From the IMG/VR virus record IMGVR_UViG_3300032665_000055, positions 1 to 47,195 of that record: DNA of 47,195 nucleotides, one strand, 5' to 3'. Under the pieces are notes generated by a model, which was not told where the DNA came from, made no database searches, and saw only the letters and a program-made list of their open reading frames with translations. Shown here one piece after another: positions 1-47,195 of the stretch. Position 1 is the first letter of the stretch, and every line of letters starts with the position of its first letter. The stretch comes from a virus (Duplodnaviria > Caudoviricetes). Position numbers and translations under genes: made by a program.

Positions 1-288
1 TCGCGCAAGTCAGCACCGCGCAAGTTAGCATCGCACAAGTCAGCACCGCACAAGTCAGCACCGCACAAGTCAGCACCGCACAAGTCAGCACCGCGCAAGC
101 TAGTATCGCACAAGTCAGCACCGCGCAAGTTAGCATCGCGCAAGTCAGCACCGCGCAAGTTAGCATCGCACAAGTCAGCACCGCACAAGTCAGCACCGCA
201 CAAGTCAGCACCGCACAAGTCAGCACCGCGCAAGTTAGCACCGCGCAAGTTAGCACCGCACAAGTCAGCACCGCACAAGTCAGCACCG
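1..288. repeat. 15-bp tandem repeat array encoding pentapeptide repeats (left part)
   Basis: Unit caagt(c/t)agca(c/t)cgc(a/g) repeated about 19 times. Confidence 0.95.
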
Positions 289-386
289 CTTTTTGACAAG
301 TGGCTTTTCACCGCATCAGCCACACAGCTAAAATCGCCTTCGATAATAATTGAGCCGGTAATCCAGTTTGTAATTTTAATTTTCAT
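1..386 (-). CDS. Pentapeptide-repeat protein, 5' part (continues across the junction into 47195-46757; 274 aa total)
   Basis: ATG at 386 gives [34 protein letters not shown] then A(D/N)L(R/C)(G/D) repeats. 386+439 nt = 825 nt = 275 codons, in frame with ORF 46757..47188. Confidence 0.9.
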
Positions 387-514
387 GGTTTGATATTTAT
401 TTGTTGCACGATTTGAGACTCGCAGAGTTGGTTATTTTTTGCAAGCGGATTTTACTGAATTTTTACGATTAAAGTTTTTCTTATTTTGGGAATTCGCGTT
501 GTGAAAAGCCACTT
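298..514. repeat. 14-bp perfect inverted repeat pair
   Basis: aagtggcttttcac at 298-311 and gtgaaaagccactt at 501-514. Confidence 0.85.
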
Positions 515-536
515 AATAATGCGTTGAATCATAATG

Positions 537-1961
537 TTAATTTGCGTTGACTAAAAACAGGCTGACCTTGGCGCGTGTGATGCAAACATACTTGATGTTA
601 GCCTCTTCAATCTCATTTCCCGCTCGCTTACTTTGAAAAGTGTGCATGAGCATAAAAACTCTGTCAGCCTCTAACCCTTTGGCTTTATGAACTGTTGAAA
701 GAATCACTGCCGGTTTGCTGGTTTTATCCGTGTCTTGAAACAAGGAATAAATCCGTTGTTCAACTTCCTGAATTGAATTGCAATTTTCCGCCAACGCGCA
801 GAGCGTGTCTTTAATGTCTTGGCTCATTTCAATTTTCTTTTCATGTCCCTTAACTTTTCCAATCCGCGCAACTTGCTTTTCAAACCATGAATTGATTTTT
901 TCAAAGAAGTGAGGAACGGATTTTGCTTTTTGAGATTTAACCATCGTTAGCAACTGCCGGCCAATGTCTCTGCCTTCAATCCGCGCCGGTATTTTTTGGC
1001 GGAGTAAATTTAAAGCCAATAGCATCAGCGGAGCGTTGAGACGCGAAAGGATAAAATCCCCTGGCTTTGCATCGTCGCAATGTTTCACGTTCAAAACTTC
1101 TCCGTCATTCGCGTTGTCAGCAGCGTTAATGTCCGGCACGATTGATTGTGCGTGAGCTATGACAGCTTTTGAGCAACGGTAAGAAGTCGTTAGTTTTAGT
1201 TCCGTTGCGTTCAAGTCTGTTTTCATCATAGCCATTCCATCGGCATGACATCCGCGAAACGAATAGATACATTGCCGGTCATCACCAACTACTGCAACGC
1301 GACCGCGCGATGAACCTTTAACCATTTCCAGTTGCGGCACACTCATATCCTGCGTCTCATCAACGCTAACCAAGTCATAAATCGGCCTGACAAGATTCAA
1401 AGCGCAAGGGAGCCATACCATGTCGTTAAATGAAATACGGTTTTTTGAATCTTGAATTTTTGACGCTTCCAATACGTCCAAAGTTAATTGAATCCCGTCG
1501 CTGGTAAATCCGCCGTTAAAATAAATATCGCGGTCATCGGCCAATTGTTTCACGTCGTCATAACTCGGCTCAATGAAAGTATTTTTCGCAAAGCTAACTA
1601 GCTTTAGAATCTGTCCGCGAGCTTCCCAAAAGTCGTTTAGCGAACCACGCGAGACTAAATCCAACCTATCCGCCTCGACTTCATCATCCGGCTTTGCGTT
1701 ACGCCAAAGATTCTTTACAAAACTAAATCCAAGCGAATGAAGCGTCTTAATATCAATTCGCGGGTTACAAATCTTTTCTGCCGCCTCAAGCTGGTTGCGC
1801 TTGTTAAAGACAAAATAAGCCATCCTTTTTTCAGGCGCGTGTTCAAAGGCTGCTTTTAGGGTTGTGGTTTTTCCAGTTCCGGCGCGAGCCTTAATGACTA
1901 AATTGCCCGTGCCCGACTTGAACCAGTCGAAAATTGCAGATTGTTCGGATGAATAGGTCAT
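537..1961 (-). CDS. UvrD/Rep-like superfamily 1 helicase
   Basis: Walker A ARAGTGKTT, VDETQD, VGDDRQCIYSFRG, SYRC, STVHKAKGLE, YVCITRAK. Confidence 0.92.
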   Translation of the reverse strand: MTYSSEQSAIFDWFKSGTGNLVIKARAGTGKTTTLKAAFEHAPEKRMAYFVFNKRNQLEAAEKICNPRIDIKTLHSLGFSFVKNLWRNAKPDDEVEADRLDLVSRGSLNDFWEARGQILKLVSFAKNTFIEPSYDDVKQLADDRDIYFNGGFTSDGIQLTLDVLEASKIQDSKNRISFNDMVWLPCALNLVRPIYDLVSVDETQDMSVPQLEMVKGSSRGRVAVVGDDRQCIYSFRGCHADGMAMMKTDLNATELKLTTSYRCSKAVIAHAQSIVPDINAADNANDGEVLNVKHCDDAKPGDFILSRLNAPLMLLALNLLRQKIPARIEGRDIGRQLLTMVKSQKAKSVPHFFEKINSWFEKQVARIGKVKGHEKKIEMSQDIKDTLCALAENCNSIQEVEQRIYSLFQDTDKTSKPAVILSTVHKAKGLEADRVFMLMHTFQSKRAGNEIEEANIKYVCITRAKVSLFLVNAN

Positions 1962-2104
1962 ATTGATTTTTCGTGAATGATTTTACCAAGTCGAATAACC
2001 CGCAAAGCTTGGTTGATTGTTAGCCGATAGTATTCAGCGAATCGCGCAACAGTTAAAAAGTTATTAACCCAATCAAGATACATGGCGACAATTTTAGTTT
2101 TCAT
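1958..2104 (-). CDS. Small hypothetical phage protein (48 aa, MKTKIVAMYLDWVNNFLTVARFAEYY...)
   Basis: Read by hand; stop overlaps the helicase start (ATGA). Confidence 0.7.
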   Translation of the reverse strand: MKTKIVAMYLDWVNNFLTVARFAEYYRLTINQALRVIRLGKIIHEKSI

Positions 2105-2108
2105 GGCA

Positions 2109-2294
2109 TTAAGAAATGTTAAATTTGAATCCACGCTTTTCTAAAGCCTGTTTTTGACGTTGCGCGATGATGTTGCGCCGTGCGATTTTTTCCAGCCGGG
2201 CTAATCCTTCTGGCGTTTCCGGCGGTGTAAAGTTATCAACGCAGTAATCCATAATTTCATTTTGCGTTGGAATTTTGATTTGAATAGTTTTCAT
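2109..2294 (-). CDS. Hypothetical protein
   Basis: 61-aa ORF co-oriented with the early block, AT-rich start. Confidence 0.6.
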   Translation of the reverse strand: MKTIQIKIPTQNEIMDYCVDNFTPPETPEGLARLEKIARRNIIAQRQKQALEKRGFKFNIS

Positions 2295-2341
2295 TTTAAT
2301 TTGTGGCGATTAGCAACCTTTCGCCGGTTAGGTGTTAAGGG

Positions 2342-2869
2342 TTAAAACCGCGCTCCGCTTTCCGTAAATGTGTAACCATTGGTAATGATGGATTCATCGC
2401 ATTGTTCGTCAGACATAAGCCATTCCATTTCCTTTTGAAGCATGATGGAATAATCTTCCAAAATGGATTTGAGAAAATCCGCGTTCAACTCTTCGCGCTT
2501 GTCCTGCCATAATTCATATTCGCAGTTTGTTTCGTCGTCGCCGTCGCAGTTTTCAATCTGCTTTTCCAAATCAATGTGGGACACGTTAAATGCGCGGGCA
2601 GTCTTAAAAGTTTCGCAATCTTGGCCGTGATTTTTCAAAATCAATTCAGCGCATTCCACCGCGCCTGAAATAAAGTTGCCGGTTGCGTGCCGGTTGCGGT
2701 CTAAATCAAATGATTTGATTTTTAATCCAACTTGCTCCGCGTCCTCATAGGTTGATTCCCACCATTCATAATCAAGCGCGTGTTCACGATACCATTCCCG
2801 CGCCTTTTCTTTGGCTTGGTCGGAAAGTTCGCTGAATTCAAAAACGGTAGTTTCAATGATTTTAGACAT
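2342..2869 (-). CDS. Acidic phage/ICE protein (family often annotated 'antitoxin of toxin-antitoxin stability system')
   Basis: N-terminal IETTVFEFSELSDQAKEKAREWYR and C-terminal NGYTFTESG resemble that family, from recall. Confidence 0.55.
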   Translation of the reverse strand: MSKIIETTVFEFSELSDQAKEKAREWYREHALDYEWWESTYEDAEQVGLKIKSFDLDRNRHATGNFISGAVECAELILKNHGQDCETFKTARAFNVSHIDLEKQIENCDGDDETNCEYELWQDKREELNADFLKSILEDYSIMLQKEMEWLMSDEQCDESIITNGYTFTESGARF

Positions 2870-2895
2870 AATTTTCTTTGGTTAAATTGCGTTGG

Positions 2896-3462
2896 TTAGT
2901 TGGCGAGATTGGATTCTTTAATCATCCGAGCAGCTTGCTTCAAAATGCACGTCCCTGTTGAGACGCTATTCCCGTCGCCAGCCGCTTTAATCTTATCGCC
3001 GTTGGCGATGCTGGAATACATTCCACGCCCGCCGTGAACAACATGAATCGAATCCCATTTCGCAAGCGGAATGTCGTTAAAGTGTTCGTCTTTTGATTTG
3101 ACGATTGCATCAATTCCGATTTGAGTTTCAACCATGCGGATAATGGATGAGGTTACAAATTGCCGATAATAATCGGCGTGAGATACTTTTTTATCCATGT
3201 TAGACGGCTCGGCCAGGCGCATCTTCAATTCGGCGAGTCCGTGACGGAAGCCTTGCACATACGCAGCCTCCAAAGTGTTGATTCCTTCCGCCAGCAAGTC
3301 GGCCCGCAATAAATCGTCTGCGGTGACTTCGAGATACAGTTTCATTATTTTCTCGTTCACCGTCGGTTCTGGCTGATGGTAGAAGCGCGACAAAAAGAAG
3401 TCGTCGGCGCATTTTTTCTCGTCGTTCGTCATGCTTCGCAGCTCGGTTTCGTTTGGTTTCAT
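2896..3462 (-). CDS. Chimeric ORF: 88 aa of cassette origin fused in frame to the last 100 aa of a resident phage gene
   Basis: Junction AEPSN|MDKK coincides with the cassette boundary GTTAGACGGC at 3199-3208. Confidence 0.75.
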   Translation of the reverse strand: MKPNETELRSMTNDEKKCADDFFLSRFYHQPEPTVNEKIMKLYLEVTADDLLRADLLAEGINTLEAAYVQGFRHGLAELKMRLAEPSNMDKKVSHADYYRQFVTSSIIRMVETQIGIDAIVKSKDEHFNDIPLAKWDSIHVVHGGRGMYSSIANGDKIKAAGDGNSVSTGTCILKQAARMIKESNLAN

Positions 3463-3789
3463 TTTGTTTCGTTATGGATTCCAGCCGTCAGAAAGTAGTG
3501 GAGCATATCCCGCTGCCATCCGTTCATTTCCATGTTACCAGTAGTTCCGCGACGGATTTTTATTTGGAACTCCACCACATTCAGATCACGGATGGAGCAT
3601 TCCGTCATTGGCTCGCGGCGCAGCCTGTCCCGCTCGTCGAGTAGGTCGCATAGTTCTGGTATTACTGTTTTCATATTAGTATATCTATCATTCGCCGTCT
3701 AACAACTCACTCCAGCCAACCGGCGTTACGCCTTGCCGTCCGCCTTCGCGGGCGATGCGCCCCGGTCGCCGGTGGCTGAGTTCGAGGCG
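3200..3789 (+). mobile_element. Integron gene cassette (590 bp, two inverted ORFs) inserted in a phage gene
   Basis: Starts G|TTAGACGGC (3199-3208), the exact complement of GCCGTCTAAC (3694-3703) that opens its attC. Excision restores ORF MKTRQDY-MDKKVSH. Confidence 0.88.
3459..3674 (-). CDS. Hypothetical cassette-borne protein
   Basis: 71-aa ORF, ATGA overlap with the next ORF, lies inside the cassette. Confidence 0.65.
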   Translation of the reverse strand: MKTVIPELCDLLDERDRLRREPMTECSIRDLNVVEFQIKIRRGTTGNMEMNGWQRDMLHYFLTAGIHNETK

Positions 3790-3795
3790 TAATCT
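3697..3795 (+). other. attC site (complete, hybrid R' after insertion)
   Basis: R'' GTCTAAC, 5-nt spacer, L'' ACTCCAGC, stem CCGGCG/CGCCGG, L' GCTGAGT, 7-nt spacer, R' GTAATCT. Extrahelical C and A on the left arm. Confidence 0.88.
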
Positions 3796-3809
3796 TGGCG
3801 TGTTTTCAT
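3790..3809 (-). pseudogene. Detached 5' end (MKTRQDY) of the gene interrupted by the cassette
   Basis: ATG AAA ACA CGC CAA GAT TA joins C ATG GAT AAA at 3199 in frame. Confidence 0.75.
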
Positions 3810-3851
3810 AATGTTTTTTGAGTTAGTGGTTAGTTGCAATATCTTTGAATT

Positions 3852-4133
3852 TTAAGCCTTTCCTTCGCGCACGGCGGCGAGGTTGGCGAGGGCTTCCTTG
3901 CTCGCAATAATGTTTGATTCGATTATTCCGCCTTGGATTGAAATGTCGGCGTGCCGAGCGAGCAATCGAGCCATGCTTTCAACATCATCCAAAAGACGCT
4001 TTGCCTTTTCCGCCACCGCCAACAATGCGGCGTGTTCGGATTTTGTCATGCGAACGATGCAGAAGCGGAACGCCGTCGCCTTGTCTTGATTTTGATTTTT
4101 CATAGATTTGATTTGATAGGGAGTTAGTTCCAA
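3852..4133 (-). CDS. Hypothetical protein
   Basis: 93-aa ORF in the early operon. Confidence 0.6.
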   Translation of the reverse strand: MELTPYQIKSMKNQNQDKATAFRFCIVRMTKSEHAALLAVAEKAKRLLDDVESMARLLARHADISIQGGIIESNIIASKEALANLAAVREGKA

Positions 4134-4354
4134 TCAGGAGCAAATGAATTTGTGATGATGGCAAGCCGCACGCCGTCTTGCATCACGGCGACATGATGTC
4201 CGCCAACGTGAGCCTCAAATCCGTGACCGCGCACAATTTCGGCGGCGATGCTGCGAATTTCTGGCGCATAGGCCAAAATATGCTTCCGCAAATCTTTCAG
4301 CGCGGGAAACCTATAATTTGTCTCGTATTTGAATTTCATAATGGTTGCACTCAT
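4124..4354 (-). CDS. Hypothetical protein, first gene of the leftward operon
   Basis: 76-aa ORF overlapping the next gene. Confidence 0.6.
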   Translation of the reverse strand: MSATIMKFKYETNYRFPALKDLRKHILAYAPEIRSIAAEIVRGHGFEAHVGGHHVAVMQDGVRLAIITNSFAPDWN

Positions 4355-4883
4355 TATTTCACCGAGCCGGAATTGACTCGCGGAGAACTTTCGCTCTCGC
4401 CTTTAATTATACACACTCGCCAATCGCTAAAAAGCATTATCTTCACGAAACATCACTTTTCAGCTTCCCTAATCCATCTCACGAGCAACATTATTTGCCC
4501 CACAATCGAGCGCAATAGGCCATTTGCCGCGTCTTTATTTCGGCGGGTATGACGACAAGCAAACCACCTTTTTCGCGCCTTAAAACCGAATTGTGAAGAT
4601 GGCTATTTTTAGACAAAATTGTGACATTTTAGGCCGGTTTTACCACTTGGCACAGAGCCTGAATTTGCCGCATCTTAAAACGCCACTTTTCATGCCAGCT
4701 TTCTCAATATTCCAAAATATAGACAGTTTTTTATCGTCGTAAATACCACATTGGCACGCTCTTATGCTTTAAGTATGCTTGAAGCAATGCGCAAGCAATG
4801 CTTATGCAATGGCTCTTATAGAAAGGAGCATAAGATTTAAGAGCTAAAATTTGAAGATTTACAGAGCCTAATTATCATGGTAG
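4355..4883. promoter_or_regulatory. Divergent early/late control region, candidate replication origin
   Basis: Largest non-coding gap and strand switch. AAGCAATGC/TATGCTT repeats with about 11-bp period at 4763-4811. Confidence 0.55.
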
Positions 4884-5465
4884 ATGATAGCTATGATTAA
4901 AGAGCCTAAAGAGCCTAAACAGCGCAAAGGAAAGCGCGTAATGTTTCGAGAACATGACATTCAGGCCATTGCCGACCTCGTAGCCAATTGCAAAATGACA
5001 GAAAGGGAAGCCTGCATTACGCTAGATTTTAAGCCTGAACAGTGGAATAGCTGGAAAAGTAAGCATAAACGCAGCGCGATTTTCGACACGCTTCTCGCTC
5101 GCACGCGGGGACTTCAAACAAAAGAATTAGTTTCTCGCATAGCTTCTGCCGGCCTTGATAAGGAGATTAACTTGCCTAATGGCAAGACGATAACAAAGAC
5201 GGGGGACTGGCGAGCTAATGCTTTTATCCTCGAAAAGACATCGCCGGCATTTGCGCCCGCAACATCCGCACCCCCACCCGCAACCGTATCCATCCAGATA
5301 GGCCTAGTGCATGACCAACTTAAACGAGTCATTGGCTTTGCTAATCCTTCCTCCAGCGCACTATTACCAGTGAGTAGCGACATTGTGACGGATGGCGTAT
5401 CAGACAAGCTAGAATCTAATTTAAATAAGATTAAAATGCCGATGAGGCGCGCAGTAAATCCTTAA
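4884..5465 (+). CDS. Probable terminase small subunit
   Basis: HTH-like N-terminus, GDWRANAFILEK motif, first late gene upstream of TerL. Confidence 0.65.
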   Translation: MIAMIKEPKEPKQRKGKRVMFREHDIQAIADLVANCKMTEREACITLDFKPEQWNSWKSKHKRSAIFDTLLARTRGLQTKELVSRIASAGLDKEINLPNGKTITKTGDWRANAFILEKTSPAFAPATSAPPPATVSIQIGLVHDQLKRVIGFANPSSSALLPVSSDIVTDGVSDKLESNLNKIKMPMRRAVNP

Positions 5466-5538
5466 CGATAATTCATTGGCTTTTCTTAATGGGGCATTAT
5501 CAGCTGGAAATGTCACGCGACCTAGTCGTGATTAGATA

Positions 5539-5555
5539 AGCAAGCATTGTGCCAA
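5539..5555 (-). promoter_or_regulatory. Sigma54-type -24/-12 consensus match
   Basis: TTGGCACAATGCTTGCT on the minus strand, GG-N10-GC spacing. Confidence 0.5.
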
Positions 5556-5709
5556 TTGCTATAAGATATACTGATTAATCTTTATGACGATGGAGATTGA
5601 TTAACGTATCTTATTAAGGTGAAACATTTTATGTAGGGACGGCCTTTTTCCTAATACATGTCACCACATTAATTTTGCACCATCCTATTAACCGTGCCAC
5701 AATCTACGT

Positions 5710-5991
5710 ATGACAATTTTTGAACTAGCAGAAAAGTTTGGAATTAAAAAGGGAGAGATGGGCGACATCTTATTTGAGATAAGAGTCAACAATGCTCAAC
5801 TTGAACACTGTGAAAAGCCGCATGATTTTTCTTTGGTGTTGGACAGACTGACTAAAAAGATTATTAAAAATCCAAAACCAGAGCAGCGGCTGTTTGCTAA
5901 ACTTCAATGTTCAAAGTGCGATGGTCATATTGATTCGATAAATGCAAGTTGGTATAAGAAGGGGCTGGAAGACGGAAGGGTGAAACTCTAA
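5710..5991 (+). CDS. Hypothetical protein with C..H / CxxC motifs
   Basis: 93-aa ORF, HCEKPH and CSKC. Confidence 0.7.
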   Translation: MTIFELAEKFGIKKGEMGDILFEIRVNNAQLEHCEKPHDFSLVLDRLTKKIIKNPKPEQRLFAKLQCSKCDGHIDSINASWYKKGLEDGRVKL

Positions 5992-6080
5992 TCCTTCCCA
6001 TTAGTAAAACTTCAATCGTTCTGAAAAATAATTTTTAAGTTTTGTATTGAACAAATTGTGATAAATTTATTTTATGAAAA

Positions 6081-6119
6081 CCGCAACGCGGCGGCTTTGG
6101 CTCCGGGCAGTGGTTAGCA
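6081..6119 (-). other. Partial attC (R''-L'' arm only)
   Basis: Minus strand TGCTAAC-CACTG-CCCGGAGC-CAAAGCCGCCG; no matching right arm nearby. Confidence 0.75.
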
Positions 6120-6133
6120 GGCGAATTTGAGAT

Positions 6134-6502
6134 ATGAAAACTGAAACTCGACAATACAAAGACGTAGCGGGAAATCCCGTAACGCTCGACTGGCTGGTGA
6201 AAAACGAGCCGGAATGGGCAGCGAACCAAATCCGGCATCGTGACAAACTCGAAGCCGAACTCGCGGAAACCAAAACCTTGCTAGCCTATAAAAACGACAC
6301 GGCCAACACATTCATGGGGCAAATCAAAAAGCTCCAAGCGTCGGCGCACGAACTCGCGCTCTACTTGGACGAATACAACAAACAGGCCGGCGAGAATCAC
6401 GAACCGCTATACTGGATAGCCTGCCGAGCCTTGGACAGATACAAAGCAATCGGCGGCGTGGTAGAGCCTGCTAACGACCAAGCTGAGGCACCACGGAACT
6501 AA
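6134..6502 (+). CDS. Hypothetical cassette-borne phage-type protein
   Basis: 122 aa; C-terminus ANDQAEAPRN is encoded by the attC arm and stops in its loop. Confidence 0.75.
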   Translation: MKTETRQYKDVAGNPVTLDWLVKNEPEWAANQIRHRDKLEAELAETKTLLAYKNDTANTFMGQIKKLQASAHELALYLDEYNKQAGENHEPLYWIACRALDRYKAIGGVVEPANDQAEAPRN

Positions 6503-6578
6503 AAATATGAAACTGATAAAAAACCTACTCGCAAAACTGAAGCGTCCAACCGTGGTTGCCTCCGGCGACTGATTAGGC
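6469..6578 (-). other. attC site (complete, R'' mutated AAC>AAT)
   Basis: Minus strand GCCTAAT-CAGTC-GCCGGAGG-CAACCACGG ... CCGTGGTG-CCTCAGC-TTGGTC-GTTAGCA. Confidence 0.88.
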
Positions 6579-6627
6579 TGCTGGCTACAATTTGCAGACA
6601 AACTAAAAACGAAAAACATATAACAAA

Positions 6628-6750
6628 ATGAATCTGAAATCTGGAATCACACTCGTCGCGCTGATGTATCTCGGCGTAATCATATTCAACGTCGCACTCA
6701 TCGCCGGAATCGTCTGGGTTGCGTGGCACTTCATCAGTAAATGGTGGTAA
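6628..6750 (+). CDS. 40-aa membrane peptide, cassette-borne
   Basis: MNLKSGITLVALMYLGVIIFNVALIAGIVWVAWHFISKWW, read by hand; fills the cassette. Confidence 0.7.
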   Translation: MNLKSGITLVALMYLGVIIFNVALIAGIVWVAWHFISKWW

Positions 6751-6753
6751 GTG

Positions 6754-6804
6754 GCCTAACGTAAAAAGCTGAGCCACCGCCGACTCGCGGCGTGAACCGC
6801 GATA
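6754..6804 (-). other. Partial attC (L'-R' arm only)
   Basis: Minus strand TATCGCGGTTCACGCCGCGAGTCGGCGGTG-GCTCAGC-TTTTTAC-GTTAGGC. Confidence 0.8.
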
Positions 6805-6865
6805 AGTCCTTGCAAAAAAATTTTTCGATGTCAGTATTAAATCGTCGCCATTCATATCGGGGATA

Positions 6866-6942
6866 GGCAGGAGTTCCTTAAGTGCGATGCGCGGATGCGG
6901 CGACCGTGGGACTTTAATGCATCCAATCTCACTAATCCTGCC
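6866..6942 (+). ncRNA. Candidate structured RNA (nested stems) upstream of terL
   Basis: GGCAGGA/TCCTGCC, AGTGCGAT/ATCTCACT (1 mismatch), GGATGC/GCATCC. Confidence 0.35.
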
Positions 6943-7074
6943 AATTTAATTTTATGAATCAACTTGACGAAATATCACACTCCGCCGAAAATGTAACACT
7001 CGCCTGCAAGAAATGTAATTTAGGCAAGGGCGACAAAATTCTTTACACGGAATGGAATCCTCCAATTTTAATCT

Positions 7075-8832
7075 ATGCCTCCAAAAATTAAAAAACTTTC
7101 TGCTGACGAGCAGAAATATATTGAAGTTGCCAATGCCGTTGGGAAAATGGCGCTGGATGGGTGGAAAGCTATCTTTGGAAATAAAATTGGCGCAATCCGT
7201 TCCGCTGAACATTTGCAGTCCGCCTGTATTGAGCAAGCGGAAAATTTTATCCAAAAGGGAATGGTGTTGCAGCCAAAGCAATGGCAAATGGCAGCAGCGG
7301 CTCGACTGGCTGATTATCGCTGTCCTAAATGCGAGGAGCTTCACGCCACCGGTCAGATGATTGCTAAAAAATGCCCTGATTGCGGCCCGCGTTATATCGG
7401 TGTTGGCGGCGCACGCGGCGGCGGAAAATCTCAATGGATGATTTCGCAGGTATGTTTAGACGATTGCCAAAGGTTTAAGGGGCTGTCGGTTTTGTATGTC
7501 CGCAAATCCGCCAAAACACTTCGCGCCCAAATGTCGTCACTTCTCCGCAAGACATTAAAGGTTCCCGCCGATTACAATTTCCGAGAGCAGGTTGGCGTTG
7601 TGGAATTTCCAAACGGCTCACAAATTACAATTCGGCACTTCAAAGATGAATCTGAAATTGATAATTTTTTAGGCGAAGAATATGACGTGATTGCCTACGA
7701 GGAGTTGACGACCCTTTCGGAAGAAAAATTCAAAAACCTCAATTCATGTCTTCGCACTTCAAAGCCTGGATGGCGTCCGCGCGTATATGCTTCATGGAAC
7801 TGGGGCGGTATCGGCCATGCTTGGGTTAAAAGATTTTTCTATGACCCGTTTTTGAAAAAGCAGGAAACAGATTCAAAATATATTTTAACGCTCGTCACCG
7901 ACAACCGGCATAACGACCCTGAATACATCGGACAGCTCGATAGTTATGTGGGTTGGAAATATCAAAGTTGGAGACTTGGTAATCCTGATATTGTTTCCGG
8001 CAATTTTTTTACTCACTACCGCGAGGATGTCCACGTTTATCCATGCGACTGTCCAAATTGTAAATCCGAAGCAACATTCATTAAAAAGTTTGGGCAGATT
8101 AAATGCGCGGCCTGTGAGCATGAGTTTAATGGAACAACTTTTCAAGACGCAGACGCGCAACGATGGTTTGGCTCGATGGACTACGGCTCAAGCCATCCAA
8201 ATTGCTTTCATCTATTCGCAGAAAACTTTGAAGGAAATGTTTTCACAGTTGGAGAGCTTTGGACTTTAGACACTGGCATTTCTGAAAATTCCGAATCCTT
8301 CCGCGATATGCTCCGGCTCCACAATTTAGAAGTTGGCGACTTGGATTTTATTTTTGCCGGCCAAGATATTCTAAAAACCGACCGCAAAACAAAAGATGAC
8401 GGCTCAACAATTGCGACCGAGTATCAGGAAAACGGAATTACACTTACACCGATTCACATTAACCGCGTGAACGCATTTTCTCAAATGCAAGAACGGCTGG
8501 GCGATGTTGAGCGTGGAAAATTTCCGACGTGGTTTATTCACAAGTCATGCACAAATCTGAGGACTCAAATTCAAACAGCGCAATACGACGACAAAAAGCC
8601 AAACGACATCCTTAAACAAAATGCGGACAGAGAAACTGGGGAAGGTGGCGATGATGCCCTGGAATCCGCACGCAACGGAATTGTTGGAGCATATTCAAAT
8701 CTTTTAACAGATTGCAAACCCGTTCAAATGGGTAGCTGGAAAGGAATGAGTCATCAGATTGAACAGGGCGGATATATTGACGTAGATGCGATTATTGCGG
8801 AATCAGAGGCGGCGGAGTTGGCGCGTCGTTAA
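7075..8832 (+). CDS. terL: Terminase large subunit with two zinc-ribbon insertions
   Basis: Walker A GGARGGGKS, Walker B VIAYEE, nuclease MDYG and DDALES; position before portal. Confidence 0.92.
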   Translation: MPPKIKKLSADEQKYIEVANAVGKMALDGWKAIFGNKIGAIRSAEHLQSACIEQAENFIQKGMVLQPKQWQMAAAARLADYRCPKCEELHATGQMIAKKCPDCGPRYIGVGGARGGGKSQWMISQVCLDDCQRFKGLSVLYVRKSAKTLRAQMSSLLRKTLKVPADYNFREQVGVVEFPNGSQITIRHFKDESEIDNFLGEEYDVIAYEELTTLSEEKFKNLNSCLRTSKPGWRPRVYASWNWGGIGHAWVKRFFYDPFLKKQETDSKYILTLVTDNRHNDPEYIGQLDSYVGWKYQSWRLGNPDIVSGNFFTHYREDVHVYPCDCPNCKSEATFIKKFGQIKCAACEHEFNGTTFQDADAQRWFGSMDYGSSHPNCFHLFAENFEGNVFTVGELWTLDTGISENSESFRDMLRLHNLEVGDLDFIFAGQDILKTDRKTKDDGSTIATEYQENGITLTPIHINRVNAFSQMQERLGDVERGKFPTWFIHKSCTNLRTQIQTAQYDDKKPNDILKQNADRETGEGGDDALESARNGIVGAYSNLLTDCKPVQMGSWKGMSHQIEQGGYIDVDAIIAESEAAELARR

Positions 8833-8940
8833 TCCAGCACATCCTTACTCTCACTCTTCCATCGCGCCGCACAAAAGTTTTTCTGGTGTATTTGTGAGAC
8901 TTTACAAATTTAATTAAACCATCAACTTTTTTTGAATTGC

Positions 8941-9150
8941 TCATTCAATCGTCTCCACGGTGATTTTGAGTTTGGGAGGATGCGGACTTGTTAATTTCCT
9001 AATTTCATTCGCCATGACGTGCGGAATTGGAATCTCAAACTTCCCATAAACACAACCATCCCTAATTCCATTTGAACACATACCACTGATTTGAACTTTA
9101 TTAATTTCGCAATTTGCTTCCGACGGAATTCCAATTAATTCAATTTTCAT
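8941..9150 (-). CDS. Hypothetical protein, antisense moron
   Basis: 69-aa AT-rich ORF between terL and portal. Confidence 0.5.
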   Translation of the reverse strand: MKIELIGIPSEANCEINKVQISGMCSNGIRDGCVYGKFEIPIPHVMANEIRKLTSPHPPKLKITVETIE

Positions 9151-9236
9151 GCTCTAAATTTACCATAATCCAACCGCCTTAAAAATAAAATCCTTGCCAT
9201 TTAGCAAGTATAAGCGTAAATGATTCTGAAAAGAAT

Positions 9237-9428
9237 ATGATTAAAATTATCGAACGTAAAAACGGCTCAATGATTTTCGTTGGATTTTACCAAAAGGATT
9301 TAGACGCGGAGGCTATTGCTGCGTTTGCTGAATCAGTTCAAAAACTTTGCGTGGACTCTCATAATGACCGCGCCATTGTTGTTCCTGATGGCACGGAAGT
9401 TAAATCAATTCTTCAAGGCAAGGAATAA
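9237..9428 (+). CDS. Hypothetical protein
   Basis: 63-aa ORF just before the portal; AIVVPDGTEV echoes the portal's ALLVPNGTTV. Confidence 0.6.
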   Translation: MIKIIERKNGSMIFVGFYQKDLDAEAIAAFAESVQKLCVDSHNDRAIVVPDGTEVKSILQGKE

Positions 9429-9431
9429 CCT

Positions 9432-11018
9432 GTGAGCAACATCGTTAAATATCACGGCGTAAGGGCGATTGTTAAAACTTCCGACGCCGCACCGACAATG
9501 ACATATGAGCAGGAGCGCGGGCTTTTAACCGAAATTCAGGCGCGGCTGTCAGGGCTTGGCGAGCCGCCGCAGCTTGGCTACCGCGTCACGCTTGCCGACA
9601 TTCAAAAGGCGATACGGATGTCCGAGATTGGTGAGCCGTATTATATGTTCGCGCTTTTCCGCGACATGATTGAGAATGACCCGCATTTGTCCGCAGAGAT
9701 TGGCAAGCGGGTCATGTCATTCATGGGGCAGAACGAAACGATTGAGCCATTTGACCCTGACAATAAAGACGACGTTATCGCCTGCGAATTCATCGAGGAC
9801 ATCCGCGAGAATTGTGAAAACTGGCGCGAAGGAATGGTTCACTTGGCACAGGGGCATATCTGGCCGGTGTCCGGCGTGGAAAAAATCTTTACCCGCGTTG
9901 AACCGGAAGACGCCTATAAATTCCGTCATCCGACACAATGGAAACTTCAAAAACTTCATCCGATACCGTGGCCGCTTTACACCTACAAGATTGCCTATTG
10001 GTGGGGAGCGTGCGCCGGTTCAATGCCGGGAATGGGTCAGACCCCTGGTGGATTTACCGTTGGCACTGGCGCAATGCCGATTAATAATCCTCCCGGCAAT
10101 TCCACCTATCAGCCAAAGATGGCTTCCGACAATGGGGTTTATGTTTGGAATCCGCAAGACTGGCACGCTGATTTAAGATTTTACGGGACGCTTTCAAATG
10201 GCTTGATTGATTGGACGCTTTCCATGGGATACAAGGCAGACAAGGCGCGGCACGTCATTCATTCCGCACAAGTCGCCACAAGCGGGATGCGCGAAAACTT
10301 TGGCTCAATTCTTCGCTCGTTAATTCCAATCTGGTTTTACAAACGCAACCTTTTAGATTGGTGTCTGCGTGGCATGGAACGCTACGGCTCGCCGTTTGCG
10401 ATTGCGAAAGCGAACATCAATAACAAAAATGTTTCTGATTTGCTGACAAAGGCTTTTGACCAAGCCAGCAAAATCAATGCGTTGCTTGTGCCGAATGGGA
10501 CAACGGTTGATTTGAAGGAGATTCAGACTTCCGGCATGGCCGATGGGTATTCAAAGATTATTGAATTGCTGAATACGGAAATGACTAAGGGGATTTTAGG
10601 CCAAACCCTTTCCACGTCGTCAAAAGGTTCTGGCATGATGGGCGGTTCGGGCGTTGCTGATTTGCACAGCGACGTTAAAGAGGAGTGGAGTCTGTTTGAT
10701 AAGCGCAGTTTCTGCGATATGCAATGGCAACAGATTTTTGAGCAAGTTTTGCGGATAAATGGCTACAAAGGCCGTTGCCGTTCTGTCCGTGGCGGTGTCA
10801 GCGCAAATCAGCAAGCAATGCTCGCCAAGACCCTGCAATCGCTTTATCTGTCCGGCGTCCGAGTCAAGGCCGAGGAGGAGCAAAAGCTGACAAATACATT
10901 TGGATTTAAGATGGAAGTTTTTGACCCGTCAGAGCAAAAAGAAGATGCCGATGCGAAGTCTAAAACCGACAAAGCGAAAGCCGACCATAAGAACAAAAAC
11001 AAGGGGGTAATTCCGTGA
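9432..11018 (+). CDS. Portal protein, DUF935/Mu gp29-like
   Basis: DPHLSAEIGKR, MERYGSP, EMTKGILGQTLST and LHSDV motifs; follows terL. Confidence 0.88.
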   Translation: MSNIVKYHGVRAIVKTSDAAPTMTYEQERGLLTEIQARLSGLGEPPQLGYRVTLADIQKAIRMSEIGEPYYMFALFRDMIENDPHLSAEIGKRVMSFMGQNETIEPFDPDNKDDVIACEFIEDIRENCENWREGMVHLAQGHIWPVSGVEKIFTRVEPEDAYKFRHPTQWKLQKLHPIPWPLYTYKIAYWWGACAGSMPGMGQTPGGFTVGTGAMPINNPPGNSTYQPKMASDNGVYVWNPQDWHADLRFYGTLSNGLIDWTLSMGYKADKARHVIHSAQVATSGMRENFGSILRSLIPIWFYKRNLLDWCLRGMERYGSPFAIAKANINNKNVSDLLTKAFDQASKINALLVPNGTTVDLKEIQTSGMADGYSKIIELLNTEMTKGILGQTLSTSSKGSGMMGGSGVADLHSDVKEEWSLFDKRSFCDMQWQQIFEQVLRINGYKGRCRSVRGGVSANQQAMLAKTLQSLYLSGVRVKAEEEQKLTNTFGFKMEVFDPSEQKEDADAKSKTDKAKADHKNKNKGVIP

Positions 11019-11212
11019 CAGTCGATACTTTTAATGCAGCCAAATTGCTTGGCAAGAGCTACCGGACAGTTTTAAGGTGGCGCGAGCAAGGGCGGATTAA
11101 AAAGGCGTGGCGAGCCTCTGGCGAACGACAAAGGCAGGACGTGAAACAACCGCCGTGGCAATTTGACCGGGACGAGATTTTAAGTTTGAAAAATGCAAGT
11201 AACGCGAGATGA
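11015..11212 (+). CDS. Small HTH DNA-binding protein (excisionase/MerR-like)
   Basis: AAKLLGKSYRTVLRWREQGRI. Confidence 0.75.
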   Translation: MTVDTFNAAKLLGKSYRTVLRWREQGRIKKAWRASGERQRQDVKQPPWQFDRDEILSLKNASNAR

Positions 11213-11639
11213 ATGGAGTCCGTTGTTTCAATCCCTGAAAGACAAGGTTTCAGCGGATGCGCGAAGGGAATTGCTTTTCAAACTGATTAACGAGATTCGG
11301 TTTATCACGCAACAAAACTTTGGAACTTCTGGAATTGATAGGCCGATGCCGTGGCAAATTCTCTCGCCAAACTACGCATGGGAAAAGAAAAAGGGGGACA
11401 GAACGCCGACGCTGATGCTCAAAGGCGATTTAATCCGTGGATTCAGAACTACCGTTGGCGATAATTCCGCTTCATTAACCAACGTGTCACCCTACGCCGA
11501 TGAACATCAATTTGGAGTTGGCTACAAGAATCTTCCTGCTAGGCCGTTTTATCCAATCAATGAGGATGGCTCTTTAACTCCGTTTGCGGAGAAGTCGCTG
11601 GCGGAAGTGGTGCAGAAGCATTTCAACGCCCAAAGTTAA
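11193..11639 (+). CDS. Phage virion morphogenesis protein (Mu gpG/tail S-like)
   Basis: PWQILSP, TNVSPYADEHQFG, LPARPF. Confidence 0.85.
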   Translation: MQVTRDEWSPLFQSLKDKVSADARRELLFKLINEIRFITQQNFGTSGIDRPMPWQILSPNYAWEKKKGDRTPTLMLKGDLIRGFRTTVGDNSASLTNVSPYADEHQFGVGYKNLPARPFYPINEDGSLTPFAEKSLAEVVQKHFNAQS

Positions 11640-11835
11640 TAGTTGTGAAGTTGTTCCATTTTTGTTGAAGTGTCATTTCCGAATCGTCGGAATAATACGA
11701 TTTAAGAAATTCTGCAAGGCGTCTTGAGATTGGAAGTTTGAAGTAATTAACCGCATCCGGCTCTTGAATTTCGGGCGGCTCCCGCCCCATAAATTCCCAA
11801 TCCGGCTCCGCAAACTCCTTGTCGTCATCCATCAT
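11623..11835 (-). CDS. Hypothetical protein (antisense island)
   Basis: 70-aa ORF in a run of small minus-strand genes. Confidence 0.5.
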   Translation of the reverse strand: MMDDDKEFAEPDWEFMGREPPEIQEPDAVNYFKLPISRRLAEFLKSYYSDDSEMTLQQKWNNFTTINFGR

Positions 11836-11947
11836 GTAAGAAATCTCCTATTCAACCAAAAACATTTCCTAACGTTGGCGCAAACAGGAATAAAGGCAAA
11901 ATGCCAGCGTTTATCCTTAATGCAAAAAGTTTTCCAGAAAGTGAATT

Positions 11948-12166
11948 TCATTGGATGATGGTTGCATTTGCCAAAAATGTTTTATTTCCAATAGTGACTG
12001 TGCATCCCTCAATTATTTTAACCCGCTTCACTACATGACCATCGTCGGATATTTTCTTGCGGTTTATTGATGTTGAGTTAAACGGTTTCTGCAAATCGTA
12101 AAATCCCCAAAGTTTCCGCTCCCAAGCGGCGGCAATCTTTCGGATTGTGGCGGATTCTTTTTTCAT
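11948..12166 (-). CDS. Hypothetical protein (antisense island)
   Basis: 72 aa, ATGA overlap with the upstream ORF. Confidence 0.5.
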   Translation of the reverse strand: MKKESATIRKIAAAWERKLWGFYDLQKPFNSTSINRKKISDDGHVVKRVKIIEGCTVTIGNKTFLANATIIQ

Positions 12167-12390
12167 TGAATAAAAATATCTTTGGACACTTCGCTGAAAA
12201 TAATCACGCCATTAAAGATTTGGCGTTTGTTGCCGTTGTTGACGACAACCCGTAATCCCGTTGGCTTTCTCGTCACGTCTGCGCTTGTGCCTTCAACGAT
12301 TTTTGCGGCTTCGGTATTGGGTAGAAAGATGGCGAATTTTTTCATTTCCGAAATCTTATCATGCAAAACCACATAAGCAATACACCCCAT
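12163..12390 (-). CDS. Hypothetical protein (antisense island); start may be internal MKKFA
   Basis: ORF track plus overlap pattern. Confidence 0.5.
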   Translation of the reverse strand: MGCIAYVVLHDKISEMKKFAIFLPNTEAAKIVEGTSADVTRKPTGLRVVVNNGNKRQIFNGVIIFSEVSKDIFIQ

Positions 12391-12460
12391 AACGATTGAA
12401 GTTTAACTAATTCAAAAGAAAAGTGGATTTTACAAAGTTGGACATAAATAAGGTTTTTAG

Positions 12461-13507
12461 TTGCGGGAACCATTAGCTGCGATTATTTGTCCCATAGTGA
12501 AACGAGACACAATTCAACTTTACGGCGCGATTGAGAAGTTTGACGCTGCCGCTGATGGTTCGTTAATGGTGTCTGGTATTGCCTCGACGGAAGCCGTGGA
12601 CGCAGATGGTGAGATTGTAACAGCGGACGCGATGCGGAAGGCTCTCCCCTCTTATCTCCAATGCGGCACAGTCCGCGAAATGCACCAACCGATTGCCGCC
12701 GGCAATCCGATTTCCGCTCATGTTGACGACGACGGAAAAACCCATTTCACCGCGCACATTGTTGACGCGGGAACGATTGCCAAGATTAAGGCGAACGTCC
12801 TGAAAGGCTTTTCCATCGGCGGCAAGGCGATTACGAAGGTTGGCAACAAAATCACCGAAATCCTTTTGAAGGATATTTCCGTCGTTGACCTTCCGAATAA
12901 TCCTGAATCCTTTTTCACCGTCATCAAGTTTGACAAGGCTGCTGACGACAAAAAACACAAAGACGACTGCGATTGTGACGACTGCAAAAAATCCAAAAAA
13001 GAAAAATCTATGAGTGCCGAACTTATTAAAAAGTTTGACGACTTGGCTGCTACGGTTGCCACGCTCGCCAAGTCTGTTGAAACCCTTTCCAAGCAAACCC
13101 CGCCCGATTTGACCAAGATGGAAAAGTCACTTGGCGATTTGGAGAAACGCGCTACGGAAGCCGCTGCCGCCTTGGTTGAACAGGAGCGCACCAGCCTGAT
13201 TTCCAAGATGCAATCCGAAGGCCGTGTGATTCTCGGCGAAAAGGGACTCGGCACGAAGGTTGAGGATTTGCAGAAGATGGATTTGCCGTTGCTCAAGGCT
13301 CTTTCCCGCAACGCGCAGATTTTGCCGACTGTCGCCAAAGCGACTTATTCCGGCACGGGCAATCCGCCGGAAGTCCAGTTCACCAAAAAGGACAAGGACG
13401 GCAAGGATGTCAATCTTTCCGGTTCGGAACTGATTCAAAAGGCTTGGGGCGGTTTGACCTTGGAAAAAATGATGGCCGCTGGAACGACTGCTAATTTAAC
13501 CAAATAA
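12461..13507 (+). CDS. Prohead protease/scaffold fusion (true start probably GTG 12497)
   Basis: GIASTEAVDADGE, VREMH, KGFSIGG, ISVVDLPNNP; coiled-coil C-terminus. Confidence 0.88.
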   Translation: MREPLAAIICPIVKRDTIQLYGAIEKFDAAADGSLMVSGIASTEAVDADGEIVTADAMRKALPSYLQCGTVREMHQPIAAGNPISAHVDDDGKTHFTAHIVDAGTIAKIKANVLKGFSIGGKAITKVGNKITEILLKDISVVDLPNNPESFFTVIKFDKAADDKKHKDDCDCDDCKKSKKEKSMSAELIKKFDDLAATVATLAKSVETLSKQTPPDLTKMEKSLGDLEKRATEAAAALVEQERTSLISKMQSEGRVILGEKGLGTKVEDLQKMDLPLLKALSRNAQILPTVAKATYSGTGNPPEVQFTKKDKDGKDVNLSGSELIQKAWGGLTLEKMMAAGTTANLTK

Positions 13508-13511
13508 TTTT

Positions 13512-14564
13512 ATGGCTGCTAATCAATTTCTCACCATCAAAGACATCGCGGCTCTTGACCGCTTGACCGACCCGGCCAGCGTTGGCTTGGTTGATAACAT
13601 CGTCAACGTCGTTCCTGAATTGGACGTTGTGCTTGGCCGTCCGATTCCCGGCATCAGCTATGAAGCTACGATTTTGACTGCCATTGGCAGCAACGGCGGT
13701 TTCCGTAAAATCAATTCCGGCAATCCGTTTTCCTCGATGAGCATTGACGAAAAGCGGTTCAACTGCTTTCCGTGGGACGCTCCTTTTTCCGTTGATGAAG
13801 CCTTGCTGATTAAAAAGGCTGGCGCGGGCGAGGCTCCGGCGGAAGTGCTGGAAACCTTTGCGACTTCCGGCGCACGTCAAAAAGCTCTCGACATGAGCGC
13901 ACAGTTTTATCTCGGCTCGCTTGCTGACCCGCTTGGGCCTCCCGGTCTGATGGATTTTCTCGTCACGCAGCGGACGCAGATTGATTCCCGCACCGGCTTG
14001 AAAATTGACCAAGTGATTGATGCTGGCGGCACGGCGGCTGGCAAGTGTGAAACGATTTGGTTTATCAAGCAGGGGCCGCAAGGCGTTCATTGGCTCTTTG
14101 GCAATGGCCGTGGTATCACGATGAATCCTTGGGTGCGTCTGCCGGGTATGCCGTCGCCGGACTCGACTCCCGCGAATCCGCGTTATCAAACCGCGTGGCG
14201 TTCCAATATGTTTGGCTACATCGGAACGAGCATGGCGCAGTATCATGCGGTTGGCGCGATTATCAATGTTGATGTCACCAACGGCACGACTACGGCGAAC
14301 GGTCTTTTCAATGATGCTCAAATCGCCAAGCTGTTTGCCAAGTGGCCTATCAGCATGAAGCCCGATATGGCTTTCTGCACGCAGAATGCGGCGGCAATGT
14401 TGCAGCAACAGCGCACCGTCACCAACTTTGTGAGCGGCGGAAGCCGTGAATGGACTGGCGCGGCAGCTCCGATTGCGGCGTTCCCGACGCACCTGCCCAC
14501 GATGGGTAACATTCCTTTGATTGTCACCGATGGCATCCGTCCCGGAAACCAAGTTGTCCTTTAA
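13512..14564 (+). CDS. Major capsid protein
   Basis: 350 aa directly after the protease/scaffold; C-terminal GNIPLIVTDGI typical of HK97-fold capsids. Confidence 0.8.
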   Translation: MAANQFLTIKDIAALDRLTDPASVGLVDNIVNVVPELDVVLGRPIPGISYEATILTAIGSNGGFRKINSGNPFSSMSIDEKRFNCFPWDAPFSVDEALLIKKAGAGEAPAEVLETFATSGARQKALDMSAQFYLGSLADPLGPPGLMDFLVTQRTQIDSRTGLKIDQVIDAGGTAAGKCETIWFIKQGPQGVHWLFGNGRGITMNPWVRLPGMPSPDSTPANPRYQTAWRSNMFGYIGTSMAQYHAVGAIINVDVTNGTTTANGLFNDAQIAKLFAKWPISMKPDMAFCTQNAAAMLQQQRTVTNFVSGGSREWTGAAAPIAAFPTHLPTMGNIPLIVTDGIRPGNQVVL

Positions 14565-14574
14565 TTTAAATACC

Positions 14575-15144
14575 ATGAAAAAAATTCTTTTAATCTGCGC
14601 GGCGGCTACGTTGGCTGTTTCCGCTTTCGCAACTGGCAGTGTTGGTGTTAATCCTCCGCAAAGTGGAGTTATCACCGTCACGAATGGCGCGCAGTCTGTC
14701 ACGAACACGTTTGCGTATCCGTTTCAAACAACTCCGGTTCTGGTTGTTTATTGCAATGCCACTAATGGCACTCCAGTTACAAACAACTTTGTCACCACAA
14801 CGAATTTTGCGATTTCGTTTCCGGTGGCAGGAACGAATGACGCTTATTCGTGGCAAGCTTATGTTGGCGGGACTCGGATGCAATCTGGCTCGGTTATTTC
14901 CGGCGGCGGCACGAACGTCACGGTAACATTTGCGAACGCCTATGCCGTTGCTCCGGTAGTTGTGGTTACTGGCAATTCAACCAATGCCGCAAACACGATT
15001 GGAATTCCTGCTATCACTACTACGAACTTCACGATTTTGTCCAACGGCAATTCGACGAATCAATGGATTTCAGTTGGCACGGTGTATAATCCTCCGAGTG
15101 ATTACACTGGTCAAAATCCGCGCAATAACACTGTGATTTACTAA
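14575..15144 (+). CDS. Signal-peptide-bearing TN-rich protein with two beta-rich repeats
   Basis: MKKILLICAAATLAVSAFA signal; QSG..V..TF...F..TPVLVV repeated twice. Confidence 0.75.
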   Translation: MKKILLICAAATLAVSAFATGSVGVNPPQSGVITVTNGAQSVTNTFAYPFQTTPVLVVYCNATNGTPVTNNFVTTTNFAISFPVAGTNDAYSWQAYVGGTRMQSGSVISGGGTNVTVTFANAYAVAPVVVVTGNSTNAANTIGIPAITTTNFTILSNGNSTNQWISVGTVYNPPSDYTGQNPRNNTVIY

Positions 15145-15148
15145 TCTT

Positions 15149-15316
15149 ATGGCACGAATCATCACCAAAGAAGACGAAGCGCATCCGGCGCATCCGGCCT
15201 ATAAAAAGGCTCATGCCGATGTCGCTGCTGAAAAGCAAGTCAAAGTGCCGGAACCTTTGAAGGAAGAAAAGCAAGTCAAAGTGCCGGAACGGAAAAACGA
15301 AACCAAACCTGAATAA
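15149..15316 (+). CDS. 55-aa charged protein with EKQVKVPE duplication
   Basis: Read by hand; 25-nt direct repeat at 15230-15254 and 15266-15290. Confidence 0.65.
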   Translation: MARIITKEDEAHPAHPAYKKAHADVAAEKQVKVPEPLKEEKQVKVPERKNETKPE

Positions 15317-15321
15317 ATTTT

Positions 15322-15789
15322 ATGTCACTTATCAATGTTGCTGTTCAAGATGCTGCGCTGTCCATTGCGCAGGCTCTCCCCGCCGCTGGCGCAAATGTCA
15401 CCACGCCGATTCTGGATTTGCAAGCTGTTGCGCCTAATTCAAACGCTTGGCGTTTGGGGCGTATTCAGGTTTCTGTGCCGGCCCTGCCTGAAAATGTTGG
15501 CGCGGGCATTACCATTGCCTTGCAAGCTGCGCCTCCGTCGCTCGTTGCTGGCGCGGCGTCCATCGCTCCTAATTCCGCTGTTCCCGGCGCGTTTGTGACT
15601 CCGGTTTGCGCCCAGACAGTTACGATTGCTGGCGTGGCTGGAGCCGGCTCTGCGGCTCAATACGCTTACTTCACGCTGGCATTTGATTCGACTGGTTCAA
15701 CGTATCAGTTTTATCAATTCGTTATCACGACTCCCGCTGGCACGGTTACGGTTGGCGAGATTGTGAACATTGGCTGGATTAACGGCTAA
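15322..15789 (+). CDS. Putative head decoration/structural protein
   Basis: Ala/Gly/Val-rich beta protein in the head module. Confidence 0.6.
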   Translation: MSLINVAVQDAALSIAQALPAAGANVTTPILDLQAVAPNSNAWRLGRIQVSVPALPENVGAGITIALQAAPPSLVAGAASIAPNSAVPGAFVTPVCAQTVTIAGVAGAGSAAQYAYFTLAFDSTGSTYQFYQFVITTPAGTVTVGEIVNIGWING

Positions 15790-15795
15790 ACTTGT

Positions 15796-16725
15796 GTGTT
15801 CAATGAATTTGACAACGGATTTTATGACGGAGCGGGATTAGGTTATCCCGCCCGTCAATCCCTTGTCGGATTCGGTTTTGACCCTGACTGCTACATTTCC
15901 ACGGCTCAAATTGCTCCGTCTGCTTACGTTTCGCAGTCTTTAATCATCGCTAAACTTGGCGGATTAAATCGTTTAATTGAGGCTTGTGATGATTCACAGC
16001 CGCCGGTTGGAAGTTTAAATCCCGTCAATCCGCCGAATAATCCAGCGTATCTTACTTATCAGGCGGTCATTCAAAATGTCGTTACGGAGATTAACGGCTA
16101 CCTTTCTTCCATTTATCCGCTTCCGTTGGTGCAAACTGGCACGATTGCTGTTTTAAGAGTGTTGACAGTTGATGATGCTGGCGCGGTTTTAACCTTTGAA
16201 ATTCTTGAAGGAGGAAATTATGCTGTCGCCCCAAATGTTGACCAAAGTCCCGTGTATCTACGGCACATTGACCCGCTGGCAAATTCCTATTGGTTCGGCC
16301 AAGACTGGCAACAGTGTCAGAAAGGTTCTGGATTTAATATCACCGTTGCCTATCAAGACCGGAATTATTCCGACGAAAGCGGCCAAGTCTTGCAGGCGCA
16401 AACCATAAATGGAACGCCAGTCATTGTTTCTGGAGGCTTAAATTACAAATGCGGCGATTTGCTGGTTCTGACCGGTGGACAATCCTTCGTTCCCGCAAAG
16501 ATTCGTGAGGCAGCTTTAATCCTTATTTGCCATTCATTTTACCAACGCCGTCTCGCGCCTGACGAAAAGAACATTTTTGAAACGCTGGCAAAAATGTGGC
16601 GCGATAAATTGACAAGCATTGGCGATGGGGGAGACGAGCAGCTTGACGGCACTTACAAGCGGTTTTATTCCGCTGGCCAAAGCTGGAATCAGCAAAGCGT
16701 TTTGTTTGGAGCAAATTCATTGTGA
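15796..16725 (+). CDS. Head-tail adaptor (Mu gp36/DUF1320-like) with inserted domain
   Basis: EINGYLSSIYPLPL and VPAKIREAALILICHSFYQRR separated by about 110 aa. Confidence 0.65.
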   Translation: MFNEFDNGFYDGAGLGYPARQSLVGFGFDPDCYISTAQIAPSAYVSQSLIIAKLGGLNRLIEACDDSQPPVGSLNPVNPPNNPAYLTYQAVIQNVVTEINGYLSSIYPLPLVQTGTIAVLRVLTVDDAGAVLTFEILEGGNYAVAPNVDQSPVYLRHIDPLANSYWFGQDWQQCQKGSGFNITVAYQDRNYSDESGQVLQAQTINGTPVIVSGGLNYKCGDLLVLTGGQSFVPAKIREAALILICHSFYQRRLAPDEKNIFETLAKMWRDKLTSIGDGGDEQLDGTYKRFYSAGQSWNQQSVLFGANSL

Positions 16726-17219
16726 GCGCGATTAAAAATAAATTGCTGGCGATGCAAGCCTTGCTTGATGGCAAGATTGATTCTGCGCCGTGCTTCATCG
16801 CATCTGATAAGGTTCACGCTTGGGAGATTCTTAAAAATCGTCCCGGCACGGCCAAAATTGCCGTTGGCTTTGGACGTGAAGATGCCCGCGTTAATTTCCC
16901 TGGCGGTGACATCACGGGCAGGGTTAATCAATACTTTTACGCCACAATCTCACGCGGTCGCGGACTCGCACAAAATCGCTCTGACAATTTGATTTATGGT
17001 GCAGGCGGTGGGAAGCCGCTGTTTGAATTGGCGGAAATCATGCGTGATGCTTTACGCGCTATCCGCTTTAATCCCGTCAATGACGAGCGTCCTGATTATA
17101 TCGGGATGGCCGAATGGGATTTGCAGACTTTTGGAATAGACGCCTACGAGGTTCGGATTTGGGTGGGGACTCAACTGCCGATGGAGCAACCGATTCAATT
17201 AAACCTAGAACCACATTAA
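16722..17219 (+). CDS. Putative tail completion/terminator protein
   Basis: Size and position between adaptor and tail tube. Confidence 0.5.
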   Translation: MSAIKNKLLAMQALLDGKIDSAPCFIASDKVHAWEILKNRPGTAKIAVGFGREDARVNFPGGDITGRVNQYFYATISRGRGLAQNRSDNLIYGAGGGKPLFELAEIMRDALRAIRFNPVNDERPDYIGMAEWDLQTFGIDAYEVRIWVGTQLPMEQPIQLNLEPH

Positions 17220-17223
17220 AATT

Positions 17224-17550
17224 ATGAGTGAAAATGCTGAAACTGTTCCCGCGCCGACGCCGGACGAAGTGAAATTGCAACAGCGCAAAGAGCGCGAAGC
17301 CAAAATCAATGCCCGCATTGAGGAATTAAAAACCTTTGAAGGCAAAACCTTTGTCCGCAATGACGGAACTGGACTGCCCGTCATTGTCAAGAAATACGCC
17401 GGAATGTTTTTGAAGGAAGGCCGGATGATTTACACCTTTGAAGTCGAAACTCCCGGCCATGCCGCTTGGAAACCGTCCGCGACTGATTTTCTGGCGGAGT
17501 ATCACGTTATTGAATCCGCCGCAACCGCAACCGAAGTTGAACCTTATTAA
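17224..17550 (+). CDS. Hypothetical protein
   Basis: 108-aa ORF in the late operon. Confidence 0.65.
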   Translation: MSENAETVPAPTPDEVKLQQRKEREAKINARIEELKTFEGKTFVRNDGTGLPVIVKKYAGMFLKEGRMIYTFEVETPGHAAWKPSATDFLAEYHVIESAATATEVEPY

Positions 17551-17555
17551 AATTT

Positions 17556-17996
17556 ATGACAACCGCTGGCAATGACGCGACTCTTTGGAGTCCAAACTTT
17601 CAGGTTTATGGCAATTCCTACATCGTCTGGGGGACGGAAGGAATCATGGGCAATTACATCGTCCTTTCCGCCAGCGAAAGCCAGCGGATTGAAGAGATTG
17701 ACATCATGCAGGGCGCAGGCTTTACGGCCATTGTCGTTTTACTGATGGACGGTAACGACGTTGACATTGAAGTGATTGACGACACGTCCATCACGCCGCC
17801 GACGATTGCTGGAAATCCGTATTTGTTGGTGACTCCTTATGGCACAATCCCGATGTTGCTTGTCGGAAATTCTGCCAACCAAGCTCCGAAACGTGAAGGT
17901 CATCGCAGCTTCAAATTCAAATCGTTCACGGCCATCAGCGGCCTCCACATTCTGGTTGGAATCGGTATGCTTGCCATGTCATTTTTTAATCAATGA
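17556..17996 (+). CDS. Putative tail tube protein
   Basis: Small beta-rich protein upstream of the chaperone and tape measure genes. Confidence 0.5.
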   Translation: MTTAGNDATLWSPNFQVYGNSYIVWGTEGIMGNYIVLSASESQRIEEIDIMQGAGFTAIVVLLMDGNDVDIEVIDDTSITPPTIAGNPYLLVTPYGTIPMLLVGNSANQAPKREGHRSFKFKSFTAISGLHILVGIGMLAMSFFNQ

Positions 17997-18772
17997 ATAT
18001 CAGGGCCAACATACCAGACATGAATTTGATTGGTGTTTATTCCATTATAAACACAGTCAATGGGAAGCGGTATGTTGGCAGCACGGCGATTTCATTCTCT
18101 GCCAGATTAGGTCAGCATGAGGTTTTACTTCGCGCCGGCAAACATACTTCCCGCCATCTTCAATCTGCTTGGGTTAAATATGGTGCGGAATCGTTTCAGT
18201 TTTGCGTTGAAGAAATTTGCGATGCTTCAAACGTCTTAATCCGTGAACAGTATTTTTTGGATTTTTACAAATCATACAATGATGAATTTGGTTACAACAT
18301 TTTGCCAAAGGCGGGGAGCCATTTAGGCGCAAAGCGCACAGACGAATCAAAAAAGAAAATGGGAAAATGGAAAAGGACAGCGGAACTTGGGGCTAAAATT
18401 TCTGAAGCGTTAAAGGGTCGCAAGCTGTCACAAGAACACGTTGAGAAAATGCGCGGCAGAAAGTTCTCGGAAGAAACCCGCGCTAAAATGAAGGCTGGAC
18501 ACGCTCGCGCAAGAAGCAATCCAGAAGTCATTGCGAGAATGGCTGCGGCTCAAAAAGGTAAAAAACATTCTGCCGAACACATTGTTAATCGTGTATCTAA
18601 AGTGATTGGAAAGAAACATTCTCCTGAATGGATTGAGGCAATTCGCCGTGGAAATGTTGGTAAGAAAAGAAGTGAAGAATCAAAATCCAACATTCGCGCC
18701 GCGCAATCAAAAAGAATTGAATCATTAAAGAAAACTGTCGCTTTGCGAAAGATGGCTTTGGCATTAAATTAA
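17993..18772 (+). CDS. GIY-YIG homing endonuclease with NUMOD3-type repeats
   Basis: GVYSIINTVNGKRYVGST, REQYFLD, GYNI; repeated G(K/R)K(H/R)SxE. Confidence 0.92.
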   Translation: MNIRANIPDMNLIGVYSIINTVNGKRYVGSTAISFSARLGQHEVLLRAGKHTSRHLQSAWVKYGAESFQFCVEEICDASNVLIREQYFLDFYKSYNDEFGYNILPKAGSHLGAKRTDESKKKMGKWKRTAELGAKISEALKGRKLSQEHVEKMRGRKFSEETRAKMKAGHARARSNPEVIARMAAAQKGKKHSAEHIVNRVSKVIGKKHSPEWIEAIRRGNVGKKRSEESKSNIRAAQSKRIESLKKTVALRKMALALN

Positions 18773-18775
18773 TTT

Positions 18776-19438
18776 ATGAAAACCATTGGCGAGATTCAGG
18801 ATTACAAGCGCAAATCGCATCATCCGTTGACGATTGATGGGCGAAATGTTTTGGAACTTGCCAGCGAAGACCCGCAAGCCGCGCATCGCTTGGTTGCGGA
18901 AACAGTGGACAAACTCGGCGGTCATCGCGCTTTGTTTGATTATCGCAGTCGCCAAAGCTGCATCCGTCAGGCGATGGCTAAACCCTTGCCGGGGGCGAGT
19001 GATGCGATTTTGAAAGATTCAATTCAAGTTGGCTCGCGTTCAATTCGTCCCGTCGTCCCTGTCCACTTCGCCGTTTTGCAAGGCTTGGATTCTCCGCTGC
19101 TTAAATTGATTGCCGATGCGACGGCGAACAAAAAGGCGGATTTGGTTAATCCAACGCAGGAACAGAAATGGGAAATTTGCCATGTGTTCACGGAAGACCC
19201 TAAAACCTTGTTTAAGGCGTTCAAGTCGAAAGGGGCTGACTTCATTCGCGAACAGTCTGCCGACGCTGTAGGGATGACTTGGGATGCGTCAGAGGTAGAG
19301 CTGGCAATGCCCGCCATCATGGAGCAGTTGAAGCGGCATATTGAGACAACGGTTAAATTTGCGGCAGAGATGGAGGCAAAAGGTGATGTCAGTTTTTTTC
19401 GGGAGGAAAAGAGCGAAGTCTTGAAGCCATCGGCGTAG
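18776..19438 (+). CDS. Tail assembly chaperone (gpG-like)
   Basis: Position before the tape measure; slippery T TTT TTT at 19393-19399. Confidence 0.65.
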   Translation: MKTIGEIQDYKRKSHHPLTIDGRNVLELASEDPQAAHRLVAETVDKLGGHRALFDYRSRQSCIRQAMAKPLPGASDAILKDSIQVGSRSIRPVVPVHFAVLQGLDSPLLKLIADATANKKADLVNPTQEQKWEICHVFTEDPKTLFKAFKSKGADFIREQSADAVGMTWDASEVELAMPAIMEQLKRHIETTVKFAAEMEAKGDVSFFREEKSEVLKPSA

Positions 19439-19653
19439 GCTGGCTTTTGGAATACGTTGCGCGGTATCGCAAGTATTATCCCGCCGATTCGCGGGAAGAT
19501 GTTTGGTGCGAAATCGCAATGGCGGAAGGCTACGCCATGATTGCGGCAGCGATGTCTTTGGATAGTTGGCTTCAATTCTCTGGTATAAGCATCTCTGATG
19601 GCGCATACTTGCGCCAAGAAGTTGAAAGAATAATGAAAGCCAAAAAACCGTGA
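19393..19653 (+). CDS. -1 frameshift extension of the chaperone (gpGT-like)
   Basis: The -1 frame is open from 19399 and continuous with ORF 19447..19653. Confidence 0.65.
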   Translation, partial: FFSGGKERSLEAIGVGWLLEYVARYRKYYPADSREDVWCEIAMAEGYAMIAAAMSLDSWLQFSGISISDGAYLRQEVERIMKAKKP

Positions 19654-21185
19654 GCAACTACGTTTTATCAATCCAACTCGAAGGCGCGGACAAAGCCGAT
19701 GCCGCGCTGGATTCGTTGCTTGCCAAAGTAGGAAAACTTTCTTCCGGTTCGGTTGATTTCAGTCTCGACAAAGCGATTGATGATTCTGGCATTTTGAAGT
19801 CTGGCGAAGGCATGGGCGAGGAGCTTTCCAAGGGAATCAAAAAAGGCGTAAAGAAAAACCTTTCTGGAAATTGGCTTGGACTAACCGGCGAGTTTGGGGC
19901 TGCGGTTCAAAGGGCGGTTTCGCCATTAAATAAATTTTGGGAAGACGCTATTAAACGCGGTCAAAAAGGATTGCCAGAACAGCCGATGCAAGGGCCGGAT
20001 TTAAGTGGTGATTTGCGTCGTAAATTTTGGAAAATTAAAGGATTGCCAGAACCGGGAGGCAAAGATTTATCTAAAATTTCCAATCTTCCATCTATTGAAG
20101 ATTTGCAAAAGGGGATTATTAAAGGATTGCCAGAGCCGGGAGGCAAAGATTTGGCAAAGGTTCAAATGCTTCCCGATATTGGCAAGATTTTGGAAGATGA
20201 AGCTAAAGCGAAAAAACTTGATTGGGGCAAGATTTTTACAGGGGTTGCGCTTGGTTTTACCAATCCCTATATCGGTTCCCGTGTTTTGTCTGACGAACTC
20301 GGCAAGAAATTAAACGCAAGTGGCGGTGGTATTGCCGGTGGATTATTCGGCAAAGGCGGCATTGCCGGATTCTCTGAAATTTTTCTGGCGTTTAAGTCGT
20401 TCAAAATTGCTGTTGATATTTTCAAATATGCGGCAAGGCTTTTTAATGGCGCAGTTAAACAAGCCGACAAATTTTATTCTAATGCTCTACAAAACGGAAT
20501 GGGAGCCGGATTCTCAATTCGCCGTGGAACATTAGCTCAAATTATGGGCGTTAGCGAACAGGATGTTTTTCGCTTTGGCGCACAGATGGCTTATTTGAAT
20601 CCTAAAATAGAATGGGCATCAAAGATTTTAACGGAAACAAACAAGCCACTTACGGAAGTTTCTTGGAACATGAAGGTTTTGAAACTGGATATTTCCGCAA
20701 TGGTTTCAAAACTTGCCAATGACGCGGCTCCTGCCGTTTTAAGATTTGTCGAATCACTGGACAAGCTGGTTAAATTTTTAGGAAATAACTACAAATTAAT
20801 TACAGACCCTACTGGCATTAAATCTGAACAGGAAAAATACAAAGATGCCGTAGCTGTTGCAAATAAAGCCACCGGAGGGGCTGGTATGCCATTTACAGAC
20901 CAGCGCAAATTATGGAATGACGCGCTTAAAAATGCGTTGGCTTTAGGTTCTAAGGTTCAATCTGGTATGCCATCTACTGAATCATGGATGAAACAACTTC
21001 CCGCGAGTCATTGGGAGAAAATGGGTTTGATTATGGGGCCGCAGTCGCAGAATTACGCCAAGCAAACTGCTAAAAATACCGGAGATATGGCAAAAGGAAT
21101 CGCCATTATTGCCAAGCATTATATTGGCAAAAACGGAGCAAATTTAGGAAATTTCGGAATGAGTCCAAACGTAGCGCAACCATGA
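19650..21185 (+). CDS. Tape measure protein (short)
   Basis: Helical Ala/Gly/Lys-rich, follows the chaperone pair; KGLPE(P/Q) repeats near 19965, 20037 and 20121. Confidence 0.65.
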   Translation: MSNYVLSIQLEGADKADAALDSLLAKVGKLSSGSVDFSLDKAIDDSGILKSGEGMGEELSKGIKKGVKKNLSGNWLGLTGEFGAAVQRAVSPLNKFWEDAIKRGQKGLPEQPMQGPDLSGDLRRKFWKIKGLPEPGGKDLSKISNLPSIEDLQKGIIKGLPEPGGKDLAKVQMLPDIGKILEDEAKAKKLDWGKIFTGVALGFTNPYIGSRVLSDELGKKLNASGGGIAGGLFGKGGIAGFSEIFLAFKSFKIAVDIFKYAARLFNGAVKQADKFYSNALQNGMGAGFSIRRGTLAQIMGVSEQDVFRFGAQMAYLNPKIEWASKILTETNKPLTEVSWNMKVLKLDISAMVSKLANDAAPAVLRFVESLDKLVKFLGNNYKLITDPTGIKSEQEKYKDAVAVANKATGGAGMPFTDQRKLWNDALKNALALGSKVQSGMPSTESWMKQLPASHWEKMGLIMGPQSQNYAKQTAKNTGDMAKGIAIIAKHYIGKNGANLGNFGMSPNVAQP

Positions 21186-21682
21186 AAACTTTAATTCAAC
21201 CACAAGTCACCGTTGCCGAAGACGGCAAGTCCGCAACTATTGTTGTTCAAATTGTTGATGTTCCATTTAACGCGTTGCTGACAACCCGCGTTTCGCATGG
21301 ACATTTGAATCCTGACAACATGGCGCATCCGCGCCGGATTCAATCTTCAAACCAAGCGGTTTTTCTGGAAGCTCCCGGCGTCAAGGTGGCAATGCCAAAT
21401 GAAACGATTGCGGCGATTTTTGCGGCCATTGAACCTAAAACCACATTCGCTCCGGTTCTAAAAAAAGACAAGGATGGCTCGATAAAAGTAATCAGCGAAA
21501 CTCCGGTTAAATTGCAATGGCAGGTTTCTGATGATGGCAAGTCATGGACAGATGTTGCGGGTGCAAATGCGCCTGTATTGCAATCTTGTAACATTAAACC
21601 GGGACAGTGGAAACGATTAACCGCCACAAACGCCGCTGGAAAGCTTGAAAGCAAGCCAATTCAAATTCCTCCCGTAAAATAA
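21182..21682 (+). CDS. Structural protein with Ig-like C-terminal segment
   Basis: LQWQVSDDGKSWTDVAGANAPVL. Confidence 0.55.
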   Translation: MKTLIQPQVTVAEDGKSATIVVQIVDVPFNALLTTRVSHGHLNPDNMAHPRRIQSSNQAVFLEAPGVKVAMPNETIAAIFAAIEPKTTFAPVLKKDKDGSIKVISETPVKLQWQVSDDGKSWTDVAGANAPVLQSCNIKPGQWKRLTATNAAGKLESKPIQIPPVK

Positions 21683-21683
21683 T

Positions 21684-23066
21684 ATGTCATGGGTTTTACC
21701 AGTTGGTTTAGATTCCGCCGATGGCGAGACATTGTTGCCAGCGCAACCGATTGATTCCGGCGGAGCTCCGCGCATTGTTGGAACTCCGCTACCGACTGCC
21801 GACTTTCAAATTTGGGGAACGAATGGCGGTTATTTTGTTCAAGAGCAACCCGGTTCACCAAGAATTGAACGCGCCGAACAATGCACTTGCGAGCATCGCG
21901 TTAAAGTGGACAAGTCGAGCGGGCTTTATTATTTCGCCAATATGCCGCGCGGAACGGTTGTCACTGATACTGGCGCAAACATTTGGCGAATCCTTCTCTG
22001 CGAATATGAGCGCGAGTCTGACTTGTGTGTGACTTTGCATTACGTCATGGAGTCGCTTTCTTTTGACTCTCCGCTAGATGATTTCAGTATTCATGCAAGT
22101 TCGCTGGACTTAAATATAATCAAATATCCGCGCTATTGGCGTTGGCTTTGTCCTTACGCTGGCGATAGCGCGACAATTTCAATTAATGATATTCAAGTGT
22201 CCATCACGATTTTGAAAGAAGCGATTATTCGCATGATTCAAAATTACATTGAGTCGCCTTTCTTTCCGACGCAAAACCAGACAAACAGTCTGATTCAGGT
22301 CAACATAATCAACGCACTTAATACCGGCAGCTTTCAATTTCATTATGCCAATCCGACGTTTAAACCGGACAAGAAGATTGTTGACCCAGTAGTTTGGAGC
22401 GGAAAAAATTCAGACATTCCAAGTCTTAACAATCCGAATTGTGCCTACTATTTGATTCCAAGCGATGCTGCGTATGCACAAGACGACCCGGACACCGGCC
22501 CGATTCACATGGCGATTGCCGCCGCGAAGGAATTGATTTCAAAACTTTGGCGACAGGAAGACACGCCTTATTTGGTTGGTTATGACGTTGTTTGGACTCA
22601 ATACTTTTTTCAACCTGTCTGGCTTAATCCCGGCGGTTATCAAGAAGACCCGCGCGATTGGATTCCGTCTTATTTCATGTCCCCCGGCTTGAATTGGCCT
22701 CCGACTAATTTAGGCGTTATTCCAGGGGGCGACCAAACCGCATTGCCGACTTGGCAACCGGGAACCGGCAATGCTGATTCGGTTGCCGGTGGAGATATTG
22801 GCGACGGCAGTATTTTTGACCAGCTTGTTTCCATTAACCCGCAATCTTATTCCAGCGATGGAACCACGAATGGCGATTTAGTTCTGTCCAGCTTGCGTGA
22901 GGCGGATGATTTTGATTATGAGCGGACATGGTTCAAAGTTCCGCACAAGTGGAAAGTTGCGCCGGTTGGAAAATGGGATTCCGACCTGTATCTTCAATAT
23001 GGAGAAGACGCGCCGCAGCAAGTTTCTGACTTTAATGAAAATCCGATTAACGCCGCCGATATATGA
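21684..23066 (+). CDS. Putative tail tip/baseplate protein
   Basis: 460 aa, acidic, position after the tape measure. Confidence 0.55.
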   Translation: MSWVLPVGLDSADGETLLPAQPIDSGGAPRIVGTPLPTADFQIWGTNGGYFVQEQPGSPRIERAEQCTCEHRVKVDKSSGLYYFANMPRGTVVTDTGANIWRILLCEYERESDLCVTLHYVMESLSFDSPLDDFSIHASSLDLNIIKYPRYWRWLCPYAGDSATISINDIQVSITILKEAIIRMIQNYIESPFFPTQNQTNSLIQVNIINALNTGSFQFHYANPTFKPDKKIVDPVVWSGKNSDIPSLNNPNCAYYLIPSDAAYAQDDPDTGPIHMAIAAAKELISKLWRQEDTPYLVGYDVVWTQYFFQPVWLNPGGYQEDPRDWIPSYFMSPGLNWPPTNLGVIPGGDQTALPTWQPGTGNADSVAGGDIGDGSIFDQLVSINPQSYSSDGTTNGDLVLSSLREADDFDYERTWFKVPHKWKVAPVGKWDSDLYLQYGEDAPQQVSDFNENPINAADI

Positions 23067-23707
23067 ATTTTAATGCGCCAGTCGGATTAAGGCAGCGTTC
23101 GCAATTCAGCGAAGGCAGCAAATTGGCGTCATCGCGGGATTCGCGCAGCAATTCGCAGCTTTGGAAAAAGGCGCAAAATACCGACCGCCAAATGCAAGCG
23201 TCCATGCAAGCGTTGCAAAAAACTGTTGCACAAGTTTCAAAGCAACGACGCAAGCCTTTAGGTGGTGGATTTCCAGCGCAATCATTGCAAGACTTTCAAA
23301 TCGTTTCCGATGGCGGGGATTGGTATAATTGCTATTCATTTGATGGCGTAACGGCTGACGGTGGAATTGTTAAAGTTGCCAAGCATCAAGAGTTGCGTTG
23401 CATCCTGCCAACCGCAGACCCCGCTGGTGGTGCATGGCCTTCAAAAGAAATTCGCGGCGTTACCTACGCTTACACATATAACCCCATTGCCGGTGATACT
23501 GACGATGGCGTAAATGTGGTTGAATATACCCGCAGCGTTGTCGGTTCGGATGTGTCGAGCGAAACGGATTACATCACGCCGTGCCTGAATGTTGGCGACA
23601 TCATTTCCGCTTTTCAAACTTCATTTGCCGGCCCCGATACATTGATTGACGTGACGTGGCAAGCATTGGCTGACGGTAGAGCATGGGCAGCAAAACCAGT
23701 CGCATAA
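23063..23707 (+). CDS. Putative tail protein
   Basis: 214 aa, coupled to the upstream gene. Confidence 0.55.
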   Translation: MNFNAPVGLRQRSQFSEGSKLASSRDSRSNSQLWKKAQNTDRQMQASMQALQKTVAQVSKQRRKPLGGGFPAQSLQDFQIVSDGGDWYNCYSFDGVTADGGIVKVAKHQELRCILPTADPAGGAWPSKEIRGVTYAYTYNPIAGDTDDGVNVVEYTRSVVGSDVSSETDYITPCLNVGDIISAFQTSFAGPDTLIDVTWQALADGRAWAAKPVA

Positions 23708-23708
23708 T

Positions 23709-24392
23709 ATGAACGAAAACTTTATTCAGTCCGGCTGTCAAGACTTTACCCAGAGTCAATGCCAGAATCGAGCGATGAATGTTTCAACTCCTCCATTGAC
23801 CGGAGTTTTATATTTTTACATTCAATTTTTTATCACTTGTCCATGTAGCGCAATTCAGGGATACACTGACATCCTTAATGCAAACGCTGACACTATAATG
23901 GCTGGCATGGAATACGCCCCTTTTGCGTCTGGTTATTCCTACGATTTTGATGTTTTCCCGACGTTTAATATTGCTAATGGAACATACGGAAGAGGTTCTT
24001 CAATAATTGGAGTTGATGGTTCACATATCGAGACAACGCCCTACGGCGGTGGCGAAACCGCCGCGATTGCCCTTGCCAACGCAGACGCAACAAGGAAAAA
24101 ACTCATGTTGTTGTGGACATGGAATTCTTCGGTTGCTGTCGGAACTCCAGCGGTGTTAAGTAATAATTTTCCGTATAGAAGTTTTGCAACCGGAGGAGCA
24201 ATTCCCAATATAGTCGCCTCAACCATTTTTTCCGTAACTCCACCAACTTTGAAAGGCCCGACTCCTACGCTTGGAAGTGTCTATAAAAGACCGATGCCAG
24301 TTGAAGCAACCTACACTTTTGCGACCCGCCCCGGAGCAGAGTGGCTTTATTTTACGGTGCTTGGGCAAATTAACAGTATTCCGGGATATTAA
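23709..24392 (+). CDS. Putative tail protein
   Basis: 227-aa ORF in the tail module. Confidence 0.55.
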   Translation: MNENFIQSGCQDFTQSQCQNRAMNVSTPPLTGVLYFYIQFFITCPCSAIQGYTDILNANADTIMAGMEYAPFASGYSYDFDVFPTFNIANGTYGRGSSIIGVDGSHIETTPYGGGETAAIALANADATRKKLMLLWTWNSSVAVGTPAVLSNNFPYRSFATGGAIPNIVASTIFSVTPPTLKGPTPTLGSVYKRPMPVEATYTFATRPGAEWLYFTVLGQINSIPGY

Positions 24393-24407
24393 TAACTGCT
24401 AAACCAC

Positions 24408-27224
24408 TTGACTTTTATGAATCAGAAACGATTATCTTTTGTGATGAAATTACTTGCGCTTCTAATGGTATTTTTCGCCTGTTTCTTGGCGGAAGCGCAA
24501 ACTTCCGTGCAATTTACTTTCGCCAATGGACAATACAGCCTTTCGCAATACACCAACGTTTTAGTCCAGATTCAGTCAGAGCATTTGAACGCCAGCGGTT
24601 CGGTTACGATTTTACAGCCGCCGATTTACCGATATACCGACACTAACGCATCGGTGACATTTTCAAATCTGGCAGGGAATTATTCAGGTGGTTACTACCA
24701 TTGGACTGTTCCGGCATTTACGAGCGCAAATGGCTTTAATCCTCCCGTAAAGTCTGAAGGCGACATCCAAATTGTTTCTACGAATCTTGGCTTGATTCCC
24801 TCGACTTCCGTTGGCGTGACATTTGTGCCGGTCTATAACGGATTCGGCGCGGCGTGGACGGCTCAAGCCTCGGACTTGCGTTATTCGCAATCTTCAAACA
24901 ATCTGACAAGCTACGTCCAAATTGGACAGCTTAATTCAACCTCAAATTCTTTAGTCTCGCAGATTGCTTCTGTCACAAACGGAATCAACTCGGCGGCGTA
25001 TTTTCCAAGCAATGCCTTTGATTCATTTGGTATGTCTGCGACGGCACAAACAAACGCGCAAACATTTGCCTCGACAAACAAGGTTTCGCTTTCGCAGCTT
25101 CCGCCGTCTGTTTTAACGAATGGCTTTTCATCCACTTTTGTAACCTTTAACGACGGTCTTCAAGTCAACGGTGACGTAACGCTTCCTGATGCTGGAATTT
25201 TTTACACTCATGGAAATTTTGAGGGTGGAAATTTTCTGGGAAATGGGGCTGGCTTGACTGGAATACTTTATTCAAACATTGTTGGCGTTCCAGCTATTCC
25301 GTCAACAAATGGATTTATCAATTCGGCAACCGCAACAAACATTGCCAATTCGATTTATTCAAACAATCCATCTGGTTATATTTCCGCATCGGCTACCAAT
25401 CAGCTTGTAAATACAAATGCGCTGGCGAACTACACGCTTTTAACGGCTTTTACATCCGGCACAAATTCCGTCGCTACAAACGGAGCTGCCAACCTGATTG
25501 CAACGAACAACCTTTTAATCGCTTCGTTTAATTCGTCTTTAAGCAATTTGAACTTGGCAATGGCAGCGGCTACCAACGCGCTTTATTCGTCCAAACAGCC
25601 GGCAAGTTTGACGCTTTCAAATCTTTCTGCCACTGGCGCATTTACAAACATTCTTAACGCTGGTGCGAACATTTATTTAACGACGAACGTAAGCGGCACA
25701 ATTGTTTCTATTAACGCAAGTAACCAAACTTTCTTGACGAATAGCTTCGGCTCAATCGTAACACACAACGCCACGGATTATATTTTAACAAATGCACTGC
25801 CAGCTTTAACGAATGGATTTGTGACTTCATCGGTCACGAATGGGCTTGCCACAATTGCCTACGTTAATTCTCAAATTGGTTCTGGCGTCGGCTTTACCAA
25901 TGGGCTTGTTGCCGGTCAAAACGTGACGCTGACAACTAATTTCAGCGGCACAATCGTATCGGTCAATGCGACTAACCAGACGTTTCTTACAAATGGTTTT
26001 GGCTCAATCGTGACTCACGCCGCGACGGACTATATTCTTACCAATGCGCTTCCCGCGCTCACCAACGGTTTCGTTTCCGCCACTATTACAAACGGCCTCG
26101 TTGGTGCTTCTATCACGAATGGGTTTGCCACTACAAACTACGTCAACGCGCAAGGATTTGTGACGGCGACGGCTACAAATGGACTGGCAACCACCAATTT
26201 CGTGCTGTCCACGCTGATTAACAGTAACGCCAACTTTGCGACGTTTGCAACGGTTTCGGCAAGCAATACCGCCAACTTGGTTATCACAACCAACTTTGTG
26301 ATTGCTTCAACGAACGGTGGAAACATTGTTTTCACAAACAGTCCGCAATTTACGATGGCAATTACAAACGTGTCTGCGCTCATGCCGGTGACAAATGGGC
26401 TGGCGCAAGGCTGGTTTGGATTCGGCACGAAAACAAACTTCCTGCTCACGACGAACATTGTCAGCATCATCGGCGGCGGCTCGCCGGTAGAAGGAACGTA
26501 TTTGAACGGCACAAACACTTTTAACCATTCTCTGACAATCGTGTTGTCAGGCGGCAATTATTACATTCAGAGTAACGGCGTTTCGCTTTACCAGAGCGCA
26601 AACATTGTGACATGGACTTTGGTTTCCGGCGTCAATCCACCACCGCAAGGGGCATGGGGAACAAGTTGGCACATGAATGGGACTGTGTTGCGCGGCTTCG
26701 TCACGTCCACAAATCTGACTTGGCAAATCACAAATACGATTGCGAACATGACAATTTTGGCGAATACAAACTTTGTCTTGTCCGGCTACATTGAAGGATT
26801 TACCACGAATAATCAATTTTCAACTAGCGGAACAAATACAATCATCAATCTGATTGCCCAATACGGCGTCAATCCCACTAACGGCATATCGGCGGCAACG
26901 GCGACGAACATTGCAGCGGCGCAAGCGCAAATGGTCACTAATGGATTCACTGCGATTGTATTTAGTAACCCTGCGACATTTTATCTAAACAGCAATCCGT
27001 CGAACTACACCGCTTTCCAATTAGTGACTAACCTGATTCAGCAAGCCACCAACGGAATAACCGGCGGAGGTGGAACTAATGCGGCTCAAGTTTTCTTTAC
27101 TCCAACCAATCCTTATTCTATAACTGCGCAAGCGGCGTCAATAGCTTTTAATACGAATGGATGTATGTGGATAAATCGTAACGGAAATTCAAATAACTGG
27201 CTTAACATTATTACAAATAACTAA
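24408..27224 (+). CDS. Large secreted TN-rich fibre-like protein (start likely MKLLALL at 24444)
   Basis: Signal MKLLALLMVFFACFLAEA|Q, FLGNGAGLTGI fibre motif, about 50 TN dipeptides, 84-aa-period internal duplication. Confidence 0.75.
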   Translation: MTFMNQKRLSFVMKLLALLMVFFACFLAEAQTSVQFTFANGQYSLSQYTNVLVQIQSEHLNASGSVTILQPPIYRYTDTNASVTFSNLAGNYSGGYYHWTVPAFTSANGFNPPVKSEGDIQIVSTNLGLIPSTSVGVTFVPVYNGFGAAWTAQASDLRYSQSSNNLTSYVQIGQLNSTSNSLVSQIASVTNGINSAAYFPSNAFDSFGMSATAQTNAQTFASTNKVSLSQLPPSVLTNGFSSTFVTFNDGLQVNGDVTLPDAGIFYTHGNFEGGNFLGNGAGLTGILYSNIVGVPAIPSTNGFINSATATNIANSIYSNNPSGYISASATNQLVNTNALANYTLLTAFTSGTNSVATNGAANLIATNNLLIASFNSSLSNLNLAMAAATNALYSSKQPASLTLSNLSATGAFTNILNAGANIYLTTNVSGTIVSINASNQTFLTNSFGSIVTHNATDYILTNALPALTNGFVTSSVTNGLATIAYVNSQIGSGVGFTNGLVAGQNVTLTTNFSGTIVSVNATNQTFLTNGFGSIVTHAATDYILTNALPALTNGFVSATITNGLVGASITNGFATTNYVNAQGFVTATATNGLATTNFVLSTLINSNANFATFATVSASNTANLVITTNFVIASTNGGNIVFTNSPQFTMAITNVSALMPVTNGLAQGWFGFGTKTNFLLTTNIVSIIGGGSPVEGTYLNGTNTFNHSLTIVLSGGNYYIQSNGVSLYQSANIVTWTLVSGVNPPPQGAWGTSWHMNGTVLRGFVTSTNLTWQITNTIANMTILANTNFVLSGYIEGFTTNNQFSTSGTNTIINLIAQYGVNPTNGISAATATNIAAAQAQMVTNGFTAIVFSNPATFYLNSNPSNYTAFQLVTNLIQQATNGITGGGGTNAAQVFFTPTNPYSITAQAASIAFNTNGCMWINRNGNSNNWLNIITNN
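25641..26100 (+). repeat. Internal tandem duplication, 252-nt period
   Basis: SGTIVS(I/V)NA(S/T)NQTFLTN.FGSIVTH.ATDYILTNALPALTNGFV twice (anchors 25692 and 25944). Confidence 0.85.
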
Positions 27225-27225
27225 T

Positions 27226-30200
27226 ATGAAAAAACTCTTAATCGCGTTCGCGCTCTTATCATTCCTTTCGGTATTTGCGCAAGACATCCCGCTTCAGCCG
27301 CTGCACCATACTCGGTTCACAACCAACGATGACCCGACTTCAGTTGCGGCAACCGTAGCTGTTATTGGAACCAATCAAATCTCCAGCCTGTCGGTAAGTA
27401 ACAGCTCGCTATTAAATAATTTAAATATGTCAATATCCTTGGCAAGCGGCCAAGTTAGTAAAATAATGACTAGCTCAAATTCACCGTCGGATAGCGTTTA
27501 CAGTCCGAATATAAATAGTTCTACTGCATGGCAAGCGTTCACGCTAACAAACTATTGGACTGGCTCTCCAAGCGAGTTTACTAACTCGCAAATAATTTAT
27601 TCGTTTAGCTCGCCAACTTTTGTTATCTCGTATTCAGCCTATTTTGATTTTGGCTCGTTAGCTAACGCAAATGTCACTGTCGATATATCTTTAGATGGGA
27701 CAAATTGGATAAATCCGCTAACGATTACAGCTCCAGAGCGAACTCTTTTTACGACCCCAATAACCAATATGACAGTAAGTTATGTCCGGTGGACACTTAC
27801 GGCTGCTGCATTAAGCCAATCGCCAAAATCATCGCTTATGTCAATAAACGGTATTTCAGCAAATACTATAAACAGCGGCACGCTTCCGCTTTCTGTTATT
27901 GCCCCAAGCGGAACATACTTTTCTGGAAATGTTGACTCAATAATCGGCTACACCGTTAACGGTCAACCTGCTTTCTCTACAAACGGCGTGGTTTACTCTG
28001 ACGGCGGAAATACGAATCAGTCTAGGCCGTCAACCGGCATTACGGTATTTAGCCAGCTTTCAGTTTCTGGTTGCGTAGGCACTGGAACTAACTATAACGG
28101 AACATACAATTATACCGGCACTGGTTATTTTACAAATACTACGTCAGGGTGGTGCATTGTCGCGCCGTCTATTCTTTACGGAACCAACACGAGAAGCTAC
28201 AAGAGTTATTCAATGATAACGAACATATCTCTTAATGGAAAGGTTACTTCCGGCTCTGGAACGAATGGCAGTCCGTATTTCACCAGTCCAGTTCTAATTG
28301 GAACTTGGCCGACAAATACATATTCGTCAAATGCCTCTCCAACGGTTTTATATCCTTCGCTAGCGGCTGCTAATGCTAACATCGCAACCAATTCTGCATC
28401 GGATGGCAATCCGCTAATCAGCTCGAATCAAGTGGCCGCATTGATAGCAAGCTCCGCCACCCCCGGCGCGGTGACGAATGGCGGCACCTATTTAAGCTCT
28501 GGACTCACGATGCAATCCGGTGGACTTGGAATTGTAGCGTCAACCGGACAGACATTATTTTCCCCGGGCGGCTATCAATATGCCGTGCAGGGAACTTTTG
28601 CCGGGCAAGTCTTGCAGAATCCAAGCGGTATCCGTTATTGGCCCGGGGGTGCAGTTTTCGCTGGCGGCAACGGTCAAATCGGCTTTGCAAATGGCACCCA
28701 GTTTGCCGACACTAACGGCAACGTCACGGCCACGTCATTTTCTGGCTCCGGCTCCGGCTTGACCAACCTTACCATTCCTTCCACCTACGCCTTAAAAACC
28801 GATGCGACGAACGCGGCGAACAACGCCGTCGCCACGCAGCCGCTCCCGGCCACGAATGTCAGCGGCGTGATTCCCACAAACAATCTGCCGATGGCGCAAC
28901 TCGGCGGCTCCGCCACCCCTGGCGCGGTGACGACGAATAACTTTCCGGTGGCAATCACGCTCGGCAATCTGCCCGTCCCGCGTGCGTGGTGGAACGCGGA
29001 TGCTTTGGTGGGCTTGACCAATCAAACGCCAATCAATTCATGGACTGACTTGTCGGGAAATAGTAACGCGCTGGTTTCTGGTTACAGCAAATCGGCGACG
29101 TTCGACGCAACGGGCTGGGGCGGCCATCCGGCGGTGAACTTCAGCAATTCGTTTATGTCCCTGACGAATGGCTGCGCGGGCATGAGTAATTCATTTACTT
29201 GGATGCTGGTCTATAAGCAGACGGTGGTGGATGGCTCGGATGGCACACCGTCTTTCAACATGGGCGATTACAGTATTTTCTCCATCTCGATTTCGCCCTT
29301 TCAATATAATCCCTCTGCCGGGGCGTTTGGCGGTCAAGCGCTGGTATCTTTGACCGGGACTTATTCGGCGGGCAACGGACAGTTGACCGCCGCGCTTAAT
29401 CCTACAACTTGGCAACCGCAAGTTTTATTGGTGCGTTTTGACGGCACGAATATAGATGTTTGGCAAAACGGACTCTACGCATCGGGCGCAACTTTGAACG
29501 GCACCACGCCAACGGTTTGGCCTTTCAATAGCACTAATCAAAATCTCTACATCGGCAACATCGCGGAAAATGTTTTTCCGTGGTATGGCAAACTCTTTGA
29601 AAGCGTCATCTGGACAAATTCCTTGACGGCGCAACAGGTTCAAGTCGCCAACAATTACGCCGTGACAAAGTATGGCCTGAAAATTTCCATCGTGCTGGAC
29701 GGTGACAGTATTTCCTGCGGCGGCTCGCCGACGATCGGAGCCAAGCTGGTAGATGACTTGCAGGCGGAATTTCCAAGCCTAAATGTTTCTTGTGCGGCTC
29801 AAATTGGAACGGGCAGTTCTAATCGGTTGGTTTGCGCGACGAACCGGATGTTTGGCACGGGCGGCGACATCATCGTTTATCAAATCGGCGCGAATGATGT
29901 TGGATTCAATACCACCACCAACTTTCTCGCGCAGACCGAAGCGAACATTACGAATTACTGCTCGCTGGCGCATAGCTATGGCAAGAAGGTGATTTGGCGG
30001 ACTTGTATGACGTTGGCGCGGGAAACCAACACCACTCCGCAATGGCCCACGACTTTGAATCAATGGGCGCGTGCAACGTGGACAAACTGGTGCGATGGCC
30101 TTTCAGACGTGGCGCTTGACCCGATTTTAGGAACGCCCGGCGGTTATACCAATCTGCTTTATTTTCCCGACCTGACACATCCGACGAACGCCTCAATTTA

Positions 30201-30753
30201 CATGATGGCGCATAATTACGATGCTCCCGCCATCCGTAAGCTGCTGGGTTGGGGCTTGGCGCAATCAAAAAATTCCGTGATGGTGCCCTTGAGCCTTTCG
30301 GAACTCAACCCCATGCCCGGCGCCCCGGTCAACATCAACATCCCCAATCAGTTTTATTCTTCGGGCCTCCCGGTTGCTAATGGTGGTTATTGCATTTTTG
30401 CCCCGAACATTCGGGGCTTGGCGAACGGTCAATATACGAACTGGGTGTTTGAAGTGGACGCGCTGGTGCCAGCCAATGTGCCAGTGACAAACTCATGGGG
30501 CATCCGGTTTGGCACGAATAACCCGGCGACGGGGCTTTATGGCGGCATCGTGGGTGTGTTTCCAACTGTAACCTATAATTCGGCGGGGTCAAACATCGTG
30601 CAAATGATTCTGTCCACCAACCTGCCCTTGAGCCTTGTCACCAACTGCGTTGCCTGTCAGATGACGATGAATTTCAACCAAGGCACGGGCAATAACATTT
30701 ACATCCTGACCAGTGGCACCCTGACTGGCACCAACTCCGCAACGGGGAATTAA
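27226..30753 (+). CDS. Large secreted modular protein: fibre motif, LamG/ConA-like domain, SGNH hydrolase
   Basis: Signal MKKLLIAFALLSFLSVFA|Q; ATSFSGSGSGLTNL; AWWNADAL..SWTDLSGN; LDGDSIS, GAND, DLTHP. Confidence 0.8.
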   Translation: MKKLLIAFALLSFLSVFAQDIPLQPLHHTRFTTNDDPTSVAATVAVIGTNQISSLSVSNSSLLNNLNMSISLASGQVSKIMTSSNSPSDSVYSPNINSSTAWQAFTLTNYWTGSPSEFTNSQIIYSFSSPTFVISYSAYFDFGSLANANVTVDISLDGTNWINPLTITAPERTLFTTPITNMTVSYVRWTLTAAALSQSPKSSLMSINGISANTINSGTLPLSVIAPSGTYFSGNVDSIIGYTVNGQPAFSTNGVVYSDGGNTNQSRPSTGITVFSQLSVSGCVGTGTNYNGTYNYTGTGYFTNTTSGWCIVAPSILYGTNTRSYKSYSMITNISLNGKVTSGSGTNGSPYFTSPVLIGTWPTNTYSSNASPTVLYPSLAAANANIATNSASDGNPLISSNQVAALIASSATPGAVTNGGTYLSSGLTMQSGGLGIVASTGQTLFSPGGYQYAVQGTFAGQVLQNPSGIRYWPGGAVFAGGNGQIGFANGTQFADTNGNVTATSFSGSGSGLTNLTIPSTYALKTDATNAANNAVATQPLPATNVSGVIPTNNLPMAQLGGSATPGAVTTNNFPVAITLGNLPVPRAWWNADALVGLTNQTPINSWTDLSGNSNALVSGYSKSATFDATGWGGHPAVNFSNSFMSLTNGCAGMSNSFTWMLVYKQTVVDGSDGTPSFNMGDYSIFSISISPFQYNPSAGAFGGQALVSLTGTYSAGNGQLTAALNPTTWQPQVLLVRFDGTNIDVWQNGLYASGATLNGTTPTVWPFNSTNQNLYIGNIAENVFPWYGKLFESVIWTNSLTAQQVQVANNYAVTKYGLKISIVLDGDSISCGGSPTIGAKLVDDLQAEFPSLNVSCAAQIGTGSSNRLVCATNRMFGTGGDIIVYQIGANDVGFNTTTNFLAQTEANITNYCSLAHSYGKKVIWRTCMTLARETNTTPQWPTTLNQWARATWTNWCDGLSDVALDPILGTPGGYTNLLYFPDLTHPTNASIYMMAHNYDAPAIRKLLGWGLAQSKNSVMVPLSLSELNPMPGAPVNINIPNQFYSSGLPVANGGYCIFAPNIRGLANGQYTNWVFEVDALVPANVPVTNSWGIRFGTNNPATGLYGGIVGVFPTVTYNSAGSNIVQMILSTNLPLSLVTNCVACQMTMNFNQGTGNNIYILTSGTLTGTNSATGN

Positions 30754-30755
30754 CC

Positions 30756-31043
30756 ATGAAACCCTTCACCCTCATCCTCGCGTTGTTGGCGGCTGGCTGC
30801 TCGGCGGCTCCGGTCAATCTGACGTGCGACCCTTGTCCCGGCGCCGCGAGCTACACGGTATATGTCGTCACGGCCAGCGCGACGAATACCGTCAGCTATT
30901 CGAGCAATGTTTTCAATGGCGTGGACGTGCCCGCGAAAGCCTACGCCGCCGTGACGCAAACCGACACCAACGGCTTTGAATCCGATTGGAGCAACTGCCT
31001 GACGAACAGCGCGACGAAGCCCGCCAATCTGCGGAAGAAATGA
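30756..31043 (+). CDS. Small exported FN3-like protein, possible lipoprotein
   Basis: MKPFTLILALLAAGC; GAASYTVY and YAAVT..DTNGFESDWSN pattern. Confidence 0.65.
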   Translation: MKPFTLILALLAAGCSAAPVNLTCDPCPGAASYTVYVVTASATNTVSYSSNVFNGVDVPAKAYAAVTQTDTNGFESDWSNCLTNSATKPANLRKK

Positions 31044-31047
31044 TTTT

Positions 31048-31227
31048 ATGAATGAAGCGAAACACTTAAACGGAATCATTGGAACCATAACCACTGCTGG
31101 CGGTGCGGTAGTGGCGTGGCTTCCCACAGTTAATTTTGTTGTTCAAATAATTGCTGGCATCGTAGCCATAATTGTAGGGATAACAACTATTGCGTATTAT
31201 CATAAAAAATCAAAACTAATAAAATAA
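31048..31227 (+). CDS. Holin-like 59-aa membrane protein
   Basis: Read by hand: two hydrophobic segments, basic tail HKKSKLIK. Confidence 0.65.
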   Translation: MNEAKHLNGIIGTITTAGGAVVAWLPTVNFVVQIIAGIVAIIVGITTIAYYHKKSKLIK

Positions 31228-31231
31228 AAAC

Positions 31232-32209
31232 ATGAAAAAGACAACATCAATAGTAACACTCGAAGGGGCTATCTCGTTTCTAATCCCCAGCCTGACTACC
31301 GCTGGCGCTGGACTCGCGGTTGACCATATGACTTATCTCAAGGCAACCGCAATCTTGTTTGCCAGCCTAGTGGCAGGGCTATCGGGATTAAAGTCATTCC
31401 TTTCCACAACCTTCTCGAACTACTCTGCGCAAGGGGATAATAAAACGCCTGCACCCGCTCAGGCTGCGTTAGTTCCGCCGGTAGTTGCGATTATGCTACT
31501 TTGCACATTGGCCGCGCCTACGGCTATTTACGCGCAATCTGCGCCGCCTAGCATTGTAATTACGAACCTTGTAGTTACAACCAATGTCACAACCTATATG
31601 CCGGCATGGCCCGGACTTACGGCTCCAGCCCCGATTAACACTCCGGCAACTGCGCAACAGGGAGTTGATACAATCATTAAAGCTATCGAAAGCAGCCTGA
31701 CTAACTCTTATGCGATTGGGTATATGATTCATGTGCCAGGGTTAAGTCAAAAGTGGGGAGCCGGCGTCGGGCTTTATACTCCAATCAATCGCTACGCCGG
31801 AACACTATTAAGGTTCGACTATCTTGAAGGTGGAGTATGGATGCCGCAGGGCAATCTAGTTATCGGCTATCCTATCACCTTTGGCTACACCAACGGATTC
31901 TCTATCACTCCCAATGCGTTCGCTGGCGTAGCTCTGCCGGTAAGTGGCGCAAAGATTCAAATTGGAAGCATTGGTGGAGTTACTATCCCCGGCCATGTCC
32001 ACGATAATAACGGACAGGCTTCAGCTATTACTGGCAGCGGGCTTGATATATGTATCTACAAAACCAAGAATACTGACTTCCGTATCGTTGCCGACATTGA
32101 GCAATGGTCAGGCTTTCCCGGTGTTCAGCAACGTATCGGCATTGCCTACAATTCGCACCGGCCCGGACTCTTTGGCATCGGGCTCGACCTAGGCTTTGTT
32201 AAGTTATGA
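31232..32209 (+). CDS. Membrane protein: 2 TM segments, internal signal-like segment, beta-rich C-terminal domain
   Basis: Hydropathy by eye; alternating strands such as WGAGVGLY and RIGIAY. Confidence 0.65.
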   Translation: MKKTTSIVTLEGAISFLIPSLTTAGAGLAVDHMTYLKATAILFASLVAGLSGLKSFLSTTFSNYSAQGDNKTPAPAQAALVPPVVAIMLLCTLAAPTAIYAQSAPPSIVITNLVVTTNVTTYMPAWPGLTAPAPINTPATAQQGVDTIIKAIESSLTNSYAIGYMIHVPGLSQKWGAGVGLYTPINRYAGTLLRFDYLEGGVWMPQGNLVIGYPITFGYTNGFSITPNAFAGVALPVSGAKIQIGSIGGVTIPGHVHDNNGQASAITGSGLDICIYKTKNTDFRIVADIEQWSGFPGVQQRIGIAYNSHRPGLFGIGLDLGFVKL

Positions 32210-32679
32210 ATAACAATTACTTCGGCTTCCTTAATGACACGGTGGATGTTCGCACTGGCGACGGATTGAACGACGAGCTTCTCGAACATCTTTACTACAT
32301 CAAGAAAGACGGGACGAAACTTCGCGCTCCGAAAGGTGGAACCACTGACGGACTATCCGTTCCGCGCTGCGTGCAGAATATAATTCCCGCAACCGGGGGC
32401 GATTGGAAGTCCGGAGTAATTCACGATTCGGCATATCGGGGGCAGCTGGAAGTCCTCGACGAAATCGGGGAGTGGCGCAAAGCTCTTTACTCGCAAGCGC
32501 AGTCCGACAACCTGATTTTGGAGGCAATGGAGTCGCAGGAAGTTTCATGGATTATGCGCTACACAATTTACCGGGCACTGCGAATGTTCGGCAGTAAAGC
32601 CTATAAAGATGACCATACTATCATTTTTGCGTCCGAAAATTCGTCGCTTGATTCCAGTTATGACGGAGCAGATAAATAG
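32206..32679 (+). CDS. DUF1353 family protein
   Basis: PKGGTTDGLSVPR, VIHDSAY, IYRALRMFG. Confidence 0.8.
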   Translation: MNNNYFGFLNDTVDVRTGDGLNDELLEHLYYIKKDGTKLRAPKGGTTDGLSVPRCVQNIIPATGGDWKSGVIHDSAYRGQLEVLDEIGEWRKALYSQAQSDNLILEAMESQEVSWIMRYTIYRALRMFGSKAYKDDHTIIFASENSSLDSSYDGADK

Positions 32680-32691
32680 TTCTAATCCTTC

Positions 32692-32961
32692 CTAAACTGT
32701 CCTACGAGGCATCTTTACGGTCTTTTCAGAGTAAAGACGCCAGACAGCTATTGCCGCCACTTCTGACGAGCGTTTAACCCCCATTGCTTTCCGCAGTTTC
32801 AAGGATTGTTCGCGCATCACAATGAGACATAATCCCGCTCTGATAAACTCTCCATTTTCATCCTTTTCAAATATCCAATTCCAAGCCTGATTAAATTCAT
32901 CCAGCCTTGGCTCAAACGGAGTTATTTGAGACGGATTAAAACGCTCCCGCCAGATATTCAT
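32692..32961 (-). CDS. Hypothetical protein
   Basis: 89 aa, last early gene, ends KTVKMPRRTV. Confidence 0.65.
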   Translation of the reverse strand: MNIWRERFNPSQITPFEPRLDEFNQAWNWIFEKDENGEFIRAGLCLIVMREQSLKLRKAMGVKRSSEVAAIAVWRLYSEKTVKMPRRTV

Positions 32962-33404
32962 AAATTTATTTTCCCGTTTATTGGAAGCGAGTCAGGGCGG
33001 GCAACGAAGAAAATAACTGCGTCAATTTCCGTGTAATAATCCATTGTCGCGTTTGGCAATGGGTCATGCACATGATAAAATCCGATTGCGTTTTGCTCGC
33101 CAATTTTATCATTGAAAATTTCAGCGACAATAACATGCGGCAATCCTCTAGTAGTTTTAACTCCTAAAACGCAAATCGTCCCCGCCATTGGCATTGTTAT
33201 CGGCCAGCTCTTATCGGGTTTTCTGGCGATTTCAATATAAGAAAATCCACGCGGTTTTAACCACGCCATTGTTTGCTCCGCCCAATCCTTATTGTTGCAG
33301 GCGCATTGGTCAACCTCTGAAAGCTCAACTCCAAAAATAGTTGCAATGCAAGCCGCCCAACAATTTCCATCCGTTCCAAATCTTGTTTGATAAACTTTTT
33401 TCAT
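32958..33404 (-). CDS. Papain/C39-like peptidase-fold protein
   Basis: Q..GNCWAACIA, PHVIV, VHDP (Cys-His-Asp). Confidence 0.6.
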   Translation of the reverse strand: MKKVYQTRFGTDGNCWAACIATIFGVELSEVDQCACNNKDWAEQTMAWLKPRGFSYIEIARKPDKSWPITMPMAGTICVLGVKTTRGLPHVIVAEIFNDKIGEQNAIGFYHVHDPLPNATMDYYTEIDAVIFFVARPDSLPINGKINL

Positions 33405-33547
33405 TCAAAAAACCTTTCAATTTGTTTTCCGTATTTGTCAATCATTTGAAATTTGAACGTGATTAAATCGGGATGTTTTTCGGCTTTGAATTGATTCATG
33501 CGTTGAATCTCCCAATCTTTCATCGGATTACGAACCGGCATTTTCAT
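33401..33547 (-). CDS. 48-aa hypothetical protein (MKMPVRNP...)
   Basis: Read by hand; ATGA overlaps at both ends. Confidence 0.65.
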   Translation of the reverse strand: MKMPVRNPMKDWEIQRMNQFKAEKHPDLITFKFQMIDKYGKQIERFFE

Positions 33548-33909
33548 TTTCTTTTCTTTCCCCATCGTCCGTTAGCTCCAGCAAGTCCGCGACGCTTCCA
33601 TTTCTCTAACTTCATCTTATCTTCCGCGTAATCAATCTGCGCCCGCATTTGTTGCCATAATCCATTTTCGTCCAATGTGAAAAACTCGCTTCCGAAAATA
33701 ATCTTTTCCGACTCCGGCCAATGCTCCTTATCAATCTCACAAATCCGCCGCAGGTATTCAGAATTGTTTTCCAGCCCCTTGCAATGATTGTGTGAACGAT
33801 AATACCAAAGAGCCTTTAGGTAGCCTAATTGAACATGATTTGAATAACCGGCAACCGCACGGAAGTATTCGTCACCGCAAAACTTCAAATATGTATCAGG
33901 AGAAGCCAC
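33544..33909 (-). CDS. YdaU/DUF1376-like replication protein, N-terminal domain only
   Basis: GYLKALWYY, LRRIC, WQQMRA, GLAGANGRWG. Confidence 0.6.
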   Translation of the reverse strand: MASPDTYLKFCGDEYFRAVAGYSNHVQLGYLKALWYYRSHNHCKGLENNSEYLRRICEIDKEHWPESEKIIFGSEFFTLDENGLWQQMRAQIDYAEDKMKLEKWKRRGLAGANGRWGKKRK

Positions 33910-34014
33910 GTTACAATTTTAGGAAAATGTTCTGATAAGTCTCAACTACCTTCAACCCATTCCACAGCACAGAATTTATCTGTGTCATGGAAGGGATTTT
34001 ATACGGCGGCTTTG

Positions 34015-35001
34015 TCACTTGATTAGTTCCGGTTCGTAAGCGAACTCTTTTGACTTGGCGAGATTCTTGCAGGATTGCTTGTAGTAAGTTGCCTTCAATT
34101 CAAATCCAATCCCGCGACGATTGTTAATAACCGCTCCAAAGACTTCGCTGCCAACCCCCATGTAAGGAGTCAAAACCGTCTCGCGCTCATTGCTCCAAAG
34201 AATCACGGCACGCTCAATCACGTCAAGCTGCAATGGATGACAATGCTTTTCGTCGTCTGAATCCCGGCTTTCTTCGTATGGCAAAACATTGTCAATCCGA
34301 ATGTCATCCCAAAACGAGGATGCGTATTGCCGCCAAATCCAATGCGAGAAGCGGTTTTCAGTTTGCTTGCCCTTGAATCCCTTGAACCCCTGCAATTCAT
34401 GCGGCATGACGCGCTCGCCGCAATAGCGACTCAACCCATTTGGATGCGCCACTGGAATTTTATTCTCGCCTTTCTTGCGGAACATTAAAAGATAATCTGC
34501 GCTCGCCACGTCGCACAAAGTTGAATCAGCAACAATTTGAGCATGAGCCAACCCTTTTGCCATTGTCCGCATACGAACGCCAAGCGGCTCTTTCCAAATC
34601 GCGCGACGGCCACAAAACTGCATCCCATACTTTTCATGCAAACGGATAATGTCGCCGGGGAAGTCAATCAATCCACTCCCAACATTTGCGCCAACGCCCA
34701 TTTTTGCGGTATGTCCATTTCCGGTTCCCGGTATGTCCATGCAATGCACGGCGGACAACCTTCCCGCCATTGTAACGCGGGCGATTTGCTCGACACAAAA
34801 AGCGTAGTGCCCAAAGAATTGCTGATAGTCTTTGCAGTTGGACATATCACGCGGGTCGGAAGAATAATTATATAAGCCACAAAATGGCGGGCTATAAATT
34901 GATAGCGCAATGCTTTCTTCCGGCAGTTGTTTCATTCCCTCAATACAATCCGAATTGTAAAGGGCGTATTCGTCTGTGATTTTTGATTCTATTTTAGCCA
35001 T
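34015..35001 (-). CDS. DNA methyltransferase (N4C/N6A, beta class)
   Basis: SIYSPPF, KHCHPLQLDVIER, TPYMGVGSE, GFELKATYY. Confidence 0.9.
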   Translation of the reverse strand: MAKIESKITDEYALYNSDCIEGMKQLPEESIALSIYSPPFCGLYNYSSDPRDMSNCKDYQQFFGHYAFCVEQIARVTMAGRLSAVHCMDIPGTGNGHTAKMGVGANVGSGLIDFPGDIIRLHEKYGMQFCGRRAIWKEPLGVRMRTMAKGLAHAQIVADSTLCDVASADYLLMFRKKGENKIPVAHPNGLSRYCGERVMPHELQGFKGFKGKQTENRFSHWIWRQYASSFWDDIRIDNVLPYEESRDSDDEKHCHPLQLDVIERAVILWSNERETVLTPYMGVGSEVFGAVINNRRGIGFELKATYYKQSCKNLAKSKEFAYEPELIK

Positions 35002-36404
35002 GATGGAGTTTCGAGTTGATTGTTGCTGTTGGTTTTTCTTTCAATTTTCAGTTCATTGTTAATCAGATTTACGAGCTTGGAAAACATAACTTCCGCCTGC
35101 GCTTCTTTGCGCTTAAAATTTGAAACCACATTGCTTTCCCCTTCGGAAGTTATCATATCAATCTGGACATTTTTCTTTTGCCCAAAGCGATAAGACCGGC
35201 GGACAGCCTGATACCATTGCTCAAATGAGTGTGATGGAAAATGGGTTTGATGATAGCAGAATTGCATATTCAAACCAAATCCGACCATGATGCTTTTGCT
35301 GACAAGGTTTTTAACCTGGCCCGACATAAACGCCGCCATCTTTTCCTCTTTCAATTCGTCGGAATCATCGCCGGAAACCTGAACGCAATCAGGAATCAAT
35401 TTTTCCAGCAAGTCGCCTTCGGAGTTTAGAAAGCACCAAGCGATTGAACTGCCTTTGTGTTCGGTGCAAAGTTTAGCGGCCATTTCGCAACGCTCTTGCA
35501 ATGTGCGTCGCCGCTCGCTTCTCTGTTCCTGCAATCCAACGGCAGGCATTTCAAATAAATAATCAGGATTTTTAACCGATGACTTAACAACGTGCTCCTG
35601 CATTATCATTTTCGGCAGCTTGTAACCTTCGTCGGAAAATCCCAAGTCGGACGGTTTGCGGACAGCTCGCGCCCATGAGCAAACCCAACGCCAAAAATCA
35701 TTTTCCGCGTGTCCACGAAAACGCCACTTGGCCGACTCGTTCAATTTATTGAAATCCATTCCACGATGCCGATAAACGGAAGGATGCAAACTGTTCTGCG
35801 CGTTCTTAAAAAACCTCGCCAGCATATCCATATAGCCAAGCTCACCTAATGCCTCTGACGACGTTCCAAGTTCAATATAATCATTCGGCGCGGCGGTCGC
35901 GGTGTAAAGCGAGCGATATTCCAGTTTCCGCATAAACTCCGTTATCTGCGATTTAATTTCTCCATCAAAGTTTTTAAGGATTGAGCTTTCATCGCAAGCA
36001 ACGCCGGAAAAGTCCTGCCAATTAAATTTGTGAAGCTGCTGATAATTGGTGATGACAATCTTTGAATTTATTTGACCGTCGCGGGATTGTTTGCACTCAA
36101 TTTCAAACTTCTCTCCTTCGCGGACAGTTTGCGAGCCAACTGCCAGCGGCGTTAAAATCAGAACCGGCTTATTGGTTTTCTCAACGACGTTCTGCGCCCA
36201 ACAAAGCTGAATTGGCGTCTTACCTAATCCACAATCAGCCATTGTCGCACTCCGTCCTTTTAACACCGACCATTCCAGCAATGCCTTTTGAAATGGAAAA
36301 AGGAAATCCGGCATGAAGGTTGGCTTGAATCCAGAATTGCCGCCAAGCTGCGATTTTGCATTTACAAAATCATCGTAACTTATTTTTTTTCTAACTGGTA
36401 TCAT
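34989..36404 (-). CDS. SNF2-like superfamily 2 helicase
   Basis: ADCGLGKT, CDESS, TATAAPND, QAVRRSYRFGQ. Confidence 0.9.
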   Translation of the reverse strand: MIPVRKKISYDDFVNAKSQLGGNSGFKPTFMPDFLFPFQKALLEWSVLKGRSATMADCGLGKTPIQLCWAQNVVEKTNKPVLILTPLAVGSQTVREGEKFEIECKQSRDGQINSKIVITNYQQLHKFNWQDFSGVACDESSILKNFDGEIKSQITEFMRKLEYRSLYTATAAPNDYIELGTSSEALGELGYMDMLARFFKNAQNSLHPSVYRHRGMDFNKLNESAKWRFRGHAENDFWRWVCSWARAVRKPSDLGFSDEGYKLPKMIMQEHVVKSSVKNPDYLFEMPAVGLQEQRSERRRTLQERCEMAAKLCTEHKGSSIAWCFLNSEGDLLEKLIPDCVQVSGDDSDELKEEKMAAFMSGQVKNLVSKSIMVGFGLNMQFCYHQTHFPSHSFEQWYQAVRRSYRFGQKKNVQIDMITSEGESNVVSNFKRKEAQAEVMFSKLVNLINNELKIERKTNSNNQLETPSWLK

Positions 36405-36676
36405 ATCGTTTTCCTCACTGGCATTTTAATTGTTTTCGGAAGCTGTGAATCCAAAGTTTGCATCGGTGGCTTTGGCGCGAGAATTTTCCCTCTAATCTTT
36501 TCCGCCCATTCCATTTCGCTTGCTCCAACTCCAAATTGAGCCGGCATCGGCTCGCTTTCTAGCGGTTTCCTTTCCAGCTTTCCGTTTTCACTTGCCAAAT
36601 CGTGACGACGTTTTTTCTCCGCCCATTTTGCCAAAGCGCGGGAGTAATCGTTTAGTCTTTCCATTGTTGAAGCCAT
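36401..36676 (-). CDS. Hypothetical protein
   Basis: 91 aa, ends KTIKMPVRKTI. Confidence 0.65.
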   Translation of the reverse strand: MASTMERLNDYSRALAKWAEKKRRHDLASENGKLERKPLESEPMPAQFGVGASEMEWAEKIRGKILAPKPPMQTLDSQLPKTIKMPVRKTI

Positions 36677-36677
36677 A

Positions 36678-36860
36678 TTAATAATTCCTTATTGAATCAA
36701 AATCATTTCCACAATCAGAGCAAAGATAATGAAATGGATTTTTACTTTGGCCGACAGAATAAAGACAAGTCGTATTTCTTGATTTGCAGTATGGGCATTT
36801 CTGCGGAATCAAAATTGCAATGCAGAAACTTATCAAAACTATTAAAATTAAAATTGTCAT
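36678..36860 (-). CDS. Small membrane-anchored zinc-ribbon protein
   Basis: Hydrophobic N-terminus, CPYC...CSDC. Confidence 0.6.
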   Translation of the reverse strand: MTILILIVLISFCIAILIPQKCPYCKSRNTTCLYSVGQSKNPFHYLCSDCGNDFDSIRNY

Positions 36861-37702
36861 ACCTTTGTCCAGATTTTCATTCCGATACTGTTTTGAATGT
36901 AATTCCTTGCCGATTCAACGCCTAGCTTTTGAAGTAGCTGGCGACAATCTTTAACAGGATTTGGGCAGGTGAAAATCACAGACATTAAGCCAAGCTCTTT
37001 TTTAAGCCGTGTCGCGCCGTCTTGGCCCGGCCTGAAAGTCTTACCATTCGGTGCGGTTTTCAGGGTGTCATTGTCTGCCACGATGACAATTCTCGTCACG
37101 TCTAGCCTTTTTAACGCTGTTTTAAGCATATCCGCGCCGGAATTGCAGCTGAACCTGCCGATGGCGTAAAAACCCATCGTGAGTAATGCCGCCGTGCTAC
37201 TCGCCCCCTCACAAATGTAAGCCAACTTTTGCGGCTCAATCTGCGGAATAAATAATCCCCCTTGCGAGCCGGTTACACATTTCTTTGAACCATCATCGCA
37301 GCGCAGATGAATCCCAATGATTTTATTGTCGCCGTCGCGCATGGGGAACGTCCAAGACTTAAAGCCTTCGGAAAATCCAACCCCCAAATCTTTGACAGAA
37401 TTTAAGCTGACCCCAAGTTTATCAGCAATAATTCCAAAACATTTATCACTGTATCCCTCGTAAATGTTTTGCTGATATTGAAAATCCATCTTCATTTTCG
37501 GCGGAGCGATAAATCTTTTTACCGGCATTTGAACCGGCTTGCTGCGTCCGTAGTCGTGAAACCATCCGCCGTCTTTTGATGGATGTTCACTTTGAATCCT
37601 CATACAGATAAATTTGCGCTGTCCGGCCCTGCACGTCCAATCATGTCCACCACAAGCAGGACATGGGTTCTCTTTTGAGAAATGAGGAAAAATTGCGCTC
37701 AT
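36857..37702 (-). CDS. Primase (zinc finger + TOPRIM)
   Basis: CPACGGHDWTC..CMR; ICEG; ADND; KDCR. Confidence 0.8.
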   Translation of the reverse strand: MSAIFPHFSKENPCPACGGHDWTCRAGQRKFICMRIQSEHPSKDGGWFHDYGRSKPVQMPVKRFIAPPKMKMDFQYQQNIYEGYSDKCFGIIADKLGVSLNSVKDLGVGFSEGFKSWTFPMRDGDNKIIGIHLRCDDGSKKCVTGSQGGLFIPQIEPQKLAYICEGASSTAALLTMGFYAIGRFSCNSGADMLKTALKRLDVTRIVIVADNDTLKTAPNGKTFRPGQDGATRLKKELGLMSVIFTCPNPVKDCRQLLQKLGVESARNYIQNSIGMKIWTKV

Positions 37703-38001
37703 AGCTTTACCTCAATCTTTTCTTCAATTTCCTTAATCGCTTTCAAACACTCCTGTAAATCAATCCGCGCAGAATCCGAAATCATCTTTTTAAGAAGTCC
37801 ATTAAAAGCGTTTTTAAGACTGCCGAAATAACCGTAGAACTTTTCATTGAATTGAACTTCCCAATTTAATTCATCAGCGCGGACGATGCGCCAGTTTTCG
37901 TCAATGATAATTGTCTGACTTTCGCGCTTATTTCTTTTCGCCGCACAAGTGGCTGACATCTTTTCGGCGCGATTTAATTCTTTTCTTTTGGGGATGTTCA
38001 T
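37699..38001 (-). CDS. Hypothetical protein
   Basis: 100-aa ORF overlapping the primase start. Confidence 0.65.
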   Translation of the reverse strand: MNIPKRKELNRAEKMSATCAAKRNKRESQTIIIDENWRIVRADELNWEVQFNEKFYGYFGSLKNAFNGLLKKMISDSARIDLQECLKAIKEIEEKIEVKL

Positions 38002-38010
38002 AAATTAAAC

Positions 38011-38106
38011 GGTGACGCCCCGTGCAACAATCGCGGAAAGACCGCTGAAGTAACCCGATTGACTACGGGTTAGGGCGTCACCAAAATTAAGCTTCCATTG
38101 TTGCAC
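38011..38106 (-). promoter_or_regulatory. Structured RNA leader with possible pseudoknot
   Basis: GGTGACGCCC/GGGCGTCACC, TAACCCG/CGGGTTA and crossing GTGCAACAAT/ATTGTTGCAC pairings. Confidence 0.6.
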
Positions 38107-38124
38107 AAAATTACGATAGCTGAA

Positions 38125-38331
38125 TTATTTCGGATTGCAAGGAATTTCTATGATGCAATTCAAAACCTGACTCGGCCAAAATTGTTTGATGGTCGCTGTC
38201 GGATGATTGTCTTTGACAAACCTTTCCATTTCCGCTTGCGTTTCAAAGTGGCGGTTTAATTGAAGACGTGTCGGCACGTTTTCCGGCTTGCGCTCCGGCA
38301 ATTTAGGTTTGCGGGTTGGAATCATTTTCAA
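38125..38331 (-). CDS. Hypothetical protein
   Basis: 68 aa, begins MKMIPTRKPKLPERK. Confidence 0.6.
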   Translation of the reverse strand: MKMIPTRKPKLPERKPENVPTRLQLNRHFETQAEMERFVKDNHPTATIKQFWPSQVLNCIIEIPCNPK

Positions 38332-38589
38332 GCTCCTTTTTAATCATTAAAATCCATTCACGCGCTGCAATGCAATTTCCACATTGACAGCTTGGACAAT
38401 TTTTCTTTTCAAAATAAGCCAACAGTTTTTCGAGTGTTTCTTTCATTTTAACGCCTCCGCTAAATTCGGCCAAAGCAATCTTGCCCGCTCGTCAACCATC
38501 TTCAAAAGTTTTGCGCGATTGCGAATTTTACGCATATATTTTAGCGTGGCATTGCGATGTCTTGTTTTTTTCTCTTTAATTAACATAAA

Positions 38590-40323
38590 TCAAAATGGGT
38601 TTTCCATCGGAATCGTTTCGGTGTTTCTTGTCGGCATTTTAATCGTTTTAATCGGTTGCCCATTGCCGCGCAGCTTCCAGCCCGACGCAGCGATTTTATC
38701 AATCGTCGCCTTTGCAACTTCAAAAGTCACATTAGAATCAAAATTGTGTTTGCGGAGTAGCTGCGCTTGTTTCATGCTGCATAATCCCTCATGCCAGCGA
38801 CGTAATTGTTCACCGACTAATTGCTTGGTTTGGGCATAATCAAAATCATCTGGATTCAATCCCATTTTACGCAAGACTCCGCGCATTTTTTCAGATGGTT
38901 CTTTTTTAATGTCCCATCCGCGCGGCTTGGCAGCAGTGATTCCTAAAACGTCAAATGGATTAAACGAGGTGGATTTGAAATTTGATTTAACAACTATCTT
39001 TGCTTTGCGGGCGGCTTCTTCCAATTCTTTTTTCTTCTTTTCTTCCGCCCGCTTTTCCTCCTCATCCAAAGATTTTGTAACCGACATTCTGCCACCGGAT
39101 TTGCGGGCAATGGCAACCGCTTCTTTAACCGCCTCTTCCGTTACATTCCCCGCAAATAAATCAAATGTCGTCGCAAGGTCATAACGATTGCCGTAGTATT
39201 CCAAAATCAGGCAATTTGATTTATTGCTGCGCTGAATCATTGAACGACGAAAACCGGCATTAGAAATATCGCCTAACTTGTGCGCGATTGAATCCGATGG
39301 ACGAGTGCCCCGGCCCACCATTTGCTCAAGAAGCGAAACGGATTTAGTGGGCTTCGGCACAATCACTTCAACGCCGGCATCATCAAATCCTTCGGTATGA
39401 GTCCCGCAATTCCAAATCCAGCGGATTGAACCATTGGCAAAATCTGAATTGATTTTCTTGCGCTCGTCCTTGTCGGTCTTTCCATTGATGTGAGCCGCGC
39501 ATCCTGGCCGATGCCGGTTAAAAATATCCGCCATCATCTTTGCATGATTCACGGATGGACTAAATCCAATCCCGCGCTTGTTACCAGCAATCTCAATAAT
39601 TGAATCTGCAATTCCATAAAGCGGTTTTTCAGATTCCATCACGGCGGATAATTGTCCCTGATTCAAGTCTCCCGCCGTGATTTTAATGTTTTTGAAATCC
39701 AAGGATTCAATATGAACGGCCTGTGCTTCAATCGGCACAAGCCAACCTTCGCGGATTCCGTAGTCCATGTCTTTGTCAAAGGCAACATCGTTAAAAATCT
39801 GCCCAAGTGATTCTTCGTCCGCTCTATTTGGAGTGGCTGTGACAGCTAAAATTTTAAGATTTGGATTTTGCAAAAAATAATTCATCAAACGAACATAGCT
39901 TGCACCAGTTGCGTGATGGCCTTCATCAATTATCAGCAAATCAAAATCAGTCGGCAGAAACTTTGTCATGCGGCCTAATCCGTCGCCGCCTGCCGTTAAA
40001 GTTTGAACCGTTGCCACAACTCCAGCGTCTCCGACATTTTCAGGATTAAACAAATCAGGTTCAAAATTATTAACCGAACGATACCCGCCCATTTCAACCT
40101 GAAATTTGTATCCTGTCACTTGTTCTATTTTATTCCGCGCTTGCCAAATTAGTTCTTCCCGGTGAGCGATTACTAGCGCACGTTTTTGAAACTTTTGAAT
40201 AACATCGGCAAACACTATTGTTTTTCCCATTCCGGTAGCGAGTCTTCCGACAACAGAGCGATTCTCTTTCCAAGAATCAAACGTGCTTTCAACCGCTTCT
40301 CTTTGGTATTGGCGCAAAATCAT
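38590..40323 (-). CDS. Superfamily 2 DExH helicase (YejH/Irc3-like)
   Basis: LRQYQ, ATGMGKT, DEGHH, TATP, EGFD, QMVGRGTR. Confidence 0.92.
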   Translation of the reverse strand: MILRQYQREAVESTFDSWKENRSVVGRLATGMGKTIVFADVIQKFQKRALVIAHREELIWQARNKIEQVTGYKFQVEMGGYRSVNNFEPDLFNPENVGDAGVVATVQTLTAGGDGLGRMTKFLPTDFDLLIIDEGHHATGASYVRLMNYFLQNPNLKILAVTATPNRADEESLGQIFNDVAFDKDMDYGIREGWLVPIEAQAVHIESLDFKNIKITAGDLNQGQLSAVMESEKPLYGIADSIIEIAGNKRGIGFSPSVNHAKMMADIFNRHRPGCAAHINGKTDKDERKKINSDFANGSIRWIWNCGTHTEGFDDAGVEVIVPKPTKSVSLLEQMVGRGTRPSDSIAHKLGDISNAGFRRSMIQRSNKSNCLILEYYGNRYDLATTFDLFAGNVTEEAVKEAVAIARKSGGRMSVTKSLDEEEKRAEEKKKKELEEAARKAKIVVKSNFKSTSFNPFDVLGITAAKPRGWDIKKEPSEKMRGVLRKMGLNPDDFDYAQTKQLVGEQLRRWHEGLCSMKQAQLLRKHNFDSNVTFEVAKATIDKIAASGWKLRGNGQPIKTIKMPTRNTETIPMENPF

Positions 40324-40326
40324 TAC

Positions 40327-40551
40327 TCAATCAATCTCAATCATCTTTGTCTGTTTTTTATGCGGCGCAGATTCTTTATGTTTCTTTTCCAAATCTTCCC
40401 GCGCTTCCCTTATTCTGGTAGTCGCTTTTTCAATCATTAAAAACGCTCCATGTTTCATGGCTTTCTCAACTAATTGAATAACCATATGATTTCGCGTGTC
40501 GTGAACTTTCGCAAATTCCAATGATTCAGCTTTCCAGTTAATATTAGTCAT
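40327..40551 (-). CDS. Hypothetical protein
   Basis: 74-aa ORF in the operon. Confidence 0.6.
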   Translation of the reverse strand: MTNINWKAESLEFAKVHDTRNHMVIQLVEKAMKHGAFLMIEKATTRIREAREDLEKKHKESAPHKKQTKMIEID

Positions 40552-40556
40552 AAATA

Positions 40557-40964
40557 TTATTTCTTCCTCGCTTCGTTGATGGCGGAGAGGAGTGAGTCGC
40601 CGTGATAAGCATTTGTCGTTTTTCCGTCATACAACTCCAACGTCGTCACGCCGTTAAAACTGTATGTGCGTATGAGTTGCTGACTAGAATTTTCATGTTC
40701 TAAATAAGATTGAAAACAATCCAACGCCTCGGCCTTCTCGCGGTAGGAGTCGCGTTCGTCCAGTGCTTCATTGATAGCAATCTGTTTGCGAACACATTCA
40801 AGTTCCATACCTTTATTTGCCTCTCTCAACTCATCTCTCTCCCTGATGATGGCGGTGAGTTCGGTAAGGCTGTCAACAGCGCATGACTGGTCTGTATAGT
40901 TGTAAGACAAACGCTTCTGCAATTCTCTCGCCCGCAGTTCGGCGGATGGTTGGTGTGTGGTCAT
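40557..40964 (-). CDS. Hypothetical coiled-coil protein
   Basis: 135-aa ORF in the operon. Confidence 0.6.
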   Translation of the reverse strand: MTTHQPSAELRARELQKRLSYNYTDQSCAVDSLTELTAIIRERDELREANKGMELECVRKQIAINEALDERDSYREKAEALDCFQSYLEHENSSQQLIRTYSFNGVTTLELYDGKTTNAYHGDSLLSAINEARKK

Positions 40965-41314
40965 TGTTTGTCCAGTCTCTTTGCCGCAAGCTCCTCCGTG
41001 AAATTATTAGGGTAACGCTTGCGAAGTTTGTCAATGTTCATCTCCATGACTTGTTCCAAAGAGGAATCACAAGCTGATACCATAAGAGAAACATACCATA
41101 AGATATCGCCACATTCTTCGAGCAAATTAGCAATATCAAGAGGTTGACCATAGATGACGTGCTTCTTAATAGCGTCTCCAATTTCGCCTGTTTCGGACGA
41201 TAAACCCAGATGGGCATGAATAATGTGTCGGTGACTTGACTGAATGTTCTTAAATGTTTCATAATCTTTTAAGCAGGTTCGGCTGGCTTGGTTTTGGTAT
41301 TCGTTTGGGGTCAT
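40961..41314 (-). CDS. MazG-like nucleotide pyrophosphohydrolase
   Basis: LGLSSETGEIGDAIKK, EECGDILWY, NIDKLRKRYP. Confidence 0.9.
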   Translation of the reverse strand: MTPNEYQNQASRTCLKDYETFKNIQSSHRHIIHAHLGLSSETGEIGDAIKKHVIYGQPLDIANLLEECGDILWYVSLMVSACDSSLEQVMEMNIDKLRKRYPNNFTEELAAKRLDKQ

Positions 41315-41418
41315 TCACTTACCTTTCTCTTTGTTGTTAATCTTCTTTAGTTTCTTCACTACCTGTTTCATTTAGGTATCTCCAGTTTAGGGTTATTGAA
41401 GTGGGTGAGGATGGTATA

Positions 41419-41772
41419 TTATTCATCTGTCAAATTGATTTCGTAAATCCGACATTCGCGTTGCGTTTGGCCTTTTACTTTTACCCAGTCATGCACGGAA
41501 ATTCTGTTTCCGCAAGCCATCCAGATTCCGGCTTTCGGCTCAGCATTTATTTTTTTAATTCTCGTTGAACCGTTTCCACCTCCAGTAACTTGAACCGCCA
41601 TCGTTCCCCGACTTGGCGAGCAAGCAATTAAATCCGCAAAGCCAAAAAAATCTTTAGTAATAAATGTATGTGGAATTCGATACTCAACCACGGCAACCGT
41701 CCAGCCTTCCGCTGTTAATTTATCAACGCTTGCCCGATTTGCGTTGAATGGCTTTGTGCGTTTAGCTTTCAC
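41419..41772 (-). CDS. PD-(D/E)XK-like nuclease, possible Holliday junction resolvase
   Basis: EGWTVAVVE, DFFGFADLIA, AVQVT. Confidence 0.6.
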   Translation of the reverse strand: MKAKRTKPFNANRASVDKLTAEGWTVAVVEYRIPHTFITKDFFGFADLIACSPSRGTMAVQVTGGGNGSTRIKKINAEPKAGIWMACGNRISVHDWVKVKGQTQRECRIYEINLTDE

Positions 41773-42484
41773 GCAATGCCTTTATTTCTTCCGGTTGACG
41801 TTCCCACCAGAATTTTGAAAGTGTCCCGCGCTTTTTGCAGTCTTGGCAATCGCTGAAAAATATCCCATTGCACGACGGACAAACTGCGTAAGACTTCGCG
41901 GCAACCAATTCCTCCTCACACATTTTCAATCTTGAAATCGTTCCTTGCCGGTCAATTCCAAAATAAAGCCTATCCTTATCCGTGTCGGCTTTTTCCAAAG
42001 TTAAACGAGTTTTTTTAACCATCGAAAGCAAATGGTCAACCTCCTCGTTTCGATTCCAAAATTCTTGAATTTCCGGCGGGATGTCTATTCCCGTTTCATC
42101 CTTCGGCAATTTAACCTCTTTCCGCTTCTCTGGAAGGTTCACCACGGACTTTTTAGGCGTCGGCGGTGTCTTTTCGCCTTCCGGCTCTTCCGGCTCGCTG
42201 ACGGCAATCTGGCGACGTTGCGGCATGGCCATTTTGCGGACTTCTAAAGCCTCGGCAACCGTCTTAACTTCCGGCTTCGCAATCGCAACCTTTCCCGCCT
42301 CGATTTGCTTCCATCCCCAATTGTAAGTTTTGCCGATTGATTCGCAGTAGTCTTTGAACGACTTAAACCCGCCCTGCCGATAAAGTTCCTTGTCGCGGAT
42401 TTCCTGCAATGCTTCGCCAGCTTCGGCCAAAGACTTTTTAATCTTTAAGTCGAGCGTTTTGAATCTTGAAATTTGAATGGACAT
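41762..42484 (-). CDS. Putative DNA-binding protein with C-terminal zinc finger
   Basis: GEALQEIRDKELYR..FKSFKDYC N-domain; CPSC..CQDC. Confidence 0.55.
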   Translation of the reverse strand: MSIQISRFKTLDLKIKKSLAEAGEALQEIRDKELYRQGGFKSFKDYCESIGKTYNWGWKQIEAGKVAIAKPEVKTVAEALEVRKMAMPQRRQIAVSEPEEPEGEKTPPTPKKSVVNLPEKRKEVKLPKDETGIDIPPEIQEFWNRNEEVDHLLSMVKKTRLTLEKADTDKDRLYFGIDRQGTISRLKMCEEELVAAKSYAVCPSCNGIFFSDCQDCKKRGTLSKFWWERQPEEIKALRES

Positions 42485-42544
42485 TTAATTTAATCCGCAG
42501 CGGTTTTGATTAACCAGACTCCCGCTAAACTGGCCACGAACTAA

Positions 42545-43294
42545 TTACAGTCCAAGTTCATTTGCAACCTGTCCCCACTGTTCCGGCGTCTCGGCGGAAA
42601 CATTCGCGCCGAAAAGTTTATCCTGCGCCGGGAAGAAAAACTTGTCACCAAGTTCCTGCATCGCTTCCGCATCATTTTCATCCTTACCGTGTTTTTTAGC
42701 GAGTAAGGTCATAACCATTTCGGCAGTTTCTTTTCGTGGTTCAGCAACCGTTTTCGTCGGCATCTTGCGCGTCGGCTTTGCCGGTCCTGATTTAGCCTCC
42801 GCTTTCGGTTCAGCTTTTTTTTCTACCTTGGCCGCAACTTTCGGCGTGGATGTGGCCGCGCCAAACTTCTTCCCCCATTTCGCCATTGCGGCGGATTCGT
42901 CTTCCGATGTGGCCGGCGTGATACCAGAGCCAAGTTTGTTCAGCCAACGGAATTTGAACGAATCAACCTGTTCGCTTTTTCCGTTTGGGGTGTAAGGTTC
43001 GTTGTGGTAGTCGGCCAGAATAAATTCCGGCGCATCACCTTCGGGAATTTCAATGCGCTGCAAGTCAAACGGATTTTCCGTTGTCCATCCAAAGATTTCC
43101 CGCAAGCCTTCGATTGCCCGCTCTTGCAACGTGCCATCCTTTGTGCCAATACAGACTGAATGATTGCCGGAAAAGGCAATCCCGTTAGTGAGCGTGAATG
43201 GGATATAAACCATCAACGCACCTTGTTTTGATTCACCGACGACGATTGCGCCACTCCGCTTTGCGGGATAGGACGCACCAATGATTAGTTCCAT
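42545..43294 (-). CDS. Putative ssDNA-binding/recombination-associated protein
   Basis: Beta-rich N-domain, low-complexity linker, near the annealing protein gene. Confidence 0.45.
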   Translation of the reverse strand: MELIIGASYPAKRSGAIVVGESKQGALMVYIPFTLTNGIAFSGNHSVCIGTKDGTLQERAIEGLREIFGWTTENPFDLQRIEIPEGDAPEFILADYHNEPYTPNGKSEQVDSFKFRWLNKLGSGITPATSEDESAAMAKWGKKFGAATSTPKVAAKVEKKAEPKAEAKSGPAKPTRKMPTKTVAEPRKETAEMVMTLLAKKHGKDENDAEAMQELGDKFFFPAQDKLFGANVSAETPEQWGQVANELGL

Positions 43295-43298
43295 AGTT

Positions 43299-44075
43299 TT
43301 ATTTTCTTTTGGTTTGTTTGTTGTATTTGTTTTCTACATCACGCCACCAGTTAGTGTCAGCAGCGTAAATTTTATTGAGACTTTGAAAGTAGTCTCCTTT
43401 TCCATCCCAATGCGAATAAGTATTGCGGCAGAGCTTAATGCAGATTGCGCGGGCGGTTGACTCTGGATAGCCGATGAGTTTTCCGCTGACGCGATGTTCG
43501 CAACCGTATTCAAATTTCCGACTGTTTTCGTGGATTCGGATTGCATCTGCGAGTCTTTCATAATTTATGATTGGTTTAATTTGTGCGCTGGCAGAAATTG
43601 CAGAGATTAAAACAATCGCGGCCAAATGCGCCCATGATTTTTTTTGCTGAATCCTGATTACAGTTTGAAAACAAACACCAAACATTTTTGCCAGCTTTCG
43701 GCACGAAACAACTCCTTTTGATTCGCGTATTTTTAATATATCTGACTCATTTAACTTTGAGCTTCCATTTAATTGCCCGCGAGATGGATTCCATCTCCCC
43801 TTTTTAACGCAATCCCTAATATTGTCTCCATCTGTCCCCAAAAACAAATGCGCCGGATTAACACAAGAAGGATTGTCGCAGCGATGGCAAACTTTAAGGG
43901 ATAAATTAAAATCACCAAATTTTAATTTGTAAGCCAAGCGATGCGCCCGCCATTGTTTTCCATTAAAAACGGCAGAACCATATCCACGTTCATCAAACTT
44001 TGCTCTCTGCCAATTCCAGCACGAATTTTCACCGTTGGATTTATCTGCGTTTTCCCAAAATGTTTTTTCGGTCAT
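43299..44075 (-). CDS. HNH endonuclease fused in frame to a secreted lysozyme-like domain
   Basis: CWNWQ, RAHRLAY, VCHRCDNPSCVNPAHLFLGT..DN, HTH ending KSWAHL; then AAIVLISAISASAQ and LADAIRIHE..YG. Confidence 0.8.
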   Translation of the reverse strand: MTEKTFWENADKSNGENSCWNWQRAKFDERGYGSAVFNGKQWRAHRLAYKLKFGDFNLSLKVCHRCDNPSCVNPAHLFLGTDGDNIRDCVKKGRWNPSRGQLNGSSKLNESDILKIRESKGVVSCRKLAKMFGVCFQTVIRIQQKKSWAHLAAIVLISAISASAQIKPIINYERLADAIRIHENSRKFEYGCEHRVSGKLIGYPESTARAICIKLCRNTYSHWDGKGDYFQSLNKIYAADTNWWRDVENKYNKQTKRK

Positions 44076-44084
44076 AAAACAAAA

Positions 44085-44218
44085 ACCATCCCCAAGCCGT
44101 GAAGTGATACCCGCGAACAGAGAGCGGCAACCGTGCAAGGGAATGGTGAATTTGTTTGTCATGTTCTTTGTGCCGTATCAAGGCGCTTTTAGTTTTGCAC
44201 GATTAAAATAATTGTCAA
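44085..44218 (-). promoter_or_regulatory. Promoter and structured leader of the HNH element
   Basis: TTGACA at 44218-44213; stem 44085-44093/44139-44147; crossing TGATAC/GTATCA. Confidence 0.45.
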
Positions 44219-44250
44219 GTGATTGCCAGCGCGAGAAAAATAGATTTCAT
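44215..44250 (-). pseudogene. Orphan signal-peptide start MKSIFLALAIT*
   Basis: ATGA-coupled to the upstream gene; complements the truncated signal at about 43626. Confidence 0.55.
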
Positions 44251-44930
44251 TTTGTCGGCCTTTCAAAACCTTTATATTTCGCTTTCCAATTTTCGCACCA
44301 GTCTTTTGAAAGAGCCTGCAAGCCAATTCCAAAATCCTTCGCGCAACGGCGAAACGCAGCGGTCTTTGCTGATTCGTAGGCATCTCCGTAATTTCCCTTT
44401 GCGTTAGACTTGAAATAATTTCCGTCACCAATCGCAACGCCGACTTTTGCGCCACGAATCAGCAACATCCCCTCCACATAAACCCGCACGGCCGGCTTTG
44501 GCGGATTGCCTGCGCTAAAATCCTCCTGCCATGAACGAATGATTTCAAAACTCCATTGTCCCAATCCAATGACATCAGAAAGCCGGTTGCGGATTGCGGA
44601 GTGTTCCAGATACAAAAGATTTGTGTCACCACCTGCACCGCGTTGAAAATCTGAATCAGGGAAATCCGCCCGCAATTCTTTTTGTTCTGCCTTTGTCAAA
44701 ATCAGCGTTGACGCTTTCAATGTCGCTTGCGCTAAAAGTTGCTGGATTGCGGCAGGGCGTTCAATCGCTTCTGATTTTTTAATCGCAGGAGCCAATGCCG
44801 TTTCCGCCAAGACTTCCGCATCTTCCGGCGGAGCAACTGCCGAAACATTTTTATCAATCACGGCAAGTTGCTTTTCGACAAAAGCATCGTCGGATTGTTT
44901 TGGCGCAAATTTACGCTTTGGTAGGTTCAT
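44247..44930 (-). CDS. Rad52/Sak/Mgm101-like single-strand annealing protein
   Basis: YLEHSAIRNRLSDVIGLGQW, DAYESAKTAAFRRCAKDFGIG; start taken at MNLPKRK. Confidence 0.8.
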   Translation of the reverse strand: MNLPKRKFAPKQSDDAFVEKQLAVIDKNVSAVAPPEDAEVLAETALAPAIKKSEAIERPAAIQQLLAQATLKASTLILTKAEQKELRADFPDSDFQRGAGGDTNLLYLEHSAIRNRLSDVIGLGQWSFEIIRSWQEDFSAGNPPKPAVRVYVEGMLLIRGAKVGVAIGDGNYFKSNAKGNYGDAYESAKTAAFRRCAKDFGIGLQALSKDWCENWKAKYKGFERPTK

Positions 44931-45135
44931 ATTTCGAGAATTGATGATGCGGTTTGATTTCAGCCAAAAAGAATTTGCCGTGAGATTCAGCTTCACGAAA
45001 AGCCGCGAACTTTTCCGGCGTCACGGCATTGTAGCCATAATGCCCGCCACGGCGGAAATAGATATGCAAAACTTGTTGCTCCTCATCATAGCAGAATTTT
45101 TCAATGAGTGACGATGTTGTAATTACGATGTGCAT
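44911..45135 (-). CDS. KTSC domain protein
   Basis: SSLIEKFCYD..L.I.F..GG.Y.Y..V, AESHGKFF...IK. Confidence 0.88.
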   Translation of the reverse strand: MHIVITTSSLIEKFCYDEEQQVLHIYFRRGGHYGYNAVTPEKFAAFREAESHGKFFLAEIKPHHQFSKYEPTKA

Positions 45136-45137
45136 AA

Positions 45138-45332
45138 TTATTTTCCTTTCGTGATTCTGGTTTGTTTTAGCTCTCCAGTGATTTCAAAAACATCAAGCGA
45201 TGAACCGTCTCTCATCGGGCTTAAGATTGATTGGCAAATTAAATCTTTTTCTTGAGTGGTAACATTCAAGATTCGGATTATTTTTTGCTCGCCATTTTTC
45301 ATTACATCGCAAATTAAAAAAATCTTTTTCAT
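45138..45332 (-). CDS. Hypothetical protein
   Basis: 64-aa ORF in the operon. Confidence 0.55.
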   Translation of the reverse strand: MKKIFLICDVMKNGEQKIIRILNVTTQEKDLICQSILSPMRDGSSLDVFEITGELKQTRITKGK

Positions 45333-45335
45333 AAA

Positions 45336-46067
45336 TTAACGGGTTGTGTAGGTTGACTGATTTTCAAACCAAAGGCGCAAACCAGGCACCGGCAAATTCG
45401 GATGGCAGGTTGATTTAATGGCCGATGCTTTTGGTTCAATTTTACAAAGCTGCGGATTGTGCTTAACCAATTCCATCAAATCCGTCACCTCGTAACAAAG
45501 AACCTGTTTCATCGTCTGGCCTTTGGCGCGATTAACTTCCGGCTCTGGCGCGTTGATGATTGCTTGCGTTGTGGCCTGTGCTGATTCCAGTTTCCGATTT
45601 GCAATCATTTGTTGCGTGATGCTGCCGGATTCCACCGCTTTACGCGCAGCATCGTCTAAAGCGAATTGTGCGCGTTGCGCGGATTCAAATTCTTCCCGCC
45701 GCTTCTTTTCTTCCGCTTCAACTCGGCGATTTTCAGCCTCGACGAAAGCCGTCCCAAGTCGTTGCAAGCGGTTAATCTCGTTGACAAGATTTTCCGAGTG
45801 AGAATCATAGAATCCTTTCAACAGCTTTTGAGCGTCAAGCAATGGCCGTGTGCGCGTTGTCCGCATTTCCTCAATCGCCTTGACGTGCTTCCGCATTTCG
45901 ACAACGGTTTGACCGGCCATTGAATTTTCATCCGCCGTTGCGATGGATTTGATTCCACCGGCGCAAAGCAGATATTGCTCGCGCTCCGTCACCATGTCGG
46001 CGGGGATTAAATCCGCCTCGGCGATGACGATTTTAATTTCTGGAAGTTTTTGAATTGTTGCACTCAT
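45336..46067 (-). CDS. Coiled-coil phage recombination-module protein
   Basis: IEEMRTTRTRPL coiled coil and C-terminal VPGLR. Confidence 0.6.
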   Translation of the reverse strand: MSATIQKLPEIKIVIAEADLIPADMVTEREQYLLCAGGIKSIATADENSMAGQTVVEMRKHVKAIEEMRTTRTRPLLDAQKLLKGFYDSHSENLVNEINRLQRLGTAFVEAENRRVEAEEKKRREEFESAQRAQFALDDAARKAVESGSITQQMIANRKLESAQATTQAIINAPEPEVNRAKGQTMKQVLCYEVTDLMELVKHNPQLCKIEPKASAIKSTCHPNLPVPGLRLWFENQSTYTTR

Positions 46068-46106
46068 AAAAATTGGTTGGCTGGATTTCCTGCCAGCCGT
46101 CAGGGA

Positions 46107-46754
46107 TTAAACGGCTGCAGCTTCCGGCGTTGACTCGACTTTCGCGACTTTTTTCTTCGCGGGCTTTTTGGCTTTCGCGGGCTTTTCCGCTGCACCGACT
46201 TTCGGTAGATGCTTAGACACCTTGCCCGTGCGTTCCTTCATGGTTGACGCCGCCCAACTCACGGTGTTTTTCGCCGTCTTTTCCGGCACGCCATATTCTG
46301 TCGTCAGATTGCCGGCGACTTCTGCCTTGGTGAACTTGCCACTTTGAAGTTGCTCGTCCACAAACGCAATCTTGCCCGGTTTGCCGTTGGATTCCGCCGC
46401 CGCCTTTTTAACCGTCTTTTTCGTTGTTGCTTTCTTTGCCATAGTTTTTTCTTCGTTGTTGTTTGATTCCTGTTGTTCGGTTTCAATTTCAGCCACAGGA
46501 GAAGCCGAAATGAAATTGTTTAATCGCTCACCAATCCACGGTTGGAAAAATTCATGGCTGGCAATGTCCTTAAAAAGTATTTCTGAAAGATTTAATTTTT
46601 CCTTAAAGGCTTCACCGTCAAATTTATGTTTCCAAAATGAATGATGCTCGTCAATTTTAACGCAAACCCGCACCTCAAAATTAAACATAGCGACCGCGCC
46701 GACGAATGATTTAATTTTTCCGTTGTGGGAAATAAATTGAATATCAGCACTCAT
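46107..46754 (-). CDS. Protein with Lys/Ala-rich histone-like C-terminal part (internal start at 46442 possible)
   Basis: MAKKATTKKTVKKAAA...KPAKAKKPAKKK. Confidence 0.6.
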   Translation of the reverse strand: MSADIQFISHNGKIKSFVGAVAMFNFEVRVCVKIDEHHSFWKHKFDGEAFKEKLNLSEILFKDIASHEFFQPWIGERLNNFISASPVAEIETEQQESNNNEEKTMAKKATTKKTVKKAAAESNGKPGKIAFVDEQLQSGKFTKAEVAGNLTTEYGVPEKTAKNTVSWAASTMKERTGKVSKHLPKVGAAEKPAKAKKPAKKKVAKVESTPEAAAV

Positions 46755-46756
46755 AA

Positions 46757-47195
46757 TTATTCAAGTTTTAAGGCTTCGTTTTTGGCAAATTCAAAAGCCT
46801 CGGCACGCTCCTGACTTTTCCGCGAGCCATCATCAGGAAATTCAGATTCATTTGATTTCAAAATTCCAACTTTATCCCATTCTTCTAATGATTTAAAAAG
46901 ACATCCCATTTTAACGAATCGCTTTCCATCCATTGCTAAAATTGAAAAAACTTGATAGCGATACAAACCTGAAAAGATGCGGATGGATTTGATTTTAATT
47001 CCGCGCAAGTTAGCACCGCACAAGTTAGCATCGCGCAAGTTAGCATCGCGCAAGTCAGCACCGCGCAAGCTAGTATCGCACAAGTCAGCACCGCGCAAGT
47101 CAGCACCGCACAAGTTAGCATCGCGCAAGTCAGCACCGCGCAAGCTAGTATCGCACAAGTCAGCACCGCGCAAGTCAGCACCGCACAAGTTAGCA
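46757..47195 (-). CDS. Pentapeptide-repeat protein, 3' part
   Basis: ADLRG/ANLCG repeats, then a C-terminal domain VKMGCLFKSLEEW. Confidence 0.9.
   Translation of the reverse strand, partial: ANLCGADLRGADLCDTSLRGADLRDANLCGADLRGADLCDTSLRGADLRDANLRDANLCGANLRGIKIKSIRIFSGLYRYQVFSILAMDGKRFVKMGCLFKSLEEWDKVGILKSNESEFPDDGSRKSQERAEAFEFAKNEALKLE
47001..47195. repeat. 15-bp tandem repeat array (right part)
   Basis: About 13 units, continuous with position 1 (..ttagca|tcgcgcaagt). Confidence 0.95.

Follow-up and report, generated by a model that had tools for sequence, protein, structure and literature searches.

A gene cassette with its own attC site inserted base-precisely into a conserved gene of a phage without a detectable tyrosine recombinase

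A conserved phage gene is interrupted at codon 7 (Tyr7) by a 590-bp gene cassette whose two ends coincide with the crossover point of its own attC site, and an uninterrupted allele of the same gene is preserved on another viral contig. The locus lies in a leftward block of small genes in the window, by which the whole 47,195-base stretch of DNA analysed is meant; the window carries a tailed-phage gene set comprising terminase, portal, protease, major head protein, helicases, primase and a Rad52/Mgm101-like protein. The cassette probably came as a circle from the reversed array of a related phage and was probably inserted by an integron integrase acting in trans, most likely that of the host. 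At base precision, the locus records how such phages likely exchange small genes.

Cassette boundaries and the interrupted gene

The features of the locus, and of a second array nearby, are as follows.

2896..3198, minus strand: 3' part of the target gene, 100 aa from Met8, phrog_25437 family (homologues)
3790..3809, minus strand: 5' stub of the target gene, running from the start codon into Tyr7, of which it includes the first two bases (relatives, L001)
3200..3789, plus strand (the attC top strand; both genes on the minus strand): inserted gene cassette, 590 bp (junctions, empty allele in L001)
3199..3208, plus strand: left junction, target G plus cassette R' half, G|TTAGACGGC (sequence; contigs of X13, X15 and X17)
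3789..3795, plus strand: right junction, hybrid R' G|TAATCT, giving the target triplet GTA (sequence, fold)
3697..3789, plus strand: attC body (boxes; own covariance model, 66.7 bits, E 1.3e-17; fold)
3459..3674, minus strand: cassette ORF1, 71 aa, its stop overlapping the ORF2 start (ATGA)
3199..3462, minus strand: cassette ORF2, 88 codons up to the crossover, with ...AEPSN at its end (relatives)
2896..3462, minus strand: 188-aa fusion ORF, ORF2 plus the target 3' part (translation)
3726..3809, minus strand: 27-aa stub peptide, seven target residues plus attC bottom strand, stop in the loop (sequence)
6075..6810, minus strand: second antisense cassette array (half attC, ORF 6628-6750, full attC 6469-6578, ORF 6134-6502, half attC)

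On the plus strand the left junction reads ...ATCCATG|TTAGACGGC and the right junction ...GAGGCG|TAATCTTGG. The R'' 10-mer GCCGTCTAAC (3694-3703) is the exact complement of 3199-3208, and each of these 10-mers occurs once in the window. Further copies of the 10-bp core were found elsewhere in the attC family (four in L090, three in L028 and two in L091), so the core marks cassette ends and is not unique to the 590-bp cassette. As expected of an integrated gene cassette, the insert opens with the TT half of R', and its last base is the G (G3789) of its own attC. Joining the flanks in silico yielded a 107-aa ORF without an internal stop. Among the cut pairs tried for this rebuild (left 3170-3230, right 3760-3809), only three gave the 107-aa ORF, and these are equivalent through the shared GT. 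With insertion at G|T, 2 bp (GT) are common to both ends and zero target bases are duplicated or lost. At the DNA level, the empty site is represented by viral contig L001, in which the gene is uninterrupted (CCATG|TAATCTTG) and 52 of 60 bases are identical across the site. A sequence-only reading of this DNA had proposed that 3200-3789 is a cassette ending in a full attC with an exactly complementary 10-bp R'', and that its removal restores an intact 107-aa ORF. The first proposal is confirmed by the junctions and the cut-pair test, and the second is borne out and now joined by the empty allele of L001.

The left junction was bridged without mismatch by contigs of runs X13, X15 and X17, of which X15 belongs to a different study and year. 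The right junction was bridged by at least 31 bases in X1 and X2 only, which are possible sources of the window, and was crossed with 21 bases (X14) and 29 bases (X15) on the short side. Neither an empty-site nor a circle-junction joint was present in the contigs of eight of the 20 listed runs, contigs being a form of data that drops rare variants, and viral and metagenome contig searches placed the exact 590-bp cassette in no other context. A 195-base contig of X13, aligning on 3699-3813, carries the attC body and the TAATC junction as in the window, with a different R'' (GCAGCCTAAC) and different upstream sequence; at a depth of 2.6, it hints at a second cassette at the site or at a chimeric contig.

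Uninterrupted relatives of the rebuilt 107-aa protein were recognized by their N-termini. A start like MKTRQDY, which the sequence-only reading had expected among homologues, was present as MKTRQDYMD in 3 of the 19 homologues of the target 3' part, and TRQDYMDKK in a fourth; the rebuilt ORF matched those three relatives at 84/104, 81/107 and 79/104 residues (76-81%). Of 116 aligned relatives in the family, 110 retain Arg4 and 114 retain Tyr7. In a confident structure model of the intact homologue P0002 (pLDDT 96), residues 1-7, which are cut off in the fusion, are ordered, and Arg4 and Tyr7 lie in a helix. A start at profile position 9 or later was seen in only 4 of the best 150 family matches. 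The family comprises 2206 clusters at 50% identity and has a confidently predicted, small helical fold. It occurs in 26 GenBank phage records, and all 20 among the matches listed are annotated as hypothetical. Searches with the family gave no Pfam match, no PDB sequence match better than E 0.03 and no Foldseek match at E<=0.001, and its Atlas clusters are unnamed.

The attC site and the reversed arrays of related phages

Read on the plus strand, the attC consists of R'' (3697-3703), a 5-nt spacer, L'' (3709-3716), a terminal loop, L' (3775-3781), a 7-nt spacer and G3789. R'' is GTCTAAC and the circle-form R' is GTTAGAC, in agreement with the core consensus RYYYAAC/GTTRRRY and complementary over 10 of 10 positions; as inserted, R' is the hybrid GTAATCT. 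The L'' and L' boxes are paired, and on the bottom strand a G near position 16 and a T near position 23, counted from R'', remain unpaired. The available text of PMC5027507 describes L''/L' boxes, an unpaired central spacer, extrahelical bases near L'' and a variable terminal structure as attC features; its labels G16 and T23 for attCaadA7 fit the unpaired G and T of the window, on a numbering convention that we infer. In the circle form, R' and R'' of the bottom strand pair over 10 bp and the fold reaches -33.6 kcal/mol, against -22.4 +/- 2.7 kcal/mol for shuffled sequences, of which 1 in 300 was as low. As inserted, the fold reaches -23.4 kcal/mol against these -33.6 kcal/mol, and the hybrid R' is unpaired with R''. 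Judged by this anatomy as read from the bases, the attC is genuine.

The sequence-only reading had also staked its attC on a covariance-model score. Such a model, R1, was built from 22 attC sites of other phages that had been found by their likeness to the window. In its alignment, 89.6% of the cells were paired, and the covariation score was reached by none of 500 shuffles and lay above slid controls too. With this model, exactly two sites were found in the window, at 66.7 bits in the cassette and at 68.7 bits in the second array. Since the training sites were found by window likeness, the independent test lies in those bacterial matches that adjoin intI, described below.

The unpaired bases make the plus strand the attC top strand, so both cargo genes are antisense to the attC. 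In the usual layout a gene reads towards its own attC on the top strand; here, both ORFs lie on the bottom strand. This reversal was examined in 68 phage and 36 bacterial sites, which make up 104 of 108 model matches, the window's two having been dropped before counting; the matches omitted from the 104 are that of L025 (a near copy of the window), two of L085 and a truncated one of L030. The longest ORF between neighbouring sites was antisense in 37 of 55 phage intervals and in 0 of 30 bacterial ones. The calling by longest ORF is crude, with 18 of the 55 phage intervals scored as sense, and the phage share is understated because the top strand has shadow frames running through the attC. Reading phase was followed in bottom-strand frames of at least 30 codons that cross R'. 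The core AAC was read as Asn in 40 of 44 such phage frames (p 2e-15 against one third) and in 7 of 12 bacterial frames (p 0.07). Since phage records entered the comparison through the resemblance of their attCs to the window, these counts describe that family, and sites within one phage are not independent.

Close attCs lie in antisense arrays of other phages without PF00589, and the cassette attC is 93-94% identical to such sites, closer than to any bacterial site found. An exact pattern made from the cassette attC was found in three viral contigs, and one made from the second-array attC in eight. Five complete or near-complete phage contigs carry 1 to 18 model matches each; among the complete or near-complete contigs are G407, with 18 attC matches at 56.2-64.3 kb, G406, with 10 at 56.6-62.5 kb, and G412, also with 10, in none of which was PF00589 found. 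No attC match was obtained in GenBank phages. The arrays of L091, L095 and L090, from integrase-free phages, are headed by short inverted cores (CCTAAT or GCTTAT, 5-7 nt, GTTAG), which we take to resemble attI simple sites.

The second array of the window lies just before the terminase and is separate from the 590-bp insertion. It has ORFs of 122 and 40 aa and a full attC on the minus strand, with both a stop and a new start codon in its loop; in the 122-aa cassette, the core at 6113-6122 is complementary to that at 6466-6475 over 10 bp. In two other phage contigs, an 879-bp block (L028 291-1167, L091 8813-7935) is 98% identical with different neighbours, starting at an R'' core and ending at an R' core. 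Together with the X13 contig, this block suggests that exchange may also take place on the R'' side or inside attC bodies.

Integrase, target triplet and competing explanations

A search of the window in six frames gave no PF00589 tyrosine recombinase, although the control genomes were positive in 14 of 14 cases, and the view of the phage as IntI-less therefore stands. The same domain was found in none of 11 virus records, namely the window and ten others, nine of which carry the attC family of the cassette and five of which are at least 90% complete. The record is thus not a complete integron, in which intI and attI would lie in cis.

R1 matched 13 of 151 genomes in the phylum of a Verrucomicrobia-labelled record; for the phylum of a Proteobacteria-labelled one the figure was 3 of 151, and at E<=1e-10 it matched 21 of 151 genomes of one order. 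An intI above the TIGR02249 cut-off lies about 1 kb from the start of two arrays in G085. An intI above the cut-off was found in none of the five genomes with the closest bacterial attCs, these genomes being possibly incomplete, and a terminase match in none of 401 genomes of the suspected host phylum. These two results make the host phylum, that of the Verrucomicrobia-labelled record, a lead and not a result. Two other searches for the host gave candidates that were rejected: the attC pattern had eight matches in species-representative genomes, all by chance and without an R''/L'' half, and a DNA search of the 401 genomes had nine matches, weak and partial, of which none was established as an attC. 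We infer that the host supplied the enzyme.

The target triplet sets this insertion apart. The available text of Loot et al. (bioRxiv 10.1101/2022.09.11.507474) gives an attG consensus of GWT at -1..+2 for IntI1-3 with a CRGM hotspot motif, and that of PMC10127599 gives GNT for IntI1 secondary sites. The phage target is G|TA and has TTGG where the hotspot has CRGM at +6..+9. The slack described for IntI1 in PMC10127599 lies at the second base only, in the text available, whereas the phage target differs by an A at the third base. The GTA core noticed at the outset as non-canonical is accordingly upheld, outside both GWT and GNT. In the attC family, R' begins with GTT in 66 of 68 phage and 34 of 36 bacterial sites, and relaxed specificity has to be assumed for a GTA target against this near-universal GTT. 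As Tyr7 is kept in 114 of 116 relatives, the target was GTA at the time of insertion and not a GTT that drifted later. Either the integrase tolerates more at the third base than IntI1-3 do, or a rare event was kept. With this locus, the specificity of secondary sites extends to GTA. No attI-like L box was found before the target, unlike at the heads of the three other phage arrays.

With one attC, no PF00589 and the other full attC 2.7 kb off on the opposite strand, the insertion acts like attC x attG and is by definition a SALIN; the target departs from the attG consensus and was for this reason not filed as a standard attG. Lone cassettes at secondary sites in bacterial genomes are reported in the available text of Loot et al. 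(10.1101/2022.09.11.507474), where a lone aadB cassette in plasmids is also cited as a natural precedent. The present locus resembles those SALINs in having one cassette at a non-att site, no integrase nearby, a single crossover after G and a disrupted gene, and differs in its phage-gene target, the GTA in place of GWT, the lack of CRGM, the antisense phage-derived cargo and two in-frame junctions. In phages, Qi et al. 2023 (PMC9892861, available text) described 17 CALINs, for which at least two attCs were required, found that IntI1 recombined five of six phage attCs tested, and proposed off-target homologous or illegitimate recombination as the route of entry. The two cases share attC sites in integrase-free phages. 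The single cassette with a reconstructable empty site points to site-specific entry, unlike those CALINs, and at least two clustered attCs are not present, as there is one at the locus and one full plus two half sites in the second array. The main text of Qi et al. (PMC9892861) gave no matches for 'antisense', 'single attC' or 'SALIN'. Chromosomal integrons of the G085 type share the attC family by covariance model and have intI adjoining two arrays; in their phylum, cassettes are sense in 30 of 30 intervals and lie behind intI, and phase locking is not significant, whereas the cassette of the window is antisense. Among the papers listed by a literature search covering mainly sources other than subscription journals, none dealt with antisense phage cassettes or with an insertion of a cassette in a phage gene for which an empty allele exists. 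Lone secondary-site cassettes and phage attC clusters are already published, and the locus is not a new kind of system; it is a new variant by virtue of lying in a phage, carrying reversed cargo of apparent phage origin, occupying a GTA target and having both junctions in frame, a novelty on which the supplementary CALIN boundaries of Qi et al. may bear.

The steps of the probable route are drawn from established IntI chemistry and the anatomy of the locus. An IntI acting in trans would excise the cassette as a circle from an antisense array. It would then cut the bottom strand of the folded attC at AA|C and that of the phage at TA|C, one strand pair would be exchanged over the shared GT, and replication would resolve the junction, as in attC x attG. 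Since both genes run opposite to the attC, insertion in the canonical orientation would place them co-directionally with the leftward phage operon, and phage transcription would express the cargo. From the target start codon, the stub would read 20 residues into the hairpin and stop; ORF1 and the ATGA-coupled ORF2 would follow, with ORF2 running into target Met8. The fusion is in frame since the core AAC is read as Asn in the same phase as the target TAC (Tyr7), which holds for both junctions. As the hybrid R' no longer pairs with R'', re-excision is likely to be poor, and an insertion so hard to reverse could serve as the one-cassette seed of a new array.

Several other explanations have to be weighed against this route. 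An enzyme supplied by a co-infecting or ancestral phage with IntI or a related tyrosine recombinase, carrying out the same site-specific event, is a less probable alternative that keeps some weight: no bacterial site found is as near to the attC as those of other phages (93-94%), GTA lies outside the target consensus of IntI1-3, and complete integrons in temperate phages are listed by Qi et al. (PMC9892861, available text). It has to contend with the lack of PF00589 in all 11 virus records, five of them near complete, and with the intI found in the likely host phylum beside arrays matched by R1. By sequence, a phage-encoded integrase in trans and that of the host cannot be distinguished. The cargo could also have been an ordinary host integron cassette, excised from a host array and delivered into the phage, as the sequence-only reading had it. 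Close counterparts of the phage-array attCs do exist in bacterial genomes of one order (L108, L111), and IntI is known to insert cassettes outside att sites (Loot, 10.1101/2022.09.11.507474, available text). Even so, this origin is unlikely, as none of the 30 bacterial cassette intervals was antisense, the relative of ORF1 is an attC-free gene in a phage operon, and the exact attC half occurs in viral contigs, whereas the eight species-representative matches, obtained with a looser pattern, and the weak ones in 9 of the 401 genomes are due to chance. Instead, the cassette is likely to be phage-pool cargo and not a host gene, given its antisense genes, the near-identical attCs in arrays of integrase-free phages and the standing of ORF1 as an ordinary phage operon gene. 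Of that earlier account, then, the circular attC cassette, its single crossover at G|T in a secondary site (supported by the junctions), the IntI-less phage, the GTA core and the lost stop hold, but the delivery of host cargo from integron to phage does not.

Recombination without site specificity fits the locus poorly. The phage encodes a Rad52/Mgm101-like annealing protein (44247-44996), its second array (6075-6810) ends in half attCs like those left by imprecise capture or decay, and this is the route proposed for phage CALINs in the available text of Qi et al. (PMC9892861). An illegitimate or microhomology event is nevertheless very improbable here, with only 2 bp shared, both ends on the attC crossover and target bases neither lost nor duplicated. 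An assembly chimera of two phages joined through the attC repeat is barely credible: the attC family is repeated in the community and the firmest support for the right junction comes from X1 and X2, possible sources of the window, but the left junction is mismatch-free in three runs, X14 and X15 cross the right one, and the flanks rebuild one gene.

The preferred reading, insertion of a phage-derived circle by an integrase in trans, has several consequences. The base-precise insertion and the known empty allele speak for site-specific entry into integrase-free phages, as against the illegitimate recombination suggested in the available text of PMC9892861, and the cassette attC and the empty target form a defined substrate pair for testing. 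The locus also links the origin of cassette genes with the birth of arrays, as one cargo gene has an ordinary phage gene as its counterpart elsewhere and the insertion resembles an array of a single cassette. A more tentative extension is that a group of integrase-free phages may run its own reversed and codon-phase-locked cassette system on a borrowed integrase, with cassettes of phage genes moving between phages, arrays founded in Tyr or Asn codons of phage genes and in-frame chimeras formed in one step; the present locus might then be a newborn array, at which a second cassette has perhaps arrived.

Cargo genes, fusion product and phage record

ORF1 matched no Pfam and no PHROG family. A relative with 90% identity occurs as an ordinary gene of an operon in L106, L107 and L102, which represent one phage population; no attC precedes it, and an antisense array lies two genes downstream of it. 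In metagenome contigs, this relative was missed with a single query and found with an alignment query. No loci of ORF2 were found in viral contigs. ORF2 is a mosaic, its first half matching P0024/P0034 and its second half P0020-P0023, with the switch near QPEPT, and both families end in LAEPSN-like read-ins. Furthermore, four of five ORF2 relatives end in AEPSN or AEPPN plus three residues, which is the same read-in to an attC as in ORF2. A promoter-like site at 3705-3678 (9/12), from a search that gave 8 such sites against 4.1 +/- 2.3 in shuffles, was rejected, its -10 box being too near the ORF1 start.

In the excised circle, the stop of ORF2 lies inside the attC; in the phage, the frame reads on to 188 aa, in keeping with the earlier suggestion that ORF2 lost an attC-encoded stop and became a chimera. 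The 188-aa fusion is the only member of its 90% cluster and is present on 12 contigs. Its structure model, made without an alignment, reached a pLDDT of only 36 and was uninformative. The 88-aa N-terminus is not a routine part of the family, as the ORF2 sequence was found in 0 of the 150 best family representatives. The homologue sets of the target 3' part (19) and of ORF2 were length-limited and could not include the fusion itself. Lacking Arg4 and Tyr7 of the target family, the fusion would likely be impaired. These lost residues, the rarity of late starts (4 of 150) and the absence of the ORF2 sequence from those 150 representatives make the fusion protein a one-off that is likely impaired. 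It is probably a by-product, and the gain of the phage, if any, is more likely to lie in the cargo genes than in the fusion. The chance of an in-frame landing is one third, so that one case is no proof of selection.

The record is classed by CheckV as linear and 43% complete. Its two ends (1-386 and 46757-47195) belong to one pentapeptide-repeat gene with a 15-base repeat, and despite the 43% estimate the phage genome is therefore probably a full circle broken at this repeat. At least 20 runs containing the stretch, among the matches listed, are lake-water or freshwater metagenomes from 2019-2023, and none of the matches listed is an RNA run. An Rfam scan of the window gave one chance match, away from the cassette locus. 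The window also holds a free-standing homing endonuclease gene of GIY-YIG type (17993-18772) and an HNH endonuclease gene (43299-44162). In addition, a 45-aa ORF (6954-7091), flanked by the second array and the terminase, bears a resemblance, judged by eye, to the end of an HNH nuclease.
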